A stretch of DNA of 7,409 bases from a virus (lineage: Duplodnaviria > Heunggongvirae > Uroviricota > Caudoviricetes). The position numbers and the translations under genes are program-made. Below are positions 1-7,409 of this stretch, piece by piece. The notes under the pieces were generated by a model, which saw nothing but the letters and a program-made list of their open reading frames with translations, had not been told where the DNA came from and did not search any database. Numbering within the stretch: position 1 is the first letter of the stretch; every line of letters begins with the position of its first letter. The DNA is taken from the IMG/VR virus record IMGVR_UViG_2548876944_000011. The stretch is one strand, 5' to 3'.

Positions 1-14
1 TGCTGTTTCGCTTA

Positions 15-143
15 TCAGCCGTTAGATTTTGCCGAACTGGAAAGCGCCTGTTTAAACTCACTGAAGCTGAGAGCTTCTTCGCCTTCGGCAAGGCCTTCGA
101 AGTATTCTTCGTAAGCCTTTTCCATGATTGTGTCGAAATCCAT
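15..143 (-). CDS. ydfB: YdfB-like small prophage protein, 42 aa (second gene of the dicB operon)
   Basis: Minus-strand ORF from ATG 143..141 to TGA 17..15, translating MDFDTIMEKAYEEYFEGLAEGEEALSFSEFKQALSSSAKSNG. It starts 1 nt after the ydfA stop. It is below the length cutoff of the supplied ORF track. Recognised from memory as the Qin ydfB product. An alternative internal start is ATG 125..123. Confidence 0.55.
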   Translation of the reverse strand: MDFDTIMEKAYEEYFEGLAEGEEALSFSEFKQALSSSAKSNG

Positions 144-144
144 A

Positions 145-300
145 TCACTCACCTGAGTTTCTTTCCAGCCAGCGACGGGCACCATTTTCGGTTTTAAACG
201 TTTTGCTTTTGGTATACGTCATTGCGGTGAACGTGCCGTCCTGGTTTGGAAACACGCCGTACACCAGAGATTCGTTGTTGCCAAGATCGATAGTATCCAT
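145..300 (-). CDS. ydfA: YdfA-like small prophage protein, 51 aa (first gene of the dicB operon)
   Basis: The track ORF 145..378 is 77 aa, but the internal ATG 300..298 has GAGG 6-7 nt upstream and gives MDTIDLGNNESLVYGVFPNQDGTFTAMTYTKSKTFKTENGARRWLERNSGE. The longer 5' extension would run into the predicted promoter -10. Stop TGA 147..145. Confidence 0.6.
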   Translation of the reverse strand: MDTIDLGNNESLVYGVFPNQDGTFTAMTYTKSKTFKTENGARRWLERNSGE

Positions 301-377
301 GCTGACCTCATTTCCCCTTAACGCTGGGGTAGCGGAACTGTTTGCTGAGAACACCGTGCGGTGTGTTGATGCAAACA

Positions 378-406
378 AGATTAGCCATGACTAACATATC
401 GGTCAA
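378..406 (-). promoter_or_regulatory. sigma70-like promoter of the ydfA-ydfB (dicB) operon
   Basis: Read on the minus strand: -35 TTGACC (406..401), 17-bp spacer, -10 TAATCT (383..378). It lies about 70 nt upstream of the ydfA ATG. The operator copy at 381..395 sits in the spacer and -10. Confidence 0.4.
381..395. promoter_or_regulatory. operator-like site, copy at the dicB-operon promoter
   Basis: Minus-strand reading GTTAGTCATGGCTAA. It matches the site at 926..940 in 14 of 15 positions. Inverted half-sites GTTAG and CTAAC are separated by 5-6 bp. It overlaps the predicted -10. Confidence 0.5.
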
Positions 407-444
407 GTGATTTTGTATGCTATAGCTAACATAATTGATGTGGT

Positions 445-475
445 AAAAGATAACTCATTGATGATGTTATCTTTT
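445..475. terminator. perfect 10-bp inverted repeat at the 3' end of dicA (hairpin, possible bidirectional terminator)
   Basis: AAAAGATAAC (445..454), 11-nt loop, GTTATCTTTT (466..475). The dicA stop codon (469..467) lies in the right arm. The T/A runs flanking the GATAAC/GTTATC core could act as U-tracts on either strand. Confidence 0.35.
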
Positions 476-874
476 ATTTGTCCGCTGACGGGCTTTTAGT
501 AATTCTTCAAAGAGTTTATTGAAGTTTTTTACTCGAGCTCGCATTTCGGCGAGCTGGGTATCCTGTTCTGATTCTGGCAGTGCATTAAACAGCTCAAGGA
601 GCTCTAGTTCTTTGGGGGATAAGGCAACTGGCTTCTCAACAGGTGGTGTTGGTTGCTTGTCTTCATCGCCAAATAGAATCCATGTTGGTGAGCATTGCAA
701 TACTTTGCTGAGGGCAAAAAGGTTCTTCCCTGTAGGTTCACTATCACCCCGTTCCCATTGTGATACAGACACATGGGAGATTTTCAGGGCTTTAGCAAGA
801 GACCTTTGGGTGTGTTTGAGGTTTTTCCGACGATACCTGATGCGTTCGCCGATAGTTAAATTTTTTGTTTCCAT
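467..874 (-). CDS. dicA: cI/C2-like HTH (XRE-family) prophage repressor DicA, 135 aa
   Basis: Track ORF METKNLTIGERIRYRRKNLKHTQRSLAKALKISHVSVSQWERGD..., with an N-terminal HTH. It is divergent from a cro-like gene. Recognised from memory as DicA. No obvious Shine-Dalgarno precedes the ATG, so it may be translated from a near-leaderless mRNA like lambda cI. Confidence 0.9.
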   Translation of the reverse strand: METKNLTIGERIRYRRKNLKHTQRSLAKALKISHVSVSQWERGDSEPTGKNLFALSKVLQCSPTWILFGDEDKQPTPPVEKPVALSPKELELLELFNALPESEQDTQLAEMRARVKNFNKLFEELLKARQRTNKR

Positions 875-875
875 A

Positions 876-890
876 GTTAGCTAATGCTAA
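876..890. promoter_or_regulatory. weaker operator-like site next to the dicA start codon
   Basis: GTTAGCTAATGCTAA has the same GTTAG...CTAA outer half-sites as the other two copies (10 of 15 identical overall). It lies 2 bp from the dicA ATG, where an autoregulatory site would be expected. Confidence 0.3.
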
Positions 891-896
891 ATCGTA

Positions 897-925
897 TTGA
901 CTATGTTTTTGTTAACATCTATCTT
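897..925 (+). promoter_or_regulatory. sigma70-like promoter Pc for dicC and the early-right operon
   Basis: -35 TTGACT (897..902), 17-bp spacer, -10 TATCTT (920..925). It is followed directly by the operator at 926..941 and by the dicC Shine-Dalgarno and ATG at 958. Confidence 0.5.
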
Positions 926-941
926 GTTAGTTATGGCTAAC
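926..941. promoter_or_regulatory. operator, copy at the dicC promoter
   Basis: GTTAGTTATGGCTAAC, with inverted 5-bp arms GTTAG/CTAAC around a 6-bp centre. It abuts the -10 of Pc. It is nearly identical to the minus-strand site at 381..395. Confidence 0.5.
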
Positions 942-957
942 AATAAAGGTGTTTTAA

Positions 958-1188
958 ATGCTTAAAACTGACGCTCTTTTGTATTTCGGTTCAAAAACAA
1001 AACTTGCACAAGCAGCAGGTATTCGTTTGGCTTCGCTTTATAGCTGGAAAGGGGATTTAGTTCCCGAAGGTCGCGCGATGCGTCTACAGGAGGCATCTGG
1101 CGGGGAGCTTCAGTATGATCCCAAAGTTTATGATGAATATCGTAAGACGAAGCGGGCGGGGCGGTTGAACAATGAAAATCACTCCTGA
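958..1188 (+). CDS. dicC: Cro-like small DNA-binding regulator DicC, 76 aa
   Basis: Track ORF MLKTDALLYFGSKTKLAQAAGIRLASLYSWKGDLVPEGRAMRLQEASGG... It is divergent from dicA, with AAGG 8 nt upstream of the ATG. Recognised from memory as DicC. Confidence 0.85.
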   Translation: MLKTDALLYFGSKTKLAQAAGIRLASLYSWKGDLVPEGRAMRLQEASGGELQYDPKVYDEYRKTKRAGRLNNENHS

Positions 1189-1693
1189 ACAGGCTCGTGA
1201 GGCTCTGGATGCCTGGATATGTCGACCAGGAATGACACAGGAGCAGGCGACGATATTAATCACTGAAGCATTCTGGGCTTTGAAAGAGCGCCCGAACATC
1301 GATGTTCAGCGTGTCACATATGAAGGTGGCGCGATTGATCAGCGAGCGCTTGGCGTTAATCGAGTGAAGATATTTGAACGCTGGAAGGCTATCGACACCA
1401 GGGATAAGCGTGAAAAGTTCACGGCGCTAGTGCCTGCAATTATGGAGGCTATCCGGATTAATGATTTCAGGTTGTATCGTGAAATTACTGACGGAAAAAG
1501 CATCACGTGCATGATCGCCGGGTTAAACAAAGAATATGGCGATGTGGTGGAGTCCGGACTGCTTTTTGCTGATCCTGCCGTAGTGGATCGTGAAACTGAC
1601 GAACTTATAGAAAAAGCAATTGCTTTCAAACTTGCGTATCGACAGCAATACCAACAAAAAGCTGGATGGAATTATGAGCCTTCTTTTTGCTGA
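1172..1693 (+). CDS. YdaT-like prophage early protein, 173 aa (family reported as a functional analogue of lambda CII)
   Basis: Track ORF. The ATG overlaps the dicC 3' end by 17 nt, suggesting translational coupling. The central segment WKAIDTRDKREKFTALVPAIMEAI resembles the conserved REK...L.PAI region I recall from Rac YdaT. The family assignment is from memory, not a search. Confidence 0.7.
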   Translation: MKITPEQAREALDAWICRPGMTQEQATILITEAFWALKERPNIDVQRVTYEGGAIDQRALGVNRVKIFERWKAIDTRDKREKFTALVPAIMEAIRINDFRLYREITDGKSITCMIAGLNKEYGDVVESGLLFADPAVVDRETDELIEKAIAFKLAYRQQYQQKAGWNYEPSFC

Positions 1694-2639
1694 ACGCCCA
1701 CTGGTTATAAACACGCAGCTGGCAATGAAAATTGGCTTAAACGAAGCCATTGTTTTGCAACAACTGCACTACTGGTTGAGAGATACCAACTCCGGCATGG
1801 AATGTGATGGTGTTCGCTGGATTTATAACACAACGGAACAATGGCTGGAACAGTTCCCATTCTGGTCAGAGTCAACGTTAAAGCGCGCGTTTGCAAGTCT
1901 GAAAACGCTGGGGCTTTTGCGTTGTGAAAAGCTCAATAAATCAAAGCGCGATATGACCAATTTCTACACGATCAACTATGGGAGCGAGCTTTTAGATGGT
2001 GGCAAATTGAGCGAATCCATCGGTTCAAAATGCGCCGCTCCATCAGGTCAAAATGACACGATGGAAGAGGTCAAAATGAAACGCTCCATTGGTTCAAAAC
2101 GACCCAATGTCATCGGGTCAAAATGGCCTGATGATCTTACAGAGAATACAACAGAGATTACTACAGAGAATAAAAACACTTTTCGTCCTGAAGCTTCGCA
2201 ACCGGACCCGCAGACGACTGAACAGGATTTTTTAACCCGGAACTCCGACGCGGTTGTGTTTAGTGCGAAAAAACGCCAGTGGGGTAGCAGGGAGGATTTG
2301 GCGTGTGCGCAGTGGATCTGGGGGCGGATCGTGGGTCTCTACGAACAGGCAGCCAGTGATGATGGCGAGATCATGCGACCAAAAGAGCCTAACTGGACTG
2401 CCTGGGCCAATGACGTGCGCACAATGCGGATGCTGGATGGCAGAAGCCACAGACAAATTTGCGAAATGTTTGGTCGGGTTCAGCGAGATCCATTCTGGGT
2501 AAAAAACATCATGAGCCCGTCAAAGCTCCGCGAAAAATGGGACGAACTGGTCATCCGCCTGGGACGTTCACCTGTACAGCGTTGTGTTAATCATATTTCT
2601 GAACCGGATACAGAAATTCCGCCTGGTTTCAGAGGATAA
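1674..2639 (+). CDS. phage replication initiator (lambda O-like replisome organizer), about 321 aa
   Basis: Track ORF 1620..2639 begins at a TTG. The first ATG (1674) gives MSLLFAERPLVINTQLAMKIGLNEAIVLQQLHYWL..., a typical N-terminus for this kind of protein. The C-terminal W-rich region (AQWIWGRIV...NWTAWANDVRTM...FWVKNIMSP) resembles the conserved C-domain of such proteins. Iterons lie inside the gene, as in lambda O. Confidence 0.8.
   Translation: MSLLFAERPLVINTQLAMKIGLNEAIVLQQLHYWLRDTNSGMECDGVRWIYNTTEQWLEQFPFWSESTLKRAFASLKTLGLLRCEKLNKSKRDMTNFYTINYGSELLDGGKLSESIGSKCAAPSGQNDTMEEVKMKRSIGSKRPNVIGSKWPDDLTENTTEITTENKNTFRPEASQPDPQTTEQDFLTRNSDAVVFSAKKRQWGSREDLACAQWIWGRIVGLYEQAASDDGEIMRPKEPNWTAWANDVRTMRMLDGRSHRQICEMFGRVQRDPFWVKNIMSPSKLREKWDELVIRLGRSPVQRCVNHISEPDTEIPPGFRG
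2015..2130. repeat. five direct ~23-bp iterons (candidate origin of replication inside the initiator gene)
   Basis: Core GGT(T)CAAAA(T/C)G occurs with TCAAAA starting at 2025, 2048, 2071, 2094 and 2118 (spacing 23, 23, 23, 24 bp). Three units are preceded by TCCAT. At protein level this appears as the repeated IGSK motif. Confidence 0.6.
2139..2174. repeat. three 12-bp direct repeats ACAGAGA(A/T)TAC flanking the iterons
   Basis: ACAGAGA occurs at 2139, 2151 and 2163 in an A-rich stretch immediately 3' of the iterons. This is the position where a DNA-unwinding element sits in lambda-type origins. Confidence 0.45.
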
Positions 2640-2679
2640 GTGTTGATTTCAGGTCATGAGGTAATTTTAAGGGGGACTT

Positions 2680-3102
2680 GTGGCAAAAGTTTTTACACAA
2701 GAAGAGCGGGAAAAAATTAAATGGCAGGTGGTGGAACTCGTGCGCCAGAGCGGCCGTGAGACGTTACGGCAACTGGAAGCTAAAACAGGTGCGACTAGAT
2801 ATCTGATGAGCGTTCTTGCCAGAGAGCTGGTAGCCAGTGGCGATGTATACAACTCCGGCTACGGGTTATTCCCCTCTGAACAGGCGCGTAAGGACTGGCA
2901 AAACGCCCGCAAAAAACTCTCGAGGGCAAAGGTGAAGAAACCTGCTGTGGTTGATCCGGACCTTATCTGGTCATCACCTGACGGAGAAATACGTCGCTAC
3001 GACAGTCGCCTAAACATAATCTGTCGCGAGTGCCGGAAGAGCGAAGTTATGCAGCGCATACTGGCTTTCTATCAGGGTAATTTTCAGGACGTGGCGCAGT
3101 GA
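2680..3102 (+). CDS. hypothetical phage early protein, 140 aa, possibly DNA-binding
   Basis: Track ORF with a GTG start preceded by AAGGGGGA at 4 nt spacing. The segment TLRQLEAKTGATRYLMSVLARELV looks HTH-like. Its stop overlaps the next gene's start in GTGA. No confident family assignment. Confidence 0.65.
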   Translation: MAKVFTQEEREKIKWQVVELVRQSGRETLRQLEAKTGATRYLMSVLARELVASGDVYNSGYGLFPSEQARKDWQNARKKLSRAKVKKPAVVDPDLIWSSPDGEIRRYDSRLNIICRECRKSEVMQRILAFYQGNFQDVAQ

Positions 3103-3455
3103 GTGCACCGGCAACCATTCTTGATATGTGCTGTGGCAGCCGCATGTTCTGGTTCGATAAGTCTGACGAACGGGCGATATTCAGCGATATCAGAAAAGAA
3201 GGATACACATTACGCAATGGGAGACGCTTGATTATCAGCCCTGACATTATCGCAGATTTTCGTGCATTATCATTTGCAGACGCATCTTTTTCGATGGTTG
3301 TATTAGACCCTCCGCATCTTGAGAGTGTTGGTGATAACGCCTGGATGGGAAAGAAATATGGACGGCTGAATAAAGATGCCTGGCGTGATGATTCGCGACA
3401 GAGATTTAAAGAAGCCTTTCGGGTGTTGAGGCCGCACGGCGTTCTGATTTTTTAA
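3099..3455 (+). CDS. class I SAM-dependent methyltransferase-like protein (DPPH motif), 118 aa as read; probably truncated by an in-frame TAA
   Basis: Track ORF with a GTG start coupled to the upstream stop. It has a motif-I-like ILDMCCGSRMF, an acidic residue after the second strand (IFSDI), a catalytic-type tetrapeptide VVLDPPHL, and RVLRPHGVLIF. The fold is incomplete at the TAA (3453..3455). The same frame continues for 29 sense codons (WNETQIPVSQILALTDRKPVICQRTGKKR) to TAA 3543..3545. Confidence 0.6.
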   Translation: MSAPATILDMCCGSRMFWFDKSDERAIFSDIRKEGYTLRNGRRLIISPDIIADFRALSFADASFSMVVLDPPHLESVGDNAWMGKKYGRLNKDAWRDDSRQRFKEAFRVLRPHGVLIF

Positions 3456-3717
3456 TGGAATGAAACGCAAATACCGGTAAGCCAGATTCTGGCACTGACA
3501 GACAGAAAACCTGTTATCTGTCAACGAACAGGGAAAAAACGATAAAACCCACTGGATTATTTTTATGAAAGAGGCATCCAGTGAGTAGGTTCGTAAGGTT
3601 ACAGATACGTATATCTGAATAATTAAATTCAGTTCTGTAAATAAAATTTAATCCTTAACCGGATGGATTTCTGCACCCTCAGAACATCAGGAGGCCGCCC
3701 GAAAGGGCGGTAGTGAA

Positions 3718-3828
3718 ATGCGAAAGCTCAAAATTATTATTGAAACGGGAATAGCTGGTGGAGATTTTGAGGATGTATTCGAAGTGGACGATGACGCAAC
3801 ACCTGAGGAAATTCATGACGGAGCATAA
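3718..3828 (+). CDS. small acidic ORF, 36 aa, uncertain
   Basis: ATG 3718 to TAA 3826, MRKLKIIIETGIAGGDFEDVFEVDDDATPEEIHDGA. It is preceded by a GAAA-tetraloop hairpin (3694..3710) and a distant AGGAGG. The frame continues acidic (EIFFNYCNYSYHEIKDDEEEQSG) for 23 more codons after the TAA. Confidence 0.25.
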   Translation: MRKLKIIIETGIAGGDFEDVFEVDDDATPEEIHDGA

Positions 3829-3877
3829 GAAATTTTCTTTAACTACTGCAATTACTCATACCACGAAATAAAAGACG

Positions 3878-4069
3878 ATGAGGAAGAACAAAGTGGCTGA
3901 TTTTTGTTCAGCTAAATATAACATCAGTTTTGAAGAGCGGGATGAACTATTAATGGACTATGGTGAGTTACGCGGTGGAAGTGCTGCTGATGTCGAATCC
4001 TAGCGTGATGACTATGAAGCGGGAAAAACTCCGGTCGAAGCATATTGTGATGAGTGGGGCGATGAATGA
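3878..4069 (+). pseudogene. small phage ORF interrupted by an in-frame TAG (about 63 codons if read through)
   Basis: ATG 3878 (or GTG 3893 with GAGGAAG upstream) gives ...VADFCSAKYNISFEERDELLMDYGELRGGSAADVES, then TAG 4001..4003, then RDDYEAGKTPVEAYCDEWGDE to TGA 4067..4069. That stop overlaps the next ATG in ATGA. Confidence 0.3.
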
Positions 4070-4353
4070 GCGAGATTAATTATCAGGAAGGGCATGAAAC
4101 GGCGGGGCAAGCAAAACCAGTGGCATGGCGATATCGCTACGTGAAAAAAGGCGTTACGGACTTTCAGGGGAAGTAGTGGTCTGGTGACTGGAAATATGTA
4201 CCGAAAAAAGAGGATTGTAACGACAGGCCGAACTATCAAATTCAGGCCTTATTCACTGCCTCACCAGTCCCAGTTACATCAGAAGAACTGGTTAAAGCTG
4301 TGCACTTTTATGAACAACTAAAACGCGAAAATCCACCAACATCCGGCAACTAG
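4066..4353 (+). pseudogene. small phage ORF interrupted by an in-frame TAG (95 codons if read through)
   Basis: ATG 4066 gives MSEINYQEGHETAGQAKPVAWRYRYVKKGVTDFQGK, then TAG 4174..4176, then WSGDWKYVPKKEDCNDRPNYQIQALFTASPVPVTSEELVKAVHFYEQLKRENPPTSGN to TAG 4351..4353. The start is coupled to the upstream frame by ATGA. Confidence 0.35.
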
Positions 4354-4607
4354 ATTAATGGATTAACTATGTCGGTTAAACGACCAGCCAACTGAAAAAG
4401 CGGAAACCTGATTACAGGTTGCCAGATAAGGCAATGAGCTACCTGGCGCGGAACGGACTGATAAGTATGGGGAATGTTTTACGATGAACCTTTAGACTAA
4501 AGAGTTTGTAACGCTATGTAAGTGATTTTTTCTGGTTTAGATATTTATATGTCCGGCCAAATTGAGGTGTGTTTAAATGTAATTGCACATTGATTGTAGG
4601 AGGAATA

Positions 4608-4787
4608 ATGAAAAACGCATTGCAGTTTTTGTTTGTTGCGTTCTGGTTGTTCGCATCATGTATGCCCATCATCTTCACAGCAAGGTATATGGAAAAAGTT
4701 GATGTTTTGATATTAATATTTGGATATATAAATGCCCTTTTTTTAGGGGTGTTCATGGCGGTCATGTGCATTGAATACTGGCGGTAA
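4608..4787 (+). CDS. small hydrophobic protein, 59 aa, two predicted transmembrane helices; function unknown
   Basis: Track ORF 4569..4787. The internal ATG 4608 is preceded by a consensus AGGAGG at 6 nt spacing, giving MKNALQFLFVAFWLFASCMPIIFTARYMEKVDVLILIFGYINALFLGVFMAVMCIEYWR. Two ~22-residue hydrophobic stretches are separated by RYMEKVD. The local sequence is strongly AT-rich compared with the replication genes. Confidence 0.55.
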   Translation: MKNALQFLFVAFWLFASCMPIIFTARYMEKVDVLILIFGYINALFLGVFMAVMCIEYWR

Positions 4788-5093
4788 ATACAGCGAACTC
4801 CATTGGTTTAGTTGGATATTTACTGTGCTGGACAAAAACGGTTTGCGGGGAAATCTTAGTTAAGTAGAATGACTGCGGGTGCTTGAGGCTATCTGCCTCG
4901 GGCATGGACACCAACGGCAGATAGAGAAAAGCCCCAGTTAACATTACGCGTCCTGCAAGACGCTTAACATTAATCTGAGGCCAATTTCATGCTAGACACA
5001 TGTAGGTTAGCCTCTTACGTGCCGAAAGGCACGGAGAAGCAGGCTATTGTTAACACCAAGCTGTAATGTCCCCTTTGAACCATTCTAAAATGT

Positions 5094-5120
5094 CCCCAGA
5101 CAATTCTCTGGGGGATTTTT
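5094..5120 (+). terminator. terminator-like hairpin that pairs the transposase Shine-Dalgarno, just 5' of the tnp ATG
   Basis: CCCCAGA (5094..5100), loop CAATTC, TCTGGGG (5107..5113), then GATTTTT and ATG at 5122. The 3' arm contains the G-rich ribosome-binding site. Confidence 0.45.
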
Positions 5121-5121
5121 C

Positions 5122-6435
5122 ATGATCAAAGAGACTGTTACGATGAGTCATAAGGAACTCCACCGACTTCAGATTATTCAGGAACAAGCTGCGGCACGCA
5201 TTGGCATTTCTATTCGGCAGGTTAAACGTCTGGTGCAACGGTATAGAAATGAAGGGCCTTCTGGTCTGGTTTCCCACCGACGTGGAAAGCGTCCTAATAA
5301 TTCCTTTTCTACTGAATTCAGAGCAACAGTAATTTCACTCCTCAAAGGCCGTTACGCTGATTTTGGACCTACGTTTGCGTGCGAAAAATTGCGCGAGATA
5401 CACGGTTTATCTTTATCCGTTGAAACTCTCAGAAAGTGGATGATAGAAGAGGGGTTATGGCGTGAACGCCGTCGTAAAATTGCCCGTATATATCAACGCC
5501 GCATGCGACGACCATCTTACGGTGAACTGATCCAGATTGATGGCTCACCTCATGACTGGTTTGAAAATCGAGGCCCCAGATGTACACTGATCGTTTTCAT
5601 TGATGATGCCACCAGTGCGTTGATGGCGTTGCGTTTTGTGCCTGCTGAAACAACCCGGGCTTACATGGAAACCCTCCGGGGTTACCTTAATGATCATGGC
5701 GTACCGCTCGCTCTCTACTCTGATAGACACAGTATATTCAGGGTAAATAACCCAGAGCGGGAAGGTGAGCTGACCCAGTTCACTCGTGCGATAAAGACAC
5801 TGGGCATCGAGCCAATCCATGCCAACAGCCCGCAGGCAAAAGGGCGGGTAGAGCGCGCCAATCAGACACTACAGGACAGGCTGGTCAAAGAAATGCGGCT
5901 TCAGAATATCAGTGATATTGAAACAGCAAATGCATGGTTGCCGACCTTTATTGAAGCCTATAACAACCGGTTCGCTACGTCGCCTCGTACTACTGATAAT
6001 GCTCATCTTGATGTGCACCATTCTGAAGAGGAACTGGGTTATATCTTCAGCCTACAGGCGAAGCGCGTTCTGTCTAAAAATCTCACTTTCCAGTACAAAA
6101 GCAGTGCGTTTCAGGTACGCAGTGAGGGCCGGGGATATCGACTTAGGCATTCGGTTGTTACTGTATGCGAGAACTTTGACGGTGAAATTAACGTTCTGTA
6201 TGACGGGAAAGCGCTGGGCTGGGAAAAGTATGTTGATGGCCCGGAGCCTATACCACCGGATGATGAAAAGAGTGTCCATGAACGAGTGGATAATGCCCGT
6301 ATTGATTTACGCTCAAAATACTATGTTAAACCTAAAGCTGACCATCCCTGGCTTACGCGCCGAACGCAAAGTCATCAGCAAGTTAAGCCCCCGAAGTTAC
6401 CTAAAAAGAAGCCTGATCCCGATAAAAAAGATTGA
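5122..6435 (+). CDS. DDE transposase with an integrase-core (rve-type) fold, 437 aa; IS481-like or ISNCY-like, family not assignable by eye
   Basis: Track ORF. N-terminal HTH region (RIGISIRQVKRLVQRYRNEGPSGLVSHRRGKRP). Candidate catalytic triad in QIDGSPHDW, LALYSDRHSIF and NSPQAKGRVERANQTLQDRL. Basic lysine- and proline-rich C-terminal tail. Confidence 0.85.
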   Translation: MIKETVTMSHKELHRLQIIQEQAAARIGISIRQVKRLVQRYRNEGPSGLVSHRRGKRPNNSFSTEFRATVISLLKGRYADFGPTFACEKLREIHGLSLSVETLRKWMIEEGLWRERRRKIARIYQRRMRRPSYGELIQIDGSPHDWFENRGPRCTLIVFIDDATSALMALRFVPAETTRAYMETLRGYLNDHGVPLALYSDRHSIFRVNNPEREGELTQFTRAIKTLGIEPIHANSPQAKGRVERANQTLQDRLVKEMRLQNISDIETANAWLPTFIEAYNNRFATSPRTTDNAHLDVHHSEEELGYIFSLQAKRVLSKNLTFQYKSSAFQVRSEGRGYRLRHSVVTVCENFDGEINVLYDGKALGWEKYVDGPEPIPPDDEKSVHERVDNARIDLRSKYYVKPKADHPWLTRRTQSHQQVKPPKLPKKKPDPDKKD

Positions 6436-6830
6436 AACCAAGATCGATTCGGTTGAGTGCATATCCATTCATAGGGTAGATTCTTAAGTCGCGTTTCTGG
6501 TGTTCATTTTCGGGTGGTTTGTTACTTGTTTTACCGGGGATATGCCAGAAACGCGCTGAGTCAGTCTGGGCGGTGCGCGTAATGAGGCGTTATGGTAAAT
6601 AGCCTATGCTAATGTCCGCTAAGAGCAAGAAGCGGAAGTTGGCAGTTTTGTGGACTGTCCCCACAAAAGTGACTACAGAAATAGTTGCAATTCATAATTG
6701 ATCATGGGTTGTCAGTTAAACTCGTGGCGATTTAAATAGACTAATTGGGAGTGCGTCCATTACTTATATCTTGTAATGTTAACTATCAGAAATGATACAA
6801 AGATAATATGTCTTTAAAGAAAAGGCTGAT

Positions 6831-6857
6831 GGCGAAAAGTGGCCCGATGAGGGCCAC
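6831..6857 (-). terminator. rho-independent terminator of flxA
   Basis: Perfect 7-bp stem GTGGCCC/GGGCCAC (6839..6857) with a 5-nt loop. On the minus strand it is followed by TTTTCGCC. It lies 15 nt downstream of the flxA stop codon. Confidence 0.55.
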
Positions 6858-6871
6858 AATACGGCTGTCAC

Positions 6872-7204
6872 TTAGACGTAAATATCAATGGTGCCAGCGG
6901 TATTTGTATCGTCTTTTTTCTCTTCTTTTTTATCAGGCTGAACTGTCGCGTCTTCATTCTTTTTCTCTGCCTGCTGCCTTAACAACTGCTCCAGTTGAGC
7001 CCAGAGGCTTTCAATTTGCTTCTGTACCAATGCAGCCATTTCTTTTTTCTGCTGTGTCGTCATCCCCTCTTCCGATGAGATTTTCCCAAGCTTTTCAGTC
7101 AGCACCTGAATTTGTCTTGTGATTTTGGCTATTTCTGATGTTCCTTCCGGGGCGGAGTTGTTTGAAATAACGGTTGAGGTATTTCCCTGAATTGTGACAG
7201 ACAT
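6872..7204 (-). CDS. flxA: FlxA-like protein, 110 aa (prophage-borne gene of the flagellar sigma-28 regulon)
   Basis: Track ORF MSVTIQGNTSTVISNNSAPEGTSEIAKITRQIQVLTEKLGK... AGGAG lies 6 nt upstream of the ATG. A sigma-28 promoter lies upstream. Recognised from memory as FlxA. Confidence 0.85.
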   Translation of the reverse strand: MSVTIQGNTSTVISNNSAPEGTSEIAKITRQIQVLTEKLGKISSEEGMTTQQKKEMAALVQKQIESLWAQLEQLLRQQAEKKNEDATVQPDKKEEKKDDTNTAGTIDIYV

Positions 7205-7226
7205 AGATTTCTCCTTTTAAAAAAGC

Positions 7227-7253
7227 ACTATCGGCATGCACAAAAAAATCTTT
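7227..7253 (-). promoter_or_regulatory. sigma-28 (FliA) class 3 flagellar promoter of flxA
   Basis: Minus-strand reading TAAAGATT, 11-bp spacer, GCCGATAG, against the consensus TAAAGTTT-N11-GCCGATAA. It lies about 25 nt upstream of the flxA Shine-Dalgarno. Confidence 0.6.
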
Positions 7254-7387
7254 AATCGTATTTCTTGTGTCATTAATTGTTTGATGTTCAGATTGTTTTC
7301 CTCGCGGGCTGGCGCGCCTCAGAAAGTAAAGCTTGTTGACAGGGGTAAACGTTCGTAGACTGGCCCCCTGAATCTCCAGACAACCAG

Positions 7388-7407
7388 TATCACTTAAATA
7401 AGTGATA
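7388..7407. promoter_or_regulatory. palindromic operator-like site TATCACT-N6-AGTGATA
   Basis: 7-bp inverted arms at 7388..7394 and 7401..7407. The half-site TATCAC resembles lambdoid operator half-sites. It sits at the window edge, so its context is unknown. Confidence 0.25.
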
Positions 7408-7409
7408 GT

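Follow-up and report, generated by a model that had tools for sequence, protein, structure and literature searches.

A palindromic motif at both early promoters of a Qin-type prophage as the probable operator of the DicA/DicC immunity switch

A prophage repressor gene that stands between two early promoters raises the question of whether one and the same operator serves both of them, and which bases make up that operator. In the stretch of DNA analysed here (7409 bp, hereafter the window), the original prediction had pointed to a 15-mer repeated on either side of the repressor gene dicA, in the form GTTAGTCATGGCTAA on the minus strand (395..381) and in the form GTTAGTTATGGCTAA on the plus strand (926..940), and had read it as the repressor's binding site. 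Both copies are exact matches to the pattern GTTAGTYATGGCTAA, and direct comparison bears out their agreement in 14 of 15 positions. A weaker third copy was likewise found at 876..890 (GTTAGCTAATGCTAA), with 3 mismatches (12/15). We consider it very probable that these repeats are operators of the DicA/DicC immunity switch of the Qin prophage, at which DicA dimers exclude polymerase from both early promoters. The presence of repressor sites at this locus is already known: the first description of operators dates from 1988, and the validation of one of them from 2012.

The dicA locus and its regulators

The segment 1..1700 of the window is 100% identical to Escherichia coli 042 (NC_017626.1), where it is annotated with ydfB, ydfA, dicA, dicC and a YdaT-family gene. 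The Qin-type prophage to which it belongs there has dicB, ydfD, an integrase gene and an exonuclease gene as well. As compared with Qin of K-12, the 042 prophage retains more phage genes (int, xis, exo and replication). The dicA-dicC-dicB region is one and the same locus in the two prophages, and across 300..1000 (701 bp) K-12 MG1655 differs from the window by only 2 SNPs, at positions 708 and 936. The gene identities and the layout around the switch, including the positions of dicA, dicC and ydfA-ydfB, were as first proposed (Table 1). dicA and dicC are divergent, and the intergenic region between them measures 83 nt.

DicA matched the Pfam family HTH_3 (1.3e-16), and only HTH families were among its matches. 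Structures of the N-terminal domain of P22 C2 (1ADR, 2R1J and 3JXB) were matched with E = 8e-20, 2R1J and 3JXB being complexes of this domain with DNA, and residues 7-71 of DicA are approximately 59% identical to it. DicC matched Pfam P22_Cro at 44.1 bits (cut-off 30.2). Pfam-type family matching revealed no peptidase/autocleavage domain (C-terminal S24) in DicA, and the protein is reported to have no Ala-Gly cleavage site, the antirepressor Rem acting instead (PMC10448788). Because of its length of 135 aa, its matches to HTH families alone, the missing Ala-Gly site and the action of Rem, DicA is assigned to the non-cleavable, antirepressor-controlled subclass of repressors. The AT-rich hairpin at the end of dicA has a folding energy of -11.4 kcal/mol (z = -5.6), and its stem is longer in a divergent clade through changes at 455 and 463-465. 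This hairpin is a candidate for a weak terminator, which may shield dicBp from dicA read-through.

Table 1. Features of the dicA region, in window coordinates
Feature	Position	Strand	Description
ydfA	145..300	-	ydfA-ydfB form the start of the dicB operon, left of dicA
dicBp (PL-like, putative)	378..406	-	-35 TTGACC 406..401; spacer 400..384 (17 nt); -10 TAATCT 383..378
OL1 (predicted operator)	380..395		plus strand ATTAG-CCATGA-CTAAC; minus strand GTTAGTCATGGCTAAT
OL2 (predicted operator)	415..430		GTATG-CTATAG-CTAAC; 8/10; absent from the original list
AT-rich hairpin	444..476	-	spans the dicA stop codon; 11-bp arms, 100% complementary
dicA	467..874	-	repressor, 135 aa; N-terminal HTH like P22 C2
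Oa	876..891		GTTAG-CTAATG-CTAAA; 1 nt from the dicA ATG (874)
dicC promoter (PR-like)	897..925	+	-35 TTGACT 897..902; 17-nt spacer; -10 TATCTT 920..925
Weak middle site	901..916		CTATG-TTTTTG-TTAAC; 6/10; from a sequence scan
Oc	924..943		core 926..941 GTTAG-TTATGG-CTAAC; extended 20-mer TTGTTAGTTATGGCTAACAA
dicC	958..1188	+	Cro-like regulator, 76 aa

Operator-like palindromes at the two early promoters

A search of the window with the pattern GTTAGTYATGGCTAA, allowing up to 3 mismatches, gave 5 matches as compared with 0.32 expected, and none of 200 dinucleotide shuffles reached this count. Two of the five matches are reverse-strand readings of two palindromic sites; since matches fall on both strands, the element is a palindrome. 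Its symmetric core is GTTAG-N6-CTAAC and the true unit spans 16-20 bp. Thus the repeat described as a 15-bp unit is real, but the symmetric unit is 1 base longer (380..395 and 926..941). With no more than one half-site mismatch, this core occurs 3 times in the 7409-bp window, and all three occurrences lie in the dicA flanks. We compared the counts in these flanks, which comprise 249 nt of non-coding DNA, with those in 5000 shuffles. The mean of the shuffles was 0.008 for palindromes with at most one mismatch, and no shuffle reached 3. When two mismatches were allowed, the flanks contained 4 palindromes (at 380, 415, 876 and 926) against a shuffle mean of 0.12, a number again reached by none of the 5000, and the remainder of the window contained a single such palindrome, at 3152 in coding sequence. 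The half-sites score 10/10 at 926..941, 9/10 at both 380..395 and 876..891, and 8/10 at 415..430. The copies listed in the original prediction are therefore all present, but its site map was incomplete, lacking OL2 at 415..430 and the weak Om at about 901..916. The figure of 14/15 is incidental, since the mismatch sits in the strain-variable spacer: the two copies agree in 13/15 positions in K-12, and the higher value was read here because 042 carries G936 in the spacer of Oc.

On the rightward side, the hexamers of the dicC promoter were picked up by a promoter scan. The published account gives dicC a consensus sigma-70 promoter with a start mapped by 5'RACE and a -10 overlapped by Oc (PMC3441716). 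In the window, Oc begins inside the dicC -10, taking up its final 2 nt, and extends over the dicC transcription start. Yun et al. 2012 (PMC3441716) cloned 5'-TTGTTAGTCATAACTAACAA and named it Oc, and we found this sequence to be the reverse complement of K-12 924..943. The stretch 924..943 thus agrees with the tested 20-mer at 20/20 positions in K-12 and at 19/20 in the window, the difference being spacer position 936 (G in 042, A in K-12). When Oc was placed ahead of a heterologous promoter, DicA-dependent repression was observed in vivo, and a single A->C half-site change abolished it (PMC3441716); this change corresponds to window position 928, within the GTTAG arm. In the same study, high-copy cloning of the region selected single-base changes that clustered in Oc, and the only gel shift, which succeeded, was carried out with crude extract and a 90-bp dicA-dicC fragment, DicA being mostly insoluble (PMC3441716). 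Reg-Seq also recovers the DicA site at dicC (PMC7567609). The plus-strand copy put forward as a DicA site is accordingly the published Oc, with DicA-dependent repression in vivo (PMC3441716).

Two further sites on this side, Om and Oa, were predicted from sequence and named by Bejar 1988, and are reported not to bind DicA alone in vivo (data not shown; PMC3441716). By position, we assign the site at 876..891 to the published Oa as the most likely match. It is almost invariant in 52 haplotypes of Qin-type loci (see below), its spacer included, and the scanned relatives of the GTTAG type and the PPompW type have it in the same place, at a distance of 1-2 nt from the start codon. The third copy of the repeat is thus conserved at the dicA start, but its reading as a stand-alone DicA site is weakened by the reported lack of DicA binding to it alone (PMC3441716). 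On the dicA strand, a -10-like TAGCAT lies inside Oa at 889..884, and relatives have TAGAAT or TAGTAT in the same place. No Shine-Dalgarno sequence was seen ahead of dicA. Since Oa adjoins the ATG, no Shine-Dalgarno sequence is seen and the hexamer is kept in these forms, the arrangement suggests that the dicA message may be nearly leaderless, with a predicted start at 875..878 and its -10 inside Oa, by analogy with lambda PRM/OR3. The centre of the weak site at 901..916 is 25 bp from the centres of both Oa and Oc. This site is invariant in the 52 haplotypes, has a better copy in PPompW (CTTAGGTTTCTCTACG), and is probably the published Om. The PR side, then, has two clear operators and a 6/10 middle site.

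On the leftward side, the hexamers of dicBp were read from the sequence; the promoter scan, whose threshold they do not reach, did not list them. The GGTCAAG at 401..407, in the -35 region, is invariant across the 52 haplotypes, and a similar promoter geometry is found in relatives (TTGCCA-17-TAATCT in Citrobacter, TTGCAA-17-TAACAT in Serratia and TTGACC-18-TAAATT in PPompW). The start of the dicB-operon transcript is predicted at about 372..370. OL1 lies within the 17-nt -35/-10 spacer of dicBp, most of which it fills, and takes in 4 nt of the -10. Among the 52 haplotypes, no change is seen at 381..384 or at 391..396, and at position 380 a single haplotype has G where the other 51 have A. OL2 lies upstream of the dicBp -35, at a distance of 8 nt, and is 35 bp from OL1, centre to centre; its left arm (GTATG) is degenerate. 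Beyond these two clear sites, the PL side shows only a 6/10 candidate at 439..454. As cited in PMC10448788, Bejar, Bouche & Bouche 1988 proposed three operator sequences for the dicA-dicC region and likewise three for the dicA-dicBp region.

The control of dicC and dicB by DicA, which had been taken as established, is in agreement with the published repression of dicC and dicBp. Deletion of dicA raises dicBp-lacZ expression 22-fold, in a bistable, dicC-dependent switch (Ragunathan et al. 2023, PMC10448788), and a 10-fold decrease in dicA leads to ~700-fold more dicC RNA and ~3700-fold more dicB RNA (PMC3441716). The proposal that the copy at the dicB promoter is an operator gains support from its kept position, its invariant half-sites and its co-variation with Oc in a heteroimmune clade. 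These features support the view that OL1 and OL2 may be the DicA sites at dicBp. The leader of the dicB operon (301..371) gave no Rfam hit, a folding z of 0.3 and an automatic consensus fold of 4 pairs only. Its conservation is at the sequence level only, and a structured RNA in 301..371 was dropped as a candidate in view of the missing Rfam hit and the unremarkable folding energy.

Comparison across relatives and the competing readings

DicA loci were drawn from phage records, viral contigs and metagenomes as well as from species-representative genomes. The locus occurs in roughly 800 complete E. coli genomes. The Qin-type set comprised 81 loci with 52 distinct haplotypes, in which DicA is at least 93% identical. 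Phage hits obtained by tblastn, together with mosaic E. coli hits, supplied the distant DicA types. A profile search of viral contigs for distant DicA loci returned the same close relatives; a DNA-pattern scan of viral contigs gave the same contigs again, and a scan of the genome collection gave 6 loci only. Across the 52 haplotypes, Oc and OL1 show no variation in their TTAG/CTAAC arms, and the central AT and the -35 hexamers of both promoters are likewise constant.

More distant relatives were found in Citrobacter (DicA identity 73%), Serratia (59-64%, according to the measure used) and the Stenotrophomonas phage BUCT709 (59%). All three have four GTTAG..CTAAC-type sites at matching offsets from dicA, namely 52 and 2 nt upstream, 37-43 nt downstream of the stop codon for OL2 and 72-77 nt downstream for OL1. 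In Serratia, OL1 is inverted, still within the -35/-10 spacer. OL1 is also present in PPompW-type and BL21-type relatives, at +111 nt after the dicA stop in PPompW. The distance between Oc and OL1 in the window is 546 bp, exactly 52 helical turns. This phasing was rejected as evidence of looping, as the corresponding distance differs between relatives, being 551 bp in Citrobacter, 541 bp in Serratia and 530 bp in BUCT709.

The DicA/DicC switches of the PPompW/O157:H7 and BL21 types resemble the present one in their four-site architecture, with similar offsets and a homologous leader. The PPompW type differs in being heteroimmune, in having CTTAG/CTAAG arms and in having SQA rather than TQR in its repressor. 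In this clade the strongest sites carry the altered arms, Oc being CTTAGGAAAATCTAAG and OL2 ending in CTAAG, and partial versions are seen in OL1 (TTTAGAATAGCCTAAG) and Oa (ATTAGGTAATTCTAAT). Since the CTTAG/CTAAG arms occur in Oc and OL2 alike, the outer arm base shifts jointly on both sides of the repressor gene. The BL21 type retains GTTAG/CTAAC arms with different spacers, and phiES15 has sites of the CTAAC-N4-GTTAG type on both sides. Helix 2 begins with T-Q-R in the four repressors with G-type arms and with S-Q-A in the C type, which is only a hint that the helix-2 arginine may read the outer G of the arm. Similarity at the DNA level to the prophages of the heteroimmune PPompW type breaks off at 371/372, the predicted +1 of dicBp, and the transcribed dicB-operon leader past this point is common to different immunity types. 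The position of the break places the operators and promoter hexamers in an exchangeable immunity module.

In the mechanism that we favour, the operator unit would be the 16-bp palindrome GTTAG-YYATRR-CTAAC, bound by a DicA dimer in which each recognition helix would read one TTAG/CTAA arm while the centre would be read indirectly. A dimer on Oc would cover the -10 end and the start of the dicC promoter and so block RNA polymerase; by the published account, DicA at Oc also activates dicA. At dicBp, one dimer would occupy OL1, within the -35/-10 spacer and over part of the -10, and a second dimer would be bound to OL2 directly upstream of the -35. Oa may act as an OR3-like site, through which DicC, a Cro-like protein with predicted binding, or an excess of DicA would shut off dicA.

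Several other readings of the repeats were weighed against this mechanism. Sites with up to two half-site mismatches are in themselves not unusual in the whole window, where 26 of 300 shuffles reach the observed 5, which might suggest that two 15-mers in AT-rich non-coding DNA are alike by chance. However, no shuffle reached the counts of the 15-mer (0/200) or of the flank palindromes (0/5000), and the position of the sites is kept across genera; chance similarity is refuted by these data, and we give it a negligible probability. It is also highly improbable that the motif is kept as a part of the promoter, with TAAT/TAAC resembling a -10, and not as a repressor site. The CTAAT arm of OL1 does provide 4 nt of the putative -10 TAATCT, and Oa contains its own -10-like hexamer, but at the dicC promoter the palindrome lies downstream of the -10, at dicBp it lies within the spacer, and in the case of OL2 it is found on the upstream side of the -35. 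Because of these three different placements relative to the promoter hexamers, the motif is not itself a promoter element. In addition, both arms of the palindrome are conserved symmetrically, and one arm mutation in Oc kills DicA repression on a heterologous promoter (PMC3441716).

A different proposal accepts that OL1 and OL2 are conserved and supposes that they serve mainly DicC, YjdC or H-NS/Cnu, with DicA acting indirectly or from Oc. This proposal would fit the Reg-Seq paper, which gives the location of DicA at dicB as unknown (PMC7567609), as well as the reported enrichment of YjdC at the dic locus in ChIP-qPCR and the reported influence of H-NS/Cnu. It would also fit the behaviour of Oa and Om, which look like Oc and yet reportedly do not bind DicA alone (PMC3441716). 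On the other hand, OL1 shares 9/10 half-site positions with the validated Oc, its spacer obeys the YYATRR rule as that of Oc does, and the half-site changes track the repressor type on both sides, which argues against another factor. We regard this proposal as unlikely and prefer the reading of OL1 and OL2 as predicted DicA operators.

Spacer variability and relation to known switches

The spacers of Oc, OL1 and OL2 all follow YYATRR, and the four outer positions of each (12 columns) are all polymorphic, by transitions only. The variable positions are those at +/-2 and +/-3 from each dyad, and the arms and the central AT are fixed, apart from a single exception in the CTAAC arm of OL2 among the 52 haplotypes. 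Mean nucleotide diversity was 0.339 in the spacer columns, as compared with 0.093 at dicA third codon positions and 0.078 at other non-coding positions. On a tree built from all columns other than the spacer columns, the latter took 72 parsimony steps (6.0 per column), against 0.39 per column at dicA third positions, and the rate of change of the outer spacer bases was about 15 times that of dicA synonymous sites. The seven most homoplasic of 710 columns were all spacer columns. All four gametes were seen in 12/18 column pairs within operators, as compared with 2/40 adjacent biallelic synonymous pairs, and 8 of the 52 haplotypes differ from another one at spacer columns alone. Of the two SNPs that separate 042 from K-12, the one at 936 falls in an outer spacer column, and metagenome contigs contain the same spacer variants. 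The spacers of Oa and Om were without variation, and the PPompW clade varies much less.

Nearby unconstrained non-coding positions are also fast, with 3-6 steps each; for this reason relaxed constraint accounts for a part of the spacer variability, but not for its excess over synonymous sites. Recombination was rejected as the origin of the within-operator pattern, as all four gametes occur between columns no more than 5 bp apart, and a Dcm/Vsr or restriction-site cause of the transitions was rejected in view of the lack of a CCWGG context. We propose tentatively, as a possibility that we rate well below an even chance, that the outer spacer bases are sites of recurrent mutation, either because selection retunes operator affinity or because repressor-bound DNA is a mutational hot spot. 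Affinity tuning through non-contacted operator bases is known in vitro for P22 and 434.

The locus shares with P22-like lambdoid switches the divergent repressor and cro genes, an HTH repressor, a Cro-family regulator, and one palindromic operator type that is found at both early promoters and overlaps promoter elements. As in P22 immC, the repressor gene lies between leftward and rightward early promoters, each with related palindromic operators. In our own comparison of the P22 motif TTAAG-N4-CTTAA with TTAG-N6-CTAA of DicA, the TTA of the arm is equally far from the dyad. On an 18-bp palindrome, the P22 repressor makes its contacts with the outer bases, and it tells six operators apart by four non-contacted central base pairs (PMC4267663), and the conserved arms and variable centres of the DicA operators resemble this discrimination. 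DicA differs from the P22 repressor in its short, unrelated C-terminal half, lacking the RecA-cleavable peptidase, and in its induction by Rem (PMC10448788). The P22-consensus operator ATTTAAG-N4-CTTAAAT had two 3-mismatch matches in the window, no excess over chance (22/200 shuffles). These matches, at 942..959 in the dicC leader and at 4561..4578, are off the promoter hexamers and off all five operators, and P22 operator specificity was ruled out for the switch, the consensus being absent beyond chance.

The likeness to lambda extends to the action of a repressor on both PR and PL, to its positive control of its own gene from a PR-adjacent site, to a predicted Cro-like shut-off of that gene, and to a putative OR3-like site at a repressor gene whose leader is short or absent. 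The centres of Oa, Om and Oc are 25 bp apart, as compared with 23-24 bp for lambda operators. The two systems differ in that the proteins are not orthologous in detail, the operator sequence is another one and there is no SOS cleavage; moreover, one PR-side site alone has been shown to bind DicA, and the two clear PL-side sites are 35 bp apart.

The lambdoid organisation of the dic locus has been recognised since 1986-1988, and Oc is a textbook-level, database-curated site, so that our data bring no conceptual change. What they add is a base-resolution, comparatively supported prediction of two operators and of the promoter hexamers at dicBp, and these predicted sites give the exact positions to mutate in existing dicBp-lacZ reporters. 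A further gain is the unexplained hypervariability of the spacers of Oc, OL1 and OL2. The genes dicB and dicF are under the control of this switch, and when they are derepressed, cell division stops and phage susceptibility is altered. If selection underlies the spacer changes, they would adjust the set-point of this toxic-gene switch, in a cell with ~20 DicA molecules that are shared by co-resident prophages.

Operators and repressor types

Among near-identical prophages, we noticed that transitions had repeatedly hit the outer spacer positions of the operators OL1, OL2 and Oc. The parsimony estimate was 6.0 steps per column at these positions, as compared with 0.39 at dicA third codon positions, and four-gamete violations were found within 5 bp in the outer spacer columns. 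The arms and the central AT of the three operators were unchanged, apart from one exception in the CTAAC arm of OL2. Unlike these operators, Oa and Om had invariant spacers.

In Serratia rubidaea (DicA locus L006, 1963..1978), the OL1 equivalent was identical to the E. coli 16-mer. It occupies the strand opposite to that in E. coli, relative to dicA, and the inverted site still lies within the spacer that separates the -35 and -10 of the leftward promoter, TTGCAA-17-TAACAT. We also observed that repressors with GTTAG operators, in which the outer arm base is G, have an HTH helix 2 that opens with T-Q-R (DicA residues 21-24). The PPompW/O157 type, with CTTAG arms, has S-Q-A at the same helix 2 position (DicA loci compared: L009, L304 and L011), and the recognition helix, AHVTISQWE, was identical among the PPompW, BL21 and BUCT709 types.

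Features of the immunity region and of the remainder of the window
Feature	Position	Strand	Details
Outer spacer positions	OL1 385, 386, 389, 390; OL2 420, 421, 424, 425; Oc 931, 932, 935, 936		spacer = YYATRR
dicB-operon leader	301..371	-	about 70 nt, CATCAACACACCGCACGGTGTTCTCAGCAAACAGTTCCGCTACCCCAGCGTTAAGGGG...
Inverted repeat	444..476		perfect, 11 bp, TAAAAGATAAC/GTTATCTTTTA; across dicA stop codon
Oa/dicA start region	875..891	-	end of Oa 1 nt from ATG
YdaT-family gene	1172..1693		overlaps dicC end by 17 nt (1172..1188)
sok (hok/sok antitoxin RNA)	4877..5048	+	Rfam match, 104 bits, E = 1.7e-23

Start and end of dicA

A Shine-Dalgarno sequence is absent upstream of the dicA ATG, and a -10-like TAGCAT (889..884) lies inside Oa, where relatives carry TAGAAT or TAGTAT at the same position. 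Together with the proximity of Oa to the ATG, these sequence features suggest that the dicA mRNA is nearly leaderless and that its -10 lies within Oa, an arrangement resembling that of lambda cI, PRM and OR3. The dicA promoter has no recognisable -35, which is compatible with activator dependence.

The RNA of the inverted repeat, on the dicA strand, folds at -11.4 kcal/mol (z = -5.6), and the stem is longer in one divergent clade through changes at 455 and 463-465. This hairpin, which lies upstream of the dicB-operon promoter dicBp, is a candidate terminator for dicA.

Leader, rightward operon and sok match

The dicB-operon leader is common to different immunity types, with a recognisable counterpart in Citrobacter, Serratia, phiES15 and BUCT709; directly upstream, the promoter and operators differ by type, and similarity to the PPompW type ends at 371/372. 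The leader gave no Rfam match and its folding energy was unremarkable; it may have a nut- or put-like role.

The sok-matching stretch has neither an annotated gene in the 042 record nor an intact hok-sized ORF, and it directly precedes an ISNCY-family transposase ORF (5122..6435). This stretch is probably what remains of a hok/sok system.

Since the YdaT-family gene overlaps the dicC end, the rightward operon runs from a cro-like gene through a ydaT-like gene to replication genes, an order shared with prophages of the Rac and CP-933P type.

Follow-up and report, generated by a model that had tools for sequence, protein, structure and literature searches.

A putative lambda-type replication origin within a gene of the uncharacterized phage initiator family phrog_391

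Lambdoid origins of replication consist by definition of iterons and an AT-rich tract in the central part of gene O (PMC7466680), and a central position within the initiator gene is common to the origin of lambda (ori/O) and the six-iteron origins of the Stx phages 933W and P27. A comparable layout occurs in RepA_N theta plasmids of the Firmicutes, such as pSK41 and pTZ2162. RepA_N iterons are semi-palindromes that converge on a poly-A tract (PMC7145576), and the origin of pSK41 lies within the Rep gene itself, in its central, dispensable linker (PMC5703833). Since origins inside the initiator gene are textbook knowledge for both lambda and RepA_N plasmids, finding one more is ordinary in itself. 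The initiator family described here is essentially unannotated and lacks a Pfam model, yet it is present in about one-third of complete E. coli genomes (phrog_391; 1849 of 5426), and its members are mostly labeled “hypothetical protein.” No prior description of this type of origin was found in the searchable open-access literature, and a search of the literature for binding, unwinding, or replication experiments on the initiator family likewise returned none.

The DNA analyzed here, referred to below as the window, is a 7,409-nt stretch with the gene order dicA (on the minus strand), dicC, cII-like gene, and initiator. We propose, with a probability of about 0.85, that positions 1995 to 2185 are the vegetative (theta-type) origin of a DicA/Qin-type lambdoid prophage of E. 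coli, located inside the initiator gene. An iteron-type origin embedded in this gene had been suggested in an initial annotation, and this suggestion is supported by properties computed directly from the DNA and its relatives: the repeats with their symmetry and codon phases, conservation at the DNA level, covariation with the N-domain, a stability minimum, and an intact gene whose domain layout includes a predicted disordered linker. The features are as follows.

897..925, + strand: predicted pR-like promoter, TTGACT-17-TATCTT, upstream of dicC/cro (consensus scan only)
1674..2639, + strand: initiator gene, 321 amino acids, phrog_391 “replication initiation O-like” (E = 1e-91)
1995..2017, + strand: iteron 0, degenerate sixth unit (GGTGGCAAATTGAGCG; GATGGTGGCAAATTGAGCGAATC), in 23-bp register with the other units
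2018..2040, + strand: iteron 1 (CATCGGTTCAAAATGCGCCGCTC), core kept in 10 diverged relatives
2041..2063, + strand: iteron 2 (CATCAGGTCAAAATGACACGATG), imperfect palindrome, 16/22 positions self-complementary, near-invariant among relatives
2064..2086, + strand: iteron 3 (GAAGAGGTCAAAATGAAACGCTC), identified by repeat search, 23-bp register, and conservation in relatives
2087..2109, + strand: iteron 4 (CATTGGTTCAAAACGACCCAATG), imperfect palindrome, 16/22 positions self-complementary, conserved in relatives
2111..2133, + strand: iteron 5 (CATCGGGTCAAAATGGCCTGATG), imperfect palindrome adjoining the candidate unwinding tract, 16/22 positions self-complementary, conserved
2138..2185, + strand: candidate DNA-unwinding element, three tandem 12-mers (TACAGAGAATAC / AACAGAGATTAC / TACAGAGAATAA) at 2138-2173 plus an A-rich tail
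3099-3455: truncated methyltransferase gene, downstream of the initiator
5122-6435: ISNCY element, downstream of the initiator

The locus resembles the origins of lambda, 933W, and P27 in having four to six iterons of ∼20 bp that show internal dyad symmetry and have a TCAAAA(C/T)G-like A-tract at the center, an A-rich tract of low stability directly downstream of the iterons, origin DNA that encodes a flexible linker, a homologous C-domain, and a position downstream of a cro/cII-type early operon. The architecture of lambda gene O, to which the locus had initially been likened, is matched in its iterons, its low-stability tract, and its C-domain, but not in the N-terminal DNA-binding domain, which is unrelated in sequence, or in the presence of a P gene, which is absent here. 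Further differences from lambda are that the iterons are 23 bp rather than 18 to 19 bp, that the candidate unwinding tract consists of three 12-bp repeats, and that the initiator has a DnaT-like tail that lambda O lacks. The likeness to pSK41 and pTZ2162 lies in the size of the initiator (∼320 amino acids), a winged-helix N-domain (tentatively predicted here with AF2), an origin-encoded central linker, a C-domain that is host specific in both, and semi-palindromic iterons converging on poly-A. In contrast to the RepA_N plasmids, the initiator here has no sequence match to PF06970, is found in a phage rather than a plasmid context, and has a lambda-O-like C-domain where theirs is DnaG binding.

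The initiator ORF is intact, as it had appeared in the initial annotation, and the encoded protein is identical to that of phage PhiR42_1 (99.9% identity to the O gene). The same DNA, IS included, has been deposited as PhiR42_1. The gene is 98.1% identical to that of HannyBb and 96.6% identical to that of mEp460_ev081; HannyBb, which is from bird faeces, and mEp460 are deposited phage isolates, and nearly the same iterons are found in all three phages. The protein matches PHROG 391 over its full length (E = 1.1e-91, residues 17 to 321 on profile positions 11 to 298 of 298). Its predicted layout comprises a winged-helix N-domain (approximately amino acids 10 to 105), an origin-encoded disordered linker (108 to 177), a lambda-O-like C-domain (approximately 197 to 294), and a DnaT-like tail (approximately 301 to 321). 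Origin DNA at 1995-2175 corresponds to amino acids 108 to 167, inside the linker segment 109 to 177, which has a pLDDT of ∼25 in an AF2 model that is moderately confident overall (mean pLDDT of 57; 65 to 84 in the N-domain).

The C-domain shares 34% identity with lambda O over 148 amino acids (BLASTP, E = 1e-26), and in an alignment with lambda O, the last iteron and the linker are colinear with those of lambda. Alignment of the N-domain with lambda O residues 1 to 128 detected no similarity (hhalign probability of 0.04%); its best fold match is to RepA_N plasmid initiators, with weak E values of ∼0.01 (Foldseek search with the AF2 model). The initiator had no Pfam match at E ≤ 0.01, including to Phage_rep_O and RepA_N (PF06970). 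Pfam and NCBIfam scans returned nothing beyond the short DnaT-like tail, and a sequence search of the PDB returned only the tail and a spurious match to YteR. The last 21 residues, VQRCVNHISEPDTEIPPGFRG, match the C terminus of E. coli DnaT (primosomal protein I), and the likeness is confined to them: the NCBIfam equivalog for full-length DnaT scored 16.2 bits against a cutoff of 201, with the match restricted to residues 302 to 321. This tail accounts for the “Primosomal protein I” labels on mEp460 homologues. No role for the extreme DnaT tail is stated in the Ducos 2026 preprimosome paper.

The initial annotation listed five repeats of ∼23 bp beginning at 2015. The array is real, but it contains six units and starts ∼20 bp farther upstream. 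Positions 1995 to 2133 consist of six 23-bp repeats, the first of them degenerate, with spacings of 23, 23, 23, 23, and 24 bp, a common core (GGTCAAAATG), and CAAA anchors at 2003, 2026, 2049, 2072, 2095, and 2119. A direct-repeat search returned a five-copy family (spacings of 23, 23, 23, and 24 bp) of which iteron 0 is a 67% member, and TRF reported a period-23 array at 2016-2089. The motif GGTYAAAAYG occurs three times, compared to 0.07 expected occurrences (0/200 shuffles). Lag-23 self-identity across 1995-2133 was 0.56, a value equaled by none of 5000 shuffles (maximum of 0.45), and this is the strongest periodicity between 15 and 35 bp in the whole window. The iteron form CATCnGGTCA-AAA-TGACnnGATG is semi-palindromic, its arms converging on a poly-A tract, and iterons 2, 4, and 5 (units 3, 5, and 6) are self-complementary at 16 of 22 positions (CATCnGGTCAAAATGACnnGATG). 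In relatives, the unit orthologous to iteron 0 is a good iteron, GAGGTCAAAGTGACC. Neither DnaA boxes near the origin region nor an Rfam family within it was detected.

Relatives whose N-domains are 54 to 63% identical have different iterons at the same place and with the same period (GGGCAAATTGCAC, GGACAATTTGTCCC, and GTCAATATGACC), and the unrelated N-domain family represented by the Stx-phage “O” has iterons of the GGGAAACC type. This pattern indicates that iterons change together with the N-domain while their position and period stay constant, and it lends indirect support to binding of the iterons by the initiator.

The unwinding elements of E. coli oriC and RK2 oriV are AT-rich 13-mer tandem repeats that adjoin the initiator-binding array. 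Here too, short tandem AT-rich repeats lie next to the iterons: three copies of a 12-mer with the consensus ACAGAGA(A/T)TAC directly downstream. They differ from the oriC and oriV repeats in length and sequence, in being intragenic with a fixed reading frame, and in being conserved across phyla and unrelated initiator N-domains. The three 12-bp ACAGAGA repeats noted initially in an A-rich stretch were recovered at 2138-2173, with 46% A and 31% GC over 2134-2185 (45% GC in the window). A direct-repeat search returned them as a three-copy, 12-bp family at 2138-2175, and TRF detected an array of period 12 at 2139-2172. Stability within the gene is lowest for the 40 bp beginning at 2136 (dG of −45.6 versus a gene mean of −56.4, standard deviation of 3.6), which places the tract ∼3 standard deviations from the mean, and its position is exactly that of the AT-rich unwinding tract of lambda.

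The same 25-mer is found behind at least six iteron classes and at least three C-domain types, a 40-nt stretch is 97.5% identical in the otherwise unrelated O genes of Stx phages, and the 12-mer motif recurs, codon choices unchanged, in relatives from Geobacillus, Anoxybacillus, Brevibacillus, and Staphylococcus (Bacillota). These comparisons indicate DNA-level constraint on the 12-mer downstream of at least six iteron classes, Bacillota included, and nucleotide conservation that extends from Enterobacterales to Geobacillus and Staphylococcus across initiators with unrelated DNA-binding domains. Cross-phylum conservation of this kind is the one feature of the locus that a specialist might not expect. 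As a tentative possibility, the 12-mer CAGAGA(N)TAC(W) may be an undescribed sequence-specific origin element, acting in unwinding, single-stranded DNA binding, or helicase entry, rather than a generic AT-rich tract; linked to this, loader-less initiators may connect to the replication-restart or DnaB-DnaC machinery of the host by means of a DnaT-mimicking C-terminal tail. The 12-mer could also be conserved for some reason besides unwinding.

The repeat region is translated, the segment that it encodes is predicted to be disordered, and translation of the 12-mers yields a regular (T-T-E-N/I)n peptide, read in one constant frame even in unrelated initiator families. These observations would fit repeats that exist at the protein level only, as a low-complexity, repetitive linker whose DNA has no function of its own, but we give that reading almost no credence, and the analyses of frame and codon use already contradict it. 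The iteron cores fall in codon phases 3, 2, 1, 3, 2, and 2 and encode differing, unrelated peptides (GSK / GQN / VKM); since all three phases are used, the 23-bp unit repeats as DNA rather than as peptide. The initial annotation had raised the prospect of a protein-level repeat lacking DNA-level conservation in relatives, and such conservation was found: across 10 diverged orthologues, the majority fraction was 0.93 in the iteron cores (41 of 60 positions invariant), 0.86 in their arms, and 0.95 in the 12-mers (30 of 36 columns invariant) versus 0.70 at third codon positions of the folded N-domain (8 of 85 invariant), a large excess that includes synonymous sites, although the orthologues are not phylogenetically independent and these statistics therefore overstate significance. 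Within the TTE motif, Glu is encoded by GAG over GAA 179:5, compared to 552:780 elsewhere in the same genes; the preceding Thr is ACA in 156/156 cases, compared to 21% elsewhere; Asn is always AAT (60/60), and Ile is always ATT (41/41). The single variable nucleotide of the 12-mer yields the chemically unrelated residues N, I, S, and T. A different role as DNA has a precedent in plasmid iteron arrays and cloned lambda ori fragments, which titrate the initiator and exclude homologous phages (PMC3349717), and the iterons might by analogy serve mainly in regulation or titration (through autoregulation, the exclusion of related phages, or incompatibility) instead of as an initiation site. We consider this very unlikely, as the array invariably occurs together with the neighboring 12-mer tract of low stability, inside the initiator gene, the same arrangement is seen in the proven origins of lambda (PMC7466680) and pSK41 (PMC5703833), and no further cluster of iterons is present in the rest of the 7,409-nt window.

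Matches in E. coli genomes break exactly at the end of the 12-mers (gene position ∼500): one covers gene positions 1 to 504 at 99.8% identity (H77), while two others cover positions 500 to 962 at 86% behind a different N-terminal part (H78 and H79). Together with the near-identical 40-nt stretch in Stx-phage O genes and the 25-mer shared among iteron classes and C-domain types, these breakpoints would suit a tract that is not an unwinding element but a joint at which interchangeable N-terminal (origin-specific) and C-terminal (host-specific) modules recombine, or else the binding site of another factor. This explanation is conceivable but doubtful. The presence of the motif and its codon choices in the four Bacillota relatives makes recent recombination with enterobacterial phages implausible there, and the tract coincides with both the lambda unwinding position and the stability minimum of the gene; the joint and unwinding roles are, moreover, not mutually exclusive. 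It is also unlikely, in our view, that the locus is a true origin by descent but a fossil in this prophage, unable to fire owing to a defective element or the lack of a helicase-loading partner. Such decay would be in keeping with the degenerate iteron 0 of this lineage, the ISNCY element and truncated methyltransferase gene just downstream, the absence of a P, DnaC, or DnaB-type gene after the initiator in the window, where a DUF977/LygF gene and then the methyltransferase fragment follow, and a DicA-type repressor in which a domain scan found an HTH domain only and no S24 self-cleavage domain. Because of this repressor, SOS induction may fail for a reason unrelated to the origin. Against decay stand the intact initiator ORF, with its identity to PhiR42_1 and close similarity to HannyBb (98%) and mEp460 (96.6%), and the fact that all three of these phages share the loader-less layout and have almost identical iterons. 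In Stx phages, promoter-distal iterons bind O weakly yet are needed for replication (PMC7466680), and one weak distal unit is therefore not disqualifying.

On the preferred reading, a lambda-type origin (iterons plus unwinding tract within the initiator gene) in an uncharacterized initiator family, we infer how binding, melting, helicase recruitment, and firing of this prophage copy might proceed. Dimers of the predicted winged-helix N-domain would bind the six semi-palindromic 23-bp iterons, whose inverted arms flank a central A-tract and whose spacing is ∼2.2 helical turns. Binding would bend or wrap the DNA into an O-some-like complex, and the resulting stress would be released in the adjacent A-rich tract of 12-bp repeats, which would melt and provide a helicase entry site. 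Since the module itself lacks a loader gene, the lambda-O-type C-domain and DnaT-like tail would bring in the host helicase machinery directly. Transcripts starting at the predicted pR-like promoter would extend across the cII-like gene and the initiator gene, so that transcription would cross the origin as in lambda.

Recognition of such origins helps to predict which “cryptic” prophages remain able to amplify once derepressed, to type immunity and incompatibility by iteron class, and to build small phage-derived replicons. Some relatives with the same N-domain do carry lambda-P or IstB/DnaC-like genes. A GFRG-type tail was considered as a predictor of a missing loader and was rejected: an IstB/DnaC-like gene follows 13 of 94 tailed and 25 of 104 tail-less initiators. 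Matches labeled “plasmid” are mostly circular phage genomes of 40 to 50 kb, not classical plasmids, and as evidence for autonomous maintenance they are weak. One circular lambdoid genome of 43.7 kb, assembled as an extrachromosomal replicon, encodes an initiator that is 69% identical.

The window corresponds to the early-right region of an E. coli lambdoid prophage of the DicA/Qin type, and many E. coli chromosomes contain it entire at 99.9% identity. Its features are as follows.

467-874, minus strand: dicA-type repressor, HTH only
958-1188: dicC/cro
1172-1693: cII-like/YdaT protein
1674-2639: initiator, 321 aa; phrog_391 "replication initiation O-like" (E value of 1e-91), without a Pfam family
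2680-3102: DUF977/LygF gene
3099-3455: methyltransferase fragment
5122-6435: ISNCY transposase
6872-7204, minus strand: flxA

The methyltransferase open reading frame (118 aa) covers positions 52 to 165 of the 229 in its PHROG profile, and the ∼1.6 kb between it and the insertion sequence (3456-5121) contains no open reading frame of >85 aa, which suggests that the nin-like region is decayed or rearranged. Directly 5' of the ISNCY element, positions 4877-5048 (plus strand) match the Rfam model of the sok antitoxin RNA (RF01794) over its full length, with 104 bits versus a gathering score of 59.

The initial annotation described five iterons and three 12-bp units within the initiator gene. A direct-repeat search, with which TRF agrees, recovered both the five-copy family (spacing of 23, 23, 23, and 24 bp) and the three 12-bp units (2138-2175), but anchoring on CAAA (2003, 2026, 2049, 2072, 2095, and 2119) raises the iteron count to six; the first unit (1995-2017) is degenerate in the window and a good iteron in relatives. 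The motif GGTYAAAAYG occurs 3 times versus 0.07 expected. A 23-bp lag is the strongest 15- to 35-bp periodicity in the window, with a self-identity over 1995-2133 of 0.56 that none of 5,000 shuffles reached. Three segments (2041-2063, 2087-2109, and 2111-2133) are imperfect palindromes, self-complementary at 16 of 22 positions (CATCnGGTCAAAATGACnnGATG).

The array could have been a repeat of the protein only, the outcome that the initial annotation named as evidence against an origin. Codon phases and conservation in relatives both place the repeat at the DNA level. The six cores lie in codon phases 3, 2, 1, 3, 2, and 2 and encode unrelated peptides (GSK, GQN, and VKM). We aligned ten diverged orthologues from E. 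albertii, Citrobacter, Raoultella, Enterobacter, Izhakiella, a Klebsiella phage, and mEp460_4F5. In the folded N-domain, the majority fraction at third codon positions was 0.70 (invariant columns, 8 of 85), compared with 0.93 in the iteron cores (41 of 60), 0.86 in the iteron arms, and 0.95 in the 12-mers (30 of 36); the orthologues are mutually related and so are non-independent samples, but the within-gene contrast is still large.

The 12-mer tract encodes the peptide (T-T-E-N/I)n, and its codon use was compared inside and outside the motif in the genes of 59 relatives found via protein similarity. Glutamate in the motif is encoded by GAG in 179 cases and by GAA in 5, versus 552 and 780 elsewhere (Fisher P of ∼1e−54). 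The threonine preceding it is always ACA (156 of 156, versus 21% elsewhere), asparagine is AAT (60/60), and isoleucine is ATT (41/41); the sole freely varying nucleotide yields N, I, S, or T. From these comparisons, we conclude that the tract is constrained as DNA. The least stable 40-mer of the initiator gene is 2136-2176 (nearest-neighbor dG of −45.6 versus a mean of −56.4, standard deviation of 3.6), and 2134-2185 is 46% A and 31% GC. Position and low stability point to a putative unwinding or helicase-entry element.

The tract was searched in IMG/VR as an exact string, and an alignment of the N-domain only (A1) was searched against one-genome-per-species contigs as a DNA-unbiased search. 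Two to five copies of the consensus CAGAGA-N-TAC-W lie behind iterons in Enterobacterales, Xenorhabdus, Proteus, Pantoea, Gilliamella, and a contig binned as Pseudomonadales. The consensus is also found in Geobacillus, Anoxybacillus, Brevibacillus, and Staphylococcus; in Geobacillus, GTTCAAAATGA iterons with a 21-bp period precede CCAGAGAATACTACAGAGATTACTACAGAG. This cross-phylum, DNA-level conservation is the feature worth follow-up. In lambda, just past the AT-rich tract, TCAGAGAATTCT (lambda 39163-39174; 864-875 of L208, our lambda locus) matches the consensus ACAGAGAATACA at 9 of 12 positions, perhaps by coincidence, and overlaps the ori EcoRI site.

The iterons themselves differ among relatives. 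Where N-domains are 54 to 63% identical, arrays with the same position and ∼23-bp period are built of other units (GGGCAAATTGCAC, GGACAATTTGTCCC, and GTCAATATGACC), the unrelated N-domain family of many Stx phages ("O") has units of the GGGAAACC type, and one additional class has the unit ATGAGGAAAAACCACATAC. This co-variation is the pattern that would be expected of type-specific initiator-iteron recognition. The 12-mer, whose codon choice is unchanged from Enterobacterales to Geobacillus and Staphylococcus, follows iterons of at least six sequence classes and occurs with two N-domain families that are unrelated (window 2138-2173 and related loci L006 2501-2540, L007, L128-L207, and L008-L127). 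Five of these loci (L128, L129, L169, L172, and L179) place an enterobacterial-type initiator in metagenome-assembled genomes labeled as unrelated taxa (Veillonella, Bacillota, Desulfuromonas, Hydrogenimonas, and Pelotomaculum) and are most likely binning contaminants, because their identity to the E. coli sequence reaches 100%.

In E. coli genomes, the N-domain with its origin is paired with the C-domain in differing combinations, and the exact point at which matches to the gene break off is where the 12-mer tract ends (gene position ∼500, window ∼2173-2177). The modules therefore meet in the tract, which is a mosaic joint. Stx-phage O genes, though otherwise unrelated, contain a 40-nt stretch with 97.5% identity, and relatives have other C-domains (Phg_2220_C and DnaB_2) fused to this N-domain and origin.

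The lambda origin consists of iterons and an AT-rich tract in the central part of gene O (PMC7466680), and the proposed likeness to it holds for this layout. The C-domain (∼aa 197-294) is homologous to that of lambda O (34% identity, E value of 1e−26), and the alignment is co-linear, so that the linker and last iteron line up with those of lambda. In contrast, the N-domain has no similarity to lambda O and is of another family, the iteron unit is 23 bp, the candidate unwinding tract is made of repeats, and there is no P gene. Lambda has four iterons and Stx phages six (PMC7466680; GenBank features), of which the distal ones are weakly bound yet required in Stx phages (PMC7466680). Modeling with AlphaFold2 from a 14-sequence alignment (mean pLDDT of 57) predicts a winged-helix N-domain (aa 10-105, pLDDT of 65 to 84) and a helical C-domain; the origin DNA (1995-2175) encodes aa 108-167, within a low-confidence segment (aa 109-177, pLDDT of ∼25). 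The same three-part layout is found in the RepA_N initiator pSK41 Rep (319 aa), which binds Rep boxes centrally in its own gene, within a dispensable linker (PMC5703833); RepA_N iterons have been described as semi-palindromes that converge on a poly-A tract (PMC7145576).

In kind, the element is a textbook origin, and the computational evidence supports an origin within the initiator gene as an uncharacterized new case. We found no account of this initiator/iteron family or the 12-mer in the open-access literature searched. Most database entries label the protein "hypothetical," and at least 80% of the gene is present in 1,849 of 5,426 complete E. coli genomes.

In the window (2640-3455), the initiator is not followed by a gene of the P, DnaC, or DnaB type, and the same is true of phages PhiR42_1, HannyBb, and mEp460_ev081 (L001-L003, 6007-6800), which share an identical loader-less gene order with DUF977/LygF next. 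A lambda-P-like or IstB/DnaC-like gene does follow the initiator in other relatives that have this N-domain. The last 21 residues of the initiator (VQRCVNHISEPDTEIPPGFRG, window 2574-2636) match the extreme C terminus of E. coli DnaT (2ru8, 6aep, and 9zbt). Since this P-x-GFRG tail persists on relatives with differing C-domains, its conservation suggests a short host-protein docking motif; recent preprimosome structures give the DnaT tail no role. The tail does not mark the lack of a loader gene, as an IstB/DnaC-like gene follows 13 of 94 tail-bearing initiators.

The initiator, apparently intact in the initial annotation, has an intact reading frame. Its gene shares 99.9% identity with the O gene of PhiR42_1 (host ECOR13; record containing the same insertion sequence and flxA), with an identical protein, and 98.1% and 96.6% identity with those of HannyBb (from bird feces) and mEp460_ev081. 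A pR-like promoter lies 5' of dicC. A relative with a 69% identical initiator, NZ_CP081704.1 (L209), is a circular, complete lambdoid phage genome of 43,680 bp, assembled as an extrachromosomal replicon and labeled an E. coli plasmid, and it has no plasmid replicon type. Together, these observations make the replication module plausibly competent. Many more 40- to 50-kb "plasmids" with initiator homologues occur in Klebsiella, Enterobacter, Bacillus, Lactobacillus, and Staphylococcus.

Classical SOS induction of the prophage is doubtful. The DicA-type repressor contains HTH domains alone and lacks an S24 self-cleavage domain, and SOS is therefore the wrong trigger for the coverage test proposed in the initial annotation. 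Two related phages, L004 and L209, encode LexA-like S24 repressors in place of the DicA type.

Follow-up and report, generated by a model that had tools for sequence, protein, structure and literature searches.

The closest described counterpart of the locus analysed here is the Qin prophage of E. coli K-12, whose pseudogenes (in the region holding ydfX and ydfW/intK) belong to the same element, with the gene order ydfC-ydfB-ydfA-dicA-dicC ... ydfW-flxA-ydfV. In K-12 the whole segment between dicC and ydfW has presumably been lost. More broadly, in cryptic lambdoid prophages the non-essential early-region genes are hit by nonsense mutations, frameshifts, deletions and IS insertion, a picture that our locus shares. 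In-frame stops have been found most often among phage and transposon genes, and their abundance there has been attributed to pseudogenes (PMC7918605).

The window, i.e. the whole stretch of 7,409 nucleotides that was analysed, is the early region of Qin, a lambdoid cryptic prophage of E. coli, from dicA/dicC to flxA. When the whole window was used as a query, hundreds of complete genomes proved to contain it at 99.9% identity. At the 99.9%-identical locus ydfC, ydfB, ydfA and dicA lie on the minus strand in the orientation of the window and are followed by dicC, a YdaT-family gene, an O-like replication gene, a DUF977/LygF gene, a gene annotated as 'class I SAM-dependent methyltransferase', a DUF7167 pseudogene, another pseudogene, an ISNCY transposase and ydfW, with flxA and ydfV again on the minus strand. 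The four interrupted genes that concern us are located between dicA/dicC/ydaT-like/O-like/DUF977 on one side and sok/flxA/ydfV on the other, which is the gene order of Qin. In ECOR13 the same element has been deposited as the 48.7-kb prophage PhiR42_1, with integrase, lysis, head and tail modules.

A preliminary description of the window had drawn attention to four successive reading frames, each broken by a single in-frame stop, at 3453, 3826, 4001 and 4174. These coordinates, the frames and the ATGA overlap coupling ORF3 to ORF4 (4066-4069) are all real: TAA 3453-3455 is in frame with GTG 3099, TAA 3826-3828 with ATG 3718, TAG 4001-4003 with both ATG 3878 and GTG 3893, and TAG 4174-4176 with ATG 4066. 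Homologues were fetched from other E. coli prophages, Stx phages, a plasmid and a phage record labelled Actinobacillus, and the aligned codon was read at each stop; a homologue counted as independent if its identity was below 96% in the compared segments of ~90 nt. Based on this comparison we conclude, with a probability of about 0.92, that 3099-4487 comprises four adjacent Qin accessory genes, all inactivated by ordinary, unselected mutation. We infer that their products are non-functional and that the cause is the loss of selection on non-essential phage genes. The features are:

3099..3588, plus strand: pseudogene of a class I SAM-dependent phage DNA methyltransferase, carrying a stop and a frameshift (homologues, phrog_954)
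3453..3455, plus strand: stop 1, TAA for AAA (Lys119 of the 157-aa protein), an A-to-T transversion (AAA in 4/4 intact homologues)
3531..3533, plus strand: +1 frameshift, GGG instead of GG (GG in 4/4 intact homologues)
3718..3900, plus strand: pseudogene of a 60-aa DUF7167 protein, ORF2 (Pfam DUF7167, phrog_1997, PGAP)
3826..3828, plus strand: stop 2, TAA for AAA (Lys37), an A-to-T transversion (AAA in 11/11 independent homologues)
3893..4069, plus strand: pseudogene of a 58-aa phage protein, ORF3 (phrog_519; homologues), with its start changed from ATG to GTG at 3893-3895
4001..4003, plus strand: stop 3, TAG for TGG (Trp37), a G-to-A transition (TGG in 11/11 independent homologues)
4066..4487, plus strand: pseudogene of a 104-171-aa phage protein, ORF4 (phrog_660; alignment to a 171-aa homologue, three-frame translation, PGAP)
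4174..4176, plus strand: stop 4, TAG for CAG (Gln37), a C-to-T transition (position variable among intact homologues)

Past each stop the frame still encodes sequence matching the rest of the intact protein, and thus the stops are real interruptions and not chance ends of ORFs; the Pfam and PHROG profile matches of the intact homologues also extend across the stop positions. That the frames run on sensibly to a second stop, as had been proposed, holds insofar as the homology continues, but the true ends lie elsewhere, at 3586-3588 in the methyltransferase and at 4485-4487 in ORF4, and for the acidic ORF, i.e. ORF2, the continuation is real while its second stop is in fact TGA 3898-3900. Inactivation by point mutation, one of the explanations offered at the outset, is borne out by intact homologues with a sense codon at every stop position. 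The expectation that all four stops are transitions from CAA, CAG or TGG is correct only in part: alignment to the homologues gave TGG at stop 3 and CAG in the closest forms at stop 4, but AAA at stops 1 and 2, so that two of the changes are AAA-to-TAA transversions and none started from CAA. The decay itself is already known, as PGAP labels these loci 'internal stop' or 'frameshifted; internal stop'.

The intact homologues of the methyltransferase have 157-162 aa and are 84-88% identical to the window copy. One of them matches phrog_954 ('DNA methyltransferase') with E=1.7e-86 over residues 2-157, and Pfam Methyltransf_11 is matched as well. The window copy has kept the SAM-binding motif I (DMCCGS) and the catalytic motif DPPH, whereas its last 39 residues are lost through the stop and the frameshift. 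The claim that the frames contain no frameshifts thus fails here, owing to the additional G at 3531-3533, and it fails again in ORF4, which carries deletions of 90 bp and 4 bp. Because of this +1 G the C-terminus of the methyltransferase (KTHWIIFMKE...) is found in another frame, leading to TAG 3586-3588; if one G is removed at 3531-3533, ...QRTGKNDKTHWIIFMKE is regained, ending at that codon, and the frame that runs to TAA 3543-3545 is the wrong one for the last ~15 codons. PGAP treats the gene as 'frameshifted; internal stop' in some genomes and as a 118-aa protein (WP_001310834.1) in many. A query with the repaired methyltransferase against 5.8 billion proteins found no intact relative closer than 88%, i.e. 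no recent intact ancestor. The sole 99% match in this protein search is a copy of the decayed haplotype in which stop 1 reads GAA instead of TAA and the frameshift persists. TAA is present at stop 1 in 7/7 near-identical copies and AAA in the four intact homologues, while the metagenome contig behind this match, which is 99.7% identical to the window, has GAA there and still carries the frameshift and stops 2 to 4. The stop codon itself is drifting, which argues against any selection keeping or repairing stop 1.

ORF2 and ORF3 are free of indels. An intact homologue of ORF2 matches DUF7167 (PF23768) over model positions 1-60 (E=7.9e-15, 55.1 bits at a cut-off of 24.4) and phrog_1997 (E=9e-31); the window copy is broken at codon 37, and PGAP lists it as 'DUF7167 family protein, internal stop'. 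ORF3 has lost its start codon as well, with GTG in the window and ATG in 11/11 homologous loci of other lineages that were compared, and nine non-synonymous changes are specific to its lineage, two of which, W16R and H17D, affect positions invariant in the homologues compared. An out-of-frame ORF at 3960-4079, annotated in the phage record, and ORFs on the opposite strand were also considered and were rejected, being without homologue support.

ORF4 carries further damage in its downstream part. Alignment to the 171-aa homologue of strain LH85-a shows that 90 bp are missing at 4340/4341 and 4 bp at 4384/4385, and further stops are present, including TAG 4351-4353. Three-frame translation finds the C-terminal remnant (...LPDKAMSYLARNGLISMGNVLR) in another frame, ending at TGA 4485-4487, and PGAP annotates exactly 4066..4487 as 'frameshifted; internal stop'. 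An apparent '57-bp insertion', seen on alignment to the 104-aa homologues, was discarded as it is ancestral sequence of the 171-aa form that the shorter homologues have lost. At stop 4 the intact homologues have CAG (three loci, the closest intact forms), CCG (two), CTG or ATG. TAG is found at this position in three further loci (L005, L006 and L022), all with intact ORF2 and ORF3. Their ORF4 segment is 96-98% identical to that of the window, their ORF2/ORF3 only 88-90%. As stop 4 is common only to loci this similar in the segment concerned, identity by descent is indicated, and its occurrence in Qin variants with intact ORF2 and ORF3 means that ORF4 died first and that the region is a recombinational mosaic. 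An origin of the four stops in a single burst is ruled out by the same co-occurrence, and a common mutational signature by the changes themselves (two A-to-T, one G-to-A, one C-to-T).

According to the codon comparison stops 1 to 3 are confined to the near-identical haplotype. Of 5,426 complete E. coli genomes about 480, roughly 9%, carry a haplotype with the same lesions (≥95% identity); ATCC 8739 is one of the strains with a near-identical copy. Every lesion is common to the window and the seven near-identical copies that were read; these eight sequences fall into two sub-lineages, differing at 14 of 1,389 positions (1.0%), and as both sub-lineages have all lesions, the lesions predate their split. 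The inactivation had been thought recent, which is tenable in relative terms only, all lesions being older than the divergence of sub-lineages 1.0% apart.

Taken together, these data suggest a simple course of events. In the early (post-replication) region of Qin four adjacent non-essential accessory genes each received a nonsense codon, by AAA to TAA in two of them and by TGG to TAG or CAG to TAG in the others, and this group of genes also gained the +1 frameshift, the 90-bp and 4-bp deletions and the ATG-to-GTG start change. The lesions accrued at different times, ORF4 being hit first, and are fixed and inherited with the prophage.

The preliminary description regarded a run of nonsense changes alone as unusual. 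The same genes contain a frameshift, two deletions and a start-codon change, and a transposon lies ~560 bp downstream of the ORF4 remnant, so the pattern is not one of pure nonsense. Nor is the number of stops out of the ordinary. Lineage-specific substitutions were defined as positions where the window differs from every intact homologue, in 1,098 aligned coding bases; there are 84 of them, 37 synonymous, 43 non-synonymous and 4 nonsense (4.8%). Random single-base change of the inferred ancestral sequences would yield 4.4-5.0% nonsense, i.e. 3.7-4.2 stops per 84, an expectation that is on the high side, since selection was acting while much of the divergence built up. In a stricter mixture estimate, which is rough and hand-derived from the substitution counts and the dN/dS baseline, about a quarter of the branch is neutral and about 1.7 stops are expected, so that at least 4 has P about 0.09. 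In E. coli mutation-accumulation lines small indels are reportedly (Lee et al., 2012) about one tenth as frequent as base substitutions, and the three indels observed are thus about what is expected.

The alternative that survives best, improbable as we consider it, is that the interrupted genes are still used, either by low-level read-through of ORF2 and ORF3 or as functional N-terminal fragments such as the 118-aa methyltransferase piece, which PGAP accepts as a protein (WP_001310834.1). The lack of indels in ORF2 and ORF3 would be compatible with this, and so would the low dN/dS towards intact homologues, which is 0.13-0.23 for the window alleles as compared to 0.08-0.22 among the intact homologues themselves. 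A dN/dS that is still low implies, however, that most of the divergence predates the inactivation and that the neutral phase was short, and divergence from before the inactivation accounts for the low values. When the two sides of the stops are compared, a check that had been proposed with the preliminary description, the lineage-specific non-synonymous:synonymous counts are 33:29 upstream and 10:8 downstream. The ratio is the same, so the N-terminal fragments have enjoyed no more protection than the dead tails. The sub-lineages diverged after the stops had arisen, and 11 differences in coding sequence separate them, of which 6 are synonymous and 5 non-synonymous. The share of synonymous changes is somewhat higher than neutrality predicts (P = 0.013-0.074 over the transition biases assumed), with n=11 and recombination possible. 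The 6:5 ratio is a weak hint against strict neutrality and keeps a small probability of residual function, and recombination with selected alleles could give the same pattern.

Many conserved in-frame stops have been argued to be read through (Belinky et al., PMC7918605), which would favour continued use. Read-through could not, however, repair the frameshifts and deletions of the methyltransferase and ORF4, ORF3 has lost its ATG and has W16R and H17D at positions invariant in the homologues compared, and stop 1 has drifted to GAA in one contig. UAA-U and UAA-G are said (Poole, Brown and Tate, 1995) to be efficient terminators in E. coli, which we also count against read-through. None of stops 1 to 4 is conserved in diverged, otherwise intact homologues, as would be typical of programmed recoding, 0/4 are UGA, as recoding with a SECIS element would involve, and the window contains no recoding element, sok, downstream of the four stops, being its sole Rfam match. 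A related and slightly less probable idea is that ORF2, ORF3 and perhaps the 118-aa methyltransferase fragment are expressed and selected, the stops acting as dampers of expression in a domesticated prophage; if this were true, the stops would mean low-level read-through or truncated peptides rather than the death of the genes.

Two further explanations had been put forward with the preliminary description, and both are highly improbable. In the first the stops would be relics of a suppressor host, in which an amber or ochre suppressor tRNA allowed conditional expression of the genes. Beyond the presence of TAG and TAA codons nothing speaks for such a history: two ochre and two amber stops are mixed, the stops differ in age and are accompanied by frameshifts, an ARAGORN scan of the window found no tRNA gene, and in about 480 natural isolates, taken from a wide variety of sources, the haplotype is fixed. 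According to the second, the ORFs are naturally short (118, 36, 36-41 and 36 aa) and what follows them is non-coding, and gene callers do annotate some of them as proteins, e.g. WP_001310834.1. This proposal is refuted by the intact homologues, in which sense codons occupy the stop positions and conserved protein continues beyond them; none of the independent homologues ends at any of stops 1 to 3, conservation at the protein level extends over the downstream parts, and the Pfam and PHROG profiles span the full length. Sequencing or assembly errors in this single record can be dismissed, as seven genomes sequenced independently and a phage record show the same bases.

The transposon downstream of ORF4 is worth describing in its own right. 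It belongs to the IS1202 family and is inserted exactly at the start codon of hokD, with its left end at 5048. The full-length Rfam match to sok covers 4877-5048, and homology to intact hok/sok loci stops at ...GGAGAAGCAGGCTAT (5033-5047), which ends with the AT of the hokD ATG; the end of the element, TGTTAACACC..., begins at the base right after 5047. In ECOR13 the same 15 bp are repeated 3,289 bp further on, directly before hokD, and this second repeat is preceded by the sole inverted match to the left end in the 48.7 kb (20/27 bases, the ends being TGT...ACA). The 3,274 bp between the repeats hold an ISEsa1-like (IS1202-family) transposase, flxA, ydfV, relB and relE. The transposase copy of the window lacks 27 bp, in frame, from its N-terminal region, and the 'ydfW' ORF of K-12 corresponds to the last 49 codons of this transposase frame.

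The same element is found on Enterobacter IncF plasmids, at 99.4% identity and with a complete transposase of 446 aa. There, too, it is located between the mok/sok leader and the hok ORF, flanked by a different duplication of 14-15 bp, GGAGAAGAAGGCCA(T). As the duplications at the homologous site differ, the element has inserted there twice independently; it appears to be an IS1202-family transposon that carries passenger genes and has the hok ribosome-binding site as its target. If the 3.3-kb transposon with relBE, flxA and ydfV were specific for this site, the classical relB-relE-hokD (relF) arrangement would owe its origin to such an insertion. ISEsa1 is listed as 1,609 bp, without detectable target duplication (PMC10132070). 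No hok insertion of this kind came up in a term search of a recent survey of hok.

Returning to the four genes, inactivation by ordinary mutation makes the locus a case of textbook gene decay in a defective prophage, which by itself matters little. It may rather serve as a calibration case: a run that by eye consists of nonsense changes only can hide frameshifts and deletions until intact homologues are aligned, and a low dN/dS across an in-frame stop does not necessarily mean read-through.

Three known systems help to place the locus. Unlike Qin of K-12, the lineage of the window retains the segment between dicC and ydfW in a decayed form, and the head, tail and lysis modules are still complete in the surrounding prophage of ECOR13. 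Laboratory amber and ochre mutants of phages, e.g. lambda Sam7, resemble the window in having single nonsense codons in otherwise intact phage genes, whereas the stops described here come from natural isolates, are of mixed types and different ages, occur together with indels and have no associated suppressor. With the read-through candidates of Belinky et al. 2021 (PMC7918605) the locus shares orthologous stops that are conserved across many genomes, a dN/dS <1 and the mobilome class; in contrast to these candidates, 2/4 of the genes are also frameshifted or deleted, the low dN/dS is inherited from before the inactivation, and one of the stops has drifted to a sense codon without the gene being restored.

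The leader comprising sok and mok is split from hokD by a 3.3-kb transposon of the IS1202 family, whose insertion point is exactly the Shine-Dalgarno (SD)/start codon of hokD.

4813-5074: insertion region of the ISEsa1-like (IS1202-family) transposon (3.3 kb), whose left end is at 5048 and whose right end lies beyond the window
5122-6435: transposase ORF, 437 aa, 98% identical to a 446-aa plasmid copy

The right end is visible in three comparison loci, where the transposon spans 11493-14766 (L023, the ECOR13 prophage PhiR42_1), 1253-4553 (L025) and 1245-4545 (L026). The element has terminal inverted repeats (20/27, TGT...ACA), carries flxA, ydfV and relBE as passenger genes and is flanked at hokD by a 15-bp duplication, GGAGAAGCAGGCTAT. 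On Enterobacter IncF plasmids the same ISEsa1-like element occupies the homologous position in a different hok locus, and the duplication there is another one, GGAGAAGAAGGCCA(T). As the duplications at these homologous hok sites differ, the insertions are independent of each other, and the element apparently has target specificity for the hok SD/start site. Insertion at this site would account for the relB-relE-hokD (relF) arrangement of K-12, which lacks sok/mok. Compared with the plasmid copy, the transposase lacks 27 bp near its N-terminus, an in-frame loss of the residues SINRHITQE. The K-12-style 'ydfW' CDS (6286-6435) is the tail of the same ORF, corresponding to its final 49 codons; PGAP accordingly gives the transposase the label 'incomplete'.

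Two Qin variants that share the TAG of ORF4 (L005 and L006) carry an extra 2-bp AA insertion in an A-run (A8 vs A6, equivalent to ~4144-4149 of the window), and in strain 400660 (L021) ORF4 has lost single bases at two places, window positions 4104 and 4150. These separate secondary lesions represent independent, ongoing decay of ORF4. At the first in-frame stop, the TAA at 3453 in the methyltransferase pseudogene, an ENA metagenome contig (L024, ERZ28647137; 99.7% identical to the window) has GAA, not TAA, while retaining the +1 G and the stops at 3826, 4001 and 4174; this is either drift of the stop codon in a pseudogene or an assembly error. The methyltransferase region 3099-3455 is annotated inconsistently by PGAP (window vs L003, L019 and L021): in many genomes the 118-aa fragment is an ordinary 'class I SAM-dependent methyltransferase' (WP_001310834.1), whereas in a sub-lineage that is 1% diverged the same gene is a 'frameshifted; internal stop' pseudogene.

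Escherichia phage PhiR42_1 (PV340562.1, host ECOR13) is a Qin-type element with these pseudogenes. Its record describes a 'complete' phage of 48.7 kb, and the genes include those for integrase, excisionase, lysis, head and tail. Thus, Qin may be much less degraded in some strains than in K-12.

The start region of the DUF7167 gene (ORF2) has the following layout.

3690-3694: GGAGG, the sole good SD sequence of the gene, 23 nt 5' of the ATG
3694-3711: strong predicted hairpin, GCCGCCC-GAAA-GGGCGGT
3718: ATG start codon

The predicted fold of the hairpin region has an energy of -20.2 kcal/mol (z=-2.2), and every aligned homologue keeps both the start codon and the hairpin's 3' arm. If formed, the hairpin would draw the GGAGG close to the ATG. 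Gene 38 of phage T4 has a split ribosome-binding site, and the SD-hairpin-ATG arrangement of the DUF7167 gene, here a predicted fold, resembles it.

Follow-up and report, generated by a model that had tools for sequence, protein, structure and literature searches.

A predicted membrane-hairpin gene next to hok/sok, probable member of an undescribed two-lineage family in lambdoid prophages of Escherichia coli and Shigella

A 59-codon frame between decayed nin-region genes and a split hok locus

The window, by which we mean the whole 7,409-nt stretch of DNA analysed, belongs to a cryptic lambdoid prophage of the Qin type in E. coli; its identity to ATCC 8739 is 99.6%. Its gene order runs from dicA (minus strand), dicC, a ydaT-like gene, an O-like replication gene, a DUF977 gene and a methyltransferase gene, through two PGAP pseudogenes (~3718-4487), to a 59-codon reading frame that we call ORF59, which is followed by an ISNCY-family transposase gene and flxA (minus strand). 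In intact phages, ORF59 sits between the replication/nin genes and the hok-rem-ydfU-rusA-Q stretch. The entire ydfX-ydfW stretch is deleted in K-12, so that expression data from K-12 do not cover ORF59.

ORF59 is read on the plus strand from the ATG at 4608 to the TAA at 4785-4787 (CDS 4608-4787) and encodes a 59-aa predicted helical-hairpin membrane protein, MKNALQFLFVAFWLFASCMPIIFTARYMEKVDVLILIFGYINALFLGVFMAVMCIEYWR, in line with the preliminary description of this DNA, which had placed a 59-aa frame within 4500-4800. On the same strand, a perfect Shine-Dalgarno sequence (SD), AGGAGG, occupies 4598-4603, 4 nt (AATA) ahead of the ATG. This hexamer occurs three times on the plus strand of the window and nowhere on its minus strand; the sites at 1088 and 3689 have no start codon behind them, and only that of ORF59 precedes one. 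Among the 11 starts scored in the window, the SD of ORF59 was the best, so that its earlier characterisation as the strongest in the window stands, while the spacing of 6 nt given with it has to be corrected to the 4 nt measured here. The GC content is 37.2% in ORF59 and 35.9% across 4500-4800, compared with 45.3% in the window, which bears out the impression of a gene lower in GC than its surroundings. Within ORF59, T is enriched at codon position 2 (31/59) and G+C is most frequent at codon position 3 (30/59, compared with 20 and 17 at the others), a pattern expected of a membrane-protein gene.

Two other frames at the locus were considered and rejected. A GTG start at 4569, used in some GenBank records and giving 72 aa, has no SD, and the paralog described below begins at the homologous ATG; the ATG at 4608 is therefore preferred. 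An antisense frame of 85 aa (4514-4771, minus strand), called 'hypothetical' or 'hornerin' in some phage records, was rejected as a gene, since it has neither an SD (2/6 positions match) nor family matches, and the codon-periodic constraint at the locus lies in the plus-strand frame.

On the left, the ORF59 module is bounded by the TGA (4485-4487) of a decayed nin-region gene (4066-4487, plus strand), which is a PGAP pseudogene in ATCC 8739, with frameshifts and internal stops; over 4383-4487 it shares 79% identity with the 3' end of a 114-aa gene that is intact in phage vB_EcoS-689R5 (hereafter 689R5). From there an AT-rich 5' spacer (4488-4607, plus strand) leads to the start of ORF59. In phage 689R5 both flanks have homologous counterparts, on the left the 3' end of the preceding gene and on the right the DNA that leads up to the hok promoter. 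This phage is without ~4512-4778, which comprises most of the 5' spacer, from 4512 onward, and nearly all of ORF59. The stretch that remains unmatched by BLAST is 4488-4829, and the stretch missing from 689R5 measures ~270-340 nt. The module is present in phages 640R1 and PhiR42_1, where the hok behind it is intact or split; in 640R1 the mok-hok leader is intact. Phage morons are recognised by their presence or absence between homologous flanks together with a deviating GC content, and both are found here (36-37% vs 45% for the latter). The earlier idea that the gene is AT-rich accessory cargo is in this sense upheld: with a GC of 37% and absent from a related phage, the gene is moron-like.

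The module is carried by 1570 of 5426 complete E. coli genomes (29%), always at an identity of at least 95%, and ~1240 genomes have the flanks without it. Sequence searches and a scan of one genome per species found the protein in E. coli and Shigella only. No CDS was annotated at ORF59 in any of 40 evenly sampled RefSeq/PGAP records (40/40); in some GenBank records it bears the label 'membrane protein' or 'hypothetical protein'. The peptide string was not found in a search of the literature.

Downstream of ORF59, a spacer (4788-4876, plus strand), of which ~4788-4829 is homologous in all three loci compared, leads into a hok/sok locus. The Rfam model RF01794 ('sok') matches ~4877-5048 in the hok-sense orientation with 104.1 bits (gathering score 59; model positions 1-157), starting 90 nt after the ORF59 stop. 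The match marks the 171-nt 5' leader of the hok mRNA (4877-5047, plus strand), and the model consensus ends in AUG. Judged by eye relative to the Rfam start at 4877, a candidate hok promoter lies just upstream on the plus strand, with a -35 box TTGCGG at 4843-4848, 16 nt, and a -10 box TAGAAT at 4865-4870; it was missed by our promoter scan. The homology of the window to the hok locus extends to 5047 and breaks off precisely at the hok start codon, and intact related loci run on from the leader into mok and hokD (MKQQKAMLIALIV...). Because the homology ends at the hok start and an element is inserted there, the true neighbour of ORF59 is a hok/sok locus split by an IS-type element. Of 98 ORF59-lineage loci, 96 lead into the hok leader; an intact hok is present in 74/98 and the junction of the window in 22/98. 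The preliminary description had the gene wedged between a decayed tract and an IS element; the decayed tract is indeed there, in the form of the two PGAP pseudogenes, but the IS does not adjoin ORF59 directly, as the hok leader intervenes. A further RF01794 match, on the minus strand at 4754-4935 (18.9 bits, gathering score 59), was discarded, because the first hairpin of the hok leader is nearly palindromic and is echoed on the opposite strand.

The left end of the inserted element, of the IS1202 family (ISNCY), begins with TGTTAACACC... at the hok start and together with the transposase gene covers 5048-6435 (plus strand). The transposase itself (437 aa, 5122-6435) has HTH and rve_3 domains and is called 'ISNCY family transposase' by PGAP. 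Directly before the element, at 5033-5047 (plus strand), lies the left copy of a 15-bp direct repeat, GGAGAAGCAGGCTAT, which flanks an inserted segment of 3299 bp; in ATCC 8739 the second copy stands directly before the hokD ATG (L001 9948-9962), outside the window. The segment between the repeats carries the IS1202-family transposase, ydfW, flxA, ydfV and relBE, and its ends are imperfect inverted repeats that begin with TGT and match at 20/27 positions. Elements of the IS1202 family have TGT...ACA ends, imperfect inverted repeats of 24-26 bp and transposases of ~440 aa, and one subgroup generates unusually long target duplications, of 16-28 bp (PMC10132070). According to PMC6379469, which cites Ramisetty and Santhosh 2016, the ancestral hokD/mok frame was truncated by the integration of relBE. 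A description of transposon-like boundaries of the 3299-bp segment was found neither in PMC10132070 nor in PMC6379469.

A second lineage and the case for a coding gene

An exhaustive phmmer search with ORF59 against 1.84 billion representative proteins found one further lineage, represented by P0122, a 59-aa protein that is 41% identical to ORF59 (E = 1.2e-8). The common allele of this lineage is P0127 (MRKILMYLCISIWIVISCVPIILTSEYLTEASIMALMFGHANALCIGVFISIIYIECWR), and a profile search built on both lineages found no third one. P0127 has ttcA and a phage integrase fragment as neighbours, with uspF and ompN downstream; in K-12, this is the attachment place of the Rac prophage. It is carried by 1045 of 5426 complete E. 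coli genomes (19%), at an identity of at least 99% in nearly all of them, and in 25 of 25 sampled RefSeq records no CDS is annotated at its locus. As for single strains, ATCC 8739 has the ORF59 allele of the window, and ATCC 25922 appears to have the paralog as well as ORF59 allele 2. About 55 nt past the P0127 stop we found the 3' half of a decayed hok CDS, which contains an in-frame stop and is 80% identical over 66 nt (E = 4e-13); P0127 itself stays intact where hok is destroyed.

The codon alignment of ORF59 with P0127 contains no indels and the two share start and stop; their flanks align only with several gaps. Nucleotide identity is 59% overall and amounts to 58%, 71% and 47% at codon positions 1, 2 and 3, respectively, with a pN of 0.34, a pS of 0.72 (saturated) and a dN/dS of ~0.19. 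In neutral simulations at the same divergence, an amino-acid identity as high or higher was obtained with a probability of 0.004, a frame without an in-frame stop with a probability of 0.029, and an equal excess of position 2 over position 3 with a probability of 0.005. This coding test is a single deep comparison, between the two lineages that were found in all. As it combines codon periodicity and a low dN/dS with an indel-free frame, ORF59 is very probably a real protein-coding gene with long-term constraint on its protein sequence, and the earlier claim of a gene at this place gains its support from this comparison.

Variation within the ORF59 lineage was sampled with a 21-mer in the upstream spacer as anchor, which is blind to the state of ORF59 and retrieved 120 IMG/VR loci. 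Among the 113 loci long enough to be scored, the 59-aa frame is intact in 112 and truncated in one. All the polymorphic sites in ORF59, 10 in number, are nonsynonymous (A16V, M28I, V31I, I37M, Y40H, A43V, L44I, V48G, V52G and M53T), with no synonymous change. Given 34 synonymous and 143 nonsynonymous sites, this 10:0 ratio is compatible with neutrality (P ~0.12), and an omega of 0.2 or less is rejected on this timescale (P ~3e-4). The neighbouring hok, which served as a control, is likewise relaxed (7 synonymous and 16 nonsynonymous changes), and the within-lineage dN/dS test is therefore low in power; variation within the lineage neither proves nor disproves that ORF59 is coding. The lesson is that the coding case was established by one deep paralog comparison and not by within-species polymorphism.

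Two of the variants, I37M and Y40H, are the residues found in the paralog, and because of this match the window allele is probably derived at residues 37 and 40. The SD is itself polymorphic at position 4601, with AGGAGG in 54 and AGGGGG in 54 of the related loci. At a T7 homopolymer within ORF59 (4738-4744, plus strand) several rare variants leave the reference frame; the variant proteins P0019, P0022 and P0024 diverge at this run, and a 1-nt deletion at 4738 was seen in one case in the IMG/VR sample. Support by contigs is uneven, with at least 1000 for each intact ORF59 allele and a few to tens for each frameshifted or truncated one. A divergent copy (L087) has frameshifts and a degraded SD beside an intact hokD, and its alignment is gapped throughout save for the hok CDS, which may represent either true decay or indel errors of the assembly.

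Could ORF59 nevertheless be spurious, that is, an AT- and T-rich spacer that is open by chance, hydrophobic because of its T-rich codons and preceded by an SD through coincidence? We consider this very improbable. It would fit with the fact that PGAP never calls ORF59, that the scans found neither promoter nor terminator, that a long antisense frame overlaps the gene and that ten out of ten within-lineage polymorphisms are nonsynonymous; moreover, in composition-matched, first-order Markov simulations of the 340-nt module, an ATG frame of at least 59 aa appeared, in any frame, in 14.5% of cases. However, only 2.5% of these simulated chance frames were as hydrophobic as ORF59, the sole correctly placed perfect AGGAGG of the window precedes it, which makes a chance frame more unlikely still, and neither the T enrichment at codon position 2 nor the GC enrichment at position 3 is in favour of a random opening. 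Above all, the second lineage keeps 59 codons, start and stop without indels, and its divergence is codon-periodic. A different possibility is that ORF59 was once functional and is now a relic, drifting neutrally in the cryptic Qin prophage. This would be compatible with the reading that we prefer, of a genuine membrane-hairpin gene, and we regard it as possible but rather doubtful. The prophage is defective, with pseudogenes upstream and hok split by the IS-type element, and drift would also account for the 10:0 polymorphism ratio, the frameshifted and truncated alleles and L087 as a decayed copy. On the other hand, ORF59 is intact in all but one of the 113 scored loci and in the great majority of contigs, its diversity is so low that decay would not be expected at this stage, and a raised dN/dS among very close relatives is a known effect of short timescales.

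Predicted membrane hairpin and comparison with known families

The hydropathy profile of ORF59 has two hydrophobic segments (Kyte-Doolittle 15-residue means up to 2.3-2.4; GRAVY 1.27), separated by the charged loop RYMEKVD. AlphaFold2, run with a 9-sequence alignment, predicts helices at residues 2-26 and 28-58 with a mean pLDDT of 74. Based on both, we place a first transmembrane helix (TM1) at about residues 4-25 (nt 4617-4682) and a second (TM2) at about residues 33-55 (nt 4704-4772), on the plus strand; past TM2 there is a C-terminal tail of four residues, E-Y-W-R. The two-helix membrane protein proposed from the sequence at the outset is thus recovered in the hydropathy profile as well as in the AlphaFold2 helices. 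According to the positive-inside rule the protein should be oriented N-in/C-in, because it has K2, or R2-K3, at its N-terminus and a loop that is neutral to acidic. About 14 residues lie outside the bilayer, which leads us to expect that the protein acts inside the membrane.

Across the ORF59 and P0127 lineages 22 residues are invariant, polar and small ones within the helices included: M1, L5, L8, W13, S17, C18, P20, I21, I22, T24 and Y27, and L36, F38, G39, N42, A43, L44, F49, I55, E56, W58 and R59. G47 is present in every sequence of the family except one. The family can be recognised by a length of 59 aa, W13, S17-C18-x-P20-I21-I22-x-T24, F38-G39-x-x-N42-A43-L44, a C-terminal I-E-x-W-R and a position upstream of hok, all of which ORF59 displays in the alignment of both lineages and in its synteny. 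The polar cluster S17/C18/T24/Y27/N42, together with P20 as a kink former and the face made up of G39-xxx-A43-xxx-G47, suggests that the helices pack in a specific manner, be it with the protein itself or with a partner.

Searches for relatives of ORF59 returned no match in Pfam or among the PADLOC defence families, both at E up to 10, and no significant sequence-profile match in PHROGs, NCBIfam or PDB. Foldseek comparisons with BFVD and PDB gave a best E of ~1-3 and nothing significant, which we attribute to a helical hairpin being too generic a fold. No known family was thus matched by the profile searches (Pfam, PHROGs, NCBIfam, PADLOC), and the label of an orphan, given to the gene initially, is retained.

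Several classes of small phage and bacterial proteins can be compared with ORF59. Phage morons with small inner-membrane proteins include HK97 gp15, which acts in superinfection exclusion, and T4 Imm, and classical morons are autonomous units that are expressed from the prophage. Like morons, ORF59 is small, AT-rich and present or absent between homologous genes, and its product is predicted to be a tiny inner-membrane protein with no soluble domain; unlike them, it has no promoter or terminator of its own that a consensus scan of low sensitivity would detect, and no sequence or family relationship to morons was found in Pfam or PHROGs. Class II holins and pinholins, such as S21-68 of phage 21, have ~60-70 aa, two TM helices in an N-in/C-in orientation and a small-residue zipper in TM2. 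ORF59 is similar to them in its size, its two TM helices, its N-in/C-in orientation (predicted from the charge distribution) and its TM2 small-residue zipper. It differs from them in that it has neither a charged cytoplasmic C-terminal tail nor a dual start, its TM1 is strongly hydrophobic, no holin match was found in PHROGs or Pfam, and it is located upstream of Q in the early region and not in the lysis cassette, whose place is downstream of Q beside endolysin and Rz.

Hok, at ~50 aa, has a single TM helix and a Cys-containing tail in the periplasm, and is under the control of mok, Sok and a leader that folds. ORF59 resembles Hok/Gef as a small prophage-borne membrane protein, and the two are physically linked in both lineages; it differs by having two TM helices, which span nearly the whole protein, no match to Hok in Pfam (E up to 10), an SD that seems to be exposed and no antisense RNA among the Rfam matches, and it is accordingly not a Hok/Gef protein. 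ORF59 is also not embedded in the hok mRNA, since RF01794 belongs to a separate hokD locus downstream. With regard to type I toxins in general, no minus-strand promoter was found by the scan, which also misses the hok promoter, and the RNA of the ORF59 5' region folds no more stably than its shuffles (z = +0.39). Unannotated small membrane proteins of E. coli that emerge from ribosome profiling form a more general class, often prophage-encoded. ORF59 is like these proteins in being shorter than 60 aa, hydrophobic and missed by automated annotation; it differs from them by being missing from K-12 and hence outside K-12 studies. We would place ORF59 in a new, uncharacterised family among the small membrane proteins of prophages.

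Possible mode of action and the link to hok/sok

A consensus scan for sigma-70-like promoters near ORF59 gave 0 sites on either strand, the scan being insensitive, as the missed hok promoter illustrates. No terminator was found by scan between ORF59 and hok, and no RNA family in Rfam matched over ORF59. Because the gene has a strong ribosome-binding site and no recognisable promoter or terminator of its own, we hypothesise that it is translated from an early-right read-through transcript, which would place its expression upon induction and not in the quiescent lysogen. The roles suggested at the outset, of a toxin, an exclusion factor or an immunity protein, gained no support from this analysis. 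The absence of a detected promoter argues against expression in the lysogen, which a role in exclusion or immunity would need. Once made, the hairpin would insert in the inner membrane with both termini in the cytoplasm, and would act there via its conserved face of polar and small residues, through helix-helix association with itself or with a membrane partner. That it binds or modulates a partner is an idea we put forward tentatively. Taken as a whole, our reading is that ORF59 is a genuine gene for a membrane-embedded hairpin and belongs to an undescribed, two-lineage family of lambdoid prophages in E. coli and Shigella, to which we assign a probability of roughly 0.75.

In both lineages, hok/sok is co-directional with the family gene and lies just downstream of it. 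As two independent observations, this shared synteny may reflect either the common descent of one phage segment or a functional link.

What the hairpin does in the membrane can be envisaged in more than one way. It could self-associate through G39-xxx-A43-xxx-G47 and N42 into a toxin- or pinholin-like oligomer that leaks ions and depolarises the membrane, and that is harmless in lysogens as long as it is untranscribed. The conserved spacing of small residues in TM2 and the Asn in the middle of the membrane are what such an oligomer would use, class II holins and pinholins are of similar size and also have two TM helices, a strong SD without a detected promoter fits a product kept silent, and the gene adjoins that of another membrane toxin, hok. 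We nonetheless find this unlikely, as the charged C-terminal tail is absent and the gene is not in the lysis cassette, as ORF59 matches no holin, toxin or defence family and gave no sign, in Rfam or in the comparison with shuffled RNAs, of the antisense RNA or occluding 5' structure of type I toxins, and as the conserved SCxPIIxT suggests a specific packing over generic membrane damage. Alternatively, ORF59 could modulate Hok itself, for example by conferring immunity in the membrane, by acting as a co-toxin or by setting the timing. This is improbable in our view, even though nearly all ORF59-lineage loci (96/98), and the paralog too, are directly upstream of hok sequences, since the synteny amounts to two independent observations only, which a shared phage-segment ancestry explains equally well. 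Furthermore, closely related hokD loci without ORF59 exist (phage 689R5), the flanks without the module are matched in the ~1240 genomes mentioned above, the paralog is intact where hok is destroyed and the classical hok/sok system of R1 is not known to need a protein partner.

A stronger version of the Hok link, in which the ORF59 family is a functional protein part of prophage hok/sok modules and its hairpin binds or gates Hok in one of the roles just named (immunity, co-toxicity or timing), appears to us a distinctly long shot. If it were true, the classical hok/sok, with one protein under RNA control, would in lambdoid phages become a membrane module of two proteins, and the adjacency conserved in the two lineages would be explained. 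The steady place beside hok/sok in any case provides a concrete hypothesis that can be tested, and the protein is tractable, having 59 residues and clear conserved polar and small residues within the membrane that can be mutated. Of the complete E. coli genomes, 29% have ORF59 and 19% its paralog, yet neither gene is annotated in the sampled RefSeq records or represented in a family library, and ORF59 thereby very probably adds a real small membrane protein to the 'dark matter' of prophages. A lesson for annotation is that the antisense 'hornerin' and hypothetical labels in some phage records sit on the wrong strand.

The transposon-like unit at hokD

Downstream of ORF59, the gene for the 59-aa two-helix membrane protein, lies a complete hok mRNA leader (window 4877-5047, + strand), matched by the Rfam model RF01794 'sok' at 104 bits. 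Since the match is in the hok-sense orientation and the model consensus terminates in AUG, it corresponds to the hok leader and not to the antisense RNA. The 3' limit of this leader is exactly the hok start codon, and from there on the window holds foreign DNA.

We found that a 3299-bp unit, running from window 5033 to 7409 and, beyond the window, on to position 9962 of the ATCC 8739 locus, carries an IS1202-family transposase, ydfW, flxA, ydfV and relBE. It is flanked on both sides by the 15-bp direct repeat GGAGAAGCAGGCTAT, and its ends are imperfect inverted repeats that start with TGT and match at 20 of 27 positions. Because the insertion point is the hokD start codon, relBE and flxA look like the cargo of a transposon-like element which split hokD from its own leader, from mok and from Sok. 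The integration of relBE into hokD is already known (PMC6379469); the description of the boundaries of the unit may be new. In the ATCC 8739 locus, the 20-mer TCTTGTAATGTTAACTATCA occurs in two copies, 25 nt apart, at 8370-8414 (about window 6769 onward), and the alignment of the window with this locus differs in length by 25 columns.

Broken and divergent copies of ORF59

Several rare variant proteins (P0029-P0035) share residues 1 to 23-36 and continue into unrelated sequence thereafter, in one case as a fusion to a hemolysin-III-like frame (PF03006). Most of them break at residues 23-29, with breakpoints at about window 4680-4700 (ORF59 codons 24-30), which suggests that the AT-rich, loop-coding stretch of the gene is a hot spot for insertion or a site of repeated breakage. 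Other rare variants (P0019, P0022 and P0024) lose the reference frame at a T7 homopolymer within the gene (window 4738-4744); they are found in a few to tens of contigs, versus at least 1000 for each intact allele, and the frame loss could reflect slippage or sequencing error.

Divergence above 5% is seen in a single copy of the region, that of E. coli ECMA0423 (locus positions 2002-2930, 89% identity). Indels are present throughout, and ORF59 has three frameshifts and a degraded Shine-Dalgarno sequence, while the hokD CDS of the same locus retains 98.7% identity with zero gaps, a pattern due either to genuine differential decay or to an assembly prone to indels.

A paralog of ORF59 in E. coli

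A paralog 41% identical to ORF59 sits within a minimal prophage remnant of E. coli, beside ttcA and an integrase fragment (positions 5001-5180 of locus L210). Of 5426 genomes, 1045 carry an intact copy, and none of 25 sampled genomes has a CDS annotated there. Downstream (5235-5300) lies a dead hok remnant, whose leader and 5' half are deleted and whose remaining 3' half contains an in-frame stop.

Other signals upstream of ORF59

Just upstream of the AT-rich module that holds ORF59, the - strand carries a terminator-like hairpin (window 4405-4420; AACCTGTAATCAGGTT then TCCGCTTTTT). It could halt leftward (antisense) transcripts that come through ORF59, and it lacks conservation in the related phage 689R5. 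Further upstream, window 3689-3720 (+ strand) holds a second AGGAGG, followed by a GC hairpin (CCGCCC GAAA GGGCGG) and then, 23 nt downstream, by a DUF7167 pseudogene that starts with the ATG at 3718. This arrangement suggests that the AGGAGG at 3689 is a Shine-Dalgarno sequence set apart from its start codon by a structured spacer.

Follow-up and report, generated by a model that had tools for sequence, protein, structure and literature searches.

The question posed by this locus is to which mobile element its transposase gene belongs, and where that element begins and ends. In the window, by which we mean the whole analysed stretch of 7,409 nucleotides, the open reading frame at 5122-6435 (plus strand) encodes a transposase of 437 amino acids of the ISEsa1 type (IS1202 family). 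Its residues 14-368 match the NCBIfam profile NF033594 (transpos_ISNCY_2) with 456.4 bits against a cutoff of 250, Pfam finds N-terminal HTH_32/29/28 domains together with a weak rve_3 match, and a PDB sequence search with the protein returned one weak match, to a retroviral-type integrase core. A preliminary description of this DNA had placed the gene, correctly called a transposase, in an IS element at 4936-6784. That it is the IS-family transposase (ISNCY/IS1202, ISEsa1-type) of a mobile element can be maintained, but the ends, the arms and the context proposed for that element cannot. Instead, positions 5048-7355 very probably belong to a unit transposon of the ISEsa1 clade (IS1202 family), of which they form the left two thirds; this transposon carries relBE and is inserted at the initiation region of hokD, a strongly preferred site.

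The left boundary is evident from at least seven contexts, in which identity begins exactly at window position 5048 (TGTTAACACC...). Here starts the left terminal inverted repeat TGTTAACACCAAGCTGTAATGTCCCC (5048-5073, plus strand), which marks the onset of identity in every other context and matches the right end. The latter, ...TTTGCGTTGACA, is located outside the window, 58 nt past relE, and for this genome it was deduced from chromosomes that are identical over 4700-7000, its own copy being interrupted at 7356. The element thus delimited measures 3274 bp in the present lineage and 3301 bp in its intact form. Its outer ends have the form 5'-TGT...ACA-3', with TGTTAACACC... and ...TTTGCGTTGACA in six copies (L001, L018, L087, L088, L089 and L093), and the left end agrees with the reverse complement of the right end at 19 of 26 positions (22 of 30). 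An inner motif of the left end, AATGTCCCC, is found at 5065-5073 and again at 5089-5097 (element positions 18-26 and 42-50); as its counterpart at the right end, only a degenerate AGTGTCACC at positions 18-26 was found.

Both ends are bracketed by a target-site duplication. The left copy, GGAGAAGCAGGCTAT (5033-5047, plus strand), comprises the sequence from the hokD Shine-Dalgarno element through the AT of the start codon. In the chromosome L001, which is 100% identical over window positions 4700-7000, GGAGAAGCAGGCTAT recurs directly after the right end ...GTTGACA and is followed by G-AAG-CAG of hokD. The duplication is perfect and 15 bp long in the same six copies, which occupy five different hok-family loci: the Qin copy (L001, 3274 bp, GGAGAAGCAGGCTAT at both sides), a Shigella copy (L018, 3301 bp), two IncF copies (L087, 3301 bp, GGAGAAGAAGGCCAT; L089, 12,843 bp, GGAGAAGTCAGCTAT), an IncI copy (L088, 3301 bp, TGGAGGGGCTATGAT, then pndA) and an IncHI2 copy (L093, 6093 bp, GGAGAAGAAGGCCAT). 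A different Hok reading frame follows each of these right ends. A candidate right end at 6677 (...GTGACTACA), with 6641-6780 as a decayed hok reading frame, was rejected, as the real Hok reading frames and the 15-bp repeats lie beyond relE.

[quoted passage not shown] The Rfam model RF01794 is matched at full length (model positions 1-157) by 4877-5048 with 104.1 bits (E 1.7e-23, gathering score 59), and its final AUG aligns to AU and the first T of the element. In two alleles without the element (L090 and L091), the same leader and its motifs are directly followed by hokD (51 amino acids); in filled alleles, hokD comes after the right end of the transposon and thus lies outside the window. 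The comparison with an empty site, which the preliminary description had itself proposed, could be made with a syntenic prophage of E. coli SW071618, which shares 99.1% identity with the filled allele in the left flank and 89.7% in the right. There, the leader and hokD are uninterrupted, the 15-mer is present once, and both the transposase and flxA-ydfV-relBE are missing, which places the ends at 5048 and past relE, with the 15-bp duplication, and not at 4936 and 6784. Therefore, flxA is a passenger of the transposon and not, as had been assumed, a prophage gene beside the insertion. The suggestion that the insertion marks a truncation of the prophage also fails, as prophage DNA runs on at either side of the element; DUF977 and methyltransferase genes lie on the left and hokD-rem-ydfU on the right.

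The element is built from the left inverted repeat, the transposase gene, a variable cargo slot, a conserved right module and the right inverted repeat. The conserved left or transposase module (5048-6640, plus strand) is common to the 3.3-, 6.1- and 12.8-kb variants and measures 1610-1620 bp when intact; the stretch that all variants have in common stops at about 6626-6640, with an inverted pair of AATGTCCGC (6611-6619) and GCGGAAGTT (6632-6640; GCGGACATT or GCGGACGTT in other copies). Directly upstream of the transposase start codon, a terminator-like hairpin followed by ATTTTT (5093-5114, plus strand) could block read-through from the hok promoter. The last 49 transposase codons (6286-6435) are the ydfW of the genome annotation. 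Other variants diverge from 6641 onwards, and 6641-7355 is the specific cargo of the 3.3-kb transposon, here flxA (6872-7204, minus strand, as annotated in L001) and part of ydfV. The conserved right module of about 715 bp contains the relB promoter, relB and relE. The complete gene list of the 3.3-kb unit is transposase, flxA, ydfV, relB and relE, and none of the marks of Tn7-like elements, that is TnsA, TnsC or target-selector genes, is present in it. Size variants of 4.6, 6.1, 7.7 and 12.8 kb exist, and variant copies carry nickel and chromate resistance genes or genes for cytochrome b and a CDF transporter.

The copy in the window shows two defects. Compared with a 446-amino-acid version of the transposase, a 27-nt in-frame deletion removes SINRHITQE (residues 22-30) near the N-terminal HTH. 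Moreover, 7356-7409 (plus strand) is the start of a different, multi-copy IS, whose presence upstream of flxA splits the transposon in this genome; homology to K-12, to L001 and to all other copies stops at 7355, and the 54-mer 7356-7409 occurs in 4491 of 5426 E. coli genomes, with a median of 3 places per genome and a maximum of 41. We take this segment to resemble the end of IS2. Because of the nine-residue deletion and the second IS within the cargo, the copy is probably dead or at least immobile.

Apart from hokD, four hok-family loci are hit at the same position by the 3.3-kb unit or its 6.1- and 12.8-kb variants, two on IncF plasmids and one each on an IncI and an IncHI2 plasmid. In metagenomes, 67 of the 77 informative right junctions are Shine-Dalgarno-type 15-mers of hok loci, and 15 of these 15-mers are distinct. 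In six further loci, the left junction coincides with the end of the Rfam sok model, and twelve distinct hok leaders can be aligned at the junction, with a conserved ...TGCCGAAAGGCAAGGAG located 15 +/- 1 nt upstream. As the same position is used in many different hok-family loci, the element strongly prefers this site. This specificity is a preference and not absolute, since about 10 of the 77 right junctions, and on the left those of L011, L019 and L079 among others, are not at hok sites; at one such non-hok copy (L124), the flanking repeat is only 6 bp long. Many copies at the hokD site represent one inherited event, so that raw counts overstate independence, and a scan of viral contigs adds little independent evidence, as it returned almost only the single hokD insertion. 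In literature searches on ISEsa1, the IS1202/ISNCY family, hok and relBE, neither hok targeting nor the larger transposon was found described.

Other explanations for this locus have to be weighed against this reading. The elements on which the preliminary description was based are real: AGTTAACATTAC is located at 4936-4947 with its perfect reverse complement at 6773-6784, TTAACATTA occurs at both 4938-4946 and 4964-4972, and the hairpin GCGTC-ctgcaa-GACGC is found at 4948-4963. The 12-bp inverted repeat brackets the transposase reading frame, which speaks for the proposed 1849-bp single-ORF IS (4936-6784) with long non-coding arms, said to be inserted beside a terminator of flxA, which the promoter and terminator scan did not flag. 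We consider it to have next to no chance of being correct. A perfect inverted pair of 12-mers at least 500 bp apart arises in 7% of dinucleotide shuffles of 4700-7000, and in the whole window two such pairs are observed against a shuffle mean of 1.85, with 76% of the shuffles containing at least one; the repeat is within chance for the window. A direct repeat flanking 4936 and 6784 was looked for and none was found, whereas the perfect 15-bp duplication flanks the unit from 5048 to 58 nt past relE, whose right end is about 1.9 kb beyond 6784. The supposed left arm (4936-5047) is part of the full-length hok/sok leader, and the left 12-mer, both TTAACATTA copies and the hairpin that it holds occur without any transposase in the alleles lacking the element. 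Thus, the TTAACATTA motif and the hairpin are not subterminal features of an IS; relative to the Rfam model they represent an insertion in a hairpin loop of the leader. The supposed right arm combines the tail of the conserved transposase module with variant-specific cargo, in which the right 12-mer resides. This right 12-mer is restricted to 3.3-kb copies and is present in plasmid copies without the left one (L087 and L088), and the 6.1- and 12.8-kb variants contain neither. The 12-mers therefore do not travel with the element, which is the very finding that the preliminary description had named as refuting its ends. A role of the repeat in long-range pairing of hok mRNA (ucb/dcb-like) was also considered and rejected, as its right copy is cargo DNA and absent from uninterrupted hokD loci.

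More serious is the possibility that merely the catalogued ISEsa1 of 1.6 kb, from 5048 to about 6640 and without a duplication, resides in the hok start codon, and that flxA, ydfV and relBE are resident Qin genes. The end of the sequence common to all variants at about 6626-6640, the inverted AATGTCCGC/GCGGACATT pair at this boundary and the published description of 1609 bp without duplication (PMC10132070) would agree with it. However, flxA-ydfV-relBE is missing from the syntenic empty site just like the transposase, it is the complete 3.3-kb unit that the 15-bp duplication encloses in three replicons, and in two others it encloses the 6.1-kb and 12.8-kb units, the end on the relE side is orthologous to the right ends of plain-IS relatives, and none of the copies examined ends at about 6640 with a duplication, so that we think this explanation is very improbable. 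It has only slightly better prospects, and is still improbable, that the element reached the hok loci through homologous recombination via flanking hok homology, or through selection for a disrupted hok, instead of targeted transposition. Hybrid flanks do exist, such as a pnd leader on one side and hokD on the other in L153 (left and right, respectively) and flanks that do not match in L094/L005, indicating that recombination between copies also moves elements, and distant relatives insert at unrelated sites. But the 15-mer varies by locus and is the locus's own sequence at both sides; recombination in the outer flanks would not give TGGAGGGGCTATGAT twice at pndA and GGAGAAGTCAGCTAT twice at an IncF hok locus. 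Furthermore, at least twelve diverged leaders have the junction at the same distance from GGCAAGGA, to within +/- 1 nt, and in L022 an insertion at the same 15-mer has the inverted orientation.

With a targeted unit transposon as the preferred explanation, its relation to the IS1202 family can be specified. ISEsa1 has been described as an IS of 1609 bp with inverted repeats of 15/22, no target duplication and no known target, within the third subgroup of the family (Harmer, Pong & Hall 2023, PMC10132070). ISEsa1 and the present element have the same transposase, the 446-amino-acid plasmid protein being called 'IS1202-like element ISEsa1 family transposase' by PGAP, and the left module of 1610-1620 bp corresponds to the catalogued 1609 bp, a match by length only. 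In contrast to that entry, the mobile unit here spans 3.3-12.8 kb with inverted repeats of 19/26, carries relBE and further cargo, prefers hok initiation regions and generates a perfect 15-bp duplication, which contradicts the absence of a duplication stated for ISEsa1. Among the duplication classes of the family (5-6, 16-17 and 27-28 bp), 15 bp is closest to the 16-17-bp class. The TGT...ACA ends and the imperfect terminal repeats are shared with the family (about 22-29 bp there, 19/26 here), but its members are simple IS elements of about 1.3-1.75 kb with the transposase as sole gene, whereas flxA, ydfV, relB and relE are included in the 3274 or 3301 bp here. The element is thus a unit transposon or transporter IS on an IS1202-family core. 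Plain-IS relatives were identified in Hahella sp. SMD15-11 (1449 bp) and a Rhabdochlamydiaceae MAG (1466 bp), with transposases that are 62% and 50% identical, ends (TGTTAGCCC... and ...TTGCGTTGACA or ...GGGTTGACA, that is ...TTGACA) to which the left end in the window is also homologous, and duplications of about 15-17 bp; they differ in that they have no cargo and occur in multiple copies at unrelated sites without a preference for hok. The ISAjo2/ISAba32 group likewise has a single TnsB-like transposase, TGT...ACA ends, close to which it possesses a second, internal repeat (as seen here at the left end), and a strong preference for one type of site, mostly in one orientation and without accessory targeting proteins (PMC10132070). 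Those are 1.5-kb IS elements with 5-6-bp duplications, located 5 bp from the XerC sites of dif/pdif, in contrast to the 15-bp duplications, hok targets and passenger genes found here.

The relBEF operon (relB-relE-hokD) in the Qin prophage of K-12 is the same DNA. Of the element, K-12 retains only the right part, from ydfW to relE, along with the terminal inverted repeat on that side and, beyond it, the right-hand 15-mer and hokD; a deletion of window positions 1452-6250 has removed the left 1.2 kb as well as the hok leader. It is known that hokD is co-transcribed with relBE (PMC5120126), and the idea that relBE integrated into hokD has already been published (PMC5120126, PMC6379469). In the literature examined, we did not find that this integration was credited to a transposon with defined ends, duplication and transposase. 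Mobile elements are recurrently associated with hok loci in other cases too, as Pedersen and Gerdes reportedly described in 1999 for insertions of IS150 and IS186 at chromosomal hok loci. Such insertions are also mentioned in PMC7232551; these elements belong to other families and are located downstream of the hok reading frames, whereas here the insertion at the Shine-Dalgarno/ATG region brings in a second toxin-antitoxin system.

A plausible course of events is that the DDE transposase would bind repeated AATGTCCCC-like sites near both ends and link these ends to the target at cuts with a 15-bp stagger, which would result in the 15-bp duplication. The insertion struck the start of hokD translation in a prophage of the Qin type and duplicated the stretch from the hok Shine-Dalgarno element up to the AT of its ATG. 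An orphaned sok/mok leader, ending AT|TGT, now remains at the left, and hokD at the right keeps an intact ribosome-binding site and ATG directly behind relBE, giving the classical relB-relE-hokD (relBEF) arrangement. We are inclined, with somewhat more confidence than doubt, to go further and to suggest that the ISEsa1-type transposase itself recognizes hok initiation DNA (...TGCCGAAAGGCAAGGAG) and cuts 15 bp on. Such transposons would seek toxin-antitoxin loci, detach a type I toxin from its antisense control, substitute their own type II module relBE for it and ride on the hok/sok systems of conjugative plasmids and prophages; relBEF of K-12 would be a fossil right end, and the ISEsa1 entry a mis-delimited fragment.

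The transposase module has sequence matches in more than 1300 PLSDB plasmids, with most of the module present in only 578, and most E. coli genomes contain matches to the region on the flxA side. The delimitation of a widespread enterobacterial element is thereby corrected, one that carries relBE and, in some variants, nickel and chromate resistance or cation-efflux genes. The IS1202-family study had left open why ISEsa1 has neither duplication nor target, a point to which this correction speaks; the likely reason is that the right end assigned to ISEsa1 lies too far inward. The result also explains mechanistically how the classical relB-relE-hokD operon and the 'rearranged' hokD locus arose. 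Finally, hok initiation regions provide a second natural class of targets for a transposase family that is known for helper-free targeting of dif/pdif sites, which makes target recognition by such single-protein transposases directly testable.

The element is a transposon with an IS1202-family core that carries relBE and seeks out hok loci. The preliminary description had placed a single-ORF insertion sequence at 4936-6784, and a real mobile element was thereby found, but both of its ends were mis-delimited. When the window was aligned with copies in other replicons, the identity among copies set in abruptly at window position 5048 (TGTTAACACCAAGCTGTAATGTCCCC), and leftward of this point the copies were only 70-90% alike. 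Over its full length, the Rfam sok/hok-leader model RF01794 aligns to 4877-5048 (104 bits, E 1.7e-23), its terminal AUG being made up of AU and the first T of the element, which shows that the region taken for the left arm of the IS is a sok/hok leader. Copies part ways after window 6626-6640, and the block transposase, flxA, ydfV, relB and relE is common to the Qin prophage of a chromosome that does not differ from the window over 4700-7000, an IncF plasmid and an IncI plasmid. In all three, the right end lies 58 nt past relE (...TTTGCGTTGACA). The 15 bp immediately left of position 5048 recur there in direct orientation, and a Hok gene that differs between the replicons comes next: GGAGAAGCAGGCTAT and hokD in Qin, GGAGAAGAAGGCCAT and a 52-aa hok on IncF, and TGGAGGGGCTATGAT and pndA on IncI. 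The two ends match at 19 of 26 positions and read TGT...ACA. More distant relatives in Hahella (1449 bp, 62% transposase amino acid identity) and in a Rhabdochlamydiaceae MAG (1466 bp, 50%) are plain ISs; their ends are homologous, and their duplications, at sites that are unrelated, measure about 15-17 bp. Hence the orthologous right end is the one next to relE, and duplicating about 15 bp is characteristic of the clade.

The 12-bp inverted repeat proposed as the termini is present (AGTTAACATTAC at 4936-4947, reverse complement at 6773-6784), but it is not a feature of the element. A perfect 12-mer inverted pair occurs in 7% of dinucleotide shuffles of 4700-7000, the whole window holds two such pairs against a shuffle mean of 1.85, and such a pair is not unusual at this locus. 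Likewise, the second copy of TTAACATTA (4964-4972) and a hairpin of GCGTC and GACGC (4948-4963) exist, but the motif does not belong to the element and the hairpin sits in the sok/hok leader rather than in an IS arm. Compared with the Rfam model, the leader has an insertion in a hairpin loop, made up of the TTAACATTA pair and the small hairpin: a 16-nt insert (4948-4963) with its own hairpin is flanked by the 9-bp direct repeat at 4938-4946 and 4964-4972. This insert is conserved in the empty-site alleles and may be a footprint or a duplication.

An empty site was reconstructed by joining the left flank of the window to hokD via one 15-mer. It matches many E. coli genomes as one ungapped piece (best identity 99.2%), and in 3830 genomes at least 80% of it is covered by one place. 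In SW071618, the empty site lies in a syntenic prophage with the order DUF977, methyltransferase pseudogene, leader-hokD, rem and DUF968, from which transposase, flxA, ydfV and relBE are all absent. The element is therefore 3274 bp long in the lineage of the window, and flxA, previously regarded as a neighbour of the insertion, is cargo.

In a survey of one genome per species, the left end adjoins a hok leader in at least 12 diverged loci, and in six further loci the Rfam model stops at the junction. With the junction as the point of alignment, ...TGCCGAAAGGCAAGGAG is common to the leaders, and the cut lies 15 ± 1 nt past GGCAA; in one copy (L022) the same 15-mer is used in the inverse orientation. 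A metagenome scan for the right end found Shine-Dalgarno-type hok 15-mers, of which 15 are distinct, with Hok ORFs of various kinds behind them in 67 of 77 informative junctions, the others being eight unrelated single sites and two deletions into hokD. Hybrid flanks occur as well: L153 has a pnd leader on one side and hokD on the other, and L094 and L005 have GGAGATGTATGGGTCC on the left and GGAGATGAAACTACC on the right. These flanks from different hok loci indicate homologous recombination between transposon copies on different replicons. For the pattern as a whole, transposition fits better than recombination, as the 15-mer on both sides is each locus's own sequence.

Non-hok insertions were found at L011, L019 and L079, the last a full 2575-bp element with a 13/15 duplication. 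A full 3301-bp element on an IMG/VR contig (L124), also at a non-hok site, is flanked only by the 6-bp repeat CGCCTT, at odds with the 15-bp rule. On a Kluyvera chromosome (L019, 2337-2450, minus strand), a match to Rfam isrO (RF01397, an Hfq-binding sRNA; 58.8 bits) extends across the left junction of an ISEsa1-type element, suggesting that the isrO family overlaps either the end of the element or a preferred non-hok target. A second type of association with a hok locus is seen in a relative of 78% identity (L036, ~2390-2425), whose insertion point is the extreme 5' end of a hok transcript (...TAGAATAGCCGTGGCG|) and not the SD/ATG.

Common to every variant are 1610-1620 bp on the left and ~715 bp on the right (relB promoter, relBE and right repeat); the variation is confined to the middle. 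A 12,843-bp variant on an IncF plasmid (NZ_AP018757.1, 135515-148357) carries ncrABCY, chrBA and other genes, and a 6093-bp variant on an IncHI2 plasmid carries ISEsa2, cytochrome b and a CDF transporter; both have perfect 15-bp duplications at hok loci, and further lengths are 4.6 and 7.7 kb. Genes for nickel (ncrABCY) and chromate (chrBA) resistance on IncF plasmids belong to the cargo of this family, as does the pairing of cytochrome b with a CDF transporter on IncHI2 and IncFII/IncR plasmids. In 432 PLSDB plasmids, the match that contains the IncHI2-type module is 99% identical or better. The conserved left module terminates (6611-6640) in an inverted pair, AATGTCCGC ... GCGGA(C/A)(A/G)TT. 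The pair is similar to the inner motif of the transposase sites at the element ends and may be a vestige of an ancestral IS right end, with cargo acquired afterwards.

The 437-aa transposase ORF (5122-6435) matches NCBIfam NF033594 (ISNCY family) with 456 bits against a cutoff of 250, and Pfam recognizes N-terminal HTH domains and, weakly, an integrase core. The window copy lacks nine residues (SINRHITQE) near the N-terminal HTH through a 27-nt in-frame deletion at 5170-5183 between short direct repeats (TTCAGGA), and the same hokD site is occupied by the 3274-bp form in some strains and by the 3301-bp form in others. Just upstream of the ATG, a terminator-like hairpin with a T-run (5093-5114), overlapping the second AATGTCCCC repeat, may insulate the gene from hok-promoter read-through. 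Another insertion sequence, multi-copy and presumably IS2-like, starts at 7356 (TAGACTGGCCCCCTGAATCTCCAGACAACC...) inside the transposon, between flxA and ydfV; its 54-mer at 7356-7409 is found in 4491 of 5426 E. coli genomes, in up to 41 places per genome. What is annotated as ydfW in E. coli genomes, K-12 b1567 among them (window 6286-6435), is the final 49 codons of the ISEsa1-type transposase; in PGAP annotation, the intact 437-aa ORF is divided into a "partial ISNCY transposase" and ydfW.

Compared with the window, K-12 MG1655 has a 4.8-kb deletion of 1452-6250 (breakpoints 1451/1452 and 6250/6251) that fuses ydfX to the transposase C-terminus. Gone with it are the leader of hokD, the genes of the prophage replication region and, from the transposon, the left 1.2 kb with most of the transposase, of which the 49 codons of ydfW remain; the right junction is retained.

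Insertion with duplication leaves a leader that terminates in AT|TGT, its start codon gone, and provides hok with a fresh ribosome-binding site and ATG right after relBE. This placement of hok directly behind relBE is consistent with the known co-transcription of relB-relE-hokD (PMC5120126). The integration of relBE into hokD was noted earlier (PMC6379469), and no transposon, ends or duplication behind it are described in the accessible literature, within which a hok-seeking relBE transposon seems not to have been described in this form. The catalogue lists ISEsa1 as a 1609-bp IS that has 15/22 inverted repeats and neither a target duplication nor a recognised target (PMC10132070), an entry probably explained by the divergence of copies after window 6626-6640. 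A hok-seeking relBE transposon accounts both for this odd catalogue entry and for the origin of the relBEF operon.
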